The notes below the pieces were generated by a model. The model was not told where the DNA came from, made no database searches, and saw only the letters and a list, made by a program, of their open reading frames with translations. Of a DNA stretch of 64,000 nt, positions 1-64,000 are shown piece after piece. The position numbers and the translations under genes were made by a program. The DNA is from Candidatus Yanofskybacteria bacterium. Lineage in GTDB: Bacteria; Patescibacteriota; Minisyncoccia; 2-02-FULL-40-12; GWA2-44-9. Position 1 is the first letter of the stretch. Every line of letters starts with the position of its first letter. The DNA lies in the NCBI GenBank assembly GCA_020852375.1, contig JADZAY010000019.1:15319-79318 (forward strand), in the 5' to 3' direction.

Positions 1-340
1 ATTTCTATCAATTAACATTGGACATTGGGATAGTACAGATTTAAGAAAGATGAGTGAGGAAGTCGGCTTAAAGGATGTTTATGATCAATACTATAATTGG
101 ACTTCCGGCTACATACACGCCAACTGGGCGGCAATGAGAGAGTCTGTGTATGAGAAATGCCTTAATCCACTTCACAGACTCCACAGACTTCCCACAAGAA
201 ATTTTACCAAGCTAACCCCAGTTATCACTGATGCTCAAAATCTCTCTAATAAGATTTTTGAGCTGCTTAGTAAAGCCTATCCTGAATTTTCAGACAGGAT
301 TAAGCCTTTAGTGAACGAGGAGGCGGCAAAAGATAAGTAA
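1..340 (+). CDS. C-terminal fragment of a hypothetical protein; the frame is open from the window edge, so the true start is upstream of the window. It lies in the low-GC islet.
   Basis: Frame 2 has no stop from nt 2 to 340. The AT-rich composition contrasts with the rest of the window. I recognise no motif. Confidence 0.4.
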   Translation, partial: FLSINIGHWDSTDLRKMSEEVGLKDVYDQYYNWTSGYIHANWAAMRESVYEKCLNPLHRLHRLPTRNFTKLTPVITDAQNLSNKIFELLSKAYPEFSDRIKPLVNEEAAKDK

Positions 341-678
341 GAAGGCATATCAGTCTCCCCGTCAAAACTGTTGCAGCGTTGCGTTGCACCTTCATTGCAT
401 CATTGTGCATCATCGGTCATCCACGGCAATCTATGATAACACGATGCAATCATTCTGTTGGAAACCGGCTTTTTCGGTAAATACTGCTTGATCCGACTGA
501 ATTTTATTACGCATTCAATTAGTGCCATTCAAAAGTTTCAAGGAGGCGAGTGCAACTGTTGCAGCAAATTGTTGCGTTTCAATTTTCACAAATTTTGAGA
601 GGGTGTCTCGTGGATATAACTAAGTTAATAAAAGCTATGACGTACTACCATTCCATCTAATCCATTCTTGTTAAAAAT

Positions 679-1065
679 ATGCTAAAAGACAATAAACTAT
701 ATTCGGACGAGTTAGCTTATGTAAAAAGTAAGGGAGCATTATTAAGAAATGTCGTTGTGCTCTCGGCAATGATAGAAGCCCATATTACTTCTCTGGCAGA
801 CAGTTTTTTGATAGCACATAAAGTTAAATACAAGCCCCGCACTGAATGGGACGAGTATGGTTTTGCAATAAGAATTATTGAAGGAAACTCTTTGTTATCA
901 AAGGAAGAACTTAAATCCATTTACGATTTTCGTAAGATTAGAAAGCTGATATTCCACAACCTATTCAAAAGTGAACTAAGCCGGTCTGACTTCAATAGTT
1001 TGATAAAACAGGCTTATAGCATCGGCCTAAAGGTAGTTGAGGCGCTGGAAGGCAAGGAGTTATGA
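679..1065 (+). CDS. Hypothetical 128-aa protein in the low-GC islet; possibly HEPN-like on the basis of an Rx4H motif in RKLIFHNLF
   Basis: Clean ORF in the AT-rich block. The R-x4-H motif is typical of HEPN RNase domains. A terminator hairpin lies downstream. Confidence 0.4.
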   Translation: MLKDNKLYSDELAYVKSKGALLRNVVVLSAMIEAHITSLADSFLIAHKVKYKPRTEWDEYGFAIRIIEGNSLLSKEELKSIYDFRKIRKLIFHNLFKSELSRSDFNSLIKQAYSIGLKVVEALEGKEL

Positions 1066-1170
1066 CCTTACGAGTAGCAACAATTGATTGATCTGTTGCA
1101 GTGATACCGTAGGATAAGGGAAAATCTCCTCCCATTTAATGGTTCGGATATGCGCCCTCCAGGCGAGCAT

Positions 1171-1216
1171 AAAGCAAAACGAGACCCGTGTGGGTCTCGT
1201 TTTGCTTTTATCGTTT
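1171..1216 (+). terminator. Rho-independent terminator; perfect 17-bp stem AAAGCAAAACGAGACCC/GGGTCTCGTTTTGCTTT followed by a T-rich tract
   Basis: The inverted repeat at 1171-1208 is followed by tatcgttt. It sits at the boundary between the low-GC and high-GC sequence. Confidence 0.6.
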
Positions 1217-1344
1217 AGGCGGGAGGGACGAGAACGCCGAACGGATGCGACGCCAGCTGGTGTCGCCCGGAGGCGGTGCCCAGCCCGAGCCGAGTGACTG
1301 ACGAGGCGAGAGGCGAGGGCGAGTCCTACCCGCGGAGCAGATAA

Positions 1345-1373
1345 TTGCATAAACCACAGAAATGTGGTATAAT
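1345..1373 (+). promoter_or_regulatory. Sigma70-like promoter TTGCAT-N17-TGgTATAAT, with an extended -10
   Basis: The -35 element TTGCAT is at 1345-1350 and the -10 element TATAAT at 1368-1373, preceded by TGG. The RBS AGGAG lies upstream of the ATG at 1451. Confidence 0.5.
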
Positions 1374-1450
1374 ACGTTGTTAGGTAATCACGCCTACAGC
1401 TGGCGGAACGCCAGTTCTTTCAAAACTGCGGAACGCAGTAGGAGTAAGCC

Positions 1451-2455
1451 ATGAAGTTGAGTGCCCGGAAGAACCGGAAGCTGATCCAGCAGTATCCGTT
1501 CGTCCACGACATCTTGGGATCACGAAGCCTGGAGCCCCTGGGCGGCGAGCGGGTTGGGGGGCAGATCGACGACCTTACCATCCGCGTGCAGAAGGCGGAC
1601 GGCGACCTGATGTTCCGCCGGGCCCACAACATCGGCTTGGCGGGCGACAACGGACACATCTTCTCGCTGAAGGGCCCGCGCAATGGCCAGGTCGGTCGGT
1701 GCGGTGAGTACATCTTCGCAATCGATGCGAGCGGAGGCATCCTGAATCGGGTCGCGTGGCCGCGCAATCAGAATGAGCGGCGCGGGAAATCGAACCTCTA
1801 CGCGTGGTCGGTGCTCTGGGCCGGACGAACCACGCTGGCGAACGGAGAGCTAGGATACACTAAGCCGATCTGTGACAAAGTCGCATACCTCGTCTGGGTC
1901 ACCGTGGAGGCGTGGCACAAGATGACCGGGGTGGCGGCCGCACCGTTCGGGGAATTCGTGGATCGCCTGGTGGAAGTCACCATCTACGGAGCGCCGGACT
2001 GCGGATTCGAGAAGCTCCAGGAGAAGTCGAACGTCTACGAGAACCTCCACCTCGACAGCAATACCCTCATGAATGCGATGCTCGACAATGACTTCGACAT
2101 CATCTCGATCAACGGCCAGCTCAGCGAGCTGTGCCAGTCCTTCCAAGACGACGTCTACTTCAGCGGCATGAAGGAGGTGCTCGATAAGGGCAACGTCCGC
2201 GGTGCCTCAGGTCAGCTGGGCCCGGTGAAGGTGCTCGTCGGCGAGATGTGCGGCTACGACCGCGTGCAGCTCGAAGACGGTTCCTGCTGGGTCTCGTTCC
2301 AGCTCCGTCCCGGCGCCAAGAACATGTACGTGCTGGGTGTCGGCGGGACGCTTCCCCAGATCCGTCGGCTCATCAAGACCGCGGTGAAGGCCTGGAGCGA
2401 GAAACCCGAAGTCCGCGCTGCCTTCAAGGCGGATCGCGAAGTCTCGGTTCTGTAG
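1451..2455 (+). CDS. Hypothetical 334-aa protein; monocistronic, with its own promoter and terminator
   Basis: The RBS AGGAGTAAGCC precedes the ATG. Third-position GC is high throughout. The stop codon is TAG, and a terminator follows. I recognise no motif. Confidence 0.6.
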   Translation: MKLSARKNRKLIQQYPFVHDILGSRSLEPLGGERVGGQIDDLTIRVQKADGDLMFRRAHNIGLAGDNGHIFSLKGPRNGQVGRCGEYIFAIDASGGILNRVAWPRNQNERRGKSNLYAWSVLWAGRTTLANGELGYTKPICDKVAYLVWVTVEAWHKMTGVAAAPFGEFVDRLVEVTIYGAPDCGFEKLQEKSNVYENLHLDSNTLMNAMLDNDFDIISINGQLSELCQSFQDDVYFSGMKEVLDKGNVRGASGQLGPVKVLVGEMCGYDRVQLEDGSCWVSFQLRPGAKNMYVLGVGGTLPQIRRLIKTAVKAWSEKPEVRAAFKADREVSVL

Positions 2456-2469
2456 CTTGACGCCACGCA

Positions 2470-2506
2470 GGGGTGCATGGAGAAATCCGTGCACCCCGCT
2501 TTTTCC
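2470..2506 (+). terminator. Rho-independent terminator, GGGGTGCA-N12-TGCACCCC followed by GCTTTTTCC
   Basis: A perfect 8-bp GC-rich stem is followed by a T-run. It lies directly downstream of the 1451..2455 stop. A second hairpin plus T-run occurs at 2554..2586. Confidence 0.6.
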
Positions 2507-2617
2507 AATACACCAGAAATCGCGGTAAATGATCTCGCACTCATACTGTCGGTGGCGACGGCATCAGCTGTCGCCTTTTCTTTTACGACACGAAAGTGGT
2601 AGATTTTTTATCTCAGC

Positions 2618-3037
2618 CTAGTGCACGCCGTGGCGCTCGAAGAATGCGCTGTATTTTTTATCTGAGAGGAGAATGTGGTTGCTGAGCCAGGTTATCGAAA
2701 AGTTTGCGAGTTCTTCCGCTAATACTTTCGTTTCTTCTGGGTTGGTCTCGAGCTGTGCGAGTAGTACCCGCACTTTGTCGCGGTAGTGGTCGTGCTCTCG
2801 GATATGCTCTGCGGTGTGCGGATAGGAAAGCTCATGAAAATACCGCTCCTCGGTCGTCAGGTGGTATACGGCATAGTGCTCAAGCTCGCGCGCGATCGCG
2901 ATACAATCCTCCGGCGCCATGTCGGGTCGCTCGATGAGGTCGATGAGGTCGTTCGTGATGCGAAAGAAGTTCTTGTGCTGCTCGTCGATCGATGCTACGC
3001 CGACGCTATATTCCTCTTTCCAGATGAATTTTTGCAT
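2618..3037 (-). CDS. Hemerythrin-like metal-binding protein of about 139 aa
   Basis: His and Glu residues are spaced as expected for a hemerythrin cation-binding domain (IDEQHKNFF, LEHYAVYHLTTEERYFHELSYPHTAEHIREHDHYRD). An ATG with the SD sequence GGAGGTGA lies 8 nt past the stop of the giant gene. The track ORF extends upstream to 3178, but the part beyond 3037 is a spurious overlap. Confidence 0.7.
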   Translation of the reverse strand: MQKFIWKEEYSVGVASIDEQHKNFFRITNDLIDLIERPDMAPEDCIAIARELEHYAVYHLTTEERYFHELSYPHTAEHIREHDHYRDKVRVLLAQLETNPEETKVLAEELANFSITWLSNHILLSDKKYSAFFERHGVH

Positions 3038-3044
3038 CGGTTGG

Positions 3045-6000
3045 TCACCTCCGATACACCGGTACCTGCGAGAGCGCGGTGTAGGGTACGGGAGACTGTG
3101 CGTACCAATTGAACTCGTTGGAGTTGATGCAGAAGACCTTCTTGAAGAAGTCGGGGTCTTCGGAGACGGCCTGGGCACCGGTCAGGTTAATGTGGTGGAG
3201 CATCCCCGTATCCTCGCCGGTGACCTGAACGGCGTAGACCTCTTCGGCGTTCGTTTCGCAGTTGCGGAAAATGCCGGAAACGGGGAACGCGTCGCGGGTG
3301 GTCGGGGGAACCGTCTTCACGACGCTCCAGCCGCCGAGGTGGCCGTAGAAGCCGAAGATGACGGGGTTCAGGAAGAGGCGCTTGTAGCCGATCTCGTTCA
3401 CGATGTAGACGTCGGGGTCGGCAGAGTCGGTGGCACTGATGACGTCCCCTTCACGGAGACCAAGCTGGTCGGGGGGTGTCGGGGTGCCGCTGCCGGAGGG
3501 TGCAGGAGCTGGAGGCGTGCTGGGTTGTGGCGCAGGAGCCGGAGTGGGTGTGGGGGTGCTCGCATCGGAGGTGTAGGTGACTGTGCAGGTGTAGCCAACA
3601 CCGGAGAGTGCGAGGAGGTGACCTTGTGAGTCGCAGTCGCCCCCGAAGATGCGAGTGTAGCCGGTGAGCGGGGTTGCGCTTACGGTGTAGGAGCCGGCCA
3701 GGGCGGGATAGCCAACATTGGGGTCGATGAGACCAGTGTTCAAGGTGAGCTGAACATCCGCAGCGGTTGCTGAGCCGCCGGAGATGGCGAGGGTGACGCG
3801 GATGGAGCCGGCGGGGTTGGAGCCGCCGCCGGACGCAACGACGCAGGTGCTCGTGAAGCCGTTGAGGTTCAGTGTGCCGGCGGTGATCGTGCAGGTGCCG
3901 GAGGTGATGAAGTTGTCTTGTAGGTCCCACGAACCACCGGCGCCGTTGAAGGTGAGGTTGCTCGCGTAGGTCTTACCGGCGGATGTGATGAGTTTTGGAC
4001 CGGTGATAGCGGTGAAGGTGAGCGGTCCCGTGTAGGAGTTGGTCATGCCGGAGCCGAGCGTGATACCACCGGCGATGTTTGCCGAGCTCGCACCGCTCCA
4101 GGTGCCCGTGAAGCCGGAGAAGCTGAGCGAGCCAATAGTGGTGTTGGCGGTATTCCAAGTGAGCGCGGCGGAGGTGCCGGTGGATGGATCGGTGACATCG
4201 CCGAAATTCGCGCCGCCGTTGAGGTTTACGGTGCCACCGGTGTCTGAGGCCATGGTGACGGAGGCAAAAGCATCGGAGGATGCCGCAGAGATTGTCTTGG
4301 CAGAAGTGGAGGTGTCGGTGATAGAGAGCCTTGGAGCGCTGGTGTAGGTGAGGTTCGTGTTCGTGGCGGTGTTCCAGACAGTGCTGATGAAGGTGAGTGT
4401 CCAGATTCCGGAGCCGGGGGTGAGCGTTCGAACATTGCTGTTGGAGCTGGAAAAGGTTCCGGTGGTGACGTTCTTATTGTTCGCATCAAAGGTGCCCGCG
4501 GTGAGCGTGAGAGCGCCGGACGTTAAGACGAGATCATCTGCGAGTTGCAGCGTCCCACCGCTTCCATTCTCAACGAATGTTGCGCCGCCTCCAATTGCTA
4601 CCCCATTCGAAGTGATGATTTGTGTACCGGAGGTCGCGGTGAAGGTAAGTGTGTGGCTCGTCAGCGTCGCTGTCATTGTTGGCGCAAGTGTGAGGTTGCC
4701 GGAGACATTGAACGGAGCGCCGACACTTTCGCTCCAGGTGCCTGTGAAGCCCGTGAAATCCAGATTATGGATGGTTTGAGCGTTTCCGCTTCCGCCGGCT
4801 GTGAAGACTGAGCTGGTGCCTGTTGCCTGCACAGACACATCACCAAAGTTTGCCGGATTCGAGCCGGTGCTTGTGAGGTTCACGGTGCCCGCGGTGGTGG
4901 GGGTGATGGTCACGGAGGTGAACGTATCATTTGCCCCCGCGATAATCGTTTTTGAGGTTGTCGTTGCGTTCAGCACGCTTAAAATGGGCGGCGTGGTCAT
5001 CGTCAGGTTCGTATTCGTGGTGGTTGTCCAAATAGTCCCTGTCCCGGTGAGTGTCCAAGTTCCAGAGCCGGGAGTGATTGTTCGGACATTGCTATTCGAG
5101 CTAGAGAAGTTGGCGGTGCTGACGGTCTGGTTATTTGCATCGAATGTCCCAGCGGTGAGTGTAAGGGTGCCAGACACAGTTACCGCTCCGCCGGCGGTAA
5201 AGGTGCCTGCGGTAAGTGTGAAGGTTGCCGCAGAGACCGTGTTTCCGGCGGTGAACGTTCCGCCGTTGATGGCAAGCGTAGAGGACGTTGAAATGGCACC
5301 GGCGTTCGTAATGGTTCCTGAGGTGAGGGTGAGTGTGCTGGTCGTTGTGAACGCATCGGCGAAGTGGAGGGTCCCGCCGGTGCCGCTCTTGCTGAATGCG
5401 GATGCAAATGACTTTCCGGCGGAGGTAACCGTCTGGGTTCCGGAAGTTCCCGTAAACGTGAAGGCCCCGGTTTGGGTCCGGGTCATCCCTGTGCTCATCG
5501 TGAGGTCGCCCGTGAAGGTCATATTGTTGGCACCAGACCATGTGCCCGCGAATCCTGTGAAATCGAGACTGTTGAATGAAAATGTCGGAAAGCCGGCGCT
5601 CGTGAAAGCGATACTCGTACCCGAAGTGACGAACACGTCATGGAATGCGATTGTCGCGGCAGTGCCACCCGTGAATGTTCCAGCACCGGACATCGAGAAT
5701 TCGATATCGTTGTAGCATCCGGCGGCGACATTGCCCGCACTCATGGTCGGTGCGGCACCGGTGAACTTCAGACGTCCGCTGGAGGTACAGGTGATGTTGG
5801 CAGTCGTAGCCATCGTCCATGCGGAACCGGTTGCGGTGACCGTCCAGAGCCCGCTCCCCATCGTCAGCGTATGTGCGGTGGCGCTGTTTGAAGAGAAGCT
5901 CGCGATAGTGACATTCTGATTGTTTGCATCAAAAGTGCCAGCCGTCATGCTCAGTGCGCCTGTCGTGACAAGCGTATCCGCAAGCTGAACCGTGCCGCCA

Positions 6001-9000
6001 GCTCCGCTCACCGCTATTGCTGAAGCAAGAGAGAGTCCGTTCGTGGTGAGCACCTGAATACCCGAAGTAGCAATGAACGTGAGGGCACCCGTGCGAGTGA
6101 GGGTTATGCCAACCGGAAAGGTAATGCTATCGGAAAGATTGATGTTCCCCGCCCCTGCCCACGTCATTGTCGAAGAGAGCGTCACAGCTCCCGTCGTTGT
6201 CACCGTCCCGCCGGTCGTCCAGGTGCCGGTAAAGCCCGTAAGGTTGATGTTGCGCGCATTGGTGGTGGTGCAGCTGCTGGTGAAGGTGACGGCCGTAGAT
6301 GCTCCCGTGCCCGCGATGTTGATATCTCGGAATGTCGAGGTCGTACATGTGGCAGAAGAAAATGTGATCAATCCAGCGCTGCTCGTCGGGACCGTAAAGT
6401 CATTAAATGTGTTTGCCGCAATCGTGATCGTTTTTCCGGTCGTGCTCGTATCGGTCACGGTGAGCGTGCTGGTGTTCGCATTCAGCGTGAGGTTTGTACT
6501 GGTCTGAGTAGTCCATACCGATCCGGTACCGGTCAGCGACCAAGTCCCAGATCCCATCGTGATCGTCCGGGCATTGCTATTAGAGCTCGAGAATGACCCG
6601 AGATTTATGTTCTGATTGTTTGCATCAAAGATGCCGCTGGTGAGTGTCAGCGCGCCGGTTACCGTCAGCGTATCGGCAGGCGAGAGGGTGCCGGCGCCTG
6701 ATTTTGTAACGACAGGAAGCGAAATACTGTTCGAGGTGATGGTCTGCGTGCCTGAAGTCCCTGTGAATACGACGCCGCCGGTGTTGGTGCGGGTGAGTCC
6801 CACAGGGAGGGTGAGGCTTGAAGTCGACAATGTAATACTGCCGGTACTTGCCCACGTCATGGTTCCCGAGAGCGTGAGGGTTCCGTTGATGACGTTAAGG
6901 TTCGTGTTCTGCGTCCAGGTGCCCGTAAAGCCCGTGAAGTTTACATTATTGAACGTAAAACTATTGTTTGTTCCGCCGAATGTGAGTCCGGCGGATGTTC
7001 CCGTTGCCGCAACGGTAAGGTCGTGCAGAGAGACTCCACCGCTCGAGCCTCCACTAAAGGTCACGACTCCACCCGCAGCGGACGCGATGGAGACATCGTA
7101 AAAAACCGTAGCAGCGCTCGTGCCACCAGGAGAGAGCGTCTTTCCGGTGGCGCTTGTATCGGTGATGGAAATGGTACTCGTTCCCACGTCGAGGGTGAGG
7201 CCGGTTACGGTGGCAGTAGTCCAGATCGTTCCCGTTCCCGTGAGCGTCCACGTTCCGGAGCCCATCGTGAGCGCGCGGGTATTCGAGTTCGTGCTCGAAA
7301 GACTGCCCATCGTCAGGTTCTGATTGTTCGCATCAAGCGTTCCGCTGGTTAGAGTGACGGCTCCTGTTGTCACGAATGCATCGGCGAATGTCAGCGTTCC
7401 CCCCGCTCCTGATTTTGTGATGGCCGACGCGAGTGAAATGCCGTTCGAGGTGATGGTCTGTGTGCCGACTGTTGCGGAAAATGTGATACCTCCGGTAGTG
7501 GTGCGCGTGAGACCAATGGGAAGCGTGAGGTTCGACGTTGAAAGCGTGACGCCACCGGTACTTGCCCACGTCATGGTTCCCGAGAGTGTGAGGGTGCCGT
7601 TGATGACGGTTGGGCTGCTATTCGTCCAGGTGCCGGTGAAGCCGGTGAAATCTAAGTTGTTCACAGTGAGCCCCTGGTTTGTGGAAGCAAAGGCATACGC
7701 CGCCGAAGTACCGGTCGCAGCAACCGTGACGTTGTTCATGGTGCAACCGCCACTCGTACAACCGGAAACGGTAACCGATCCGGCCGTGCCGGAAGGAATC
7801 GATAGGTTGTACATAACAGTACCGCTTCCCGGGAAGGAAAGTGTTTTTGTGGTAGTGGTCGCATTGGTGACAGAAACCGTGCTGGTATTCACATTAAGGG
7901 TGAAATTTGTGCTGGTGGTAGCATCCCATACGGTGCCCACACTCGTGAGCGTCCACGTTCCCGAGCCCATAGATAAGGTGCGGGCGTTCGTGTTATTGCT
8001 CGAGAATATGCCCATCGTCAGGTTCTGGTTGTTCGCGTCGATGGTGCCGCTGGTCAGAGTCAAAGTCCCGGTTGTCACGAAGACATCGGCGAATGAGAGC
8101 GTTCCTCCAGCTCCTGACTTTGTGATTGCGCTCGTGAGGGTGTTCCCGTTTGAAGTAATGGTTTGGGTCCCGGAAGTCCCCGAAAACGCAATAGTCCCGG
8201 TGAAGGAGTTGGTGAGACCGATAGGAAGTGTCAGTCCGCTTGTTGAGAGGGTGATGGTGGCGCTGCCCGCCCAGGTCATGGTGCCGGAAAGCGTAAGGGT
8301 GCCCGCGACGGAAACCGTGCCGGAGCTGTGCGTCCAGGTGCCCGTAAAGCCGGTAAAGTCAAGGTTGTTGAACACATAGGCTACGTTTGTTGTGGCATAG
8401 GCGAGTTGAGCAGATGTACCTGTCGCGGCGACCGTGACGTTGTGGATTGCACACCCTCCGGAGGCGCAGCCAGAAAGCGTGACCGTACCACCGGCACCTG
8501 AGGGAATTGAAAGGTCGTATAAGAGCGTCGCCGTTGAGGAAAAAGCGAGAGTCTTTCCGGTGGTGCTCGAATCGGTGACGGAGACGGTGCTCGTCCCGAC
8601 ATTTAACGTCAGATTGGTTACCGTAGATGTGGACCAGATCGTTCCCGTTCCGGTGAGCGTCCAGGTGCCTGAGCCCATGTTGAGGGTGCGGGTGCCGGTT
8701 CCCGTACCACTAAACGTGCCCATCGTCGGACTGTAGGTCGCAAAATCGAGCGTGCCCGTGAAGGCGCCCATGGTAATAGAGGTGACGGTAGGGTCATAGG
8801 CAAGGGTAACTGTGCCACCACCGGAGGAACCGTCGAACGTGACGGTATCCGCAGCACCGGGGACCGATTGACCCCCCGCTCCTCCGGAAGTTGCCGCCCA
8901 GTGGGTGGTATCGGCGGCATCCCAGGTGCCGGTGCCACCGACCCAATAACGGGAAGCAGCCGAAGCTTCGTGCGCCGAAAGAAGGAGCGAGAGCGCAAAG

Positions 9001-9056
9001 CCGATGCCGAAGAGCGTGATGAATGTTTTGCGGCGCGCAAACATGCCGAATGACAA
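3045..9056 (-). CDS. Giant secreted cell-surface repeat protein, about 2000 aa. It has a signal peptide, about eight tandem Thr/Gly/Ser-rich beta-strand repeats of roughly 200 aa each (adhesin or autotransporter-passenger-like), a Pro/Thr linker, and a conserved 140-aa C-terminal domain.
   Basis: A single uninterrupted ORF. The N-terminus reads MFARRKTFITLFGIGFALSLLLSAHEASA, and the true start may be the ATG at 9044 or the TTG at 9056. The reiterated motifs include GSGTWTLT, NLDFTGFTGTWT, GTQTITSNG, ITKSGAGGTL and TSGTxDANNQN. The C-terminal domain (KRLFLNP, YGHLGG, FRNCETN, VTGED, LHH, FCINS) is shared with 50064..51161. Confidence 0.85.
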   Translation of the reverse strand: MSFGMFARRKTFITLFGIGFALSLLLSAHEASAASRYWVGGTGTWDAADTTHWAATSGGAGGQSVPGAADTVTFDGSSGGGTVTLAYDPTVTSITMGAFTGTLDFATYSPTMGTFSGTGTGTRTLNMGSGTWTLTGTGTIWSTSTVTNLTLNVGTSTVSVTDSSTTGKTLAFSSTATLLYDLSIPSGAGGTVTLSGCASGGCAIHNVTVAATGTSAQLAYATTNVAYVFNNLDFTGFTGTWTHSSGTVSVAGTLTLSGTMTWAGSATITLSTSGLTLPIGLTNSFTGTIAFSGTSGTQTITSNGNTLTSAITKSGAGGTLSFADVFVTTGTLTLTSGTIDANNQNLTMGIFSSNNTNARTLSMGSGTWTLTSVGTVWDATTSTNFTLNVNTSTVSVTNATTTTKTLSFPGSGTVMYNLSIPSGTAGSVTVSGCTSGGCTMNNVTVAATGTSAAYAFASTNQGLTVNNLDFTGFTGTWTNSSPTVINGTLTLSGTMTWASTGGVTLSTSNLTLPIGLTRTTTGGITFSATVGTQTITSNGISLASAITKSGAGGTLTFADAFVTTGAVTLTSGTLDANNQNLTMGSLSSTNSNTRALTMGSGTWTLTGTGTIWTTATVTGLTLDVGTSTISITDTSATGKTLSPGGTSAATVFYDVSIASAAGGVVTFSGGSSGGVSLHDLTVAATGTSAGLTFGGTNNSFTFNNVNFTGFTGTWTQNTNLNVINGTLTLSGTMTWASTGSITLSTSSLTLPVGLTRTNTGGVVFTGTSGTQTITSNSISLPVVTKSGAGTLSPADTLTVTGALTLTSGIFDANNQNINLGSFSSSNSNARTITMGSGTWSLTGTGSVWTTQTSTNLTLNANTSTLTVTDTSTTGKTITIAANTFNDFTVPTSSAGLITFSSATCTTSTFRDINIAGTGASTAVTFTSSCTTTNARNINLTGFTGTWTTGGTVTTTGAVTLSSTMTWAGAGNINLSDSITFPVGITLTRTGALTFIATSGIQVLTTNGLSLASAIAVSGAGGTVQLADTLVTTGALSMTAGTFDANNQNVTIASFSSNSATAHTLTMGSGLWTVTATGSAWTMATTANITCTSSGRLKFTGAAPTMSAGNVAAGCYNDIEFSMSGAGTFTGGTAATIAFHDVFVTSGTSIAFTSAGFPTFSFNSLDFTGFAGTWSGANNMTFTGDLTMSTGMTRTQTGAFTFTGTSGTQTVTSAGKSFASAFSKSGTGGTLHFADAFTTTSTLTLTSGTITNAGAISTSSTLAINGGTFTAGNTVSAATFTLTAGTFTAGGAVTVSGTLTLTAGTFDANNQTVSTANFSSSNSNVRTITPGSGTWTLTGTGTIWTTTTNTNLTMTTPPILSVLNATTTSKTIIAGANDTFTSVTITPTTAGTVNLTSTGSNPANFGDVSVQATGTSSVFTAGGSGNAQTIHNLDFTGFTGTWSESVGAPFNVSGNLTLAPTMTATLTSHTLTFTATSGTQIITSNGVAIGGGATFVENGSGGTLQLADDLVLTSGALTLTAGTFDANNKNVTTGTFSSSNSNVRTLTPGSGIWTLTFISTVWNTATNTNLTYTSAPRLSITDTSTSAKTISAASSDAFASVTMASDTGGTVNLNGGANFGDVTDPSTGTSAALTWNTANTTIGSLSFSGFTGTWSGASSANIAGGITLGSGMTNSYTGPLTFTAITGPKLITSAGKTYASNLTFNGAGGSWDLQDNFITSGTCTITAGTLNLNGFTSTCVVASGGGSNPAGSIRVTLAISGGSATAADVQLTLNTGLIDPNVGYPALAGSYTVSATPLTGYTRIFGGDCDSQGHLLALSGVGYTCTVTYTSDASTPTPTPAPAPQPSTPPAPAPSGSGTPTPPDQLGLREGDVISATDSADPDVYIVNEIGYKRLFLNPVIFGFYGHLGGWSVVKTVPPTTRDAFPVSGIFRNCETNAEEVYAVQVTGEDTGMLHHINLTGAQAVSEDPDFFKKVFCINSNEFNWYAQSPVPYTALSQVPVYRR

Positions 9057-9310
9057 TGATTTTCCTACTCATTCTACTTCACTCCGCACGAGAAGGGAAT
9101 AGAAATCGGGGGATTTCTTTTTCTTGAGATATGTGGGATAATCAGGGAGTAGCTATCACAACAATATTTCCATGGCGAAACGATATGGAGCGATGGGTCG
9201 GAACGCTACAAAGCGCCGATCGCACCCTCGAAAGACGGCAAAGCGATTGGCCGCGAAGCGGGCAACGCTCGCCAGCCGTTCAGCAAAGAAAAAGCGATAA
9301 TCTCCCTTCT

Positions 9311-9367
9311 CACACAGAGCCCTTCGGGGTTCTGTGTGTTACGACAAAAACTCCCCTTTGCGGGGAG
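9311..9367 (-). terminator. Tandem hairpins on the minus strand ending in a U-run; terminator for the small gene at 9368..9640
   Basis: The hairpin CTCCCC-tttgc-GGGGAG at 9351-9367 is followed on the minus strand by TTTTT. A second hairpin, CACACAGAGCCC-ttcg-GGGTTCTGTGTG, lies at 9311-9338. The first hairpin starts immediately after the TAG stop. Confidence 0.5.
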
Positions 9368-9640
9368 CTAAAATGCTCGGTGAGGGCCCTCATGGTGTTC
9401 TGGCAGGGAGCAGGTGAGGCGAATGTAGCCCGAGAGTCCGATGGGCTGTCCGCAGCGGTGCCACGGGGAGAGCGGCGTAGCAGCGGCGATGATCTCGTTG
9501 AGCTTTTGGCGAAGCTGTTCGCCGGTGATAGATTTTGAGCCACGGCAGACGGGGCAGAAAGTGCGCCCCGACAGCATGCCATCTTCAAGTCCGTCGGGAA
9601 TCCATCCCACGCCTCTGCATTCGTAGCAGCGGAAGCGCAT
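9368..9640 (-). CDS. Small zinc-ribbon protein of about 90 aa, with two CxxC pairs
   Basis: A strong SD sequence AGGAGG lies 6 nt before the ATG. The protein begins MRFRCYECRG and contains FCPVCRG. A terminator hairpin follows the stop. The gene lies upstream of the giant gene on the same strand. Confidence 0.55.
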   Translation of the reverse strand: MRFRCYECRGVGWIPDGLEDGMLSGRTFCPVCRGSKSITGEQLRQKLNEIIAAATPLSPWHRCGQPIGLSGYIRLTCSLPEHHEGPHRAF

Positions 9641-9904
9641 GTGCGTCCTCCTCGTATGAACTTCGCCAACGGTACCAGCCCCGCGTGAGGGGTGCAAGGT
9701 CGGTTGTATTGCTGTATAGGAGGAGTACGGTGCGGGTATGAGCCGTATTCGTCGCTGGTTTCTCTATATTACGAACAACGAGGAAATCTCCCGGCACGAG
9801 GAGCTGTTCGATATCCTCTTTTTCATCATCAATACTGCGGCGCTCGTGTTCGGTGTCGTCATGTTCATCGTCCACGACGAGCCCCAATGGATACCCGTGT
9901 TGGT

Positions 9905-9954
9905 CATTGAATACAGTTGGGCGCTTGATAACATGCGCCACAACCGTCCGTAGC
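9905..9954 (+). repeat. Copy A of a roughly 52-bp direct repeat, TCATTGaATAcAGTTGGGCGCTTGATAACaTGCGCCACAaCCGTCCGTAG. It contains the internal palindrome GGCGC-N10-GCGCC.
   Basis: Copy A is 45 of 50 identical to 26552..26601. It lies 38 bp upstream of the first gene of the plus-strand array. Confidence 0.7.
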
Positions 9955-9991
9955 TATGGGGGGCGTGTTGCGTGTGATACAATAGAGGCAT

Positions 9992-11560
9992 ATGCCTTGG
10001 AGGGTGCGTGTTTCACGAATCCGGTGGCTGTCTTTTTGGCAACGCGCCAAGGAGTACTGCTCAAAGCGGAGATTTCTCTCTACTACGAAGAGAGGTGCCT
10101 TGAGCGTCTTAGTGGTTGCGCTGGCTGCAACCCAGACGACCATTGTGCACGCGGGGGTTTCGTATTACTACTCACCGCTGTGCCTTGGGAGTCTGGTGAA
10201 TTCTCGGTATGCGGAGGGCCCGCCCGAAACGGGAGGTGATCCGGCGCAGTTCACGGGGGAAAATTCTGCGCAGGTTCAGAACACGAGCGGCCAAATATAC
10301 TGTGGGAGATTCGCGTCTTCCGACGCTCCGTCCGGTGATGTCCGATCTATTGCTCTTCGCATTGCGGCCACTACATCTGATGCTCTTCGCGGAACTCCTC
10401 CGGTCGAGGTTTTCGACGGGACGACCCTAGATGGATTTGATGCGAGCGGAGTTTTTATACCGCCCCAGGAGACCGACTCCGCTCCAGAAGGGGAGTCTCC
10501 CGTCGCATCAGGATCTGAGGCGCCGGCGCTCGTTCCGGTTGAGGAGCCGTCTCCGATTGCAACCTCGTCTCTTCCCGAAGAGACGCCGCTCTCGATCGAG
10601 CCGGTCGTCCTTGATCCAGTCATTTCGCCATTCGAGTCTCCTGTGCCATCAGATACCGCGCAGCCACCAGCAGCTTCTCCGTTCGTGGAGGAGCCCGCAG
10701 TCGTACCGACCCAAGAGCCCGTCCTAGAGCCCGAGCCCGCCCCAGAGCCGTCAGCGTTTTTGAAGTGGCTGTTTCCGGTAGCTCATGCGGGAGAGATCGC
10801 ATCCGATTCTGCGAGCTTGGACGAGGTCTTTACTGTGCGATATTCGATCGACGGAGCAACATGGATCCCGGCAGGTTCGGTGAAGAGGGGCCAGACGAGC
10901 GATATCCGCTTCGATCTCCCCACTGAGGCGTTCGAAGCCCTTGATAATTTCCAGGTTGCCATTTTCACCGGTCTTGGTCTTGAGACCTCAACGCTCTACG
11001 TTGATAGTATCTGGCTTGAGGTCGAATATGACTCTCCAATTGTTTCGTTCATCGGGGATGTCGCCGCGACGATCGTCGATGCGATCATCCCGGAAGAGGC
11101 GCCCTCCACTTCCGCGGATGCACTAGCGACTCCAACCCCGACGCCGAAGGTGAAGCGACTGGTTTGGGAGTTCGGTTCCTTGGGGAGCGAGGTCTCGACC
11201 GAGCAGGAGCTTCCCTGGTATCCCTCCGGAGCCTCGAGCGCCGACGCTTCCGGACCTGCCAAGGGTGAGCTGCGTATCTCCGGTGACCACATTTCCTTGA
11301 GTGGATCGTGCACCGAGACGCACTTTGTTGTGCTGGTGTTTCGTGGAAAAGAAGACTATGTGCGCGACCCGGCGTCTGCGCTTTACAACGCGGCACTTCC
11401 GTGCGACAGTGGATTACTTTCGTACGAGATGAGCTCGCTTCCGGTGCCGATAGAGGACGGAACGTATTGGCTTATGATCGGCCAGCAGGGCCGTGGTCCG
11501 TGGGAGCCGATCAGCTCGCTGTATCCGGTTCGCATCACCGTGCGAGAGGTTGAGGAGTAA
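9992..11560 (+). CDS. Secreted or membrane-anchored hypothetical protein of 522 aa with a Pro/Glu/Ser-rich low-complexity linker
   Basis: An N-terminal hydrophobic segment ALSVLVVALAATQTTIVHA is followed by a PE-rich linker and a globular C-terminal domain. The RBS AGAGG is present, and the extended -10 element TGaTACAAT at 9975-9983 implies a leaderless or near-leaderless mRNA. Confidence 0.6.
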   Translation: MPWRVRVSRIRWLSFWQRAKEYCSKRRFLSTTKRGALSVLVVALAATQTTIVHAGVSYYYSPLCLGSLVNSRYAEGPPETGGDPAQFTGENSAQVQNTSGQIYCGRFASSDAPSGDVRSIALRIAATTSDALRGTPPVEVFDGTTLDGFDASGVFIPPQETDSAPEGESPVASGSEAPALVPVEEPSPIATSSLPEETPLSIEPVVLDPVISPFESPVPSDTAQPPAASPFVEEPAVVPTQEPVLEPEPAPEPSAFLKWLFPVAHAGEIASDSASLDEVFTVRYSIDGATWIPAGSVKRGQTSDIRFDLPTEAFEALDNFQVAIFTGLGLETSTLYVDSIWLEVEYDSPIVSFIGDVAATIVDAIIPEEAPSTSADALATPTPTPKVKRLVWEFGSLGSEVSTEQELPWYPSGASSADASGPAKGELRISGDHISLSGSCTETHFVVLVFRGKEDYVRDPASALYNAALPCDSGLLSYEMSSLPVPIEDGTYWLMIGQQGRGPWEPISSLYPVRITVREVEE

Positions 11561-11569
11561 CGTTGCGAC

Positions 11570-12202
11570 ATGATCGTCTCAAAGCAGCTCGAACGAATGA
11601 ACGCGGTGGTCGTATTTCGGAGTGACGGGTTTTCTGTCCCCGATAATGCGGCATTCTCGGCGCTGTATCCCGGTCCCGCCGGGAAGGGGATGCGATTCGT
11701 TGAGGATCAGATCACGCGAACGTCCGTGCTGAGCGTTCCGTCGTTGCGACTTGTTTTCGCGGTTGAGGGGAATCGCTTTCGAGTCGACGACGATTCGGGT
11801 CAGGATCCCGGATCGAGCCCGCTACCTGATCATTTCCGGCAAGCTCTCGAAGGGCTCTTTCCTGGGGCGCGTCCGGAAAGCTACGGGTTTAATTTTGATG
11901 TGTACTTCCGTTTCGGGTCGGTTCTTCCGAGCGGTGCAGTATTTCGCTCTTTTGTGAGCGACGAGATCTTTCGCGAACGAGATCTACGCGATGTCGGTGT
12001 TCAGTTCACGATGGAGCGAAATGGCGGCGCGCAGCGCGAGACCTATTTCATAAAATTTGTCGATCCGCTCGAGATCGCGGTGCACGCGAATATCCATGTG
12101 CCGTCTGAGGATATACCGAGCAGTGACGGGCTTCGAGCTCGGTTGGCAGCGGCGTACAATGATATCGAAGGAGTTGTGAATACGCTCAAGCTAAACGCAT
12201 GA
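11570..12202 (+). CDS. Hypothetical protein of 210 aa
   Basis: Tightly linked in the array, and its stop overlaps the next start as ATGA. Third-position GC is high. Confidence 0.5.
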   Translation: MIVSKQLERMNAVVVFRSDGFSVPDNAAFSALYPGPAGKGMRFVEDQITRTSVLSVPSLRLVFAVEGNRFRVDDDSGQDPGSSPLPDHFRQALEGLFPGARPESYGFNFDVYFRFGSVLPSGAVFRSFVSDEIFRERDLRDVGVQFTMERNGGAQRETYFIKFVDPLEIAVHANIHVPSEDIPSSDGLRARLAAAYNDIEGVVNTLKLNA

Positions 12203-13773
12203 CCATCACTTCTCGCGGCGTCACGTTGAATCGCAGGCGGTGGGGGGCGATCGGGCTCCTGTTCCTTATTGCGGTCGAGGGGATTCTTTCCCTGTTCCTT
12301 GTACTTTCACTTGCCGCAGATGCACTTTTTCCTCAAGGGGCGCGTGCCGCGGTGGGGGTAAGTCGCAAGCTTTCCTATCAAGGGAGACTCACCGACTTGA
12401 GCGGAACTGCGCTTGGAGGTAGCTCGGGGACGAACTACTGCTTCCGGTTCCGGATCTACGACGCCGCCACCGGCGGGAGTCAGGTGTGGCCGCTGGGTGG
12501 CGCTACGCCTGCATCGACCACCGTGAAGGTGAAAGACGGGATTTTTGCGACTGCGATCGGAGATGCGAACGTGCTGAACTACGACTTTACCGCGAACGAC
12601 ACGTTGTATCTTCAAGTGGAGGTGAATAATACGCCGACCACGTGCAGTGGCAGCTGGGAGACTCTTGATGTGCGCCAGCGCCTCGATGCCGTCGCGTATG
12701 CTCGTACTGCTGAATTCGTATACTCTGACCTGCTTCGCGTCGCCTCGGGGTCCGCTGCGGTTCAGATCGGGACCGGCGCAGGGCAGGCAACGCCGATCTT
12801 CTTGGGCTTGGATGTGAAGAACACTGATGAGGCGGTCGGGGCTTCGTGCACCACGAATGGGCGGCTGTGGTACAACTCATCTGATTCTCGGGCACGGGTG
12901 TGCCAAGGCGGGATCATTCAAGATATTGTTGACGGTCTTTTGGTTCGGGACGAGGGTGTCGACCAGGGGCGCGCATCGACGGCCCTCGATTTTACCGGTG
13001 GTGGCGTTTCGGCGTCTCGTGGCGCCGGGGGAGTTATCAATGTGAACATTCCGGTGGGGAGCCTAAGCGGGGGGACCACGCGAGCGACGCTTGGTGAGAT
13101 CGTTTTCTCGAACGCGAACGGCGTCTCGTTCGGTGTGAACGGCCAGACCATCACGGCGAGCGTGAACGCGGGCGGCGGTGGAGGGGGGTTCCGCGAATAT
13201 GCGGCGACGAACATGCAGTCATGGAACTCTGCATATTGGGCGGTTGGAGCGAATACGACGCATAGTACGGTTCTGGTTGCCCCTCTTCAGATTCGCGGCT
13301 CCGTTTCCGTAAAGACGCTTGGGTTTATGCTGTCCAGAAGTAGTGGCACAACATTGGCACATACGCTCTATGCGGGAGTGTATTCATTAAATGGAAGTAC
13401 GCTTTCGCTTATCAGCTCAACATCCGGGAACTTCAGTCTTTCAACAACTGCACAATGGGCCGCGGCGCGTATGTACCAACTGACCGGATTGAGCGGCCTC
13501 GAGCTGACCCCTGGTCAGTACTGGGTTGCCGTCCGCGCGGCTGTTACGAGCGGCTCCATTCATCTCTTGGGACGAGCGAGTGCGTCGGGGAACTTTTCAG
13601 GGAGAGTCCTGCCGGGAACGAATAGCTCCGCTACGAATTCATCAGTACAGTGGTTTCCGGGTCAGGGTTGGTTTTCCTCAGGGGCCCTCCCGAACTCCAT
13701 GGCGCTTTCAAACATCAACAACGCCGGGACGCTCGGGCGCGGAGCTCCGTTCATAACGATCACCGAAATATAG
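12199..13773 (+). CDS. Membrane-anchored cell-surface protein of 524 aa with a single N-terminal TM helix; the N-terminal motif LSYQGRLTD...F.F.IYDA.TGG..WP is conserved
   Basis: The TM helix GAIGLLFLIAVEGILSLFLVLSLAA is followed by a large extracytoplasmic Gly/Ser/Thr-rich domain. Translationally coupled to both neighbours. Confidence 0.6.
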   Translation: MTITSRGVTLNRRRWGAIGLLFLIAVEGILSLFLVLSLAADALFPQGARAAVGVSRKLSYQGRLTDLSGTALGGSSGTNYCFRFRIYDAATGGSQVWPLGGATPASTTVKVKDGIFATAIGDANVLNYDFTANDTLYLQVEVNNTPTTCSGSWETLDVRQRLDAVAYARTAEFVYSDLLRVASGSAAVQIGTGAGQATPIFLGLDVKNTDEAVGASCTTNGRLWYNSSDSRARVCQGGIIQDIVDGLLVRDEGVDQGRASTALDFTGGGVSASRGAGGVINVNIPVGSLSGGTTRATLGEIVFSNANGVSFGVNGQTITASVNAGGGGGGFREYAATNMQSWNSAYWAVGANTTHSTVLVAPLQIRGSVSVKTLGFMLSRSSGTTLAHTLYAGVYSLNGSTLSLISSTSGNFSLSTTAQWAAARMYQLTGLSGLELTPGQYWVAVRAAVTSGSIHLLGRASASGNFSGRVLPGTNSSATNSSVQWFPGQGWFSSGALPNSMALSNINNAGTLGRGAPFITITEI

Positions 13774-13774
13774 G

Positions 13775-14587
13775 ATGGACGATCATCATGTTCGAATTCA
13801 TCGTTTGGACGACGTGCTCAAGGACGCATACCATGAGCGGGTCGCCTACAACGCGATGCCGCGCGGTGAGCACTTCCGAGATCTCTCCACGGTCATTATT
13901 ACGGCGGTTCGCGGCGATCGGAGAGAGACGAGGAGTATGAATTGTCCGAAGTGCAATCACCTAATCACCTATGAGCACTTCAGTTCGAACGGGTTCCATC
14001 CGATGGTCGTGGAGTCATGGAAGCGTATGATTCGTCCCATGAACCAGCCTATCGTCGAGGTGGTTTCTTCGGGGTATGAGGTCGGCGACGCCTACGAACA
14101 CTCCATTGAGGCGGTTCTGAACAATCCCGATCTTGCGAAATTCAAGTACATTCTCTTTATTGAGGACGATATGATCATCCCGTGGATGCCTGGTACGCGT
14201 GGCCCTTTGTTCGAGCTGTATCGGCATATGGATACTTACGATGTTGCCGGGGCACTGTATTGGACGAAGGGCGAGGTTTCCATGCCGCTTATTTTTGGTG
14301 ACCCTGCTCGCGGTACGGATAACTACGAGGCGCTTACGAATTGGGATTCGGGGGATGTGGTCGAGTGTAACGGTACCGGCATGGGATTTACGCTTTTCAA
14401 GATGGATTTGTTCAAGGACGCGCGCGTTGACCGTCCCTGGTTCCATACACTTCAGAATGTGGACGAGGGTGGAATGACGCAGGACCTGTATTTCTATCGA
14501 AAGATTCGGAGGCTGGGGTATCGTATTTGTGTTGACACATCGATCAAGTGCGGGCATCTCGATGTGAGAACGGGGCAGGTGTATTGA
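13775..14587 (+). CDS. Glycosyltransferase-like protein, GT-A fold, family 2-like
   Basis: The N-terminus TVIITAVRGDRR is Rossmann-like. A DxD-like motif FIEDDMI is present, as is a C-terminal QDLYFYRKIRRLGYRI resembling the GT2 ED..R...G.RI motif. The start lies 2 nt after the upstream stop. Confidence 0.5.
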   Translation: MDDHHVRIHRLDDVLKDAYHERVAYNAMPRGEHFRDLSTVIITAVRGDRRETRSMNCPKCNHLITYEHFSSNGFHPMVVESWKRMIRPMNQPIVEVVSSGYEVGDAYEHSIEAVLNNPDLAKFKYILFIEDDMIIPWMPGTRGPLFELYRHMDTYDVAGALYWTKGEVSMPLIFGDPARGTDNYEALTNWDSGDVVECNGTGMGFTLFKMDLFKDARVDRPWFHTLQNVDEGGMTQDLYFYRKIRRLGYRICVDTSIKCGHLDVRTGQVY

Positions 14588-14588
14588 T

Positions 14589-15563
14589 ATGGCGCGATCG
14601 CATAACCTAATCCTTCTCGCGGCGCTCGGGGGCATATTGGGTGTTGGTCTTGTCGCGCTCGCCGCGCAAAATCGTTCGTTGCGCAGTCAGCTTGCGGCGC
14701 ACAGCGCCTCTAGCTCGTTTGAGCTTTTGAATCCGGTGAAGGCGCTGAAGATCAATCGGCACTTCATCATCGACTTCTCTGATCTTCGAAAGAGCTTCGA
14801 TCGAATTGTGAAGAAGTATCCCCAGAAAACGTACCTCTATTTCATGTATCTGAGCAATGGTGGCTGGGTTGGAGTGAACGAGCGGGATCAATTTGTTGCG
14901 GCGAGCCTCATCAAAGTTCCGCTCGCGATGGCATTCTATAAGGCGGTGGAAGATGGCCGTATCAATCTTTCCCAGGAATACGCACTCGCGGAGACCGATC
15001 TTGATGATGGATTCGGTGATCTGTATAAAGTCGGTGCCGGTAAGAGCTATTCCGCTCGTGACCTGCTCCGCATCATACTGTCTCGTTCGGATAACACCGC
15101 CATGCGCGCCGTGACGACTCTTCTGCGGAGGGTTGGTATCGATGATCCGCTCAGTGATGTGTACGCCGAGTTGGGGTGGGAGGTGTTGCCTCCGCTGGTC
15201 GCAAATGGAGATGCTTCGGGCATTAATTATTCGGAGATCAGTGTGAAAGTGCTCTCGAATATGCTTCTCGCACTCTATAATGCTACCTATATCAGCAGCG
15301 AACACTCGCAGGAGATCCTCAAGGATCTGAGCGAATCAGAATTTAATGATTCGATTCCTGGGGGGGTTCCCAATGGCACTATTGTTGCGCACAAGATAGG
15401 GGCTTCGGCAAATGACCAGACATTCTCCGACTGTGGCATCGTGTATGTTCCCGGAAGACCCTATCTCCTGTGTCTTGGCTCGAACGGAGGAGATCAGGAT
15501 CGGGCGAACCGTTTCATGGCGGAGGTTTCACGCGCGGTATTCGATTTTGTTACTACCCACTAA
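14589..15563 (+). CDS. Membrane-anchored serine hydrolase of the class A beta-lactamase / PBP-like family
   Basis: The SxxK motif is AASLIKVP, the SDN motif is SRSDNTA, and a KTG-like motif is HKIGAS. An N-terminal TM anchor is present. Confidence 0.65.
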   Translation: MARSHNLILLAALGGILGVGLVALAAQNRSLRSQLAAHSASSSFELLNPVKALKINRHFIIDFSDLRKSFDRIVKKYPQKTYLYFMYLSNGGWVGVNERDQFVAASLIKVPLAMAFYKAVEDGRINLSQEYALAETDLDDGFGDLYKVGAGKSYSARDLLRIILSRSDNTAMRAVTTLLRRVGIDDPLSDVYAELGWEVLPPLVANGDASGINYSEISVKVLSNMLLALYNATYISSEHSQEILKDLSESEFNDSIPGGVPNGTIVAHKIGASANDQTFSDCGIVYVPGRPYLLCLGSNGGDQDRANRFMAEVSRAVFDFVTTH

Positions 15564-15566
15564 TCT

Positions 15567-16076
15567 ATGAAGCTTGATCTTGCGTGCGGACAGCAAAAGC
15601 GGCCGGGATTTCACGGTGTCGATATCACTCCTGGTTCCGGAGTTGATACGGTGTGGGATCTGGAGCGTTTTCCGTGGGAACCGTTTGCGGACAACTCGGT
15701 CGAGGAGATCCATGTGTCTCACTATGTGGAGCATACGAAGGACCTCATGAAGTTCATGGATGAGGTGTGGCGGATCGCCGCACCGGATGCGAAGGTGACC
15801 ATCGTGGGTCCGTACTACACCAGTATTCGTGCATGGCAGGATCCCACCCACACGCGGGCGATCTCGGAGGCGACCTGGGCATACTTCAACAAGGACTGGA
15901 GGGTCGCGAATAAGCTCGATCACTATCCCATTCGTTCCCATTTTGCCATCGACCGAATTTTGACGTTCTTCAACCCGCCGTGGGACAAGAAGAGCGATGA
16001 GGCAAAGCAGTTCGCCCAGCAGCATTACTTCAATGTGGTTTCAGACATTCTGGTCGAACTTCGCGCAATCAAATAG
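15567..16076 (+). CDS. Class I SAM-dependent methyltransferase, Methyltransf_11-like
   Basis: Motif I reads MKLDLACGQ, matching the LDLGCG pattern. The protein is 169 aa, a typical size. Confidence 0.65.
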   Translation: MKLDLACGQQKRPGFHGVDITPGSGVDTVWDLERFPWEPFADNSVEEIHVSHYVEHTKDLMKFMDEVWRIAAPDAKVTIVGPYYTSIRAWQDPTHTRAISEATWAYFNKDWRVANKLDHYPIRSHFAIDRILTFFNPPWDKKSDEAKQFAQQHYFNVVSDILVELRAIK

Positions 16077-16077
16077 C

Positions 16078-16554
16078 ATGCGGCGACACATTGGGCGTGT
16101 CGTGGTGCTTTGCGTCGCGCTTGTGATCGTTTTTGCGGTGTTGCGTGGTGAGCATGACGACGGCGCGTCCCAGGAGCTTCGAGGGTTCGCTATCCGGCCT
16201 CTGGCGCAGGGATTCAGTCTCGGGGGTGAGGATGGTGGTCGGAAATCAGTTCTCCACGACATTCTTTCGGGATATCCCGAACCCGCGAAATTCCGCTCCG
16301 TCGACATTCCTGGCGGGTCGTTTGCGATCGCAGAGTCCTGTCGAGACGCTTATATCGCTGTTATCCTCTATGCTCGGAAGATCGATTACCGAAAGGAGCC
16401 GGCAGCGGCCGCGCTTAATCAGGCATATCCCTGCACGCCCGGGAAGCGTTTCGTGATAACTGTGGACGCGGAGTCGTATGGACTTCGTGCGGGGACATAT
16501 TATATTGTCGTAGCCGATCAGGGTGTTTCCGGTGCTTGGTACAATCCTCGATAA
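16078..16554 (+). CDS. Hypothetical membrane-anchored protein of 158 aa
   Basis: An ATG (MRRHIGRVVVLCVALVIVFAVL) lies 1 nt after the upstream stop, and a TM helix follows. The track ORF begins earlier in an overlapping frame. Confidence 0.5.
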   Translation: MRRHIGRVVVLCVALVIVFAVLRGEHDDGASQELRGFAIRPLAQGFSLGGEDGGRKSVLHDILSGYPEPAKFRSVDIPGGSFAIAESCRDAYIAVILYARKIDYRKEPAAAALNQAYPCTPGKRFVITVDAESYGLRAGTYYIVVADQGVSGAWYNPR

Positions 16555-16563
16555 ATACGCATC

Positions 16564-17022
16564 ATGAAAGCTGTCACTATTCGAATGCCAACGATGAGTC
16601 AGCTGCGGAGTATGTTTTTGATCGGTGCTGCTGTCTTGGGTGCGATTTTTTTCCTTCTGCCCGCCGCTCAGCGCTTTGTATCGGTGCGTGCAGAAACGCT
16701 TCGTGGTTGGCAGGCCGTATATCTGGTGAATGGGGACCTGTATATCGGGCGCATTCGATCGCTTGATGACAGGAGCCTTGAGCTGAAAGACGCATACTAT
16801 GTTTCACTCGGGTCGAATGATGGTGGACCGGGGCAGGCCGCAAGCGTAAAGCTGCAGAGCGGCGAATTCCGGACGGTGTCGCTTGTTCGGTGGGGGTTTA
16901 GCCAGCCGCTGGTCTCCTTTGGGGTGCTGCAGATCGAGCGATCATCAGTGCTTTTTTGGGAATCGCTGAGCGGTGATGCGGAAGTGGTGAAACAGGTCGA
17001 AGAGGCTCGGAAAAAACAGTAA
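16564..17022 (+). CDS. Hypothetical membrane-anchored protein of 152 aa
   Basis: An N-terminal TM segment MFLIGAAVLGAIFFLLPAA is present. Third-position GC is high. Confidence 0.5.
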   Translation: MKAVTIRMPTMSQLRSMFLIGAAVLGAIFFLLPAAQRFVSVRAETLRGWQAVYLVNGDLYIGRIRSLDDRSLELKDAYYVSLGSNDGGPGQAASVKLQSGEFRTVSLVRWGFSQPLVSFGVLQIERSSVLFWESLSGDAEVVKQVEEARKKQ

Positions 17023-17049
17023 GCTCCATTTCGTGTATACTGGAGGCAC

Positions 17050-17883
17050 ATGAGTCTTTTTGCGCGCACGGGTCTTATTCTACAGGGAGTTGCCATTTTT
17101 GCCTGCCTAATACTGGTGCTCGCGTGGCTTGTTCCCGATGATGCTCTCGGGTACATCGCGAGTTCCTCCTCGTTCATTCTTTTCGGAGGTGGAGTTGATA
17201 GCATCGCTGGGACGGGGTCTTCGTCGACGTTTTTCAATACGAGTGCGGGCGGCCAGGCTGTTGCAGGAGTCGCATCATCCTCATCGTTCATTGCATGTAA
17301 GGGCGCATTGTGCGATCAGCCGGCTGCCGGCACTCCCACGTCATTGACCCTTACCATCGAATCCGGCGGGACGGTGAGCTTCGGGACGCTGGGCTTTCAG
17401 TCCCGTGTGACCCGGACGACAAATCTCCGTATAGACACCACGAATGCAACGGGGTACCAGTTGAGTGCCGGGAGACAGCGTGCGATCGCAAACGTGACCC
17501 TTGCGTCAAGCGCGAATCCGGGGAGCGTCTACATTGACGATATCGGGGGCGGCATCGATGTGTTCGGTGGCCTTGGCGGTTCATGCGGTGCCGCGCAGTG
17601 GCCAGCTGCGTCGGGAGCCTCGACCGGTCTCGGGTTTACCGTATGGGCGGCGAGCATCAATAAAGACACGACGTGCTGGGGGGCCGGATCGACCGAAAGC
17701 GCGATCGAAAACCGCTATGCGGCATTGCAGGCGTCATCGGCTGCATCCGCATTCTTGAGCGCGACTTCGAATAGTCCGAACCCCTCATTTGCATCGGTGG
17801 GCTATAGCCTTGAGATCACGCAGCTTCAGCAGGCGACAGGGTATAGTGGGCAGGTCATCTTTACGGGAACGACTGCTCCATGA
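17050..17883 (+). CDS. Ser/Thr/Gly-rich membrane-anchored protein; paralogue A of the protein encoded at 20191..20958
   Basis: The protein has an N-terminal TM helix. It shares blocks with the 20191 protein: RAIANVTLAS.ANPGS, TGLGFTVWA, CWGAGS, YAALQASSAASA, and a C-terminal YSGQVIFTGTTAP. Its stop overlaps the Wzy_C gene start as ATGA. Confidence 0.6.
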   Translation: MSLFARTGLILQGVAIFACLILVLAWLVPDDALGYIASSSSFILFGGGVDSIAGTGSSSTFFNTSAGGQAVAGVASSSSFIACKGALCDQPAAGTPTSLTLTIESGGTVSFGTLGFQSRVTRTTNLRIDTTNATGYQLSAGRQRAIANVTLASSANPGSVYIDDIGGGIDVFGGLGGSCGAAQWPAASGASTGLGFTVWAASINKDTTCWGAGSTESAIENRYAALQASSAASAFLSATSNSPNPSFASVGYSLEITQLQQATGYSGQVIFTGTTAP

Positions 17884-20135
17884 CGCACGACGGCATCCAG
17901 GGCAGTGTGCAAGCGCTCGGGCTGATCGATCGAGTCCTCATACGGGTGATCCGAAGCGGCCTTTTCCTGACCGCGTTTATCCCGCTGGTCATTTTTCAGC
18001 GTACGTTTTCCCCGTTCTTCTTTGGAAAAGAAATACTCTTCCGCTTGTTGATCGAGCTTCTCGCGCCGCTCTATCTCTTCGTTGTCCTGCGTCATCCTGT
18101 CATGCGGCCGCCGCGTTCACTTCCGCTTTTGCTTCTGTGGGTGAGTGTTGCCGTTGCTATTATTGCGGGGCTTGCCAGCGCAAACCCGCAGCTCAGTTTT
18201 TTTGGGACCTGGGAGCGGATGGGCGGGGTGTTTACCCTCCTGCATGGCGCTCTGCTTGTGACTATGCTCTCTGGGATGTTCCAATCGCGAGGGGACTGGC
18301 GGACATTATTCGGATTATCGGTGGGAGTCGCGCTGGTATCAGCGTTGTACGGAATGCTCCAACTGACGACTATTCCGGGTATCGCGGGTGCGACGAGCAG
18401 GTTTCGAATCTTTGGGACGATTGGGAACCCTGCCGCTTTTGCGGGGTATCTTCTCGTAAATGTGTTTCTGGGACTCGCGCTTCTGCCGTCATCTTCGCTC
18501 CGCGCGCGAACTGCCATTGGTGTGAGCACGCTGGTGCTCGGCGGCGGCATCCTACTGAGTGCGGTCAGAGGCGCGGTAGCGGGCCTTATCGCCGGGCTTT
18601 GCTTTCTTGGATACCTGAAGTGGGGCGGCGTGAGCGCGCTGTTTCGGGGTCGAAGGATGGTCATGCTTGTTGTGGGGGCACTGCTGCTCGGTGGAGTGTT
18701 GTTCTTCTTTTCGAACACTGACCACTGGACTCGCCTTGTCCGATTCGATCTTTTCTGGGAGACGATCGGCCAGCGTCTGGTCGTTTGGTGGATGGGCATC
18801 CGCGGCGCCGCACAGCATCCGATGCTCGGGTGGGGACCAGAGCAGTTTCCGTCGCTGTACAGCGTCTGGTTCGATGCGCGCCTTTTTACGAACGCCCAAG
18901 GTGTCATATTCGATCGGGCACATAACATCATTGTCGATATCGCTTCGACGCAGGGGCTTATTGGTCTCACTGTGTATGCCGCGCTTCTGTGGGCCACATT
19001 CATTCGTCTCCCTGGCGTGCTGAAGGCGGGATTCGTGGCGGTTCTTGGTCACCTACTGTTCTTTTTCGATCTTCTTCCGACGGCGCTACTTGTTGGATAT
19101 CTCATCGCTTATGCGGCGCACCGGGGTGATAGCGCCCGGTGGCGGATGCCTACCGGGAAACGGGTGCAGGGGGTCAGTACGGTTGTTGTGGTAGCGCTTT
19201 CTGTTGGAGGATTGCTCCTGAACATCGGATCGCTTACCAGCAACCTCGCGGTGGCGCGCTCATATACCGCCTTCGCCACCGGGAATGGAGTGGATGGGAT
19301 TCGTTTCGGTGAGGTTGCGATGGGACGAGAACGGATGTTTTTGCAGGATGTTCGGAGAAAATACACTGAAGGTCTGGTTGGATATGCGTTTCGCGCCTCT
19401 CCGGAAGAGCGGGAGGCCATCGGCGGTTCTCTGAAAAATCTCCTCGGAGCGCTTCGGGAAGAGATTGATCATACGCCTGACGATTATGCCGGATACCTCT
19501 ATCTGTATAAAGCGTGCCGCGCGAATCGGATGCTCTTTTCGGATGCATACGGCGACAGTGCGTGTTCTCCTGATGTGCTCACTGAGGGGATACGGCGGTT
19601 ACCGCGGGCTCTTCCGCTCCAAGACGAGCAGTACAATGGCCTCATGGAGGCGGGCAAGTTTTCCGACGCGATTATCGTAGTATCAGGCATTCGCGCGGCA
19701 CTTGAGCAGCCGTCGTCCGAGACGTTGTTCATGCTTGGGGCTGCGCGTGTATCGATGGCTGTTGCGCGTGTGCCGCACGACCCTTCTGCCCTCCAAGAGG
19801 GGATGTGGGAGATCCAGTCCGCGATCGACGGCGGGTATCGAGATGCAGGAGCGGTGCAGGCGGCGGCTCAATTATTGGAGCGTTCTCGTGAATTCTCGTC
19901 GGAGCTCGCACTTTTTAGCGCGCTTGCCCGTTTCGAGCCGCGCTATCTGGTTCCGTTGGCGTATACGCATTTGATCATCGGAGAAAAGGACGCTGCGCAT
20001 CAAATAGCCGATCAAGCACTGGCGTTGCCTGACGGCGTCCTGAGCCCGGCCGGGTTTCAGGTGCTGGCAGAGCTCTATCGTCTTCTGGGGGATACTGCCG
20101 GCAGGAGCCGGGCATTTCTCCGGAGCACCCCATGA
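17880..20135 (+). CDS. O-antigen ligase / Wzy_C-domain polytopic membrane protein (PglL/PilO/WaaL-like glycosyl or oligosaccharyl transferase family) with a soluble C-terminal domain of about 330 aa
   Basis: Multiple TM helices are present. The hallmark motifs are RFRIFGTIGNPAAFAGYLL and the periplasmic loop GWGPEQF (the GxGxGxF pattern), along with R..VWWMG. Confidence 0.7.
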   Translation: MTHDGIQGSVQALGLIDRVLIRVIRSGLFLTAFIPLVIFQRTFSPFFFGKEILFRLLIELLAPLYLFVVLRHPVMRPPRSLPLLLLWVSVAVAIIAGLASANPQLSFFGTWERMGGVFTLLHGALLVTMLSGMFQSRGDWRTLFGLSVGVALVSALYGMLQLTTIPGIAGATSRFRIFGTIGNPAAFAGYLLVNVFLGLALLPSSSLRARTAIGVSTLVLGGGILLSAVRGAVAGLIAGLCFLGYLKWGGVSALFRGRRMVMLVVGALLLGGVLFFFSNTDHWTRLVRFDLFWETIGQRLVVWWMGIRGAAQHPMLGWGPEQFPSLYSVWFDARLFTNAQGVIFDRAHNIIVDIASTQGLIGLTVYAALLWATFIRLPGVLKAGFVAVLGHLLFFFDLLPTALLVGYLIAYAAHRGDSARWRMPTGKRVQGVSTVVVVALSVGGLLLNIGSLTSNLAVARSYTAFATGNGVDGIRFGEVAMGRERMFLQDVRRKYTEGLVGYAFRASPEEREAIGGSLKNLLGALREEIDHTPDDYAGYLYLYKACRANRMLFSDAYGDSACSPDVLTEGIRRLPRALPLQDEQYNGLMEAGKFSDAIIVVSGIRAALEQPSSETLFMLGAARVSMAVARVPHDPSALQEGMWEIQSAIDGGYRDAGAVQAAAQLLERSREFSSELALFSALARFEPRYLVPLAYTHLIIGEKDAAHQIADQALALPDGVLSPAGFQVLAELYRLLGDTAGRSRAFLRSTP

Positions 20136-20190
20136 CGGTTATCCACAGCCGAATGGGCTGCTCGTGGTGTAAAATAAGAGCATCAACACT

Positions 20191-20958
20191 ATGGATACAC
20201 CGACGCGCAGTCCAAAGGAGTTCGCGGTGGTTGCGGTCATCGGTTTCGCGCTCTTCTTCGGCTGGTCGCTGTATGACTCTGGTTTGTACCAAGCGCTCTT
20301 CCGTCCGGTAACTGTTTCGGCGGCTTCTTCGAGTTCGACGGCGACACTCTCGGTTACCGTTGGCTCAAATATCACCCTCACCATCGATGGGACCTGTGAT
20401 AATGGAAAAACGAACTGCGATTCGAACGCGAGCGCGAGCTTCGGCACGCTCACGGCCCTGACCAGCAATAACGCCAATACGCGTGTGAAGTTTGTTGCGA
20501 ATGATACTGCTACGCTTGCGATCGGGCGAAAGCGGGCGATCTCGAACGTAACTCTTGCATCGGATGCTAGCCCCGCCTCGATCAACATTTCAGATCTCGG
20601 AAGCGGGACCGGAACCGCGAATGCGGGGCCGAAGGCATTCACGGGTTGCTCGTCTCCGGTGACGGCCGCATGGTCGGAGGGCGTTTCAACGGGGCTTGGA
20701 TACACGGTTTGGGCAACTTCTACAGGGGGCGACAAGTCGGCCGGCTGCTGGGGCACGGGGACCGATTTCACTGGCGGGAGTGCGGCGGGGAACTTGTACG
20801 CAGCTCTTCAGGCCTCCAGCTCCGCGTCTACCGCGCTCACAACCTCTGTTACGGGTACCTACTATGCGTCGATCGGCTACCGTCTCGCAGTCACCGCGAC
20901 GCAAGCAGCAACCACCTATACCGGTAATGTCATCTATACCGGTACAACAACCCCCTAG
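20191..20958 (+). CDS. Ser/Thr/Gly-rich membrane-anchored protein; paralogue B of the protein encoded at 17050..17883
   Basis: The N-terminal TM segment is FAVVAVIGFALFFGWSLY. Blocks shared with the 17050 protein are RAISNVTLASDASPAS, TGLGYTVWA, CWGTGT, YAALQASSSAST, and a C-terminal YTGNVIYTGTTTP. Confidence 0.6.
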   Translation: MDTPTRSPKEFAVVAVIGFALFFGWSLYDSGLYQALFRPVTVSAASSSSTATLSVTVGSNITLTIDGTCDNGKTNCDSNASASFGTLTALTSNNANTRVKFVANDTATLAIGRKRAISNVTLASDASPASINISDLGSGTGTANAGPKAFTGCSSPVTAAWSEGVSTGLGYTVWATSTGGDKSAGCWGTGTDFTGGSAAGNLYAALQASSSASTALTTSVTGTYYASIGYRLAVTATQAATTYTGNVIYTGTTTP

Positions 20959-20997
20959 CGGCGTTGTACTGCGCAATGCGCACGACAGGCGGCGCAG

Positions 20998-21026
20998 TTG
21001 GCTGTTTTTCTGTACGGTGCTATAGT
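20998..21026 (+). promoter_or_regulatory. Sigma70-like promoter TTGGCT-N17-TATAGT; the ATG lies about 7 nt downstream, giving a near-leaderless mRNA
   Basis: The -35 element is at 20998-21003 and the -10 element at 21021-21026. The ATG at 21033 follows. Confidence 0.45.
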
Positions 21027-21032
21027 GCCAGC

Positions 21033-21932
21033 ATGATGAGGTCCACGAGATTTTTGAGCGGCAGTATCGTTCTCTTCGCTGCTTTTTTGTGCGCATCATT
21101 TGCTGCCGCCGCTCCGGTCGGTGTTACCGTTGCTCCGATCCGTTATGCAGTGAATGTGGACCCTGGAGCATCGTATGAAGATGTCATTACGGTTGCGAAT
21201 CCGAACGATTTTGTCCTTCGGGTGCAACCAGAGTTTCAAGATTTCCGCGTGACCGATGGCAATACGATCCAGTGGGTTCCGTCCGATGTCGAGAACCCCT
21301 ATCGGATGGTCGATTGGATCGAGATCGATCGGAGCATTGTCACGCTGAAGCCCCACGAGGAGGCTCGAATTCCGTTCACCATCCGTGTTCCACGGGCGGC
21401 AACTGCCGGTGGGCGGTATGCCGCGATCTTTTTTACGGCGGTGCTGAACAACCAAGGGGAGAATGTTGGTGCAGTCCCTCGGGTCGGTGCTCTCGTGATC
21501 CTGAACGTGAACGGGGATCTTACGCGGACTGGGAATCTTACGTCTTTGGATATTCCTCGCTTTGTTGCTGGCGGTCCCGTGAGTATGAAGGTTGGGTATT
21601 TGAACACGGGAACTACGCATTATGAGAGCAATGTATCAGTCAGTATTCGGGGTCTCATTGGGAAGACCACCGTTGTTCAGGGGGAGCGGCGTTTCGTGTA
21701 CCCGAATATCGAGCGAACGATCACGGCGCAGTGGAGTCGAGCATTCCCGTTCGGCGTGTATCGTGTTACCGCAACGGCGGTTGATGGGAGTGGTGTTTCT
21801 CAAATAATGGAGCGTTGGGTGGTCGCGGTGCCGTTCCGTCTCGTGATACCGGCTGCGCTGATATTCTTCGCACTCTTCTTCGGACTGCGGTGGTTCCGAT
21901 CGAAATTTAAGATCGTACGAGCTTCGGTTTAG
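21033..21932 (+). CDS. Secreted surface protein with a signal peptide and a C-terminal TM anchor, about 300 aa
   Basis: The N-terminus is MMRSTRFLSGSIVLFAAFLCASFAAAAP. The C-terminal hydrophobic helix PAALIFFALFFGLRWFRSKFK is followed by basic residues. The middle appears beta-rich. Confidence 0.55.
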   Translation: MMRSTRFLSGSIVLFAAFLCASFAAAAPVGVTVAPIRYAVNVDPGASYEDVITVANPNDFVLRVQPEFQDFRVTDGNTIQWVPSDVENPYRMVDWIEIDRSIVTLKPHEEARIPFTIRVPRAATAGGRYAAIFFTAVLNNQGENVGAVPRVGALVILNVNGDLTRTGNLTSLDIPRFVAGGPVSMKVGYLNTGTTHYESNVSVSIRGLIGKTTVVQGERRFVYPNIERTITAQWSRAFPFGVYRVTATAVDGSGVSQIMERWVVAVPFRLVIPAALIFFALFFGLRWFRSKFKIVRASV

Positions 21933-22855
21933 TGTGTGGCTGTATGAATATCCTGGGGCGCACGATCACGGTCTGTGCAGTCATGTTTTTCGTGTCGGTT
22001 CCCGCTTTTGCTGCAACCGGGTCGCTTGATGTACGAGTGGTTCCATTTTCTCCGACGCCAACCCCATCGTCGACACCCACTCCGACGGCATCTCCGCTAT
22101 CTGGGGGGTCTGTGAGCGGAGACGTAAGTTGGAGTCGCATTGCGGCGATAGAGCTCAATGGTGTTGCGTTTCCGCGCGCGACCGTTCATCTGCTGAAGGA
22201 CGGCGTTGACGTCGCGCGAAGCGATGCGGACGACGAGGGGCGCTTTCGCATTGCACTATCGGGACTCGCGGGCGGGTCGTATCTGTTCGGTTTGACGGCA
22301 GTTGCGAATGACGGCACAAGAACCGATCCGTATTCGTTCGTAGCTATTCCCATTCTTGGATCCACGACTCATATATCGAATATCCTCCTTCCGCCTCTTG
22401 TCGTGGCGGAGGATAGCCAAGCGGCTGGCGGAACGGGGGCCTGGCTGCGGGGATGGACCGCCCCGGGAGCTCAGATCGAAGTAACGGTTGATGACGGTGT
22501 GTGGCAAGGCATCGCATTTGTCCATAATGACGGATCATACCGAGCTGAAGTTATTCCGAACGATCAACGTTCCGGTGAGCACGTGCTCCGCGTTCGGGCC
22601 ATCGTGGGGCGCATGGGGTCGCCGTCGTCTCGCGAGATCCGATTTGTGGTGGGCGAGGCGCTGCCTTCTGTGTGTGGTACAGGTGTGGACACGGCTGATA
22701 TTAATGATGACGGGAGGGTAGATCTGGTGGATTTTTCCATCCTATCTTTTTGGTACGAGAAACCGATCGATGCCGGGGCTCGTGCTGATCTGAATTGCGA
22801 CGGCTCGGTCACACTCGCCGACGTGAGTATATTGGCTTTCTTTTGGACGGGATGA
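21932..22855 (+). CDS. Secreted protein with a C-terminal type-I dockerin domain
   Basis: A signal peptide is present. Two calcium-binding dockerin repeats are visible: DINDDGRVDLVDFSIL and DLNCDGSVTLADVSIL. The stop overlaps the next start as ATGA. Confidence 0.65.
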   Translation: MCGCMNILGRTITVCAVMFFVSVPAFAATGSLDVRVVPFSPTPTPSSTPTPTASPLSGGSVSGDVSWSRIAAIELNGVAFPRATVHLLKDGVDVARSDADDEGRFRIALSGLAGGSYLFGLTAVANDGTRTDPYSFVAIPILGSTTHISNILLPPLVVAEDSQAAGGTGAWLRGWTAPGAQIEVTVDDGVWQGIAFVHNDGSYRAEVIPNDQRSGEHVLRVRAIVGRMGSPSSREIRFVVGEALPSVCGTGVDTADINDDGRVDLVDFSILSFWYEKPIDAGARADLNCDGSVTLADVSILAFFWTG

Positions 22856-23721
22856 CCTCCTCTCGTTTCATTGCTCTCTGTGCGGGTGTCCTGCTTGGAG
22901 TTCTCCTGAGCCCCCTGCGGGGACATGCAGCAGAGCTGATCCTTGTCCGGGATGGCTCTTCGGGGTCGGGAGGCGTTACGGTGCGCGTCGTGGTCAAGCC
23001 GGAGGAGCCCGTGAACGCCCTTTCGGGTGAGTTGCGATATGACCCCGCGCTGTTGAAGGTTGAAGATGTAAATGCTGCCAACTCGGTCATCAGCCTTTGG
23101 ACGCGGGCCCCAGCGGAGAACTCCGAGGGGGTGATCGTTTTTGCGGGAGCAATTCCCGGAGGACTTACGCCTGCAGTGGCGGTGAACGCGGAGGTGTTCC
23201 GGGTACGCTTTTCTACTCGTTCTGCGGGTGCGACGAGTCTGCGCATGAGCGACCTCGTGGCGTACCTACACGGTCCGAATGCTCAGCGCGATGTCGTTCG
23301 GACCGCGCCGCTCTTATTGGATCTTACGCGTCCAGCAAGCGCATCGGAGCCGCTTATGCTCGACTTTTCTCCGCCAGAGCCGTTTGTGGTCCGTTTGGTG
23401 AAGAGCGTGGAGCTGATGAACGCGGCGTCGGTGCTCGTCTTTCAGACTGCCGATAAGGGTTCCGGTGTCGTTTCATACCAGGTTCGGGAGCGACGGTTCG
23501 GGATTTGGAGCGATTGGCGTGAAGCTCAAAGTCCGATGCGGATATCCGGTATCCACCTCTTGAGTGCATACGAGATTAAAGCGGTGGATGCTGTCGGGCA
23601 CGAGTATATTGCCCGGTTCACTCCTCCCCGACTGGAGGCCCTTTGGACGATCGGGGCTTCGCTCGGAGAGAAGATCTGGCACATCATGCGTTCGGCCGTT
23701 CGCTGGCTTCGTGTGTGGTGA
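22852..23721 (+). CDS. Secreted protein with a cohesin-like domain
   Basis: The signal peptide is MTSSRFIALCAGVLLGVLLSPLRGHAA. The segment GVTVRVVVKP...LSGELRYDPALLKVEDV...GVIVFAGAIPGG fits the cohesin pattern (V.V.V...F.L.YDP..L...). Translationally coupled to the dockerin gene. Confidence 0.55.
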   Translation: MTSSRFIALCAGVLLGVLLSPLRGHAAELILVRDGSSGSGGVTVRVVVKPEEPVNALSGELRYDPALLKVEDVNAANSVISLWTRAPAENSEGVIVFAGAIPGGLTPAVAVNAEVFRVRFSTRSAGATSLRMSDLVAYLHGPNAQRDVVRTAPLLLDLTRPASASEPLMLDFSPPEPFVVRLVKSVELMNAASVLVFQTADKGSGVVSYQVRERRFGIWSDWREAQSPMRISGIHLLSAYEIKAVDAVGHEYIARFTPPRLEALWTIGASLGEKIWHIMRSAVRWLRVW

Positions 23722-23752
23722 TGCGCACTGGACATATGGTATACTAGAGGGT

Positions 23753-24427
23753 ATGTTCACCCATCAGCTCATCCTAGGAGTAGGCGTGCTGGTTAGTATG
23801 CTTGCGGTATTGATCGGATTCGGATTCGGGGCTGAAATAGTTTCCGTTGCCATTGCGACAAACCTTCTCCTTATCAGTACCTTTGGGGCGAAACTGATCT
23901 CTATTTTCGGGTTCGTCAGTAATATTGGAAACATTTTCTATGCGACGACATTTTTTGCTGTTCAACTCTTGCTTGAGCGATATGGCAGGCGGGAAGCAGT
24001 TCGGGCGGTGTGGGCCGGCGTGTTCGCTCTCGTGGTGTTCGTGATCATGGGGTAGTTGGCTCTGGATCTGGGCGAGATCGTTGTGTCTGGCGATGTCGAT
24101 AAAGCGATTACCACGATATTCCAAGGCGGCATCAGACTCGGAATCGCTATCGGTATACCATTTTTGATTGCTCAACACATTCAGATCGCGATTTTTGAGA
24201 CGCTGAAGCGTTCGACGGGTAAACGACTGCTTTGGGTGCGGAGTCTCGCGGCGACGGTCGGCGGGCAATTCATCGATAGCATTCTCTTCTTCTCGATCGC
24301 ATTCGTGGGAATGCTTCCCGATCCGCTGGTACTTCAGATGATGGTCGCGGGATTTCTGGCAAAGACAGGGTTCGGTGTATTGAGCGTACCGCTCCTCTAT
24401 GTAAGTCGGAGAGCTCGGCATGCATAA
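23753..24427 (+). pseudogene. yhhQ: YhhQ/DUF165 (vitamin-uptake-transporter family) queuosine-precursor transporter, interrupted by an in-frame TAG at 24053-24055
   Basis: The track ORFs 23564..24055 and 24056..24427 are in the same frame, separated only by the TAG. The C-terminal half carries the family signature LWVRSLAATVGGQFIDSILFFSIAF. The ATG at 23753 is preceded by the extended -10 element TGgTATACT, which makes the mRNA leaderless. TAG is used as a true stop codon elsewhere in the window. Confidence 0.5.
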
Positions 24428-26540
24428 TATGGCGCGCTATTTTGTTTTCTGGCAGAAGATCGCATCGCGGCTCTGGCAGCAGCTTGTTCGGAGGCGCGCC
24501 TTTTTTGGTATGACGGTACTAGGACTTGTTCTTGCGGCGAGCATATTTCTGATCGAGCCGAAGATTGTCGGGCTCGTGACCCGGAACGAATTTCTCCAGT
24601 ACAGAGAGCGAGTCCGGCAGCATGCGCGCGAGCAGACGGTGCCGCTTCTTGATGGTGCGCGTGAGATCGCGCGATCAGATGCGCTGATCCATTTTATTCG
24701 TGATGGAGATGTTTCGAGCATTGCTCTGCTTGCCCACCGCGAGGGAGAGAAGCGTGGTATCAATGCGGTTCTTGTCGTGGACCGGAACGGCGTCGCGCTC
24801 TCCCGATCATATGCGGTGACACAGTACGGCGACTACACATTTCAGGCATCTCCCTGGGGCGACGCACTCTCCCGAGGGGAAGAGGTGAGTGGCATCGATC
24901 GGGGGGTGGCGCATCCGCTGGTGATGTTTGCTGGTGTCCCGGTGATGGACAACGGAGAATTTGTCGGCGCTGTGGTTACAGCATTCCCGTTATATGATGA
25001 CTACGCTAGCGTGTTCCGGTCTACACATCTCCGGGGTGGGGAGCACGTCGCGTTCTATCGGCGAGGGATCGGGTTGACCGGAGCGAGCTTTACCGACCAA
25101 GCGGATCGGAGTGCGATCGCTGCGTACCTGAACTCCGGGAGTGACCTTACGACGTGTTGCAGCGATCCGGAGCTTTTGCGTATTCACGACGATGTGTACC
25201 TTATCGGCAATATCGTCTTTCCGGGGGTGCGAGAGCCGGCTGGCGGGATGATCCTCCTTCATCCGGTGCAGTCACGCGGGCAGCGTCTCGGTATGGTTTT
25301 GGGGATGACAGTTGCGCTGCTTGCCGCTCTTTCATATCTTGCGTGGCGGAGGCGTCTAACCCTGCTGGATGTTCGGTGGGCGCTTTTCTTCTGTGCGCTT
25401 TTCTTTTTCTTTGCGCTCCAAATAATCCTGACCGTCTTTCTTACGCGCCAGGGTTTCGTGCGGGTCATGGATGTGCCCGAGACGACTTCAATCTACAACT
25501 CGACCATGAGTTTTGGTCCCGAGACCGCTGTGTTCGAACTGAACTCAGAACACCGGATCGCGATCAATGTCGAGACTGGGGGAGAGCGGGTGAACGCTAT
25601 CCGAGCCGTGGCCTCTTTCGACCCGTCACGGGTCGCCGCTGTCGGTGTCGAGTCAACAGATTCCCTGTGTGAGAAGGGGATTGTGCTCGAAAGAACGATC
25701 GACAACGAGAGTGGCACCGTTTCTGTCTCTTGTGGATTACTGGGAGCTGAATTTTCCGGCACCGATGTCTTTGTTCGGCTCATTCTTCGTCCCCTCAAGG
25801 CGGGTGACTTTACGCTTCGTTTTGCGGAAGGGACTCAAGTGCTCGCGAATGATGGGCTGGGGACCAGCGTCTTGCGCTCGTGGACGGATAGCGGGTATAC
25901 GGTAATCGCCGAGCGCTCGAGTGCTTCCAGCGGTAAGATCCCATTCACCATGTTCTCTCCAACACATCCCAATCGTGAGCGCTGGTATTCTTCAAGGGAT
26001 GTGGGCGTCTCATGGCTTTCGCGGCCTGGCATCCGCTACACCTACGCTGTCGATGCTACCGGCAGTGAAGTACCGGTGCCTGTCGGCGACTCGTCTCTCG
26101 AGGTTGTCGGGTTATCAGACGGAGCACATATGATCCGACTGTCTGCCTGGAAAGACGGCATCAGAACGGAGACAGCAGAAATCCGCCTAAAGATTGATGG
26201 GACTCCCCCCGAAGGTTTTATGGTCAGGGCGAGCGACACGAGTGTCGTCGCTGGGGATGTTGTTCGCATCGATGCTGCGGCAGCCGACAATCTAAGTGGG
26301 TTGCAAAAGAGCACGTATGTTCAGGTAGACGATGGGGTCCTACTCCCTGTGCGGCTTCCGGTTTCTATACCGTTCACACGGAAGGGGGTGCATCAGGTGA
26401 TGGTTCGTGTGTTTGATAATGCAGGAAACCATGCGGATGCTACGACCGAAATACATGTTCGGTCGCGGTCCGGTTTCATAGACCGCTTTTTGAACGAACT
26501 CCTTCCGACCATTTCGGGGTTCGCCTCCTCATTCCTTTGA
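24420..26540 (+). CDS. Large membrane protein of 706 aa: an N-terminal TM helix, an extracytoplasmic sensor-like domain, a second TM helix, and a C-terminal region with a second cohesin-like module
   Basis: TM helices occur near residue 30 and near residue 300 (VLGMTVALLAALSYLAW, FFFALQIILTVFL). The C-terminal segments AVASFDPSRVAAVGVE and GTDVFVRLILRPLKAGDFTLRF resemble a cohesin. Confidence 0.55.
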   Translation: MHNMARYFVFWQKIASRLWQQLVRRRAFFGMTVLGLVLAASIFLIEPKIVGLVTRNEFLQYRERVRQHAREQTVPLLDGAREIARSDALIHFIRDGDVSSIALLAHREGEKRGINAVLVVDRNGVALSRSYAVTQYGDYTFQASPWGDALSRGEEVSGIDRGVAHPLVMFAGVPVMDNGEFVGAVVTAFPLYDDYASVFRSTHLRGGEHVAFYRRGIGLTGASFTDQADRSAIAAYLNSGSDLTTCCSDPELLRIHDDVYLIGNIVFPGVREPAGGMILLHPVQSRGQRLGMVLGMTVALLAALSYLAWRRRLTLLDVRWALFFCALFFFFALQIILTVFLTRQGFVRVMDVPETTSIYNSTMSFGPETAVFELNSEHRIAINVETGGERVNAIRAVASFDPSRVAAVGVESTDSLCEKGIVLERTIDNESGTVSVSCGLLGAEFSGTDVFVRLILRPLKAGDFTLRFAEGTQVLANDGLGTSVLRSWTDSGYTVIAERSSASSGKIPFTMFSPTHPNRERWYSSRDVGVSWLSRPGIRYTYAVDATGSEVPVPVGDSSLEVVGLSDGAHMIRLSAWKDGIRTETAEIRLKIDGTPPEGFMVRASDTSVVAGDVVRIDAAAADNLSGLQKSTYVQVDDGVLLPVRLPVSIPFTRKGVHQVMVRVFDNAGNHADATTEIHVRSRSGFIDRFLNELLPTISGFASSFL

Positions 26541-26551
26541 TCCTTGCCGGA

Positions 26552-26601
26552 TCATTGCATATAGTTGGGCGCTTGATAACGTGCGCCACAGCCGTCCGTA
26601 G
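26552..26601 (+). repeat. Copy B of the roughly 52-bp direct repeat, paired with copy A at 9905..9954
   Basis: Copy B reads TCATTGcATAtAGTTGGGCGCTTGATAACgTGCGCCACAgCCGTCCGTAG. It lies 12 bp after the last gene of the array and is followed directly by AGGAGG-N4-GTG. Confidence 0.7.
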
Positions 26602-26604
26602 GAG

Positions 26605-26847
26605 GTGGTTGTGATCCTGCTTCTGTTCCGCCGGTCTACTGACCTGGTGGCCTGTGAGCGGATCCTTTCGGATTTCGGTGCGTCGTTCGCTGTGTGGGCG
26701 CAGGTATTCGATCGGGTGCGCGGGCTGCATGCTGTGCGCATCGCACGGGGTGATCCAGTAGCGTGGCGTGAGGCGCTTATGCGCCTTCCCGAGGTCGAAT
26801 GGGCGGAGGCGGTGCGTTCGGTGTCGTTTTCCCCGCGAATCTCCTAG
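26605..26847 (+). CDS. Hypothetical small protein of 80 aa, predicted from a GTG start
   Basis: The RBS AGGAGG lies 4 nt before the GTG, immediately after repeat copy B. Third-position GC is about 75%. I recognise no motif. Confidence 0.3.
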   Translation: MVVILLLFRRSTDLVACERILSDFGASFAVWAQVFDRVRGLHAVRIARGDPVAWREALMRLPEVEWAEAVRSVSFSPRIS

Positions 26848-26860
26848 GTTTGCGGGGTTA

Positions 26861-26889
26861 TTGCATACTTCGAAAATATGTTATATAAT
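26861..26889 (+). promoter_or_regulatory. Strong sigma70-like promoter TTGCAT-N17-TATAAT; only an 8-nt leader separates it from the ATG at 26898
   Basis: The -35 element is at 26861-26866 and the -10 element at 26884-26889. Confidence 0.55.
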
Positions 26890-26897
26890 ATATCGCT

Positions 26898-27962
26898 ATG
26901 CATGAGTCCCGACTCGCACACTACCTGAACGACGCCGAAAAAGCTGGCATGACGCTGGCTGATGTTGCTCGCGACCTCGCGAATGCGGGGTGGACTCCCG
27001 CGCATCTTGCTACTGCCATCGGATCTCCGATGGTTCCGTCGGGCACGATCGACGTGATCGAAGTTTCTGATCTGGTGAAGCGATACGGGCAATTCACAGC
27101 TGTTGGGGGCATCTCGTTCACCGTCCGGCGAGGGGAGATCTTCGGTATTCTTGGACCTAACGGAGCGGGAAAAACGACGACACTCGAGATGATCGAGGGC
27201 TTGCGAACGCCGACGGCGGGGACTATTCATATTGATGGCTTGAGTGTGACGACGCATACGAATGACGTGAAGCGGCGGATCGGCGTACAGCCTCAGGCGA
27301 GCACGTTCTTCGACGGACTTACCCTGCGGGAGACGCTCGCGCTGTTCGGCGCGCTGTACGGGCGCACAGTTGACCCCGAGGCACTGCTCGCCGATGTCCA
27401 GCTTGGAGAAAAAGCGGGGAGTATGGTCAAGGAGCTTTCCGGGGGACAGAAGCAGCGATTTTCCATTGCGGTTGGCTTGGTGAACGATCCGGTCGTGCTG
27501 TTCCTGGACGAGCCGACGACCGGATTGGACCCGCAGGCGCGTCGGAATCTCTGGGACCTTATTCGGCAGGTCAATGCTCGCGGCACAACCGTCGTGCTGA
27601 CGACCCACTATATGGATGAGGCCGAGGTGCTGTGCGACCGCATTGCGGTCATGGATCACGGTGCCATTGTGGCGCTCGATGCGACTGATCGCTTGCTCGC
27701 CGCGCACGGCGGCGATGCGGTGATCGAGTTTACGAGCGATCACCAGATCGGCGATGGCGTTCTTGCCGCATTGGCCGATGTACGCTCGGTCAGGCAGGCA
27801 GACGGCGTTCATTTTGTGACAACGGCACAGCCGCGGCATACACTCGATGAACTGTTCGGTGCTGGACGCGCGCACGGATTTTCCATCGGGGCGCTTACTC
27901 TGAAGCGCCCGACTTTGGAGGACGTGTTCTTGAATCTGACCGGACATCAACTTCGCGAATAA
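26898..27962 (+). CDS. ABC transporter ATP-binding protein, ABC-2 exporter type, with an N-terminal extension of about 50 aa
   Basis: The Walker A motif is GPNGAGKTT. The ABC signature LSGGQKQR is followed by the Walker B motif LFLDEPTTGLD. Confidence 0.8.
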   Translation: MHESRLAHYLNDAEKAGMTLADVARDLANAGWTPAHLATAIGSPMVPSGTIDVIEVSDLVKRYGQFTAVGGISFTVRRGEIFGILGPNGAGKTTTLEMIEGLRTPTAGTIHIDGLSVTTHTNDVKRRIGVQPQASTFFDGLTLRETLALFGALYGRTVDPEALLADVQLGEKAGSMVKELSGGQKQRFSIAVGLVNDPVVLFLDEPTTGLDPQARRNLWDLIRQVNARGTTVVLTTHYMDEAEVLCDRIAVMDHGAIVALDATDRLLAAHGGDAVIEFTSDHQIGDGVLAALADVRSVRQADGVHFVTTAQPRHTLDELFGAGRAHGFSIGALTLKRPTLEDVFLNLTGHQLRE

Positions 27963-27968
27963 TCCATT

Positions 27969-29063
27969 ATGAATACTTTTCGCTCGCTTGTCGTATCGTC
28001 AGCACTCATTTTCCTGCGGAGCCGCCAGGCGCTGTTCTTTACGCTGTTCATGCCGTTGGTCATTATGTTTATTTTCGGGCTCATCGGGTTCGATAAGGCG
28101 CCGACCTACGATATCGGCGTTGTTGCGGCATCAGCGCAACCGGCAACCGTGCAATTTATCGACCGTCTCAAGGAGTTCGAGATGCTCAAGGTGCATGAGG
28201 GGTCGCTGGCGGACGAGCGAGCGGCGCTCGAGGCTGGGGAGCGCGTCGTAGTCCTGGTTATTCCCGGAGATCTGATTGATGCTGCTGGCGACGCTCCGAA
28301 GGAGGTGGTCGTGTATGTGAACGACGGGCAGCCTGCACAGGTGCAGTCGATCGTCTCGATGCTGAGCCAGTATCTCGACAAGACCAGCCTCGCGCTTGCG
28401 CACGCTCCGACCTTCTTCACGCTCCGCCAGGAGCGCGTGGAGTCGCGCGACTTGAAGTACATCGATTTCCTGCTCCCGGGGCTCATCGCGATGTCGGTCA
28501 TGCAGATGTCCGTTTTCTCGGTCGCGTTCCTTTTCGTGCAATACAAGGAGAAGGGAGTCCTCAAGCGGCTCGCCGCGACTCCGATGCGACCGTTCCAGTT
28601 CGTTGCGGCGAACGCGGTGACGCGATTGGCGGTGTCATTCGTCCAGACCGCTATCTTCATTCTGGTCGGAGTGCTCGTGCTCGATGCGACCGTCGTCGGC
28701 TCGTACTGGCTGATCGCGCTTTGCGTGATATTGGGAGCGCTCATGTTCCTGGGGCTCGGATTCACTGTGTCGGGCATCGCGAAGACCGTTGAATCAGTGC
28801 CAGCGCTCGCGAACCTTATCGTGTTCCCGATGCTGTTCTTGGGTGGGACATTCTTCCCTCTCTCCAGTATGCCCGAGTGGCTGCAGACCGGGGCCAAGCT
28901 TCTTCCATTGACCTTCTTCTCGACTCCGCTTCGCGAGGTTATGACCAAAGGTGCGGGATTTTCCGCGATCGCGGGTGATCTGCTCGGCATGGTGGTGTGG
29001 GGTGCCATTCTCATTGGCACCGCAACGCTGACGTTTGGACTCCAGGAACGCGATAGTGCATAA
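27969..29063 (+). CDS. ABC-2 family transporter permease
   Basis: A polytopic membrane protein of 364 aa, encoded immediately downstream of the ATPase. Confidence 0.75.
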   Translation: MNTFRSLVVSSALIFLRSRQALFFTLFMPLVIMFIFGLIGFDKAPTYDIGVVAASAQPATVQFIDRLKEFEMLKVHEGSLADERAALEAGERVVVLVIPGDLIDAAGDAPKEVVVYVNDGQPAQVQSIVSMLSQYLDKTSLALAHAPTFFTLRQERVESRDLKYIDFLLPGLIAMSVMQMSVFSVAFLFVQYKEKGVLKRLAATPMRPFQFVAANAVTRLAVSFVQTAIFILVGVLVLDATVVGSYWLIALCVILGALMFLGLGFTVSGIAKTVESVPALANLIVFPMLFLGGTFFPLSSMPEWLQTGAKLLPLTFFSTPLREVMTKGAGFSAIAGDLLGMVVWGAILIGTATLTFGLQERDSA

Positions 29064-29070
29064 GTCATTG

Positions 29071-29541
29071 ATGCCGACAGTGTATACTGGCGGCATGATC
29101 CCCTCATACTTCTCGAAGCCGATCCTTGCGGTGCTGCGTATTGCGATGGGCTGGATGTTCTTGTACGCAGGCGTCACCAAGCTTCTCGATCCCGAGTGGT
29201 CGGCGGCCGGATATCTCCAGAACGCAAAAGCGCTGACCGGGTTGTACCACTGGCTTGCCAGTCCTGGCATCTTGCCTGTCACGAACGCGCTGAACGAATG
29301 GGGCCTCACGCTCCTTGGTATTTCGCTCACACTCGGCGCGTTCGTGCGTTTTAGCGCGCCGTTCGGCGCGCTGTTGATGGTGCTGTACTACCTGGCGCTT
29401 GGATTCCCATATCCGAACCCGAATGCATTTGTTATTGACCAGCACATCATCTTTGCGCTGGTGCTCATGTTCCTAGCAGCATCGAGCGCCGGGCGGTTTT
29501 GGGGTCTTGATGCGTGGCAGCGATTTAACCGCGCCAACTAG
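29071..29541 (+). CDS. DoxX family membrane protein
   Basis: The segment ILAVLRIAMGWMFLYAGVTKL is typical of DoxX, and there are 4 TM helices. The start could instead be the ATG at 29095. The track ORF from 29035 overlaps the permease gene. Confidence 0.6.
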   Translation: MPTVYTGGMIPSYFSKPILAVLRIAMGWMFLYAGVTKLLDPEWSAAGYLQNAKALTGLYHWLASPGILPVTNALNEWGLTLLGISLTLGAFVRFSAPFGALLMVLYYLALGFPYPNPNAFVIDQHIIFALVLMFLAASSAGRFWGLDAWQRFNRAN

Positions 29542-30056
29542 AATAAGAGGCGGTAGATGAACGATGCGACCGGATCGATGTCTGGTCCGTATGCGATGAT
29601 GCCGCCGAGCGCGCCGGTGAGCGTGATGAGCGTAAGTCCGACGATGCTGACGACATATGCGAAGCGCGTTTCTGTGATGCGCTGCCCAAGCGCGTGTATC
29701 ATGCGGAATGCGGAGGTATGACGCAGGCGCGTGAATACCTGTTCACGCTCCATCCACTGCGCGGCATAGGCGATGGAGAGTATTCCAAACACGCCGAGCG
29801 TTGCAGTTGCGAGTGATGAATGAAGCTCGACGATACGGGCGGTTGTCGTCCCGTCGTAGAGGTGTTCGAGGAGCTCTCCGGTTTGCAAGGCAATGAATCC
29901 ACTGATCGTGCCGGCGATCACCAGGAATGCCTTCGTATGGAAGATGTAGGACTTCTGGAGAACTCGGCGAAACCGGACAAGCTCGAGCGTGGCGGCGAGT
30001 GTGAGGAGGGCAACCGGGAAATGCACGAAGATCGGATGAATATTGAGAGGTGTCAT
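29538..30056 (-). CDS. DUF2231-like membrane protein
   Basis: The N-terminus reads HPIFVHFPVALL, and there are 4-5 TM helices. Convergent with the DoxX gene, overlapping it by 4 nt. Confidence 0.55.
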   Translation of the reverse strand: MTPLNIHPIFVHFPVALLTLAATLELVRFRRVLQKSYIFHTKAFLVIAGTISGFIALQTGELLEHLYDGTTTARIVELHSSLATATLGVFGILSIAYAAQWMEREQVFTRLRHTSAFRMIHALGQRITETRFAYVVSIVGLTLITLTGALGGIIAYGPDIDPVASFIYRLLF

Positions 30057-30094
30057 ATGCAGGCATCATACGCCTCCCCGGGATTGAAGCAATC

Positions 30095-30122
30095 TTGTAT
30101 CGCCGACGTGTCTGCGTATACT
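30095..30122 (+). promoter_or_regulatory. Sigma70-like promoter TTGTAT-N16-TATACT
   Basis: It lies upstream of GGGAGG-N5-GTG at 30155. Confidence 0.4.
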
Positions 30123-30154
30123 GTCGGGTACAGCTCTTTTCACGGGAGGCCATA

Positions 30155-30706
30155 GTGACCACGGTGCTTGGCTACCACTCAGCGGATGAGTTTTTCCGGG
30201 ATGCTCTCACTGCAGCGATGCAGCGCGAGCGCATTCATGTTTCCGCGCTCGCAGAGTTCTACCTTACGACGCTGCTTGCCCGTCCTGCGGGCTGGAGTGC
30301 TCGGTCCGGCTTGCCGCTGAGCACTCGGTTCGTTCAGGCGATCGGGATGCCGCATACCTCAGCGGAACGGGCGCGCCTGCTTCGTGAGGTTGGCGACGAT
30401 GCGCTCACAAGCTTCGTCTGGTGGCAGTTGGAGTCTCGCCGTCGCTCCGGAAGTCTCGCGCTGTATCGGCATCTGGGGGAGCGTGCGTATCTCCACTGCG
30501 GAGCGTGCCCATTCCATGAACTGGGGACTAAATTTCGCCGCATCTCGGATGCCATGGCTCGATGCGGTACGGCGCTGGGAGCGTTGCGACCTCCCGATGT
30601 CCTTCGGCTCTACGAGCTTTGGGCGGAAACGGGAAGCGAGTACGCTGCACGCGCAGTCACCGAACTCGGCCTCTTTTTCGCCGGGAGCGGAGATGCCCAC
30701 GACTGA
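30155..30706 (+). CDS. Hypothetical protein of 183 aa
   Basis: The RBS GGGAGG lies 5 nt before the GTG. The track ORF from 30050 overlaps the divergent DUF2231 gene, so I prefer the GTG start. Confidence 0.45.
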   Translation: MTTVLGYHSADEFFRDALTAAMQRERIHVSALAEFYLTTLLARPAGWSARSGLPLSTRFVQAIGMPHTSAERARLLREVGDDALTSFVWWQLESRRRSGSLALYRHLGERAYLHCGACPFHELGTKFRRISDAMARCGTALGALRPPDVLRLYELWAETGSEYAARAVTELGLFFAGSGDAHD

Positions 30707-30752
30707 TCGTGGGCGTTTTTCTTTTCCTATTTTTGTGCTATAATACAGCACT

Positions 30753-31556
30753 ATGTCCGCTCCGACCCGCTCTCGCATACTGCTCGGTGTGGGGATCTGT
30801 GCGGTGCTTGCCGCTGTCGTTTGGCGTGGCGTTATCCGCGATGCGGTTGTCGAACTGGCGAAGCCGCCAGTGCCCAGCGAGCAGCCGCGGTTCTCGCCGA
30901 CTCCCGCGCTATCGGCGGTCGTTGTTCGGCCCTCGGTATCCGCAACACCCGGTCCGGTGAACCTTGCCGTGCCGTTCTCCTCGCAGGCGCCGTTCGGCGA
31001 CTGGTCGCTTCCATGGCAGGAGGCGTGTGAGGAGGCGAGCGCACTTTTGGTGGATGCATACTGGCGCGGGGCGACGGTTTCGGCAGACAGTGTTGCTGCC
31101 GAGATCCAGCGCCTTGTCGCATGGGAACAGGAGCGGTTCGGGTACTACCAGCATACGACCGCGGCCGAAACCGCGCTGATGCTCCGTGAAGTGTACGGAT
31201 ACCGCCGCGTCGATGTTGAATATGGAGTGGGTACCGAGCGCATCGCGGAACATGTGCGCGCCGGGCGCCCGGTCATTGTGCCGCTTGCCGGGCGTTTGCT
31301 GGGGAACAAATACTATACGCAACCCGGCCCGGCGTACCATATGTTGGTCGTCAAAGGCGTGGCGGAGAACGGAGATATCATTACGAACGACGTCGGAACT
31401 CGGCACGGGCGAAATCTTACCTATGCGCCAGCAGTATTCCTGAACGCCATGCATGATGTGCCGCAAGGCGGCGACGCATGGCCTGCCGATATTGATCCCG
31501 CCGAATACATCAAAACCGGGCGGCGAGCTATTATCGTTGTGTATCCGAACGAATAA
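30753..31556 (+). CDS. Secreted protein with a possible peptidase-C39-like (papain-fold) domain
   Basis: An N-terminal TM or signal sequence is present. The segment VPFSSQAP...LPWQEACEEASALLVDAYW is consistent with a Gln/Cys oxyanion-plus-nucleophile block. A later His lies in YHMLVVKG. I call this from memory. Confidence 0.45.
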   Translation: MSAPTRSRILLGVGICAVLAAVVWRGVIRDAVVELAKPPVPSEQPRFSPTPALSAVVVRPSVSATPGPVNLAVPFSSQAPFGDWSLPWQEACEEASALLVDAYWRGATVSADSVAAEIQRLVAWEQERFGYYQHTTAAETALMLREVYGYRRVDVEYGVGTERIAEHVRAGRPVIVPLAGRLLGNKYYTQPGPAYHMLVVKGVAENGDIITNDVGTRHGRNLTYAPAVFLNAMHDVPQGGDAWPADIDPAEYIKTGRRAIIVVYPNE

Positions 31557-31558
31557 AA

Positions 31559-31578
31559 CCGCCGGAGTCTCCGGCGGC
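31559..31578 (+). terminator. Hairpin CCGCCGGAG-tc-TCCGGCGG between convergent genes, with flanking T-rich tracts
   Basis: It lies between the 31556 stop on the plus strand and the 31601 stop of murJ on the minus strand. Confidence 0.45.
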
Positions 31579-31600
31579 GATCTCTCTGGTAGGTTTTTGC

Positions 31601-32941
31601 TTAGTGTGCGATACGAAGCCGCCGGCGGAGCAGGAAGAACAGAGCGACCGCTTCGATCGAGACTGATATCACATATGCGCATCCCAGCGCATTGATGCCG
31701 AGCGACGGTATGAGGGCGCGGGCAAGCGCCCAAATGAGTCCGAGTCCCGGCACGGAGATGAAGATAGGGGTCCAGGTGTCTTTTAGCGCGTAGAACGCGC
31801 GTACGAAGAGATGGATGAAACTCTCTGCCGGTATGGAAAGCGCAAATACTGCAAGGAGGCGAGCGGTTGCGGCGACCTGCTCGGAGCCGAACCGTCCGCC
31901 ACCGAGGAAGAGGTCGATAACAAGCCGCCCTGCAATCATGTAGAACGCGGCAGAGAGGAGTGTAACCAGTGCGAGCGGCTGCGCTGCTCCTTTTAATGCG
32001 CGCATGAACGCCGCATCGTCGTTGAGCGCCGCGGCCCGGGAAAGCGAGGCGAAGACCGCTGTCGAAAAGGAGATGCCAAACAGGGCGACCGGGACCGATT
32101 GGAAATTCCGTGCAAAGCTCAAAATAGCGATCGAGCCGACGGCGAGCGATGATGCGAGATTCGTGAACAAGAAAAAGGTGATCTGCTCGACGGGTTGTCC
32201 CGCCATACGAGGGATCATAAGCTTCAACACTTGGCGGAATTCCGGATGCGCGAGATCGATCGGTCCTGACGGGCGGAAGCGAGATCGCCACAGCGCAATG
32301 ATCCGCGTGCAGAGGTGAAGCGCTGCGCCGCCGACCGTACCGATCACCAAGCCGACAGGTCCGAGCGCGGGGACCAGAAATACGCCCCCGATGATACCAA
32401 TGTTGTAGAGTATGGGAGACGTCCCGTATCCGACGAATCGCTCGAGAGAAACGAGAATACTTCCGAGCGTGTTGGAGAGCGCGAACAGGATCGGAGAGAG
32501 GAGCATAAAGCGGCTCATGCGGATCAGGAGGGCCATCTCATCGGGGGAGAATCCTGGCGCCACAATGCCCGCAATCTGCGGCATAAAGAGAAGGGCGAGG
32601 ATGCCGATCACCAGCATCGCGCCGGGGGCGCCCACAAGCATGGTTGCCGCCAGTTGGCGGGCGTCATCAGAGCGTTCTCGAGCGAGAAGGTGGGTGAAGA
32701 CGGGTACGAACGCAGCTGCGAGCGCTCCGGCAACGAAGACGTTCAGGAGGGTGTCGGGGACGATGAATGCCGCGTTGTAGACATCGAGCAGGCGCCCCGC
32801 GCCCAGCATCCGCGCAAACAGCATGTCGCGTACCAATCCCAGAAGGTAGCTCGCGAACGTAAGCGCGGTCAGGAGTGTTGCTCCGCGGCGAAATACCGAG
32901 CCGAACAGATAGTCCCAGATCTTTTGCATTGCAGTGTCCAT
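31601..32941 (-). CDS. murJ: Lipid II flippase MurJ (MviN family)
   Basis: The N-terminus carries ASYLLGLVRDMLFARMLGAG...DVYNAAFIVPD, which is characteristic of MurJ. There are at least 12 TM helices. Confidence 0.75.
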   Translation of the reverse strand: MDTAMQKIWDYLFGSVFRRGATLLTALTFASYLLGLVRDMLFARMLGAGRLLDVYNAAFIVPDTLLNVFVAGALAAAFVPVFTHLLARERSDDARQLAATMLVGAPGAMLVIGILALLFMPQIAGIVAPGFSPDEMALLIRMSRFMLLSPILFALSNTLGSILVSLERFVGYGTSPILYNIGIIGGVFLVPALGPVGLVIGTVGGAALHLCTRIIALWRSRFRPSGPIDLAHPEFRQVLKLMIPRMAGQPVEQITFFLFTNLASSLAVGSIAILSFARNFQSVPVALFGISFSTAVFASLSRAAALNDDAAFMRALKGAAQPLALVTLLSAAFYMIAGRLVIDLFLGGGRFGSEQVAATARLLAVFALSIPAESFIHLFVRAFYALKDTWTPIFISVPGLGLIWALARALIPSLGINALGCAYVISVSIEAVALFFLLRRRLRIAH

Positions 32942-33039
32942 CGTACCGCACTCGAGCCGCGTGTTCCAGCGGTTGACTGCCCATTGTGGGCGGCGTAGGG
33001 TTGATTCCGGCCGCGCTCTCGGGGGAGCCGGAATGTGAT

Positions 33040-34650
33040 ATGATACATACGTTCACTATGAAACACCTTTTTTCGTGGTTTTTGCATCTTTCTCGGGGCG
33101 CTCGGATTGCTGTGGGCGCCGGTGCCGCGATCTTTTTGATCGTTATCGTGCGTGTAGTCGTGGGTGGCGGTACCGACGCCAACCGTTTTATCGCGGTCAC
33201 TCGGGGATCCGTCCAGCAGATCGTATCGGTAACCGGGCGGGTGAAGGCGACGCAAGACGTTGAACTCGCATTTCAAGGGACGGGGCGTGTCGCCCAGGTG
33301 GGTGCGCGCGTCGGTGATCGTGTGGTTCCGGGACAGATCTTAGCGAGCCTCGATAATGCCGAGCTGAATGCCCAGCTCCGCGATGCACAGGCGAATGTGC
33401 TTGCCCAACAGGCGAAGCTTCAAGAGCTTGAGGGTGGTGGCAGAGCTGAGGAGATCGCGATCAAAGAGTCTGAACTTCGCAAAGCGCAGCAGGACCTCGA
33501 AAATGCATACGCGAATGTGTACGACGTGCTGCTCGATGCGTACACGAAGACCGACAACGCAGTGCGCATTCAGACGGCTCAGATCCTGCTGAGCGTAGGA
33601 AGCGAAACGGTCCCGCAGTACCAGCTGGCATTCACCTGCGCATGCGACCAGCTTCAGCGCGACGCACTTTCGAAGCGTGTCAGCGCGGAAGTCGCGCTGC
33701 ATCGATGGCAGCAGGAGCTGAACGGTATCTCACTGAGCAGCTCTCCGGAAATGCTCATGAAGGCGCTTCGGAACGCTCGGGGGTATACCCAGACCGCGAA
33801 AGAGCTTCTCGCGCTCACCCAGGGCATTCTCGACAATAGCAGCGTCCAGGTTGACTCGGATACGCTACAAACCTACCGGACCAATGTGAATACCGGGCGA
33901 GCAAACATTGTTGCCGCACAGACGGCGGTCAACACTCAGGACCAGCTGGTCGCAACAAATATCCTAACGGTTGAGCGCGTGACGGGCGAGCTCGCGCTTA
34001 CCAAGGCGGGCTCGACGCCCGAACAGGTCACGGCCCAACGTGCGGTAGTTCTCTCCGCCGAGGCGCAGGCACAGCGGATCCAGGCGCAGATCGCTAAGAA
34101 CATCATTCGGAGCCCATTGAAGGGGATCGTGACCCGGCAGGATGCAAAGGTCGGGCAGACCGCAACATCCGGGCAAGCCTTGGTTGCGGTCATCTCTGAT
34201 CAGGATCTCGAGATCGAGGCGAACGTTCCCGAAGTTGATATCGGACGGCTTGCGATCGGCAATCCGGTGCGGATGACCGTGGACGCCCTTCCGGGGCAGA
34301 CACTCGCGGCGCGGGTGACGTTCATTGATCCCGCCGAGACCGTTATCGACGGTGTGGTGAACTTCAAGGTGACCGTTCTTTTAGATGCCCCGAACACCGG
34401 TCTGAAGAGCGGTCTGACCGTTAACTTGGACATCGAGTCCGCTCGCCGAGAGGGTGTCCTACTATTGCCGCAGTTCACGATCATCGAGGATGATCGGGGC
34501 GCGTTCGTCAAAAAGCTTGTTGGGGACGCAACGATGGAAGCATCGGTGGTGCTGGGGCTTCGCGGGCAGGACGGCACCGTTGAGATCGTCTCGGGTCTTT
34601 CCGAAGGGGATCGCGTCGAGAATATCGGCATCAAGCGGAATGGCAACTAG
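33040..34650 (+). CDS. Periplasmic adaptor subunit of an efflux system (HlyD/membrane-fusion protein family, MacA-like)
   Basis: An N-terminal TM anchor is followed by a long coiled coil (LDNAELNAQLRDAQANVLAQQAKLQELEGGG...) and then a beta-barrel region. It lies directly upstream of MacB-like genes. Confidence 0.7.
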   Translation: MIHTFTMKHLFSWFLHLSRGARIAVGAGAAIFLIVIVRVVVGGGTDANRFIAVTRGSVQQIVSVTGRVKATQDVELAFQGTGRVAQVGARVGDRVVPGQILASLDNAELNAQLRDAQANVLAQQAKLQELEGGGRAEEIAIKESELRKAQQDLENAYANVYDVLLDAYTKTDNAVRIQTAQILLSVGSETVPQYQLAFTCACDQLQRDALSKRVSAEVALHRWQQELNGISLSSSPEMLMKALRNARGYTQTAKELLALTQGILDNSSVQVDSDTLQTYRTNVNTGRANIVAAQTAVNTQDQLVATNILTVERVTGELALTKAGSTPEQVTAQRAVVLSAEAQAQRIQAQIAKNIIRSPLKGIVTRQDAKVGQTATSGQALVAVISDQDLEIEANVPEVDIGRLAIGNPVRMTVDALPGQTLAARVTFIDPAETVIDGVVNFKVTVLLDAPNTGLKSGLTVNLDIESARREGVLLLPQFTIIEDDRGAFVKKLVGDATMEASVVLGLRGQDGTVEIVSGLSEGDRVENIGIKRNGN

Positions 34651-34658
34651 CGGCATTC

Positions 34659-35372
34659 ATGATCGAGCTTGAACATCTCGGAAAAGTATATCGCGAGAAT
34701 GGAGGAGAGCTGTCGACGGTCGCACTGACCGATGTTACTTTTTCCATACAGAAAGGGGAGTTCGTCGCCATTATGGGCCCTTCTGGTTCGGGGAAATCCA
34801 CACTCCTTCATATTCTCGACTTCCTTGATCGTCCGACGAGCGGCGCATATCGGTTCATGGGGCGAGATACTTCGACATTGACCGACATTGAGCTTGCCCA
34901 TTTACGGAACAAGGAGATGGGGTTCGTGTTTCAGGCATTTAATCTATTGAGTCGGGCGAGTGTGCACGAGAATGTCGAACTTCCACTCATGTATGCTCCG
35001 ATACCGCAATTTCGACGCCAAGAACTGGTGGAGCGAGCTGTACGTGCAGTGGGACTTGAAGAAAAGATCCAGTCGCCTGCCGCGAACCTTTCGGGAGGGC
35101 AAAAGCAGCGCGTTGCGATCGCGCGCGCACTGGTGAACGATCCGAGCATTATTTTTGCAGACGAGCCGACCGGTAACCTCGACTCGAAGAGTGGTGGTCA
35201 GATCATGGAGATACTGCAGGGACTCAACGACGCGGGGCGTACCATCATTCTGGTGACGCATGAGACCTATACCGCCCGCTATGCGGGGCGCCTCATCGCC
35301 TTGCGGGATGGGGGAGTTGAGCGTGATGAGCCAATTACCGATCGGAATAAAGGGAACGGTCTCTTCAAATAA
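34659..35372 (+). CDS. ABC transporter ATP-binding protein, MacB/LolD-like
   Basis: The Walker A motif is GPSGSGKST. The signature [15 protein letters not shown] and Walker [11 protein letters not shown] are present. Confidence 0.8.
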
Positions 35373-35374
35373 CC

Positions 35375-36604
35375 ATGCAGTTCAACGACGCCATTCGCTC
35401 ATCGCTTCGCGGTCTGCGGCAGAACAAGATCAGGACGACCCTGACGATGCTCGGCATCATTATTGGTGTCTCTTCGGTCATTCTGATCATGTCGATCGGT
35501 CGCTCGGCGGAGCGATATATTATCGACCAAGTCCAGAGCTTTGGATCGAACCTGATCAGCGTCAACCCCGGTGCTCCCACGAAGGGTGCGCCAGCGATCG
35601 CCCAAGGCATTGTGATCAAGACGCTGGTCCAGCGCGATGTGGATTCGCTCGAGCGCGAGCCGTCGATCGTTTCCGTCGCGGCTCGGGTGAGCGGGCAATC
35701 GCGATTCTCCTACGGAAACACCAGCAAGTCGGTCGTGTGGCATGCGATGCCCCCGAATGTCTTTTCGATGTTCAATATCGAGTTGAGTCGCGGGCAGTAT
35801 TATACCGAGGCGGACTCGCAGGCGTACAATAAGGTCATTATTCTGGGTCAGGAGTTGGCGAACGATCTGTTCGGGAATGCCGATCCGATTGGTCGGAGTG
35901 TGCGCGTGAAGGATTTCAATTTCCGCGTCGTTGGCATCATGAAGCCGAAGGGCGCAGGCATCTTTAGCTTTGATGAGAGCGCTATTCTCCCGCTGACCGT
36001 TGGTCAGAAGCAGCTACTGGGTATCGACTACTACCAAGAGATCCACGCGGAGATCGATCCGGTATATGATGCGAGCTTTGTGAAGTCGCGCATCACTTCC
36101 ATCTTGCGACAGAATCACCGTATCACCGACCCGTCGAAGGACGATTTCATGGTCGCCTCGATGGAGGAGGCGCTTTCGATCATCCAAAATGTCACGTCTG
36201 CACTAACGGTGTTCCTGTCCGCGATCGCGGCGATCTCGCTGGTGGTCGGCGGCATCGGCATTATGAATATTATGCTGGTATCCGTGGTCGAGCGCACCCG
36301 AGAGATCGGGCTTCGAAAGGCGCTTGGCGCCACCGAGGCGGACATTCTTCGCCAGTTCCTTGTGGAGTCGGTCATTCTCACCTCGATTGGTGGAGCGATC
36401 GGCATTACCGCAGGTGCGTTCTTCACCATTGCGACGTATTTTGGTGTCACGTATATCGCGAAATTTGCGTGGCCGTTGCAATTCCCGCTCTCTGCGGTCA
36501 TCATCGCAGTGACGGTCTCGGTGCTGACCGGATTGGTGTTCGGCGTGTATCCTGCACGCCAGGCCGCTCGGAAGAATCCTATCGACGCGCTTCGATACGA
36601 GTGA
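35375..36604 (+). CDS. ABC transporter permease with MacB_PCD and an FtsX-like domain
   Basis: An N-terminal TM helix, a large periplasmic domain, and 3 C-terminal TM helices. The start lies 3 nt after the ATPase stop. Confidence 0.8.
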   Translation: MQFNDAIRSSLRGLRQNKIRTTLTMLGIIIGVSSVILIMSIGRSAERYIIDQVQSFGSNLISVNPGAPTKGAPAIAQGIVIKTLVQRDVDSLEREPSIVSVAARVSGQSRFSYGNTSKSVVWHAMPPNVFSMFNIELSRGQYYTEADSQAYNKVIILGQELANDLFGNADPIGRSVRVKDFNFRVVGIMKPKGAGIFSFDESAILPLTVGQKQLLGIDYYQEIHAEIDPVYDASFVKSRITSILRQNHRITDPSKDDFMVASMEEALSIIQNVTSALTVFLSAIAAISLVVGGIGIMNIMLVSVVERTREIGLRKALGATEADILRQFLVESVILTSIGGAIGITAGAFFTIATYFGVTYIAKFAWPLQFPLSAVIIAVTVSVLTGLVFGVYPARQAARKNPIDALRYE

Positions 36605-36690
36605 TCGATACCCCGCCTCCCATGCCCGGCACATCCCCCTCGGACGCGCTTGCCGCCCCTGCGCGGCGGCTTCGCTCTGCACTCGGTGCC

Positions 36691-36722
36691 GGACCCGTCA
36701 AGGAGTGACCCTTGACGGGTCC
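36691..36722 (+). terminator. Perfect 12/13-bp GC-rich hairpin GGACCCGTCAAGG-agtgacc-CTTGACGGGTCC, about 90 nt after the permease stop
   Basis: An inverted repeat with no clear T-run. It could be an intrinsic terminator or part of a structured RNA. Confidence 0.4.
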
Positions 36723-37026
36723 GTGCTCCGGCATTCGTGACGGTCCTCAGGGGACATGCCGGGCACGGGAGCGCGGAGACACCCCCACATCGCCGTCATG
36801 CCTTCCGGAGGCTTCCGAGCGGAAGGAATCACTGGCATCCGTCGGCATCGCCCGGATGCCACACACCTCGCGAGTGCCGACGGAGGGCATGGCGGAGAGG
36901 CGGGGGGGGATGTGCTGAGTAGGAAGGATCCTCTGCCTACCGGCAAGCAGGACGGATGGGAGCGATCCCTTCTCAACTTCAGCCGTCCTGTGCTAGGATG
37001 GCCTGCGGACCTAATGTATTTATCAT

Positions 37027-37380
37027 ATGAGCAAAAGCGTTCAGGAGATATTCGGTCGGTTGCAGGAGAAGCGCCAGCAGGCGCGCATCATTTCAAGCAA
37101 GTATAAAGCGGAGCTTGCCGCGTCGCACGACTATCAGCAGATCAAAGAACAGATGGAGAAGCTTCGTGAGCGGAAGAAGAAGCACGAAGCATCGGTGCGC
37201 GAGCAGGCCGGAGCGAATTTTTCTCGCATGGAGGAGCTGAAGTTCGCCATCAAGCAGGATGCGCAGCTGCTTTCGGACGTCGCGCTTACCGCGATCATGA
37301 AAGGCGAATCCGTTCAGATCAAGGACGAGCACGTCGAATACGAACCCGTTTTCACAGTTCGCTTCCGTAAGACGAAATAG
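37027..37380 (+). CDS. Hypothetical coiled-coil protein of 117 aa, rich in Lys and Glu
   Basis: Its stop lies 3 nt before the start of the Cas4-like gene. Confidence 0.5.
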   Translation: MSKSVQEIFGRLQEKRQQARIISSKYKAELAASHDYQQIKEQMEKLRERKKKHEASVREQAGANFSRMEELKFAIKQDAQLLSDVALTAIMKGESVQIKDEHVEYEPVFTVRFRKTK

Positions 37381-37383
37381 TAT

Positions 37384-38124
37384 ATGGGATTCAAGCGCAG
37401 CAACTATGACCCGGCGGCGGAGCGACCGTTCCGGGTGAGTCGCTCGAAGATCGACCTCTACGTGCAGTGTCCGCGGTGTTTTTATCTGGATCGGCGGTGC
37501 GGTGTCTCTCGGCCGTCGATGCCCGCGTTCACACTCAACAATGCTGTCGACGCGCTCCTGAAGCGCGAGTTCGATATCCATCGCGCTGCCGGTACTCCGC
37601 ATCCGCTGATGAAGGCCTACGGGATCGACGCGGTGCCACTCGCTCACGAACGGATGGATGAGTGGCGCGATTCATTGCGTCGGGGAGTGCAATACATCGA
37701 CCCCGCAACGAACTTCCAGGTGACGGGCGGCGTCGATGATATTTGGGTGAACCCCGCAGGGGAACTGATCGTCGTGGACTACAAGGCGACATCATCGCCA
37801 CATGAGGTGACGCTGGATGGCGTCTGGAAGGAAGCCTACAAACGGCAGATGGAGGTATATCAGTGGCTTCTTCGGCGGAACGAATTTACCGTCTCGTCGA
37901 CGGGCTACTTTGTGTACTGCAACGGGGATGCCGATCGCGAAGCATTTGATGCGCGTTTGGAGTTTGATGTTCGCATCCTTCCGTATACCGGAGACGACGC
38001 ATGGGTTCCGGGTGTGCTCCGGGAGATGAAGGTGTGTCTTGATGCCGATACGCCGCCGCTTGCTGCCGATGGATGCGAGCACTGCGCGTATCGAGCCGCT
38101 GTCCGTCAGGCGATTGGCGAGTGA
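37384..38124 (+). CDS. Cas4-like / RecB-family PD-(D/E)xK nuclease with a 4Fe-4S-type cysteine cluster
   Basis: The nuclease motifs are VVDYKAT (D-x-K) and QMEVYQW (QxxxY). Cysteines are arranged as in Cas4: CPRC near the N-terminus and C-x13-C-x2-C at the C-terminus. There are no CRISPR repeats in the window. Confidence 0.65.
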   Translation: MGFKRSNYDPAAERPFRVSRSKIDLYVQCPRCFYLDRRCGVSRPSMPAFTLNNAVDALLKREFDIHRAAGTPHPLMKAYGIDAVPLAHERMDEWRDSLRRGVQYIDPATNFQVTGGVDDIWVNPAGELIVVDYKATSSPHEVTLDGVWKEAYKRQMEVYQWLLRRNEFTVSSTGYFVYCNGDADREAFDARLEFDVRILPYTGDDAWVPGVLREMKVCLDADTPPLAADGCEHCAYRAAVRQAIGE

Positions 38125-39095
38125 TCAGGCGCCTGTTTTGCCGTAATGCACGCTCGGAGTACCGCTTCGAGCCGTGCCATCGATTCGATGTCGTGAATAC
38201 TGAGCGGGAGCGCATCGACGCCAGCCTCGCGAAAGCGTTCGCAGAGCCGCTCTACCGTTGCGGGGTCGACGAGGTCCGTTTTCGTGAGCAGGACCCGCTC
38301 GTCTTTTTGGAGCATGACCGGACTGTACGCGCCGAGCTCCCCGCGAATGACCGACCAGTCGCGCACGGGATCGTCGGACTCACAGGAAACAAGATGGAAC
38401 AAGGTTCGGGTCCGTTCAACGTGGCGAAGGAATTTGATACCCAGCCCTTTTCCGGATGCCGCGCCCTCGATGAGTCCAGGGATGTCGGCAATGATGAGCT
38501 CGTAGTATACTCCGAGCGACGGTTCGAGAGTCGTGAACGGATAATTTGCCACCTTTTGCTGAGCGCGTGTGAGCTCGTTGAGGAGACTCGATTTTCCGGC
38601 GTTCGGCATGCCAATGAGGCCGATGTCGGCGATGAGCTTGAGCTCGAGGCGAATACTGAACGATTGGCCGGGCGTTCCGGGCTCGAAGCGTTTGGGCGAT
38701 GTATTGAGGGACGAGCGGAAATGGAAGTTGCCGCGGCCGCCTTTGCCGCCGCGCGCCAGCAGGATGCACTCTCCGATCGCGGTGATCTCAACATCTTCAC
38801 CAGTGTCGAGGTTGTGCACGACGGTGCCGACTGGTACCGGGAAGACGAGATCGGCGCCATCCTTCCCATCGCGGAACTGCATACCGCCCTGCTCGCCCGG
38901 TTCCGCGGTTGCCGCTTTGGTGTTCCTCCAACGTGAAAGCGCGCCGATGTCGGCGACTCCCTCGCAATACACGCTGCCGCCGTGGCCTCCGGATGCGCCA
39001 GTCGGCCCCAGTTCCATGAGGTTTTTATTGAAGGCTACGGCCCCGTCTCCACCATTTCCGGCCGCAACTGTGATCGTTACATCGTCGATGAGCAT
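38106..39095 (-). CDS. obg: GTPase Obg/CgtA
   Basis: The glycine-rich Obg fold is visible in AGNGGDGAVAF...GGHGGSV. The G1 motif is GMPNAGKSSLL, and there are G3 and G4 motifs. Confidence 0.85.
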   Translation of the reverse strand: MLIDDVTITVAAGNGGDGAVAFNKNLMELGPTGASGGHGGSVYCEGVADIGALSRWRNTKAATAEPGEQGGMQFRDGKDGADLVFPVPVGTVVHNLDTGEDVEITAIGECILLARGGKGGRGNFHFRSSLNTSPKRFEPGTPGQSFSIRLELKLIADIGLIGMPNAGKSSLLNELTRAQQKVANYPFTTLEPSLGVYYELIIADIPGLIEGAASGKGLGIKFLRHVERTRTLFHLVSCESDDPVRDWSVIRGELGAYSPVMLQKDERVLLTKTDLVDPATVERLCERFREAGVDALPLSIHDIESMARLEAVLRACITAKQAPDHSPIA

Positions 39096-39172
39096 TGCGC
39101 ATGTACCATACCACAGCTGTCGACTTCGGCGAAGTGGTGGTAGAATGAGGGTGTATTCATTGAACTACACGT

Positions 39173-40321
39173 ATGAAGCGATCACTCGGTTTGCTCGCGG
39201 TCGCTGTGCTTGCGGCGTTTCCGCTGAGCACATCGGCTGCAACGCTGGTTTCGGGCCAGCAGTACGCGCTTCCTGCACAGCAGCGCGTATCGGGTAGTTT
39301 GTATATCGCCGCAGGGACTGCAACGGTCGGCGGTACGGTCGATGGCGACGTGCTCTCGGTCGGCGGTACGGTGTCCGTGACCGGTGCGGTCCTCGGCGAT
39401 GTTGCTGCGATCGGGGGCAACGTACAGATTCTCGGTCCGGTGTCGGGTGATGCTCGAATCGCCGGCGGATCGATCGTACTGAATGACCGTATTGCCGGAG
39501 ATCTTGTTGTTGCCGGTGGAAGTATCCACCTCCTTCCCAGTGCGCGCGTGGGCGGCGATCTGGTCATTGCCGGAGGCCAGGTGGTGATCGACGGTGCGGT
39601 TGATGGGAATGTCCGCATGATCGGCGGTGTTCTTGTGGTGAACGGGACGATCAATGGAGATGTCTCCGTCCGTGCGGACGAGAGCGTAACGCTCGGATCG
39701 TCAGCAGTGATCGGTGGGGATCTGACTTACCGTTCCCGGCAAGAGCTTCAACGCGCAGATGGTGCGCGTATCTCGGGATCCGTCGCGTATACGCCAGCTC
39801 CGAAGGGTGTTCGGTTCGACGACCGAACCCCGAAGCGTATCGGTTGGGCGATCGTGGGAGTGCTCTCGGCGATGAAACTGTTCGCGACGCTTGGTCTCGC
39901 CGCATTCCTGATGTGGAGATGGCGGCGCCAGATGCTCGCATTGTTTGCACAGACGCACGAGGCGTTCACTCGCTCGCTTGGGCGTGGGATCATTTATGGC
40001 GTCATGGTACCGATCGTTGCCGTGCTGTTGCTCGTCAGCTTTATCGGCGTGTTGCCGGGCGTGCTCCTCATCATGGCATACGCGAGCATGCTGATCCTGG
40101 CGAAGGCGCTTGCCGGAATGTTCTTTGGATCGTGGATCGTCATGCACTTCCAGAAGAAGACCACGCTCCAGCTGACATGGGTGTCGGCACTCGGCGGCGT
40201 TATTCTGTTCGGGCTCGTGGGAGTCATTCCGGTCATCGGGTGGCTTGTCGGTGCAGTGCTCTATCTGGCGGTGCTCGGGATGCTTGCCCACGAGGTTTTC
40301 CAGTGGGCGACGGGAAACTAG
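39173..40321 (+). CDS. Exported beta-helix repeat protein (bactofilin/DUF4097-like G-D-V..G repeats) with a 4-TM C-terminal domain
   Basis: A signal peptide is followed by reiterated hexapeptide-like repeats (VGGTVDGDVLSVGGTVSVTGAVLGDV...) and then hydrophobic helices. Confidence 0.5.
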   Translation: MKRSLGLLAVAVLAAFPLSTSAATLVSGQQYALPAQQRVSGSLYIAAGTATVGGTVDGDVLSVGGTVSVTGAVLGDVAAIGGNVQILGPVSGDARIAGGSIVLNDRIAGDLVVAGGSIHLLPSARVGGDLVIAGGQVVIDGAVDGNVRMIGGVLVVNGTINGDVSVRADESVTLGSSAVIGGDLTYRSRQELQRADGARISGSVAYTPAPKGVRFDDRTPKRIGWAIVGVLSAMKLFATLGLAAFLMWRWRRQMLALFAQTHEAFTRSLGRGIIYGVMVPIVAVLLLVSFIGVLPGVLLIMAYASMLILAKALAGMFFGSWIVMHFQKKTTLQLTWVSALGGVILFGLVGVIPVIGWLVGAVLYLAVLGMLAHEVFQWATGN

Positions 40322-40371
40322 TTGCGTGTTCCAGTATGATAAACCCCGCATTCGCGGGGTTTATCATACTC

Positions 40372-42531
40372 CTACGGGCGCACCTCTTTATAGGATGGTA
40401 TGCCTTTGTTTACCTGGAATCCCTGTGAAGCGGCGCATGAATCGCCAGGGTTCATACCGCTTGTGGACACGCGAAGCGTCGCGGTGATCCCCGCAGGATC
40501 CGCATAGAGGTGGGCGATGATCCCGGTTCCCGGACTTTCCGAAGTGATCGTCCCATCGCCGAAATTCCACTCACGGGTGGTCGGAGTGAAGGCGCCGTAA
40601 TCGGTCGTGTCGGTGAACAGCGCGTCTTGGTCTGCGAATGGCGGTGTCGGATCTACTGTGAAGGTGATGGACGGGTATGGCCCTGGAGGGGTTGTGGCGG
40701 TCGCTGAGGATCCTGACCATGCACTGGGTGTGTCGGTGGCATCCCACACCATGACGCGCGCTCGGAACGTTGCGTTGTAGCTTAGTGGGTCGGTGGGGTG
40801 CGTCGTTCCGGTTGATGATATCTTCAGCGAATCATAGATCGGCGTGGCGAAGTTGAACGCGGGACCTGCTGCGATCTGCACGCGGTAGGCACTCTGTGCG
40901 CCAGCTCCTGGTGTGTATGTCCACGATACAGCCTGGCGTGGTGCTGTCCCTCCGCAGTAGTTCGGGGCGGTCATTTGTACCCCGGCCGCGACTGGCGGGG
41001 GGACCCCCGCGACCGTCACGGTCGACCGAGCTTCGGCGGACGGTGCGGTGCTTCGCTCGACGATGACTTTGGGCGTATAGGTCCCCGCGGCATAGGCATG
41101 CTGTGTGGTTGAGCGGGGAACCGTATTCACAGCATCGCACTTGTACCCGTTCGCATTTCCAGCGCAGGCTCCCGGGGTTGGCGCTGGGAGAGCTCCGCAG
41201 GCTGCTGATGCTACAGCAATGCTTGTGGTTGTGTTGGCGCAGTTCCACCAGAAGCTGTAGTTGATGGTTCCGGTGGCGGTTCCGCCGGGCGTTGCCTGCA
41301 GGGTTGAGTTCACCGGTGCGGTGCCCGTGTTTGGTGTTGCGGTGAGGGATACGGAGAGCGTCGGAGCGGGGGCGACCGTGATGGTCGCGGATCCGCATGC
41401 AGATCCGAACCATCCAACATTTTGCTCGAGCAATCGATATTGACCCGCGTATGAACCGGGAGCCGCGGGAGCGGTGATCGAAAGCGGTATGGTCATTGAT
41501 TGGCCGGGTGCCACGGATGCCATTGATAGGTCGCTTGTTTGTGGGAGGAGTGACGGCGCTGTAGGGGGCCACGGCCACAAGGAGACGTCGTAGTTTGCTG
41601 GCGTTAGCTGGGTCCAGGTGCTGGTGCCGGTGTTCTGGAATGTGACCGATGCCGGGACGGTTTGCCCTACGGTCATGGTCGTCGGGATCGTATGCCCGGT
41701 GCATAGCGCATCGTTCGTTCCGGTTGGTGGCGGGCTGTTTGGTATGGGGGCGCAGTCGAGTGAAAGATAGATCGGCTCGGTCCATCGTGTCCACGGTCGG
41801 AAATCGGTGCTTCCTACACAGTCATAGCCCGGGTTCGGGTTTGGGCCGCCCCAACCGGAGTGTATCGAATATTCGCCGGCACCGGCACAGACGCCGTTCT
41901 GGCAGAGGGCATTCATCTGGGTAGGGGTCGCGTCTCCTGTGCCCTGTCTCCCATTGCAGGTATATGGTCCGGGAGGGCAATAGAGTCCCCACTTGAGCGA
42001 TTGTACGGGGGATGTCTCGATGGTGATATCGGAATACGAGATATTATTGCACTGGCCAGCATTTCCTTCGGTGGTATCGTCGGGGGAGCTGCATCCACAG
42101 TCATTAGGGTAGTCGGTGTACCCATCATTGTCGTCGTCCTGTCCGTTCGAGCAAACTGCATTGCCCGGTGGAGGTGTGCCGTTAATTCGAAAGGTGATAC
42201 GATTGCTGCCCGTTGGTCGGATGCATGAACGAAGCTCGTCCTCTCCGTACAGCGAGAGATCGAACACTGTTCCGGGCCCGCCCGTGTAGGTCGTGTATAC
42301 CGTTCGGGAGACAGTGCCGTCTCCACCAGCGATTTCGCCGTCACCATTTCCGAAGTCAACTTCGCCATATACCGCTCCGGAGCCTATGACCTGCCACACG
42401 ATCTTCGCTTGTGTTCCGGAGGGTCCGGAGGTTGGGGTCACACTTAAGGAGCATGCGATGGCGTGTGCGGCGCGGGCGCCGACGAATTGCGCGGCGAGTA
42501 CGATGAAGGTGATGAGGAGGAAGCGTTTCAT
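40372..42531 (-). CDS. Secreted PKD-domain protein of 719 aa
   Basis: A signal peptide is present. The Cys-rich N-terminal part contains a DDDNDGYTDYPND motif. Ig-like repeats carry the PKD hallmark REWNFGDGT. Confidence 0.7.
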   Translation of the reverse strand: MKRFLLITFIVLAAQFVGARAAHAIACSLSVTPTSGPSGTQAKIVWQVIGSGAVYGEVDFGNGDGEIAGGDGTVSRTVYTTYTGGPGTVFDLSLYGEDELRSCIRPTGSNRITFRINGTPPPGNAVCSNGQDDDNDGYTDYPNDCGCSSPDDTTEGNAGQCNNISYSDITIETSPVQSLKWGLYCPPGPYTCNGRQGTGDATPTQMNALCQNGVCAGAGEYSIHSGWGGPNPNPGYDCVGSTDFRPWTRWTEPIYLSLDCAPIPNSPPPTGTNDALCTGHTIPTTMTVGQTVPASVTFQNTGTSTWTQLTPANYDVSLWPWPPTAPSLLPQTSDLSMASVAPGQSMTIPLSITAPAAPGSYAGQYRLLEQNVGWFGSACGSATITVAPAPTLSVSLTATPNTGTAPVNSTLQATPGGTATGTINYSFWWNCANTTTSIAVASAACGALPAPTPGACAGNANGYKCDAVNTVPRSTTQHAYAAGTYTPKVIVERSTAPSAEARSTVTVAGVPPPVAAGVQMTAPNYCGGTAPRQAVSWTYTPGAGAQSAYRVQIAAGPAFNFATPIYDSLKISSTGTTHPTDPLSYNATFRARVMVWDATDTPSAWSGSSATATTPPGPYPSITFTVDPTPPFADQDALFTDTTDYGAFTPTTREWNFGDGTITSESPGTGIIAHLYADPAGITATLRVSTSGMNPGDSCAASQGFQVNKGIPSYKEVRP

Positions 42532-42537
42532 AGGGTG

Positions 42538-43002
42538 CTATTCCTTACTGCTTCGGGTGATCGCAAGGATACTCTCGCCGTTCGAGCGGGGAGCAATGTC
42601 GACCGTCATACGAAAAGTGTCTTTCTGTACGGTCAGCCGGAGGGGATTCTTGGTGACGGTATATTCCCACCCGATCACATCGAAATATTCCCCGTATTCT
42701 CGCTGAATGTCAGAAGGGGAGTTTTCGACGGTGAATACAACACGCTCGACATTCGGCGCATGGGGCGCCGCTGTTTCCAGGACGATCGGATGAACACCGA
42801 AGATAAAGCCCTTCATGCGCGGGCTGGAAATGCGCGCGAGCGATTCAGTTGAGAGCTTCGGGAGATCCTTGGAGATCGAACCGTCCGCTTCAATGGTGTA
42901 CCGGGGAAACCCGGATCCGCGATACGAGCGCCACACAAGAGCCGCAGCGCCGATCAGCACAAGAACAAGCACACCAATGCCGACGCGATGCCATGGCTTC
43001 AT
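42538..43002 (-). CDS. Hypothetical membrane-anchored protein of 154 aa
   Basis: An N-terminal TM helix is present. It lies immediately downstream of the PKD gene on the same strand. Confidence 0.5.
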   Translation of the reverse strand: MKPWHRVGIGVLVLVLIGAAALVWRSYRGSGFPRYTIEADGSISKDLPKLSTESLARISSPRMKGFIFGVHPIVLETAAPHAPNVERVVFTVENSPSDIQREYGEYFDVIGWEYTVTKNPLRLTVQKDTFRMTVDIAPRSNGESILAITRSSKE

Positions 43003-43245
43003 ACTTCACAGTATATCGCACATGCTGCAGTGCTTGTAGCGTTGCTGTGGGGAAATGGTCTTGCTATACTAGGGTAAATGGCTACTGTATCAAACACGCG
43101 ACGCGATGTGCGTCCGGCTCGGCGTCCTCCGACACCGAAGCGGAAGCCGGCTCGGCTCGGCTCCAAAGTCTCGGTGTTCCGTGGTCATAATGTGCGAAAG
43201 CCGCGTTCGCGGTAAGCACCGTATTATCTTTTCACTCCATTCTCT

Positions 43246-43797
43246 ATGTTGCATGGAATTGTAGGGAAGTGCTATCGGTGGTGTCACAATAAATCACTCG
43301 GATTGCTTGTATTGCGGCTTGCGCTTGGCGCGTTCTTCATCGGTCATGCTGTCGCGAAGTTCCAGAATCTGCCGGCGACGGTCGAAATGTTCCAAGGATG
43401 GGGGTTCGGCGCCTTCTGGGCGTACCTTGCAACAGGAAGCGAGCTGCTCGCTGGGCTTCTTCTCGTGCTCGGGGCGTTTTTGTGGATCGCCGCGGCGCTG
43501 GTCGTTGTCGTGATGGCGGTCGCCGTCTATGCGGTAACCGGACCGAACCCGATGGGACAGCCGCCGTTGTTGCACTATATCTTCGGATGGGGCCAGAACG
43601 CCGTATTCGCCGCAGCTGCTCTGGCGCTCGCGTTTACAGGTGCAGGCCGCTGGTCACTTGCCGCGTGGTGGATGCGTCGTCGCTCCGGAAGTGTGGAGTG
43701 TCGGGAGTGTAAGTCGGATCACGGCATGGGGTGCAACTGTGGTTCGTGCTCCGAGCATCACGGCATGAGCTCGAGGTCGGAGATGAGTGCTCAGTAG
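43246..43797 (+). CDS. DoxX family membrane protein with a Cys/His-rich C-terminal tail
   Basis: The segment LLVLRLALGAFFIGHAVAKF is typical of DoxX. The tail CRECKSDHGMGCNCGSCSEHHG resembles a metal-binding site. Confidence 0.6.
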   Translation: MLHGIVGKCYRWCHNKSLGLLVLRLALGAFFIGHAVAKFQNLPATVEMFQGWGFGAFWAYLATGSELLAGLLLVLGAFLWIAAALVVVVMAVAVYAVTGPNPMGQPPLLHYIFGWGQNAVFAAAALALAFTGAGRWSLAAWWMRRRSGSVECRECKSDHGMGCNCGSCSEHHGMSSRSEMSAQ

Positions 43798-43854
43798 CAG
43801 GGATCTCAGCGCAAGATCGACGGCCGATCCAGGAGGGGTCGGCCGTCCTCGGAT

Positions 43855-44484
43855 ATGATTGTTGTTGATGTTGAGACAACCGGAACAGACCCACTGCTGC
43901 ACGCCATCGTCTCTATCGGAGCCGTTGATTTCTGTCAGCCCGGGCGGCAATTCTATCGAGAGTGTCGCATCTTTGATGGGGCACAGGTGCAGGCCCAGGC
44001 ACTTGCGGTGAACGGGTTCACCGTTGAGCAGGTGACCGACTCCGCAAAACCAACACTGGAGGAGGCGATTGGGCAGTTCATTGCGTGGTGCCGGGAGGCG
44101 GAGAATCGTACGCTGGGAGGACACAATACCGCATTCGATCGTGGCTTCCTGCAGGCGAGCGCGGACCGCTATAACCTCGCGTGGCATTTTGGGAATCGAG
44201 TGCTCGACCTGCATTCGGTCGGGTGGACGCACATGATGACAGCGGGTATTGAGATTCCAAAAAAAGCGGGGCGGAGCGATCTTTCATGTGACGCGATCCT
44301 GCAGTATACCGGGCTTCCCGCTGAGCCGAAGCCGCACAACGGTCTTGTGGGGGCGAAAATGGAAGCGGAGGCATTCTCGCGCCTTGTGCGTGGGCGTCCC
44401 CTTTTCGAGGAGTTCGCGACCTATCCGATCCCGTTCCATCCGCATGCCTCGGGAGCCGAGCCCGCTCAGGGGGGATTATTCTAA
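43855..44484 (+). CDS. 3'-5' exonuclease of the DEDDh / DnaQ-like family
   Basis: The Exo I motif is MIVVDVETTG. Exo II (HNTAFD) and Exo III (a YxxxD-like motif) are also present. Confidence 0.7.
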   Translation: MIVVDVETTGTDPLLHAIVSIGAVDFCQPGRQFYRECRIFDGAQVQAQALAVNGFTVEQVTDSAKPTLEEAIGQFIAWCREAENRTLGGHNTAFDRGFLQASADRYNLAWHFGNRVLDLHSVGWTHMMTAGIEIPKKAGRSDLSCDAILQYTGLPAEPKPHNGLVGAKMEAEAFSRLVRGRPLFEEFATYPIPFHPHASGAEPAQGGLF

Positions 44485-44493
44485 GATATCGCC

Positions 44494-45261
44494 ATGGACT
44501 TTTTTCACGCACTTATTCTCGGTATCGTCGAAGGGATCACGGAGTTTCTTCCGATCTCGTCTACGGGACATCTGGTCATCGCCGGCCGGCTCCTCGGCCT
44601 GCAGAGCGGGGATTTTTTGAGGACATTCGATATCGCTATTCAGCTCGGTGCCATTCTTGCGGTACTTACCTTGTATGGCATGCCGCTCCTGCGAAGCCGC
44701 GGACTTCTCATGCGAGTGATCGTTGCGTTCATTCCGACGGGGATCGTTGGGCTCCTCTTTTACCCGCTCGTGAAGCGGCTCGTTGCCGATCCAATGGTCA
44801 GTGTGTGGGCGCTCGGTATCGGAGGCGCCCTTCTGATCGCGTTCGAGCGCTGGTATGACGAGCCTGCTGATGCGCAGGAGGACCTCTCCACGCTTTCGTA
44901 TCGGTCGGCACTCCTGATCGGATTGGCGCAGTCCGTCGCCATGATTCCCGGCGTCTCTCGTGCGGCGGCGACCATTTGCGCGGGTCTTGCCGCCGGTCTT
45001 TCCCGCCGTGCGATCATCGAATTTTCATTCTTACTTGCACTTCCGACGATGGCTGCCGCGACCGGTCTTGAGGTGGTCTCCTCTGCGAGCACCTTCACAA
45101 GGGATCAATTTGGCGCTCTTACGATTGGCTTCCTCGTTTCATGGTTCGTAGCGGTGCTTGCGATCCGCTGGTTGCTCACATTCGTTCGATCGCATGATTT
45201 CACCTGGTTTGGGGTGTATCGGATCATTGCCGCAGTGGTGTTCTGGCGCTTGCTCTCGTAG
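44494..45261 (+). CDS. uppP: Undecaprenyl-diphosphatase UppP (BacA)
   Basis: The N-terminus carries GIVEGITEFLPISSTGH. There are 8 TM helices. Confidence 0.85.
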   Translation: MDFFHALILGIVEGITEFLPISSTGHLVIAGRLLGLQSGDFLRTFDIAIQLGAILAVLTLYGMPLLRSRGLLMRVIVAFIPTGIVGLLFYPLVKRLVADPMVSVWALGIGGALLIAFERWYDEPADAQEDLSTLSYRSALLIGLAQSVAMIPGVSRAAATICAGLAAGLSRRAIIEFSFLLALPTMAAATGLEVVSSASTFTRDQFGALTIGFLVSWFVAVLAIRWLLTFVRSHDFTWFGVYRIIAAVVFWRLLS

Positions 45262-45280
45262 GGCGTGATACAATGCAGAC

Positions 45281-46930
45281 ATGGGTCTTGCCGATGATCT
45301 CCGGAGCATTCGGTGCGGTGATGTTGATGATGCCGATGCTACGCGTGATGCGGTCCAGTATGACGCGAGCATCTTTGCGGCGCGTCCCGAGGTTGTCGTC
45401 GCTCCGACGAGCAGCGACGAGATCGGTGCTCTTGTGCGGTATGCCGCCGCGCATAGCGGGGTATCGATCGTTGCCCGAGGTGCTGGGACCGATATGTCGG
45501 GCGGCGCGATCGGCGAGTCGGTCATTCTTGATATGACGCGTCACCTGAACCGGCTTCTCGATGTAAATCGCGACGAGGCGGTTCGGGGTCAGCAGGGAAG
45601 CGCGACGGTTCAGCCGGGAATGTACTATCGGGATTTCGAGCGGGCGACGCTTGCCCGCGGCCTTCAGTATCCGGTCTATCCCGCCTCTCGCGATCTTTGC
45701 ACGGTCGGCGGGATGGTCGCGAACAACTCTGCCGGTGAGCGTTCGCTTCGGTATGGGCAAGCCGTCGACTGGGTTCGAAGCTGCCGTGCGATCCTTGCTG
45801 ACGGGAACGAGTACCTCTTTGAGCCGCTCGATTTCGGCGGCGTGCAGCTGAAAATGAGCCGTATCGGATTCGAAGGCGATCTCTACCGAGCGCTCTGGAA
45901 GCTGGTGACCGAACAGCGAGAGTTCCTCGAACGGTATCAGCCGAAGGTGAGTAAGAACGCGTCGGGATATAACCTCTGGCGCGTGTGGGATGGGACGACC
46001 TTCGATCTCACCAAGCTCATGGTCGGATCACAGGGAACGCTTGGCGTTGTAACGCGGGTGACGCTCGGCCTGATTCGTCCTCCGCTGCATCGGCGCATGG
46101 TCGTGGTATTCCTGCGCGATCTTCCGTATGTGGCGAGCGTCGTGGATGACCTCCTGCAATTTCAGCCGGAGTCGTTGGAGTCGTTCGATGACAAGACACT
46201 CTCGTTCACGGTTCGTTTTTTGCCAGACTTCGTGCGCCTCATGGGAGCCTCGAACATCATTGCCCTTGGCTTACAGTTCCTCCCGGAGGCGTGGATGACG
46301 GTGACGGGCGGCCTTCCGAAGTTAGTACTGATGGCCGAGTTTTCCGGCGACGACGAGCAGGAAGTGACAAAGCGGGCGGAGGCTGCGCTCGGCGCGTTGA
46401 AGCGGCGGCATCTGAAGGCGCGGCTTACCGAAGGACCCGAAGAGAGTCACAAATATTGGACTATTCGGCGGCAGTCGTTCAACGTTCTCCGGCATCATAC
46501 GACCGGAAAGCGGACCGTGCCGTTCATTGACGACATCATCGTTCCCGTTGAGCGTATGTCGGAGTTCCTCCCGAAGCTCTACACGCTCTTAGAGCCCTAT
46601 CGGCTCACCCTAACGGTTGCCGGACATGCGGGGAACGGGAACTTCCACATTATTCCGCTCATGGATCTTGCCGATCCAAATACGAAAAAGACCATTGTCG
46701 AGTTGTCGGAGAAGGTGTACGACCTTGTGCTGGATCACGGCGGCTCGATCACCGCGGAGCACAATGACGGGCTTATCCGCGGTCCGTGGGTTCGGAAGCA
46801 GTTCGGACCCAAGATGTATGACCTTTTCCGTCAGGTGAAACAGCTCTTTGATCCGAAGGGGATCTTCAATCCCGGGAAAAAGATCGATGTCGACCGTGAG
46901 TGGGCGCTTGCACACATTCGCACCAACTAG
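45281..46930 (+). CDS. FAD-linked oxidase (FAD_binding_4 plus FAD-oxidase_C; GlcD / D-lactate dehydrogenase-like)
   Basis: The segment VVAPTSSDEIGALVRYAAAHSGVSIVARGAGTDMSGGA is a PCMH-type FAD-binding site. Confidence 0.8.
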   Translation: MGLADDLRSIRCGDVDDADATRDAVQYDASIFAARPEVVVAPTSSDEIGALVRYAAAHSGVSIVARGAGTDMSGGAIGESVILDMTRHLNRLLDVNRDEAVRGQQGSATVQPGMYYRDFERATLARGLQYPVYPASRDLCTVGGMVANNSAGERSLRYGQAVDWVRSCRAILADGNEYLFEPLDFGGVQLKMSRIGFEGDLYRALWKLVTEQREFLERYQPKVSKNASGYNLWRVWDGTTFDLTKLMVGSQGTLGVVTRVTLGLIRPPLHRRMVVVFLRDLPYVASVVDDLLQFQPESLESFDDKTLSFTVRFLPDFVRLMGASNIIALGLQFLPEAWMTVTGGLPKLVLMAEFSGDDEQEVTKRAEAALGALKRRHLKARLTEGPEESHKYWTIRRQSFNVLRHHTTGKRTVPFIDDIIVPVERMSEFLPKLYTLLEPYRLTLTVAGHAGNGNFHIIPLMDLADPNTKKTIVELSEKVYDLVLDHGGSITAEHNDGLIRGPWVRKQFGPKMYDLFRQVKQLFDPKGIFNPGKKIDVDREWALAHIRTN

Positions 46931-46952
46931 CAGTTCGCGCTTTCTGTTCGAA

Positions 46953-46974
46953 CAAAAAGCCCCCGAAGGGGCTG
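46953..46974 (-). terminator. Hairpin GCCCC-cgaa-GGGGC with a U-run on the minus strand; it may act in both directions
   Basis: It lies directly after the TGA stop at 46976-46978 of the minus-strand gene. Read on the minus strand, the sequence is GCCCCTTCGGGGGCTTTTTGTTCG. Confidence 0.55.
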
Positions 46975-46975
46975 T

Positions 46976-47290
46976 TCATTTGGGCGAGAGCGCTCTTACC
47001 AGAAGGAACGTTACAAAGAGAGGCGCGGAGATGAGCATCGCGGTCATTCCGACGAGCAAGATGGGGTCGCCTCCGATGAGTGCGCTTGCTGGAAGCCTTG
47101 AGATCCCGATGCCCAGGGACGCACCGGCGACTCCAGTGAGCCACACGAGTGGCAGTGTGCGGTTTTCCGACTGGCAGTCAGCAATGAGACCGAGAAGGAT
47201 CCCCGCCATGGCAGTGCCACCCAAGAAGAATAAGTAGCTGAGCGCTCCTGCGATCAGGAATCCGGCAGTCGCGGGCTTCGGTAGCTTCAC
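46976..47290 (-). CDS. Small membrane protein of about 104 aa, possibly GlsB/YeaQ/YmgE-like
   Basis: The GTG start is preceded by GGAGG. GTG and the upstream TGA stop overlap as GTGA. There are 3 TM helices. Confidence 0.45.
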   Translation of the reverse strand: MKLPKPATAGFLIAGALSYLFFLGGTAMAGILLGLIADCQSENRTLPLVWLTGVAGASLGIGISRLPASALIGGDPILLVGMTAMLISAPLFVTFLLVRALSPK

Positions 47291-47664
47291 GGCATCCTCC
47301 TTTGGGACGGTCGAACCCTTTGCTCTTCGTATGTGATCGTGCAGAGCCAGCGGGCGATCCCCGCATACAGCGCGAGGATCGTTACGAGTGCCAAGAGGTC
47401 CCATCGCTGCCCCATGAATCCCAGAAAAAGGGTCTGGGGTAGGGAGCTACTACCAACGGCAGCCAGAATGGCGGGGACCGCGGCGTGCGCCTCGATGCGC
47501 GCCTTCCCAAGGATCCAGGCGACTGCAAGGCTGCCGGCAATGCTTCCGACGACGGGGAGCATGGTGCTGATAGCGGCTCCGATGACGGTGGCACAGGCCG
47601 CCAATTCTGAGCGGCTCATCGCGCTCAGCCGCGTGTGTGCCAATACGGCGGATCGAGCAAGCAT
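47287..47664 (-). CDS. Small membrane protein of 125 aa
   Basis: A hydrophobic ORF whose stop overlaps the start of the downstream small membrane-protein gene. Confidence 0.45.
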   Translation of the reverse strand: MLARSAVLAHTRLSAMSRSELAACATVIGAAISTMLPVVGSIAGSLAVAWILGKARIEAHAAVPAILAAVGSSSLPQTLFLGFMGQRWDLLALVTILALYAGIARWLCTITYEEQRVRPSQRRMP

Positions 47665-47788
47665 AGACGCCTCCTTGTGTTTGTCGAAGGACTCGCGCGA
47701 AGATACCGCATGCCAAACGGGAGGTCAATGGATGTGTTGCGTCATCGGGCAAACTTTGATATAATTTCCGTCGCTTCTCCCCACCGAT

Positions 47789-49642
<1,854 letters not shown>

Positions 49643-49666
49643 AAGCTCGACAGACCGCGATGTTCC

Positions 49667-50026
49667 GTGTACCATCCCCTCAGTTCATATGGGAGCGATG
49701 GTATGGCGCAACCGTGTATCCGGCTAGATGCTATCGGATGCTGCGCGATGGTCCACGCGTTTCTTCGGCACCCGTCGCACATACGCGAATGGGGTAGGGC
49801 AGTCGGGCAGTTCAATACGCTCTACGAGATCTTTACGAACACAAACTCGCTCGTGTTTGCTCCGAATGAGATGGCAGCTGCTGCGTATCGAGCCTTTGCA
49901 CTGGCAGAGATCGCGCGATTGGGTGGCAGTGGTCCCGATCGGCTGATGTGCCGGCATGGTGCGGCGCGACATATTGCCGCACTGAAGGAATTTATTGCTG
50001 CTCTTCCGCGGCAGCGCGCGAACTAA
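49667..50026 (+). CDS. Hypothetical protein of 119 aa
   Basis: An ORF immediately downstream of typA. I recognise no motif. Confidence 0.3.
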   Translation: MYHPLSSYGSDGMAQPCIRLDAIGCCAMVHAFLRHPSHIREWGRAVGQFNTLYEIFTNTNSLVFAPNEMAAAAYRAFALAEIARLGGSGPDRLMCRHGAARHIAALKEFIAALPRQRAN

Positions 50027-50063
50027 CTCCCCCATGACGGGGGAGTTATTGTCTCGTCCGCTC

Positions 50064-51161
50064 TTAGTAGGTCGGGATGCCGTGGCGGTAGATGGTGCCG
50101 AATGTCGTTCCGTTGATGACGACGTCGTATTGTCCTACTGGAGCGGACGCGAGATCGAGAACTGCTCCAGATGAGAATGGCCGTGTTATCTGAACACACG
50201 CTCCGCTGTTCGGACTGACCACTGCCGATGCGGAGACGCCGATGAGAAATTTCCACCCGACTCGTCCGACGGTCACCGGGTCAAGCGTGTAGCACGGGGT
50301 GGGGAGATACCCGGAGAATGTGACCAGTGCTGATGACTGATAAGTGCTGAGTGTCGGGATCTGCGCGCTGGTGACGGTAGCCTGTTGCGAGATGGTGGTC
50401 GTGGTCGGCGTTGGAGTTGGGCACACGAGGACCGGGTCGCAAGGGGCGCGAATACACTGCACCTGCTGGTAGTAGCAGCCCGGAGGAGGTGTTGGCGTAG
50501 TCCCCGGGCACCACCCTTCAACGGGTTCCGGAATGCTACACGATGGTGTTGCGTCGAGGCATACGGGGCGAACTTGGCATGCGCGGCGGAAGTACTGCGG
50601 GATGTCGGCAATACGGGTGTAGGGCGTGATGCTCTTGGGGTAGTAGTCGTCTTCGCGCGAGTTGATGCAGAACACTTTATCAAAGAAGCGGCCATCCTCC
50701 GCACTTGCCTGATCGCCGGTCATTTGCACATGGTGCAGGACGCCATTATCCTCACCGGTCACTTCGGTTGCCCAAACTTTTTGCTCGTTCGTCTCGCAGT
50801 TGCGGAACAATCCGGAGGTTACGAACGAATCGCGAACTGCTGCGGTGACCTGGTGAACCTTTGCGTATCCGCCAAGGTGGCCGTACATACTGAAAATTGC
50901 GGGATTCAGGAAAAGTCGTTTGAATCCGTTATAGTCGCCATAGTTTGCACCGGGTGTCGCGTAGCCTGTGAACCCCTTGAGCTTGATAATAAAGATATCC
51001 GGATCCCCAGCGCTCTGGTTCGCCGAGATGAGATCACCGTCATGGAGCGGGGTGCCGAAGATGTCGACCGTTGCAGGCGGAACGGCGGCGGCGGGGTGTA
51101 CTGCAATGGTGACGATGCTGGCAATGCCGAGCATGAGACCCACGAGGAGGAGTTTTTTCAT
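50064..51161 (-). CDS. Secreted protein of about 365 aa. A signal peptide is followed by a conserved domain of about 140 aa shared with the C-terminus of the giant protein, and then by a Cys-rich, Pro/Thr-rich C-terminal half.
   Basis: The N-terminus is MKKLLLVGLMLGIASIVTIAVHPAAA. The shared-domain blocks are KRLFLNPAIFSMYGHLGG, FRNCETN, VTGEDNG, LHH, FFDKVFCINS and PYT. Confidence 0.65.
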   Translation of the reverse strand: MKKLLLVGLMLGIASIVTIAVHPAAAVPPATVDIFGTPLHDGDLISANQSAGDPDIFIIKLKGFTGYATPGANYGDYNGFKRLFLNPAIFSMYGHLGGYAKVHQVTAAVRDSFVTSGLFRNCETNEQKVWATEVTGEDNGVLHHVQMTGDQASAEDGRFFDKVFCINSREDDYYPKSITPYTRIADIPQYFRRACQVRPVCLDATPSCSIPEPVEGWCPGTTPTPPPGCYYQQVQCIRAPCDPVLVCPTPTPTTTTISQQATVTSAQIPTLSTYQSSALVTFSGYLPTPCYTLDPVTVGRVGWKFLIGVSASAVVSPNSGACVQITRPFSSGAVLDLASAPVGQYDVVINGTTFGTIYRHGIPTY

Positions 51162-51217
51162 ATACCAGTAGTATACGGGCATACCGAGGGCTCACAAGGT
51201 TGTCGGTGGACAATAAA

Positions 51218-51240
51218 CCCCCGAGTTTCCTCGGGGGTGA
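51218..51240 (-). terminator. Hairpin CCCCCGAG-tttc-CTCGGGGG; on the minus strand it is followed by TTTATTG
   Basis: It lies immediately downstream of the minus-strand Cys/His-rich mini-ORF. Confidence 0.4.
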
Positions 51241-51261
51241 GTTCTTCGGCTCATGTCATGC

Positions 51262-51459
51262 CTACTCGATGCCGTGGCATTCGCGGAGGTGGAGGCTGAG
51301 CAGAAGTGGGTGGACGTGGGTGTGGCCGTGTCCGCAGCCGGTGCAACATGGTATGGCGTGGCGGATGCCTGGTTCGAAGTGGCATCTACACATGCAGCGA
51401 TGAGTGCAGTGTGCGGGGGAGCCTTTTTCAACGATCAGGTCGATCGGGCCGCTGCTCAC
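51262..51459 (-). CDS. Small Cys/His-rich protein of about 65 aa, with C-terminus ...HCTHRCMCRCHFEPGIRHAIPCCTGCGHGHTHVHP...; a candidate metal-binding peptide or precursor
   Basis: A GTG start has AAGGAGG 4 nt upstream. Third-position GC is about 80%, whereas the competing plus-strand frames are mixed. A terminator hairpin follows the stop. The C-terminal 45 aa contain 7 Cys and 8 His. Divergent from the HExxH genes. Confidence 0.35.
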   Translation of the reverse strand: MSSGPIDLIVEKGSPAHCTHRCMCRCHFEPGIRHAIPCCTGCGHGHTHVHPLLLSLHLRECHGIE

Positions 51460-51528
51460 GGTGCCTCCTTGACTTATGCCTATTTTCAGTATATCAAGGG
51501 CTAGGTTCTTGCACAAGGAGGGGGACGC

Positions 51529-52083
51529 ATGCTCGGATTGATCGCCGTGATGCTCTTGCAGATCGCTCCGGTAGACGCCCTGCAGCCGGGCGCTCAGTAT
51601 TTCTGGAGCCCGCCCTGCATCGTCCAGAAGTCGGATCCGACCAACCGAGTCGAGCGGTTGTTCGCGAAGCACTTTACGGCATCCGGCGTTACGGTGCGGC
51701 TCGTGCGGTGTCGGCAGCCTGAGGGACGCTTCTCGCCCGTCTTCGCGACCGATCCGATCGAGGGTGTCGGGGTAGTTGCCATCTACAGCGAGGAATTCGA
51801 GGCGCTGACGTTCAGCGAACTCGCACTTGAGGGCCTTGTGGCTCACGAGGTCGCCCACATGACGCTCAAGGCGACGTGTCAGGGCCTCGGAAGCTTAGAG
51901 GAGTACATTTCGTGTGAGTCCGATGTCGACCATGAGGCCGCTCGGCATGCGAGTCCGGCCGCAGTGGAGGCGGCGCTGATCGCGTACCATCGGATGCATC
52001 TCCACATGGCCGCTCAAGCGCTTGCCGAGATCCGTCGACGTCTCATCGATGAGCGCTTGCCGCGGTTGCGGCGGCGGAGGTAG
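51529..52083 (+). CDS. Secreted HExxH zinc-metallopeptidase-like protein (minimal zincin), 184 aa
   Basis: The RBS AGGAGGGGG lies 7 nt before the ATG. A signal-like N-terminus is followed by the HEVAH motif and later by a conserved EH/CE...H block. Confidence 0.55.
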   Translation: MLGLIAVMLLQIAPVDALQPGAQYFWSPPCIVQKSDPTNRVERLFAKHFTASGVTVRLVRCRQPEGRFSPVFATDPIEGVGVVAIYSEEFEALTFSELALEGLVAHEVAHMTLKATCQGLGSLEEYISCESDVDHEAARHASPAAVEAALIAYHRMHLHMAAQALAEIRRRLIDERLPRLRRRR

Positions 52084-52085
52084 CT

Positions 52086-52589
52086 ATGGGATCTGCGTTG
52101 CTGATGGCCATGCTTGCGCTTGCCGAGGCGAACGAGCCGTATCGGATCGATCCTGTGCTGACCGAGCGGGTACAGGCACAGGCGCGGTCGTATGGGCTGG
52201 AGTACCGCGTCGTTGTTGCGGTGGTGCCGTCGTGGAAAGCGCAGGGCAAGGTGCAGGTGGAGACGCGTTTCCGAGGCGGTATCGTCGCCATCCTCGTTAG
52301 CCCCATTCTCTACGAGGAAATGGACGGCGGGGCGTTCAGGGCGATGTTCGCTCACGAGCTTGCACATACGCTTCGTCCGTGCGGGCTTCGTCCATACACA
52401 TCGATCGCCGAGCACAACGCATGTGAGCATGCGGCGGATGCACAGGCGGCCGCGTGGGTGGGGAAGCGGGAAGTCTTGCGCGGATTGTGCCAGGTGAGGG
52501 CGATCGGCTGGGACTGGCGATACAATACCGACGCGACACCGATGAACGAGCGCATCCGGCTCCTGCACAACCGAACGGACATACGGTAA
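52086..52589 (+). CDS. Paralogous HExxH zinc-metallopeptidase-like protein, 167 aa
   Basis: A signal-like N-terminus and a HELAH motif with the same architecture as the upstream gene. The start lies 2 nt after the upstream stop. Confidence 0.55.
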   Translation: MGSALLMAMLALAEANEPYRIDPVLTERVQAQARSYGLEYRVVVAVVPSWKAQGKVQVETRFRGGIVAILVSPILYEEMDGGAFRAMFAHELAHTLRPCGLRPYTSIAEHNACEHAADAQAAAWVGKREVLRGLCQVRAIGWDWRYNTDATPMNERIRLLHNRTDIR

Positions 52590-52630
52590 ACAAAGCCCCG
52601 ATGGAGATCGGGGCTTTTCGTGCCATTGTT

Positions 52631-52969
52631 TCAGATGGCGCCGAGAGCTCGCGCGAGCGCGGCGGTGCCCAGAGCGAGGAAGAGCAGCTGTCGCGGGTAC
52701 CACAGCCACATCCGCGCGTTCACCAGCGACCATCCGCAGGGGACCGTTGTTCCGGCAACGAGCGCCGTACCGCAGGCGAACCAGCCGATAGCGATGAGCG
52801 ACGGCGTGGCCGCGAGACTGCCCAGCGAGACGCACAGCGCGCTGGCGGCGAACACCGCGTTCCACGCGTGGTTGCGGATGGGGCGGTACCGTGTCTGCCA
52901 TCCGAGCATCTTCGCGATGTGGCGGTACAGCTCGCGTACCGCCATCAATGCCATCAATGCGTACACCAT
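52631..52969 (-). CDS. Hypothetical small membrane protein of 112 aa
   Basis: There are 3-4 hydrophobic helices. Same orientation as the downstream pyk gene. Confidence 0.4.
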   Translation of the reverse strand: MVYALMALMAVRELYRHIAKMLGWQTRYRPIRNHAWNAVFAASALCVSLGSLAATPSLIAIGWFACGTALVAGTTVPCGWSLVNARMWLWYPRQLLFLALGTAALARALGAI

Positions 52970-53027
52970 CGGATCCTCCGTGGATACGTTGTATCACGCC
53001 GTTCGCGGTTGCGCCAGCGCCTGGTTC

Positions 53028-53840
53028 CTAGAGCTTGTTCACGTCGCGCTCGTACTTCTCGGCTTCTGTGCACACGCGCTCCATGTAGGTGACGGCCTCG
53101 ACGGGATACTTCCCGCGAGCGGTCTCTTCAGAGAGCATCACGGCGTCGGCGCCCAGGATGATGGCGTATGCGATATCGGTGATCTCTGCGCGGGTCGGCT
53201 CGGGATTTTCCACCATGCTCTTGAGCATTTCGGTGGCGACGATAACGGGGGTGCGATGTTCTTTGCAGTGGTGAACGACGAGCGCCTCGGCGAACGGAAC
53301 CTGCTCGAGCGGGATGCTCTGGCCGAGGTCACCGCGCCCGAGCATAACCGCATCGCTGGCGGCGATGATCTCTTCGATGTTGTCGAGCGCCTCTTTCCGT
53401 TCCACTTTTGCCATAACCTTCGGAAGCCCCTTCTCCGCGGGCACACTGCCGTTTCGCTTTTGTATCTCTTGTCGGAGCTGTTCCACATCCTTTGCCGAGC
53501 CGACGAACGAAAGGCACACATATTCAACCCACTGCGAAAGGCCGAAATCGAGATCAATCAGATCTTTTTCGGTGATGACCTGAATAGCATTCGGGTCCAT
53601 GTGGTGTTCGCTGCCGGTTTGTACACGCGGTCCGGAGAGGTCTTGGATGATGGGGATAACGCGGCCGGCGCGCTTGGCTGCTGCGCGAACGTTCTCGATC
53701 AGAGCTCGGTGCTCATCGTGCGTGCCATGGCTGAAGTTTAGCCGTGCGACATCCATACCGTGCGCGATGAGCGCGTCAAGAACTGCGGGATCCTTTGATG
53801 CGGGACCGATGGTACAGACGATTTGGGTACGAGTGGGCAT
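53028..53840 (-). CDS. pyk: Pyruvate kinase, minimal form: the A-domain barrel only, 270 aa
   Basis: The motifs are TQIVCTIGPAS, VARLNFSHG, DLSGPRVQTG and MLSEETARG. The roughly 100-aa B domain is missing after GPR..TG, and there is no C-terminal domain. Confidence 0.75.
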   Translation of the reverse strand: MPTRTQIVCTIGPASKDPAVLDALIAHGMDVARLNFSHGTHDEHRALIENVRAAAKRAGRVIPIIQDLSGPRVQTGSEHHMDPNAIQVITEKDLIDLDFGLSQWVEYVCLSFVGSAKDVEQLRQEIQKRNGSVPAEKGLPKVMAKVERKEALDNIEEIIAASDAVMLGRGDLGQSIPLEQVPFAEALVVHHCKEHRTPVIVATEMLKSMVENPEPTRAEITDIAYAIILGADAVMLSEETARGKYPVEAVTYMERVCTEAEKYERDVNKL

Positions 53841-53858
53841 AGAGCTATTCTAGCATTC

Positions 53859-54176
53859 CTACTCCCAAAAAATGAGTACAAGAGACGCAACGCCGAACAC
53901 GAACCCGATGAGCTGTGTGCGGGTGACGGTTTCGTTGTACATGCCTACACCGATTAACACGGCAAGAAGCGCCGATACGACCGAGAAAATGACGGCTCCG
54001 CGACCAAGGCCGGAGCCGTTGTGGAGTGCGAACAGCCAGAATGTATTTGCTGCGAGATATGCGGCGAGTGCGCCGGCCGCAAGAAGCGAGCCGCCAACCA
54101 GCGACCATTTTTTCGCCACGATATCAGCGACCAATTCAAAGAATATGAGAATGCCGAGCGGAAGGAGCCATTTCAT
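53859..54176 (-). CDS. Small 4-TM membrane protein of the DMT/SMR-like family (ArnE/EamA-like)
   Basis: A hydrophobic protein of 105 aa whose stop overlaps the eno start region. Confidence 0.5.
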   Translation of the reverse strand: MKWLLPLGILIFFELVADIVAKKWSLVGGSLLAAGALAAYLAANTFWLFALHNGSGLGRGAVIFSVVSALLAVLIGVGMYNETVTRTQLIGFVFGVASLVLIFWE

Positions 54177-55417
54177 GCAAGCAATTCAATGAACCGATTG
54201 TACTTGGCGACGCGCTCGCCGCGCTGAGGGCCACCAGCTTTCACTGCGAAGACTCCGAATGCGACGGCGAGATCGGCAATGAACGAGTCATTCGTCTCGC
54301 CTGAGCGGTGGGACACAATGCACTCGATACCGTTCTCGCGGGCGAGCTTCATAGTGTTCAGAGTTTCGGTGAGGGTCCCCACCTGGTTGACCTTGATGAT
54401 GACGCCAGAGATTGCCTTCTGCTCGATGGCCTGTGTTAGGAATGTTGTGTTCGTAACCGTGAGGTCGTCGCCAACGATAACGGTCGAGCCGTCGTTGAGC
54501 CGTGTAAAATCAGCGAACGCGGTTTCATGGAACGGATCTTCAATGTAGAGGAGCGGGAAATCGCGGATGATACCGCGAAGCTCCGCTTCCAATTCTGCGG
54601 CGGTGTGCGTGCCGGCGTCGTAGGAGTAGCGGTCGGCCGCATCATCGTAGAACGACGATGCGGCAACGTCCATTGCAAGCTTGATACGGCGGTCGAGGTC
54701 GAGCTCCGCGGCGGTCTCCATGAGGAGTGTGAGTGGCGTGCGCACCGAGGGGAGATCGGGGGCGAAGCCGCCCTCGTCGCCGACGTTGGCGTGCACCGCG
54801 CCGTATTCCTTGGCGATCCGTTTCTTGAGCGCATGCATGATGCGCGTCCCGATGTTCATGGCTTCGGCGACGTCATCAACGTCTGGGACGAGCTTGTATT
54901 CCTGGAATGCCAATCGCGTTGCGGCGTGCTTGCCGCCGTTCACGAGGTTCATGCCGAAGTAGGGTGTCCGGCGTCCGGTCGCAGAGCGCGAAATATCGGG
55001 AGCGAGCGAGCGGAGATACTCCGGAAGCGGTGCTCCCAGCGCGACGGCGGCAGCCTTCGCGATGGCGATCGACACGCCGACGATGGCATTGCCCCCGAGC
55101 TTGGATTTATTCGGCGTGCCGTCTATGGCAATCATCCGTTCGTCGATTGCCCGTTGGTCGCGGGCGTCCATGCCGATAAGCGCGTCCGCGAGGTTCACAC
55201 TCACATGGGTCGCTGCTTTCAGAACTCCGGCTCCGCCGAATCGGTTGGCGGTGGCATCGCGCAGCTCGATGGCTTCATGGGTGCCGGTTGATGCACCCGA
55301 GGGGACCCCGAACGAACCCGAACCGCCTTCGCAGGCGATCGTTACTTCGAGCGTCGGGACTCCGCGGGAATCAAGAATCTCGCGTGCGTGAATACCGGTA
55401 ATCGTGGCGCGGGACAT
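54173..55417 (-). CDS. eno: Enolase (phosphopyruvate hydratase)
   Basis: The N-terminus MSRATITGIHAREILDSRGVPTLEV...VPSGASTGTHEAIELRD matches enolase. Only the 3' 1245 nt of the track ORF 54173..56827 are real. The upstream extension runs antisense to genes on the plus strand. Confidence 0.9.
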   Translation of the reverse strand: MSRATITGIHAREILDSRGVPTLEVTIACEGGSGSFGVPSGASTGTHEAIELRDATANRFGGAGVLKAATHVSVNLADALIGMDARDQRAIDERMIAIDGTPNKSKLGGNAIVGVSIAIAKAAAVALGAPLPEYLRSLAPDISRSATGRRTPYFGMNLVNGGKHAATRLAFQEYKLVPDVDDVAEAMNIGTRIMHALKKRIAKEYGAVHANVGDEGGFAPDLPSVRTPLTLLMETAAELDLDRRIKLAMDVAASSFYDDAADRYSYDAGTHTAAELEAELRGIIRDFPLLYIEDPFHETAFADFTRLNDGSTVIVGDDLTVTNTTFLTQAIEQKAISGVIIKVNQVGTLTETLNTMKLARENGIECIVSHRSGETNDSFIADLAVAFGVFAVKAGGPQRGERVAKYNRFIELLA

Positions 55418-55441
55418 GTGTGTTGATTTTAGCATACTCGT

Positions 55442-55777
55442 GTGGTAGAGAAGAGCGTGTGGAGGTGGAGAGTGGACATACTTCGCGACGCCGGTTTTCG
55501 GGAGCGAGCTGTTACGCGGACGCGGAAGCTCGTCGAAGCGGAGATCAGCTCCATTCGCTCGGCGAACTGCCAGCAGAATGCGCAAGCGCACTTCGACGCG
55601 ATCTGGGGCATCCTCGAGGCGGCGTTGCGGCTTACGCTTCTCCCGCACATCGAAAAGAGAGACATCCTGGAGCTGCGCTCTCAGCTGACCCCGTGTGTCG
55701 GCCCGATGTTCATGCTGGGGATGTTCCACGAGGCGGGGGAGCTGACGGCCCGCCATGTGACGAGCATTCTGCCCTAG
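55442..55777 (+). CDS. Hypothetical protein of 111 aa
   Basis: An ORF followed by a strong terminator. I recognise no motif. Confidence 0.35.
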   Translation: MVEKSVWRWRVDILRDAGFRERAVTRTRKLVEAEISSIRSANCQQNAQAHFDAIWGILEAALRLTLLPHIEKRDILELRSQLTPCVGPMFMLGMFHEAGELTARHVTSILP

Positions 55778-55783
55778 CAATAC

Positions 55784-55815
55784 GGCCCGGAAACCACTGT
55801 GTTCCGGGCCTTTTC
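55784..55815 (+). terminator. Rho-independent terminator GGCCCGGAA-N9-TTCCGGGCC followed by TTTTCG...TTTTTT
   Basis: A perfect 9-bp stem with a T-rich tail. Confidence 0.55.
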
Positions 55816-55990
55816 GCACCCCTTGCTTTTTTGTTCGGACCGTGCTATACTTCAATTCAGCGTAGGTATCTCGGCAGCCAGTCGCCTCGTGCGAAGGGTC
55901 TCGACGGGAGGTCGCCCTCACGCAACATACGTGTTTTGTACCGGACCGCGTAACGATATCGTTGCTCGGGACGCACAAAGCGCAGAAGAA

Positions 55991-56287
55991 ATGGCGAACA
56001 AGCTTTACATCGGCAACCTGCCTTACAGCACGACCGGTGAAGAGTTGCAGCAGCAGTTCTCGCAGGCTGGCCAGGTCTCTGAAGCCGTCGTTATGATGGA
56101 CAAGATGACCGGTCGTTCCCGCGGGTTCGGCTTCGTCACCATGGCATCCGATGAGGATGCACAGAAGGCCATTGAGATGTTCAATGGTAAGGACTTCGGC
56201 GGCCGCGCAATCGTGGTCAATGAAGCCCGTCCGATGGAGCAGCGCGCTCCTCGCTCTGACCGTGGTGGCTTCGGTGGCGGATACTAA
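55991..56287 (+). CDS. RRM-type RNA-binding protein of 98 aa, glycine-rich at the C-terminus
   Basis: The RNP-2 motif is LYIGNL and the RNP-1 motif is RGFGFVTM. About 190 nt of leader lie upstream of the ATG at 55991. Confidence 0.8.
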   Translation: MANKLYIGNLPYSTTGEELQQQFSQAGQVSEAVVMMDKMTGRSRGFGFVTMASDEDAQKAIEMFNGKDFGGRAIVVNEARPMEQRAPRSDRGGFGGGY

Positions 56288-56305
56288 TCCGTACCGACTA
56301 CTCAA

Positions 56306-56339
56306 CAGAAGGCGCCCGAAAGGGCGTCTTCTGTTTTTG
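56306..56339 (+). terminator. Rho-independent terminator CAGAAGGCGCCC-gaaa-GGGCGTCTTCTG followed by TTTTTG
   Basis: A perfect 12-bp stem with a T-run. Confidence 0.6.
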
Positions 56340-56362
56340 CTGGAAAGCGCTACACTATTTTC

Positions 56363-56608
56363 ATGCACATCAATACCAAGTTTCGCATTCTCGAGTTCAT
56401 TGTTGCTGGTATTCTGCTCGATCTCGTGGAGAACCTCGTGGTCTTCAAGGTCGCCGCCGGCCGGACACTCGTGCTCGAGGAGATGTTGGTCGCAGTTGCG
56501 GTCATCGTCCCGTTCGCCGCGGTCACCGAACTGGTGATCGATCATCCGCGTTTCTGGCATCGTCTTTTCCGCATGAAGGGGCACAAGTTCGACCATCTGA
56601 AACTCTAG
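56363..56608 (+). CDS. Hypothetical small membrane protein of 81 aa
   Basis: A hydrophobic ORF. Support is weak. Confidence 0.3.
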   Translation: MHINTKFRILEFIVAGILLDLVENLVVFKVAAGRTLVLEEMLVAVAVIVPFAAVTELVIDHPRFWHRLFRMKGHKFDHLKL

Positions 56609-56615
56609 CGAATCC

Positions 56616-57134
56616 ATGATCGTCCTCATCACCGGAAACGGAAAAGGGAAGACGACCGCCGCTATCGGGCAGGCCGTGCGCGCGGTTGGCGATGGGCGGC
56701 GAGCTCTCATGGTGCAGTTCATTAAAGGCCCCTGGCGTTCCGGTGAGGACGATGCGCAGATGCTTCTGCGTCCGTGGTTCAAGATCGTCAAAACGGGGCT
56801 GGGATTCGTGGGTATTCTCGGCGACACCCTGCCGCGGGAGGAGCATGTCCGTGCCGCCCGAGAGGGTCTCGCATTCGCCTACGGGGAGGTCATGAGCGGC
56901 TCCTGGGATCTTGTCATCCTCGATGAAGTGAACAATGCCGTGCATCTCGGCCTTCTCTCGGTCGCCGATGTACTCGAAGTGCTTCGCGCTGTGCCTGATG
57001 GGGTGGACCTTGTCCTGACGGGACGGGATGCCCCTCCAGAATTCATCGAGCGGGCCGATATCGTCTCCGAGGTCATGGAGGTAAAGCATCCCTATCAACA
57101 CGGACAGGAGGGGCAAAAGGGTATTGAGTGGTAA
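56616..57134 (+). CDS. ATP:cob(I)alamin/corrinoid adenosyltransferase, CobO/BtuR/CobA family
   Basis: The P-loop is ITGNGKGKTTAAIG, and the MVQFIKG motif is present. Confidence 0.7.
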   Translation: MIVLITGNGKGKTTAAIGQAVRAVGDGRRALMVQFIKGPWRSGEDDAQMLLRPWFKIVKTGLGFVGILGDTLPREEHVRAAREGLAFAYGEVMSGSWDLVILDEVNNAVHLGLLSVADVLEVLRAVPDGVDLVLTGRDAPPEFIERADIVSEVMEVKHPYQHGQEGQKGIEW

Positions 57135-57143
57135 TATACTGGC

Positions 57144-57404
57144 ATGGCACAATTCACACTTCTCGTAGCGTCGGCGGCGATTGCGGTCTTCGGGTGGGGA
57201 TGGGTGAAGCAGCGCATCATGCCTCGCCCCATGGATCGCGTTCGCATGGAGCAGCAGCTCCAGAAAGAGGGCGTTCTCAAGAGCGACGGGACCATCGCGG
57301 CAGATAAAGAGTTCGATGTCGAGCTGAACGCACTCGCGCGTGAACTGAACGCGCTTGATGCTGATGCGGCTGCGGAGCTGGACGCCACGGCGTCGGTGCA
57401 GTAG
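57144..57404 (+). CDS. Hypothetical small protein of 86 aa
   Basis: An ORF with an N-terminal hydrophobic segment. Confidence 0.3.
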   Translation: MAQFTLLVASAAIAVFGWGWVKQRIMPRPMDRVRMEQQLQKEGVLKSDGTIAADKEFDVELNALARELNALDADAAAELDATASVQ

Positions 57405-57412
57405 GGTGCGGC

Positions 57413-57757
57413 ATGGGCGACTTCAAGCCGCCGCGCGACAATGCAAACTTTCGCTGGACGCACCACGTGGTGCGGAAGCTTCGGTTCTATGCGCTCACGC
57501 CGAGCCGCGTGCTCCGGGTGATCCGCGCGCCTGAGCGGGTCGAAGACGGGGTCGCTGAAGGCACGCTTGCCGCCATGCAGACCGCGGGCACCAAAGCGAA
57601 GCCGTGGGAGGTGTGGGTGATGTGGCGTGAGGAGGGGAAACGGAGGGTCGTGATCACGGCGTGGCGGTATCCCGGGGTCTCACCGGTGCGTGAGCGGGTG
57701 CCGCTTCCTGCGGGCGTGCTTGCGGAGCTGGAGTCTGAGGGGCTCTTGGATGCCTAA
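57413..57757 (+). CDS. Hypothetical protein of 114 aa
   Basis: An ORF with high third-position GC. Confidence 0.4.
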   Translation: MGDFKPPRDNANFRWTHHVVRKLRFYALTPSRVLRVIRAPERVEDGVAEGTLAAMQTAGTKAKPWEVWVMWREEGKRRVVITAWRYPGVSPVRERVPLPAGVLAELESEGLLDA

Positions 57758-57762
57758 TCCTT

Positions 57763-58017
57763 TTGTGGTATAATCCGGATATGTTCAACGACATCCTGCA
57801 GATACCGCTGGATCGCCAGCTTTGGTATCTCGCACTGTTCGCGTGGGTGGTAGTGTGGAAGGGGCTTGCCCTGTGGCGAGCGGCTCAGAAGGAGCAGAAG
57901 TGGTGGTTCATCGCTCTGCTCGTGGTGAATACGCTCGGGATCCTCGAGATCCTCTACGTATACGTGTTTTCGGTCGAGCGACCGAAGGCTCGCGCCGAGG
58001 AGGCGAAAACCGAGTAA
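57763..58017 (+). CDS. Hypothetical small 2-TM membrane protein of 84 aa
   Basis: Two hydrophobic helices. It overlaps the 3' tail of the tgt ORF, which lies on the opposite strand. Confidence 0.4.
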   Translation: MWYNPDMFNDILQIPLDRQLWYLALFAWVVVWKGLALWRAAQKEQKWWFIALLVVNTLGILEILYVYVFSVERPKARAEEAKTE

Positions 58018-59116
58018 GAAATTGCTTTTTGAAGCGAACATACGAGCCGTCCGCAAGGGCGGCTCGTATGCGTTCTAAGAGCAGGTTGAACCAGCGGACG
58101 TTGTGAAGCGTTGCCAGTCGGCCTGCGCGCTGATCATGTGCACGGAACAAGCGGTGGAGGCGGCCGATGCTCGCGCGAGAGACAAGGAGCGGTCGCACAT
58201 CGTCGGCATACTTCACCTTTCGCACATCAACGATGCCGTCGTCGGTATAGATGCGGGCGTGGCGTGCCTCACGAGTCGGAACGACGCAGTCCATGGTGTC
58301 GATGCCCGCTTCTACGGCGATGAAAATATCCTGAACGGATCCGATACCCAGGAGGTGTCGCGGTTTATCGTCGGGGAGGTGCGGCACGACCGTCGCTAAC
58401 GTTGCGGCCATTTCATCTTTTCCAAAACTTCCGCCGATGCCATAGCCGCCGAACGGCAGCGCTGCCAGGGTCTTGGCGCTCGCGACGCGCAGTCGCTTGA
58501 ATCGGCCGCCCTGGACGATGCCGTACAGGAGTTGATCGCGCCGCGCATGCGCGCGCAGGGAGCGGAGCGCCCAACGGTGGGTGCGCTCCATCGAGTTCTT
58601 GGTGTACGCGAGGGGATGGAGCGGGGACGTGCATTCATCGAATACGAAGATGATGTCCGCTCCGAGGCTTTCCTGCGTTGCGATCGACGATTCGGGTGTG
58701 ATCATGAGCCTGCTCCCCTCGACGCGGATCGCAGCTCCCTTCTCGGTGATCGAGACGGTGGAAAAGTCATTGCCGTCTGATGTGGTCCGGTGTCCGCGTT
58801 TCAGCACTTTGCCGACGCGATGGTCTTTTGCCGCGCCCAGCGAAAACACCTGAAATCCGCCGCTATCGGTCATCATTGGGATGCGGGCGCCGAGCATGCG
58901 GTGCGCATCGCGGCGCCCCCAGAGGTGGTAGGTGTTCGCAATGACGAGCTGCGTCTTCGTTTTCTTGATGTCCGCCGGAGTGAGCGTCCGCACCTGTGCG
59001 TGGGTTGCCACGATGACGTACGCGGGCGTTTGCACGGTGCCGTGCGGCGTGCGAAGGACGCCGAGGCGTGCTCGGCCGGCGCGTGAGCGTTTGTGGATAC
59101 GAAACGTCGGCTTCAT
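57908..59116 (-). CDS. tgt: Queuine tRNA-ribosyltransferase Tgt, with an unusual Arg/Ser/Pro-rich C-terminal extension of about 35 aa
   Basis: The N-terminus is MKPTFRIHKRSRAGRARLGVLRTPHGTVQTPAYV, and the MTDSGGFQ and VFDECT motifs are present. The conserved sequence ends near ...KKQFLTRF, at about 58010. Confidence 0.85.
   Translation of the reverse strand: MKPTFRIHKRSRAGRARLGVLRTPHGTVQTPAYVIVATHAQVRTLTPADIKKTKTQLVIANTYHLWGRRDAHRMLGARIPMMTDSGGFQVFSLGAAKDHRVGKVLKRGHRTTSDGNDFSTVSITEKGAAIRVEGSRLMITPESSIATQESLGADIIFVFDECTSPLHPLAYTKNSMERTHRWALRSLRAHARRDQLLYGIVQGGRFKRLRVASAKTLAALPFGGYGIGGSFGKDEMAATLATVVPHLPDDKPRHLLGIGSVQDIFIAVEAGIDTMDCVVPTREARHARIYTDDGIVDVRKVKYADDVRPLLVSRASIGRLHRLFRAHDQRAGRLATLHNVRWFNLLLERIRAALADGSYVRFKKQFLTRFSPPRREPSVARPKTRIRRGSRGSRAYSPRAER
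58039..58070 (+). terminator. Hairpin CATACGAGCCGTCC-gcaa-GGGCGGCTCGTATG
   Basis: A perfect 13-14-bp inverted repeat. It lies inside the predicted 3' tail of the tgt ORF. Confidence 0.45.
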
Positions 59117-59134
59117 GGTGCTTGTTGAGGTATA

Positions 59135-59163
59135 ATAATACTGAATTTGTGTGATTTTGGCAA
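59135..59163 (-). promoter_or_regulatory. Sigma70-like promoter on the minus strand, TTGCCA-N17-TATTAT, lying 12-19 nt upstream of the tgt ATG
   Basis: The -35 element is the reverse complement of 59158-59163 and the -10 element is the reverse complement of 59135-59140. Confidence 0.5.
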
Positions 59164-59220
59164 ATTTTGCGTTGCGGTTTCGGTGCGGTATGATGGTCGC
59201 GTATCACTCAATTGTTCCCT

Positions 59221-59472
59221 ATGCCGAACATTACGATTTATTCGACTCCGACCTGCGGCTACTGCAAGATGGCCAAAGAATACCTCGCATCCAAAAACAT
59301 CCCGTTCACCGATATCGATGTGTCCCGCGACCATGCAAAGGCGCAGGAAATGTACACGAAGTCCGGTCAGCTCGGCGTACCGGTCATCGATGTGGATGGC
59401 AAGATCATTGTGGGCTTCGATAAGCGCAAGCTCGACGAGTACGCAGGTATCACCGGAAACGCCTCCCGTTAG
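59221..59472 (+). CDS. Glutaredoxin-like protein of the Grx/NrdH family
   Basis: The active site is TPTCGYC. The protein is 84 aa with a thioredoxin fold. Confidence 0.7.
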   Translation: MPNITIYSTPTCGYCKMAKEYLASKNIPFTDIDVSRDHAKAQEMYTKSGQLGVPVIDVDGKIIVGFDKRKLDEYAGITGNASR

Positions 59473-59557
59473 AAGTGAACGGACAATGAATATACTCATA
59501 ACAAATGAACAAGTGCATATCTCCACATATCGTGGTGGCGTGTTACTTGTTCACTTC
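59473..59557 (+). promoter_or_regulatory. Long-range perfect 12-bp inverted repeat TTAGAAGTGAAC...GTTCACTTCTAA. It brackets an AT-rich segment of about 60 bp that contains a TATACT element, and it lies immediately upstream of the sod gene.
   Basis: The arms are at 59472-59483 and 59546-59557. It could be an operator or a leader structure. Confidence 0.4.
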
Positions 59558-59564
59558 TAACGGG

Positions 59565-60173
59565 ATGGATACCAAACCTTTACCCTTCGACGCCGACACG
59601 CTTGGCGATATCAGTGCGAAGACGCTGGCCATTCACCACGATAAACTCTACGCGGGCTATGTGGCGAAGGCGAACGACATCTCCCAGAAGCTCACAGAGC
59701 TCGCGGCATCCGGCTCGGTCGCCGGGAACGCGACCTACTCCGAGCTTCGGGCGCTGAAGGATGCAGAGACGTTCGCTGTGAACGGCGTCTACCTCCACGA
59801 GTGGTACTTTGAGGTGCTCGGGGGCGATGGGGCAACTGAAATGGCTCCTGAGCTCACGAAGGCGCTTGCGGATAAGTGGGGCTCGCTCGACAATGGTCTG
59901 AAGTACTTTTCGGAGTGCGCCATGGCGGCCCGCGGATGGAGCGTGCTTGCGTGGGACACAAAGGCCGGGAAGCTGAAGCACTACAACGCCGACGCGCACA
60001 ACCAGGGCGGCGTCTGGGGGTGCTTGCCCGTCATCGTGCTCGATGTCTACGAGCACGCCTACTTCATCGACTTTGGTTCTGACAAGAAGGCCTACATCGA
60101 GGCCTTCTGGAAGCACTTCAACTGGGCAAAGGCGGAGGAACTATACCTCAAAGTGCGACAGGTGATGCTGTAG
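59565..60173 (+). CDS. Fe/Mn superoxide dismutase
   Basis: The SOD motifs are LAIHHDKLYAGYV, the LHEWYF segment with its His ligand, GWSVLAW and DVYEHAYF. Confidence 0.75.
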   Translation: MDTKPLPFDADTLGDISAKTLAIHHDKLYAGYVAKANDISQKLTELAASGSVAGNATYSELRALKDAETFAVNGVYLHEWYFEVLGGDGATEMAPELTKALADKWGSLDNGLKYFSECAMAARGWSVLAWDTKAGKLKHYNADAHNQGGVWGCLPVIVLDVYEHAYFIDFGSDKKAYIEAFWKHFNWAKAEELYLKVRQVML

Positions 60174-60215
60174 CCGATCATACTCACAACAACCCCCTCA
60201 GAGGGGGTTGTTTCG

Positions 60216-61580
60216 TTACCGCCACGAGTTAAACCAGGTCCGAGCGTTGTATGCCGCGTCGGAGAGGGGGAGCCCATACGAGAGCGGGGCGAAGTAGACG
60301 AATCCAATGAGCGCAACGAGTACCAATGCCCCTGCGATGTGGACGCGGTGGCGCGACCGGTCGACTAGATATCCGAGCATGAGGATCGCCCAGAGCAGTC
60401 CCGGGAAGTAGTGGTACAAAAACATGACACGATGGATGCCAATGAACGGCAGGAGGTTCATAAGCCAAGCGCCGAGAAGCACAAAGAGTACGCGCGGCGT
60501 CTTTCGCGGATGCGTGAACAGTACATTCGCGATGACTGCGAACACGGCGATCGTGGATGCCCACCAGATGAACGGATTGCCGAGCAGGTAGATGCGGCTC
60601 GTTCCGTCGACCCAGTAGTAGATGCTGCGATCCATGAACGGCCAGGTGTACCACATGCTCGCATACGGGTGCGATGCGGTGAGTCGCTGATTCGAGCGGT
60701 ACATTTCGATATTCAGTTCGATGGTCTTTTCGAGCGGAGACAGAGGGGCAAGCGATGTGTCAGCGGCGAAGGTGCTCCCGATCAGATCGTGCTGGAAGCG
60801 GGCACTCATGAACGCATCGCCGGTACCGGTGCGGGTGAGGAGGAGGAAGTGGGCGATGAAGATCGCGGTGTATACGATGACCGGAAGCATGAGAAGCGTG
60901 AGTGCGCTCGTGACAGGGATGCGGAATCCTGACCGCCGCATCTTCCACAGGCGAGGCAATTCCACGATAACGATCAGTGCGAGGAATGTTGCCCCGGTCC
61001 ACTTAATACTCATCGCCATACCTCCGAAGATGCCGGCCGCAGAGAGCCACGCTCCGATCCGAGCGGGTGGTGCGTCAATCGCTCGGAGGTAACACCAGAC
61101 TGCCGAGAATCCGAACAGGAGGAGGAAAGAGTCGAGCAGGATCAGTCGTGACTGAACGAGGAGCGCGTTATCGAGCGCGACAAGTACACCGACGAGGAGC
61201 GCCGCGGTCCGAGAAAAGCGGAGCTGGCGTGCGATGCCGTACAGAACGAGCGGTAGGAGCGTTCCCGCCAGGGTGGGCAGGAAGCGGAGCATGAGCGCGA
61301 AGTGGTCCGGGTAGGCATCGCCGATGTTGGTGAACGAAAATCCCGGCTGGAATCCCCAGAGCCAACCCCATCCGGCGAGAATGAGCTTGCCGAGCGGGGG
61401 ATGGATATCGAAGTAGTACTGGTGCGTGAAGTAGGCCGAAAGGAATTTCCCAAAATGGACTTCGTCGAACACGATCTCGTTCGGGTGTCCGAAAAAGAGG
61501 GCGTGTACCAGGATCGAGAGCGCGAGGACCGCCCACGGCGCATACTTGCCAAATCGTTTGATTTGTGCTATTATATGCAT
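60216..61580 (-). CDS. Dolichyl/polyprenyl-phosphate-mannose protein mannosyltransferase (GT39 / PMT family)
   Basis: The N-terminal loop motif is FDEVHFGKF...FDIHPPLGKL. A polytopic membrane protein of 454 aa. Confidence 0.75.
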   Translation of the reverse strand: MHIIAQIKRFGKYAPWAVLALSILVHALFFGHPNEIVFDEVHFGKFLSAYFTHQYYFDIHPPLGKLILAGWGWLWGFQPGFSFTNIGDAYPDHFALMLRFLPTLAGTLLPLVLYGIARQLRFSRTAALLVGVLVALDNALLVQSRLILLDSFLLLFGFSAVWCYLRAIDAPPARIGAWLSAAGIFGGMAMSIKWTGATFLALIVIVELPRLWKMRRSGFRIPVTSALTLLMLPVIVYTAIFIAHFLLLTRTGTGDAFMSARFQHDLIGSTFAADTSLAPLSPLEKTIELNIEMYRSNQRLTASHPYASMWYTWPFMDRSIYYWVDGTSRIYLLGNPFIWWASTIAVFAVIANVLFTHPRKTPRVLFVLLGAWLMNLLPFIGIHRVMFLYHYFPGLLWAILMLGYLVDRSRHRVHIAGALVLVALIGFVYFAPLSYGLPLSDAAYNARTWFNSWR

Positions 61581-61628
61581 AGCTCACTTCAGTGTAGCAT
61601 ATGCCGCACATGCGGCGAAAGGAGCGTC

Positions 61629-62261
61629 ATGCGGTTTCGGCATCTGATCCTGCTCGCACTCGCCCTGTCCCTTCCGGTCGCGGCGCAGACGGAAGTCTCC
61701 GTCGGAACCGCGGTGCAGGGCACGGACAACATGGGCCAGAGCGGTACCCAGGCCGCGTTCGGCCTCGGTGCCCGTAAGGCCCTGGGTCTCTTCGACCTCT
61801 CGGCCGCCGTGAAGCGTGCCGAGCTCGAGAAGGTCGGCACGCCGGGCGGCCACCAGTGGACCATCAGCGGTGACATCCGCCACTGGGTCGGGCCTAACCT
61901 CTTCCTCGTCGTCGGCGGTCACCGCATCCTCTCGGATGCGACCGTCTGGACGAAGAAGACGTCGTGGGTCGATGGCGGTATCGGGCTCTGCGCCCGGTAC
62001 GGCACAACGGCCACACGCCGTCCGCACCGCGACGAGTTCTCGGTGCGCTACGGCGGCGAGGTGGGGACCGACGCCGAGGCCCCCAACCACACCCAGGGCT
62101 GGGCGTTCCTGTGGAGCCACGACCTCCCGCTCCGCGGCAGCGCCTTCCTGCGAGGCTCGGTCGGGACGTCGTCCCGGAAGTACCTCCAGGACGGCGCGTG
62201 GCGCCACGGGACGTCGTCCTCTCTGGGGATCGCGTTCGTCCTGCGCCCCCAGGATCTCTAG
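61629..62261 (+). CDS. Secreted hypothetical protein of 210 aa
   Basis: The RBS is AAGGAG. The signal peptide is MRFRHLILLALALSLPVAAQ. A strong terminator lies downstream. Confidence 0.5.
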   Translation: MRFRHLILLALALSLPVAAQTEVSVGTAVQGTDNMGQSGTQAAFGLGARKALGLFDLSAAVKRAELEKVGTPGGHQWTISGDIRHWVGPNLFLVVGGHRILSDATVWTKKTSWVDGGIGLCARYGTTATRRPHRDEFSVRYGGEVGTDAEAPNHTQGWAFLWSHDLPLRGSAFLRGSVGTSSRKYLQDGAWRHGTSSSLGIAFVLRPQDL

Positions 62262-62277
62262 GTCCCCCTGTCGTACA

Positions 62278-62307
62278 CCCCCATCTTCGGATGGGGGTTC
62301 TTTTTTT
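62278..62307 (+). terminator. Rho-independent terminator CCCCCATC-ttcg-GATGGGGG followed by TTCTTTTTTT
   Basis: A perfect stem with a 7-T run. Confidence 0.65.
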
Positions 62308-62333
62308 CGTCGGTTTGTTATACTGGTCTTCGT

Positions 62334-63248
62334 ATGTACGACCTCATTATCATTGGCGGCTCCGCCGCGGGAGCATCTGCCGGAGTGTACGCTGCGCGTC
62401 GCGGACTGAAGTTTCTCATTATTGCAAAAGATCTCGGCGGCGAGGTCGCGCTCTCCGGTGAAGTGGAGAACTGGCTGGGCATCAAGCACACGACGGGCAT
62501 CGAATTGTCCCAGATGTTCCGTGAGCATATCGAGAGCTACAGACCGGAGATCAAAGAAGGGTATCTGGTGAGCTCGATTGTGAAGGGCTCTGACGGCATG
62601 TTCACGGTGACCGCAGATGATGGCGCATTGTATCAGGCGAAAGCCGTCATTGTTGCAACGGGGGCCCACTCGCGATTGCTGGGCGTGCCCGGTGAAGAGC
62701 AGTATCGGCTCAAAGGGGTGTCGTACTGCACGGTTTGTGACGGTCCGCTGTTCGGGGGAAGGCGCGTGGTGACCATCGGCGGCGGCAACTCCGCGCTTGA
62801 GAGCGCGCTCATGCTCGCCGATATTGCCGCGGAGGTGACCGTCATCAACAAAAACCCTGCGTTCAAAGGGGAGGCGTCGCTCATCGAGAAGGTCACGAAG
62901 CACCCGAAGATAGAAGTGATCTACCAAGCCCGCACGACCGAGATCACCGGGAACGGTTCGCTGGCAACGGGATTGAAATATACCGGTGCCGACGGCGCGG
63001 AGCATCAGATCGAGATGGATGGCGCGTTTGTGCACATCGGGCAGGTCCCGAACTCGCAGATGGTCCCTGCAGAATGCGCAAAGGATGCGTTCGGATATAT
63101 CACTATCGGACTCGATGGCGCCACGACTTTGCCGGGATTGTTCGCCGCAGGCGACGTGACCAATGGCGCCCACAAACAGATCATCATCGCGGCCGGCCAC
63201 GGTGCCGCCGCCGCTCTCTCCGCGGTGCAGTACATTAATCGACTCTAA
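62334..63248 (+). CDS. trxB: Thioredoxin-disulfide reductase-like FAD/NAD(P)-dependent oxidoreductase
   Basis: The FAD-binding site is DLIIIGGSAAG. The redox-active CxxC is CTVCDG. An NADPH-binding site GGGNSA is present. Confidence 0.8.
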   Translation: MYDLIIIGGSAAGASAGVYAARRGLKFLIIAKDLGGEVALSGEVENWLGIKHTTGIELSQMFREHIESYRPEIKEGYLVSSIVKGSDGMFTVTADDGALYQAKAVIVATGAHSRLLGVPGEEQYRLKGVSYCTVCDGPLFGGRRVVTIGGGNSALESALMLADIAAEVTVINKNPAFKGEASLIEKVTKHPKIEVIYQARTTEITGNGSLATGLKYTGADGAEHQIEMDGAFVHIGQVPNSQMVPAECAKDAFGYITIGLDGATTLPGLFAAGDVTNGAHKQIIIAAGHGAAAALSAVQYINRL

Positions 63249-63254
63249 GGCAAC

Positions 63255-63285
63255 AAAAAGCCCCACACTCACGTGAGTGTGGGGC
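63255..63285 (-). terminator. Perfect 24-bp palindrome CCCCACACTCAC/GTGAGTGTGGGG between convergent genes, with a U-run on the minus strand
   Basis: It lies between the trxB stop at 63248 and the SPFH-gene stop at 63292. The reverse complement shows TTTTTG after the hairpin. Confidence 0.55.
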
Positions 63286-63291
63286 GGACTG

Positions 63292-64000
63292 CTACTTCTT
63301 GGCGGTGGCGCCTTCCCCGGCCATGTCCATGCTGAGCGCGAGGTCCTTAGCCGTCTTGGCGGTCAGGAGCTCCACGAGGCTTGCGGCATTCCCTCCGGCA
63401 TTCTGTCCACCACCGGACCCCATCACGATGCCAGGGACCAGATTACCCCTGAACTCCTTGATGGCGTTTGCCCAAAGCTCTTGACTCTTGAGCCATGCCT
63501 CGAGCTTCTTCTCGAGCGCTCCGTCCGCCGACATGACCAGTTTTCGGCGTTCGGCTTCGCCTTCGCCGAGGAGAATCTGCTGCCGTTTGGTCTGTTCGGC
63601 GGCCTTGGCCTCCAGCTGGGCGACCTCGAGCTTCTGCTGGGCCTCGGTGACCATCTTCGCCTTAATGACTTCCTGCTCCCACTTCGCCTTGGCCGCCTGG
63701 GCTTCACCGTTCTTGGCGGCGGTGATGGCCTCTTGCTCTGCTTCTCGGGCCTTGGCCTGTGCGGTTTGCACCTGCATCGTCGCCGCCTGCTGTTGCTTGA
63801 TCTGGGCTTCGACGGTGTCGTCGTACGCGATCTCGTTCAGTGAGGGGTTGAAGGTCCGGATACCGAACTCGACCAGCGGCGACTTGTCAGTGCGGACGAA
63901 GTTTCCATCCTTGTCCTTGGCGATCTCGGTGATCTTGACGGTCTTGTCCGCTCCCGTCATCACGTCTTTCGTGCTCGCCTCGCGGACGCTGGTCTGGTAG
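63292..64000 (-). CDS. SPFH/band-7 (prohibitin/flotillin-like) protein; partial, because the 5' end lies beyond the window edge
   Basis: The frame is open through position 64000 (...YQTSVREASTKDVMTGADK...). The C-terminal half is an Ala/Glu/Gln-rich coiled coil typical of the SPFH family. Confidence 0.6.
   Translation of the reverse strand, partial: YQTSVREASTKDVMTGADKTVKITEIAKDKDGNFVRTDKSPLVEFGIRTFNPSLNEIAYDDTVEAQIKQQQAATMQVQTAQAKAREAEQEAITAAKNGEAQAAKAKWEQEVIKAKMVTEAQQKLEVAQLEAKAAEQTKRQQILLGEGEAERRKLVMSADGALEKKLEAWLKSQELWANAIKEFRGNLVPGIVMGSGGGQNAGGNAASLVELLTAKTAKDLALSMDMAGEGATAKK

Follow-up and report, generated by a model that had tools for sequence, protein, structure and literature searches.

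A conserved Cys/His-rich mini-gene, missed in public annotation, beside two predicted M48-like peptidase genes in a Yanofskybacteria bacterium

Introduction

On a contig of Candidatus Yanofskybacteria, two adjacent plus-strand genes encode small HExxH proteins, and a reading frame of 65 codons, rich in Cys and His, points away from them on the opposite strand. This arrangement raises the question of whether the short frame is a gene at all and, if it is, whether its product has any connection with the peptidases. A preliminary description of the locus likened the product of the short frame to a metallopeptide, metallochaperone or RiPP-like precursor lying next to candidate peptidases. Here, the window, that is, the whole stretch of 64,000 nucleotides that was analysed (contig JADZAY010000019.1, positions 15,319 to 79,318), was compared with related loci. 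Its features are collected in Table 1.

Table 1. Features of the locus, in positions of the window
Feature	Position	Strand	Remarks
Intrinsic-terminator-like hairpin	51217-51238	-	9 bp, 7 of them G-C, then TTTATTG; 24 nt past the mini-ORF stop
Mini-gene	51262-51459, including stop	-	65-aa Cys8/His10 protein; GTG start at 51459
Ribosome-binding site of mini-gene, AAGGAGG	51464-51470	-	5 nt 5' of GTG; read from the sequence
Promoter-like element of HExxH operon, TTGACT, ~17 nt, ATATCA	51469-51497	+	overlaps the mini-gene ribosome-binding site; putative promoter
Candidate mini-gene promoter, TTGTGC-17 nt-TATACT	51488-51516	-	back-to-back with the HExxH promoter; putative
HEVAH184 gene (NCBI IT406_03655)	51529-52083	+	184 aa; predicted soluble M48-like gluzincin, hydrophobic N-terminus
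HEVAH motif of HEVAH184	51844-51858	+	aa 106-110
C129-E130-x3-D134 of HEVAH184	51913-51930	+	
HELAH167 gene	52086-52589	+	167 aa; predicted soluble M48-like gluzincin
HELAH motif of HELAH167	52353-52367	+	aa 90-94
C113-E114-x3-D118 of HELAH167	52422-52439	+	
Bidirectional terminator hairpin	52592-52617	both	between the convergent HELAH167 and membrane-112 genes
Membrane-112 gene (IT406_03665)	52631-52969	-	predicted 112-aa membrane protein

Results

The ribosome-binding site and the downstream terminator first described for the mini-ORF are both present, and the hairpin folds with a free energy of -22.1 kcal/mol (z -3.7). The GC content at the third codon position was measured at 0.73, below the approximately 80% given earlier. 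The Cys/His-rich excerpt quoted at that time does hold 7 Cys and 8 His but spans 35 residues, not 45; in total, 8 Cys and 10 His occur among the 65 amino acids, and no signal peptide was found in the mini-protein. Its candidate promoter matches the consensus at 8 of 12 positions and was not called by a consensus promoter scan, which also left the TTGACT/ATATCA element uncalled. All nine aligned loci share the TTGAC of that element without change, L007 and L008 among them, where the mini-gene is missing. The divergent start codons of the mini-gene and HEVAH184 are 69 nt apart. In three lineages, the divergent pair of mini-gene and HExxH gene apparently has overlapping promoter regions. Beyond the peptidase genes, the bidirectional hairpin reaches -19.1 kcal/mol on the plus strand and -18.2 on the minus strand (z about -3.7), and each strand has a T-run. 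No Rfam family matched anywhere in the window.

The exact sequence of the mini-protein is not present in a collection of 15 billion proteins, which indicates that the mini-gene is unannotated; the protein records of both NCBI genomes lack its product, and a 69-aa homolog in L003 and L004 is predicted by gene callers. A word-indexed protein search and a first metagenome scan returned no matches, a scan of the genome collection found the L002 genome only, and a degenerate DNA pattern for CTGCGHGH gave 61 matches, of which only L050 was genuine. With phmmer, a library of 1.84 billion proteins yielded 23 matches, and about 15 of these are small proteins of 68-82 aa, with E values from 1e-14 to 7e-4. 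Three long proteins that matched in multiple stretches (P0025, P0026 and P0030) are low-complexity repeat or ankyrin proteins and were discarded as spurious. Relatives of the mini-protein were not found in the phage, plasmid and IMG/VR collections.

Frame analysis over 51262-51459, proposed at the outset as a refuting test of the mini-ORF, does favour the plus strand when it is based on codon usage: with log-odds derived from 16 long genes in the window, the plus frame scores +0.17 bits per codon and the mini-ORF -0.35. Comparative evidence overrides this preference. Across 41 core codons of six DNA homologs, 20 residues are invariant in the sense frame, and the codons of 14 of these vary synonymously; the antisense frame keeps 6 invariant residues, none with synonymous variation. 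Pairwise comparison gives 162 synonymous and 236 nonsynonymous differences when the sense frame is read, and 25 and 373 when the antisense frame is. The codon positions differ in variability (34/25/55), and in L074 a stop lies inside the antisense frame. The reading in which an 83-aa plus-strand ORF (51253-51504) is the true gene, and the Cys/His-rich frame its antisense shadow with GCN and GTG read backwards as NGC and CAC, thus has the codon-usage score in its favour but is almost certainly wrong and was ruled out by these tests, since its protein is not conserved between the window and L002 (global BLOSUM62 score 47, where the mini-ORF reaches 171), and the frame lacks a ribosome-binding site, starts abutting the hairpin, crosses the conserved HExxH promoter at its 3' end, and has neither an entry in the protein collection nor a known homolog family.

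The mini-ORF exceeds what chance would produce, because it has about 15 homologs and a codon-position substitution pattern that fits this frame only. Judged by these comparisons, it is a genuine conserved gene missed in public annotation, as the preliminary description had supposed, and the codon-usage preference for the plus frame is an artefact of the Cys/His-rich composition. The arrangement of AAGGAG(G), 4-5 nt and GTG recurs in L002 and L071. In L002 and L050, the homologs are likewise followed, at the corresponding position, by hairpins with T-runs whose sequences are unrelated to that of the window; a terminator hairpin thus follows the mini-gene stop in three lineages in all, and L002 has both the start arrangement and the hairpin.

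Conservation in the mini-protein family forms a single block of 45 residues with fixed spacing, preceded by 15-20 variable N-terminal residues. Its consensus begins with PAxCxH[RQ]CxCxCH, 5-8 residues, H, 3 residues and CC, and continues as x2-C-x2-GH-x2-I-x4-L-x2-H-x3-CH. Fourteen Cys and His are invariant or nearly so in the alignment (C18, H20, C22, C24, C26, H27, H34, C38, C39, C42, H46, H57, C61 and H62), among them the invariant C39-x2-C42, 14 residues, H57-x3-C61-H62; R21, T40, G45, I49 and L58, which are not ligand candidates, are strongly conserved too, with exact spacing. This residue pattern supports the earlier suggestion of a metal-binding peptide, and the product is probably a small metal-binding protein.

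The 16 family members matched no NCBIfam or Pfam model, including the zinc-finger (zf) models of Pfam, and no PDB family; the sole PDB profile match was the Miz-1 C2H2 finger, at a non-significant E value of 5. A similarity to methionine aminopeptidase (6mrf, E 0.25), which suggested that the mini-ORF might be a fragment of such a gene, was set aside, as the family profile does not reproduce it and it is weaker in L002. AlphaFold2 places a helix bearing H57, C61 and H62 at residues 51-62, in a model of low confidence (pLDDT 62) for which Foldseek returned no structural neighbour. PADLOC and PHROGs gave no matches for the four genes and two neighbour families, and no paper on small cysteine-rich zinc proteins in these bacteria was found.

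The two tandem plus-strand HExxH genes, separated by 2 nt, were confirmed as first described, and the paralogy then proposed for them was borne out. BLASTP between HEVAH184 and HELAH167 gives E 0.002 (28% identity over 50 aa), and profile-profile comparison gives a probability of 96.9% and E 1.8e-10 over 98 columns, so that the sequences point to a paralogy that is real but old. Of the similar Cys/Glu/His blocks reported downstream of the motif, C-E-x3-D is common to both proteins. All 11 members of the two paralog families carry HExxH and CExxxD unchanged, and the third zinc ligand, named earlier as a test of these proteins, is retained as the Glu of CExxxD, predicted to be E130 and E114. The same form is known from MecR1, whose putative zinc-binding motifs are HE205LSH and E245KVCD, that is, HExxH and ExxxD (PMC6925264). 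Hydrophobic, signal-peptide-like N-termini (MLGLIAVMLLQIAPVDA in HEVAH184; MGSALLMAMLALAEA in HELAH167) suggest that both proteins are probably exported.

As to family, Pfam Peptidase_M48 is matched by five of the 11 members (best E 5.5e-6), and no Pfam model matched the window's own two proteins at E <= 1, which places them below every Pfam threshold. Two relatives carry a precomputed PF01435 assignment, and the family profile matches the HtpX domain 3cqb with E 0.007. Solved M48 structures share 12-18% sequence identity with these peptidases, and the gluzincin catalytic-domain fold of M48 was recognised in them. On fold prediction and motifs they are M48-like, yet outliers in sequence. Among the families first considered, M48/M56 was thus correct, and SprT-like and ImmA/IrrE (M78) proteins were not the best match by sequence or fold. 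Minigluzincin (M95) identity was rejected as well: the peptidases have neither its third-His ligand nor its soluble scaffold of ~105 aa. IMG/VR contained no relatives of the HELAH family.

In relatives, the membrane-112 gene directly precedes the mini-gene and is read in the same direction; 11-13 nt separate its stop from the mini-gene start in L050 and L075/L076. The order in L075/L076, which have no HExxH homolog, is enolase, LOG, PK, 112 aa, mini-gene, 141 aa, 248 aa, BipA; the P0014 contig has enolase, PK, mini-gene, 206 aa, ORF11_beta, BipA, and membrane-112 is missing from it and from L002. Relatives without HExxH genes thus keep the mini-gene in the same slot (enolase, PK, membrane-112 where present, mini-gene, then further genes up to BipA). 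HExxH genes without the mini-gene occur in L007, L008 and L072. The two are divergent neighbours in the window, L002 and L071; they stand one gene apart in L050, where the membrane gene and mini-gene share a strand and the HELAH homolog is divergent.

Discussion

Our results indicate that the region may hold two unrelated things in one variable syntenic slot of Yanofskybacteria-like Parcubacteria. We consider it moderately probable that the mini-gene encodes a small cytoplasmic multi-zinc protein and that its neighbours are M48-like peptidases with which it shares no more than this slot. The ancestral mini-gene would have been the last of a co-directional array of enolase, PK, the 112-aa membrane protein and the mini-gene, closed by a terminator, and from this position its product probably works together with membrane-112 or serves as an adaptor or regulator of the small zinc-finger type. 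In the lineage of the window, the membrane gene and the mini-gene are separated by the peptidase pair, which is encoded on the other strand. Because 8 Cys and 6 His are fixed within some 45 residues and there is no signal peptide, the mini-protein is most likely cytoplasmic and structural and would bind several metal ions, about three of zinc. It would consist of an N-terminal CxHxCxCxCH...H...CC cluster and a C-terminal C-x2-C...H-x3-C/H finger, with the predicted helix at residues 51-62 carrying ligands of the latter. The peptidases, in turn, would be anciently duplicated, minimal soluble M48/M56 gluzincin catalytic domains, probably exported, in which both HExxH histidines and the CExxxD glutamate would coordinate zinc.

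The mini-protein could also buffer or detoxify Zn, Cu or Cd in the manner of a metallothionein, independently of any specific protein partner. Its 18 Cys and His in 65 residues agree with such a role, as do the CxCxC and CC motifs of the N-terminal half, which are typical of metal-thiolate clusters and occur in bacterial metallothioneins of the SmtA type. This role is nevertheless unlikely, given that R21, T40, G45, I49 and L58 are strongly conserved at exact spacing, that the predicted helix favours a defined fold over a plastic metallothionein, and that genes for metal efflux or uptake are absent nearby.

Similarly small is the chance that, in the lineage of the window, a functional coupling joins the mini-protein, as metal sensor, regulator or metallochaperone, to the zinc peptidases, through overlapping back-to-back promoters or through the supply or buffering of zinc. 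In its favour, three lineages retain the divergent layout, in which 69 nt part the start codons; the ribosome-binding site of the mini-gene shares bases with the conserved TTGAC box that belongs to the HExxH promoter; and the C-terminal half of the protein resembles a C2H2 or C2HC finger. However, co-occurrence is not strict, no DNA-binding domain was detected in the mini-protein, and there is no established mechanism by which zinc would be delivered from the cytoplasm to exported enzymes. The loci, moreover, all come from a single syntenic region, in genomes that are close relatives, so that adjacency may simply have been inherited. A lineage-specific functional or regulatory coupling of the mini-gene and the HExxH genes may exist. 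We give only a slim chance to the boldest form of this proposal, in which an undescribed multi-metal fold, with 14 ligands in 45 residues and restricted to Parcubacteria, would serve the divergent, exported M48-like peptidases as a zinc-responsive regulator or partner by way of the overlapping promoters.

The link that the preliminary description suggested, between a RiPP-like precursor or metallopeptide and candidate peptidases, found no support, and a RiPP-like or metallophore precursor whose leader the HExxH peptidases would trim, or which they would otherwise process, is very improbable. In its favour, the ORF is small and rich in Cys and His; its divergent neighbour is an HExxH gene in three lineages (the window, L002 and L071), and in L050 no more than one gene stands between the two. 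Each family, however, exists without the other, and neither a maturase (radical SAM, YcaO, Lan or MNIO) nor an exporter occurs within ~5-8 kb on each side in four annotated contexts (the check covered L001-L004, the P0014 contig, L075/L076 and the P0023 contig). None of the 16 family members matches an NCBIfam or Pfam precursor model, and the whole 45-residue core is conserved like a folded domain, with no leader-plus-core layout. The peptidases have signal-peptide-like N-termini and the mini-protein has none, which would put them in different compartments.

The preferred reading, of a multi-zinc protein beside unrelated peptidases, does not overturn present understanding. It does add to the proteome of candidate-phyla-radiation bacteria, of which little is understood, a conserved, unannotated family of putative small metalloproteins with no relative in Pfam, NCBIfam or the PDB. 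The mini-gene also exposes a systematic blind spot: where a Cys/His-rich mini-gene lies in GC-rich DNA, codon scoring picks the Ala/Val/Gly-rich antisense frame, and only comparative data recovered the gene here.

Compared with known metal-binding proteins, the C-terminal half of the mini-protein is like C2H2 and C2HC fingers, with C-x2-C, 14 residues, H-x3-C-H and a predicted ligand helix. Its ligand spacing is two residues longer than that of the classical C2H2 finger (C-x2-4-C, 12 residues, H-x3-5-H, beta-beta-alpha), and neither sequence nor fold searches matched the protein significantly to any family of zinc fingers or metallothioneins; no described counterpart to 14 fixed ligands in one 45-residue unit was found. 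With 167-184 aa, the peptidases lack the transmembrane chamber, TPR or sensor domain of M48 (Ste24/ZMPSTE24, HtpX, BepA) and M56 (BlaR1/MecR1) enzymes, and differ from both in an invariant Cys just before the ligand Glu and another Cys after HExxH. The minigluzincins (MEROPS M95: proabylysin, projannalysin, selecase) are cytoplasmic archaeal and bacterial proteins of ~105 aa with a third His ligand (PMC6925264). The peptidases described here are 60-80 aa longer and have an N-terminal hydrophobic segment and a Glu motif of the M48/M56 type, and with them the concept of a minimal, soluble M48 scaffold would come to include proteins of an episymbiotic lineage that are probably exported.

Results

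The features listed in the preliminary description of this locus were all found in the window, and its observation was confirmed; its interpretation was right in part only. The two HExxH genes, encoding HEVAH184 and HELAH167 (184 and 167 aa), are separated by 2 nt. Their products are 100% identical to NCBI IT406_03655 and IT406_03660, respectively, both from one metagenome-assembled genome of Candidatus Yanofskybacteria (Parcubacteria, candidate phyla radiation). The mini-ORF, on the opposite strand, begins with GTG 5 nt after an AAGGAGG, and encodes 65 residues, including 8 Cys and 10 His, with a third-position GC of 0.73. It is followed on the minus strand by a 9-bp hairpin with 7 G-C pairs (−22.1 kcal/mol, z −3.7) and then by TTTATTG.

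Positions of features in the window
Feature	Position	Strand	Remark
AT-rich segment	1-1100		
ORF, 96 aa	50-340		AT-rich
ORF, 128 aa	679-1065		AT-rich
ORF, 2003 aa	3045-9056	−	
BipA	47789-49642	+	
ORF, 119 aa	49667-50026	+	
Exported protein, 372 aa	50064-51182	−	Pfam ORF11_beta in relatives
ORF, 83 aa	51253-51504	+	antisense to mini-ORF
Mini-ORF	51262-51459	−	
HEVAH184	51529-52083	+	
HELAH167	52086-52589	+	
Bidirectional terminator	52592-52617		sets HExxH pair apart from membrane-112 gene
Membrane protein, 112 aa (membrane-112)	52631-52969	−	
Short pyruvate kinase (PK)	53028-53840	−	
EamA-like	53859-54176	−	
Enolase	from 54173	−	

Codon log-odds scoring trained on 16 long window genes gave +0.17 bits per codon to the 83-aa plus-strand ORF and −0.35 to the mini-ORF. 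The plus-strand preference, named beforehand as the result that would count against the mini-ORF, was therefore seen, but it is overridden by comparative data. It is an artefact, since the two frames lie in exact antisense register: Cys (TGC) and His (CAC) codons read backwards are Ala (GCA) and Val (GTG), and the antisense Ala/Val codons of a Cys/His-rich protein resemble typical coding sequence. L002 (GCA_020847715.1) is a related locus with 86% identity in its HEVAH homolog; aligned with it, the window mini-ORF scores 171 (BLOSUM62) with all core Cys and His kept, against 47 for the plus frame. Over 41 gap-free core codons of six DNA homologs (window, L002, L050, L073, L074, L075), 20 residues are invariant in the sense frame, and 14 of these use more than one synonymous codon; the antisense frame has 6, none with synonymous variation. 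Pairwise synonymous/nonsynonymous differences are 162/236 in sense and 25/373 in antisense, and variability per codon position is 34/25/55. The AAGGAG(G), 4-5 nt and GTG start are kept in L002 and L071, terminator hairpins with a T-run and of unrelated sequence directly follow the stop in L002 and L050, and a 69-aa homolog was predicted by independent gene callers in L003 and L004. These comparative data show that the mini-ORF is a gene. The 83-aa ORF was rejected, being unconserved across homologs and interrupted by a stop codon in L074. Neither protein sequence occurs in a 15-billion-protein collection, and the mini-gene is thus unannotated in the public record.

A word-indexed protein search with the mini-protein gave no matches; exhaustive phmmer against 1.84 billion representative proteins returned 23, about 15 of which are proteins of 68-82 aa (E 1e-14 to 7e-4). 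In the family alignment C18, H20, C22, C24, C26, H27, H34, C39, C42, G45, H46, H57, C61 and H62 are invariant and A16, C38 and I49 nearly so. The N-terminal 15-20 residues vary, without a signal peptide, and conservation does not extend to the window protein's H17, H44, H48 and H50. Two proteins, P0024 (92 aa) and P0028 (218 aa), neither with a Pfam match, each carry two copies of the N-terminal module alone, CxCxCHxxPxxxHxxPCC, which suggests that this motif is an independent metal-binding unit distributed more widely. Family members have no match among Pfam, NCBIfam, PADLOC or PHROG models, and no PDB sequence matches the mini-protein significantly; the sole PDB profile match, the Miz-1 C2H2 finger over CC-x2-C...H...CH, has a non-significant E of 5. 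The AlphaFold2 model (16-sequence alignment) is of low confidence (pLDDT 62), with one clear helix, residues 51-62, bearing H57, C61 and H62, and Foldseek found no structural neighbour for it.

HEVAH184 and HELAH167 have 4 and 8 homologs, all on Parcubacteria-like contigs, and hhalign shows the two families to be homologous (probability 96.9%, E 1.8e-10), with A-H-E-x-A-H, C-E-x3-D and a later Arg invariant in the joint alignment. L002 and L008 also have the two genes in tandem. P0009 (247 aa; 1234-bp JGI contig) is a single predicted protein that contains the C-terminal portion of a HEVAH-type domain together with a whole HELAH-type domain; it may reflect natural fusion of the pair or a read-through/frameshift gene call. 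No Pfam model matched the two window proteins; 5 of 11 family members matched Peptidase_M48 (best E 5.5e-6), 5 of 11 weakly matched SprT-like, and two relatives have a precomputed PF01435 assignment. The family profile also matched the HtpX domain 3cqb (E 0.007). The HELAH167 AlphaFold2 model is confident (pLDDT 88, pTM 0.84); the values listed after it are ZMPSTE24 12.7, BepA 12.2, Ste24p 10.9, M48 peptidase 3c37 10.5, proabylysin 9.7, selecase 8.9, projannalysin 8.5, BlaR1 8.1 and Spartan 6.8. The M48 matches and the ExxxD motif together identify both proteins as soluble minimal M48/M56-type gluzincins. The N-termini are hydrophobic and end in VDA and AEA, and conserved Cys flank both active-site helices; from these sequence features the proteins may be exported and disulfide-stapled.

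All compared loci fall in one syntenic interval, PK to BipA, of closely related genomes. The mini-gene stands next to an HExxH gene, in divergent orientation, in the window, L002 and L071. In L050 membrane-112 and the mini-gene are co-directional, 13 nt apart, and followed by a terminator, with the HELAH homolog divergent from both. The HEVAH homolog directly faces a 212-aa gene in L008 and an unrelated gene in L007, and in L072 the HELAH homolog faces the membrane-112 gene, the mini-gene being absent before ORF11_beta. The 276-kb contig of L075/L076 reads enolase, LOG, PK, 112-aa membrane protein, mini-gene (11-nt gap), 141/166-aa lipoprotein, 248-aa protein and BipA, with no HExxH homolog in 16 kb. 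The P0014 contig has enolase, PK, mini-gene, 206 aa, ORF11_beta and BipA, and that of P0023 has enolase, EamA, PK, 249 aa, 68 aa, mini-gene and 470 aa. The HExxH pair of the window lies between membrane-112 and the mini-gene, in the opposite orientation to both.

Local rearrangements cluster in the PK-BipA interval. In the L002 lineage the ORF11_beta-like gene and the mini-gene are separated by two genes, one of 212 aa and one of 107-134 aa (L002 4483-5611); the window lacks the former, and its homolog of the latter, the 119-aa ORF (45-48% identity), lies beyond the 372-aa gene. The window PK has only 270 aa, its sole match being the PK barrel domain; relatives' PKs are equally short (263-283 aa), and it is therefore a conserved truncated PK, not a pseudogene. 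The L002 ORF11_beta-like protein, 79% identical to the 372-aa protein adjoining the mini-gene, shows 52% identity over its residues 39-192 to the C-terminal ~140 residues (nt 3048-3458) of the 2003-aa ORF, which has no Pfam match; the two window proteins appear to have a module in common. At the window edge, an AT-rich segment (GC 38%, against 55-62% in the rest) appears to be an island that is foreign or was acquired recently.

Discussion

The mini-gene is real and unannotated, and its product belongs to an uncharacterised Cys8His6 family of small proteins. We infer a cytoplasmic product with about three zinc sites, which would combine an N-terminal cluster of thiolate and imidazole ligands with a C-terminal finger of C2HC or C2H2-like type. 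Most probably it serves as a structural multi-zinc protein linked to the enolase/PK/membrane-112 array, not to the peptidases. Any association with the peptidases, as proposed earlier, is loose at best according to the context look-ups, and the adjacency is best explained by shared position, given that all loci lie in one syntenic interval. A ~160-aa lipoprotein family without a Pfam match (L073 395-880; L075 8263-8688; L076 1376-1876) lies immediately after the mini-gene in two contigs that otherwise differ, with motifs DGDLIIELETDPRLVNA and HGGHMEIHP and 65-69% identity. Its gene overlaps the mini-gene stop in L073 and L076, and it may be a truer partner than the peptidases. Lineage-specific regulatory interference or coupling between mini-gene and HExxH genes is possible, because the promoter-like TTGAC box of the latter overlaps the mini-gene RBS and stands back-to-back with a candidate mini-gene promoter (TTGTGC, 17 nt, TATACT); the box is invariant in 9/9 loci, including those without the mini-gene. 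The suggested RiPP-like precursor was not borne out, as the absence of a maturase or exporter from every mini-gene context examined and the conservation of the whole domain argue against it.

The value of the locus lies in a new small metalloprotein family, with putative metal binding, and in a lesson for gene finding; a new system is not demonstrated. As for the peptidases, the M48/M56 affinity suggested for them agrees with the family matches, the profile and the form of the ExxxD, and the predicted ligand set, including the third zinc ligand, is intact (HExxH + CExxxD). They are new, divergent members of the known M48/M56-type gluzincins. The concept of mini-Glu-zincins has been described (PMC3890501), and minigluzincins use a third His as ligand in place of the ExxxD Glu, whereas the HExxH proteins carry an ExxxD of the same form as the putative zinc-binding motif E245KVCD of MecR1 (PMC6925264).
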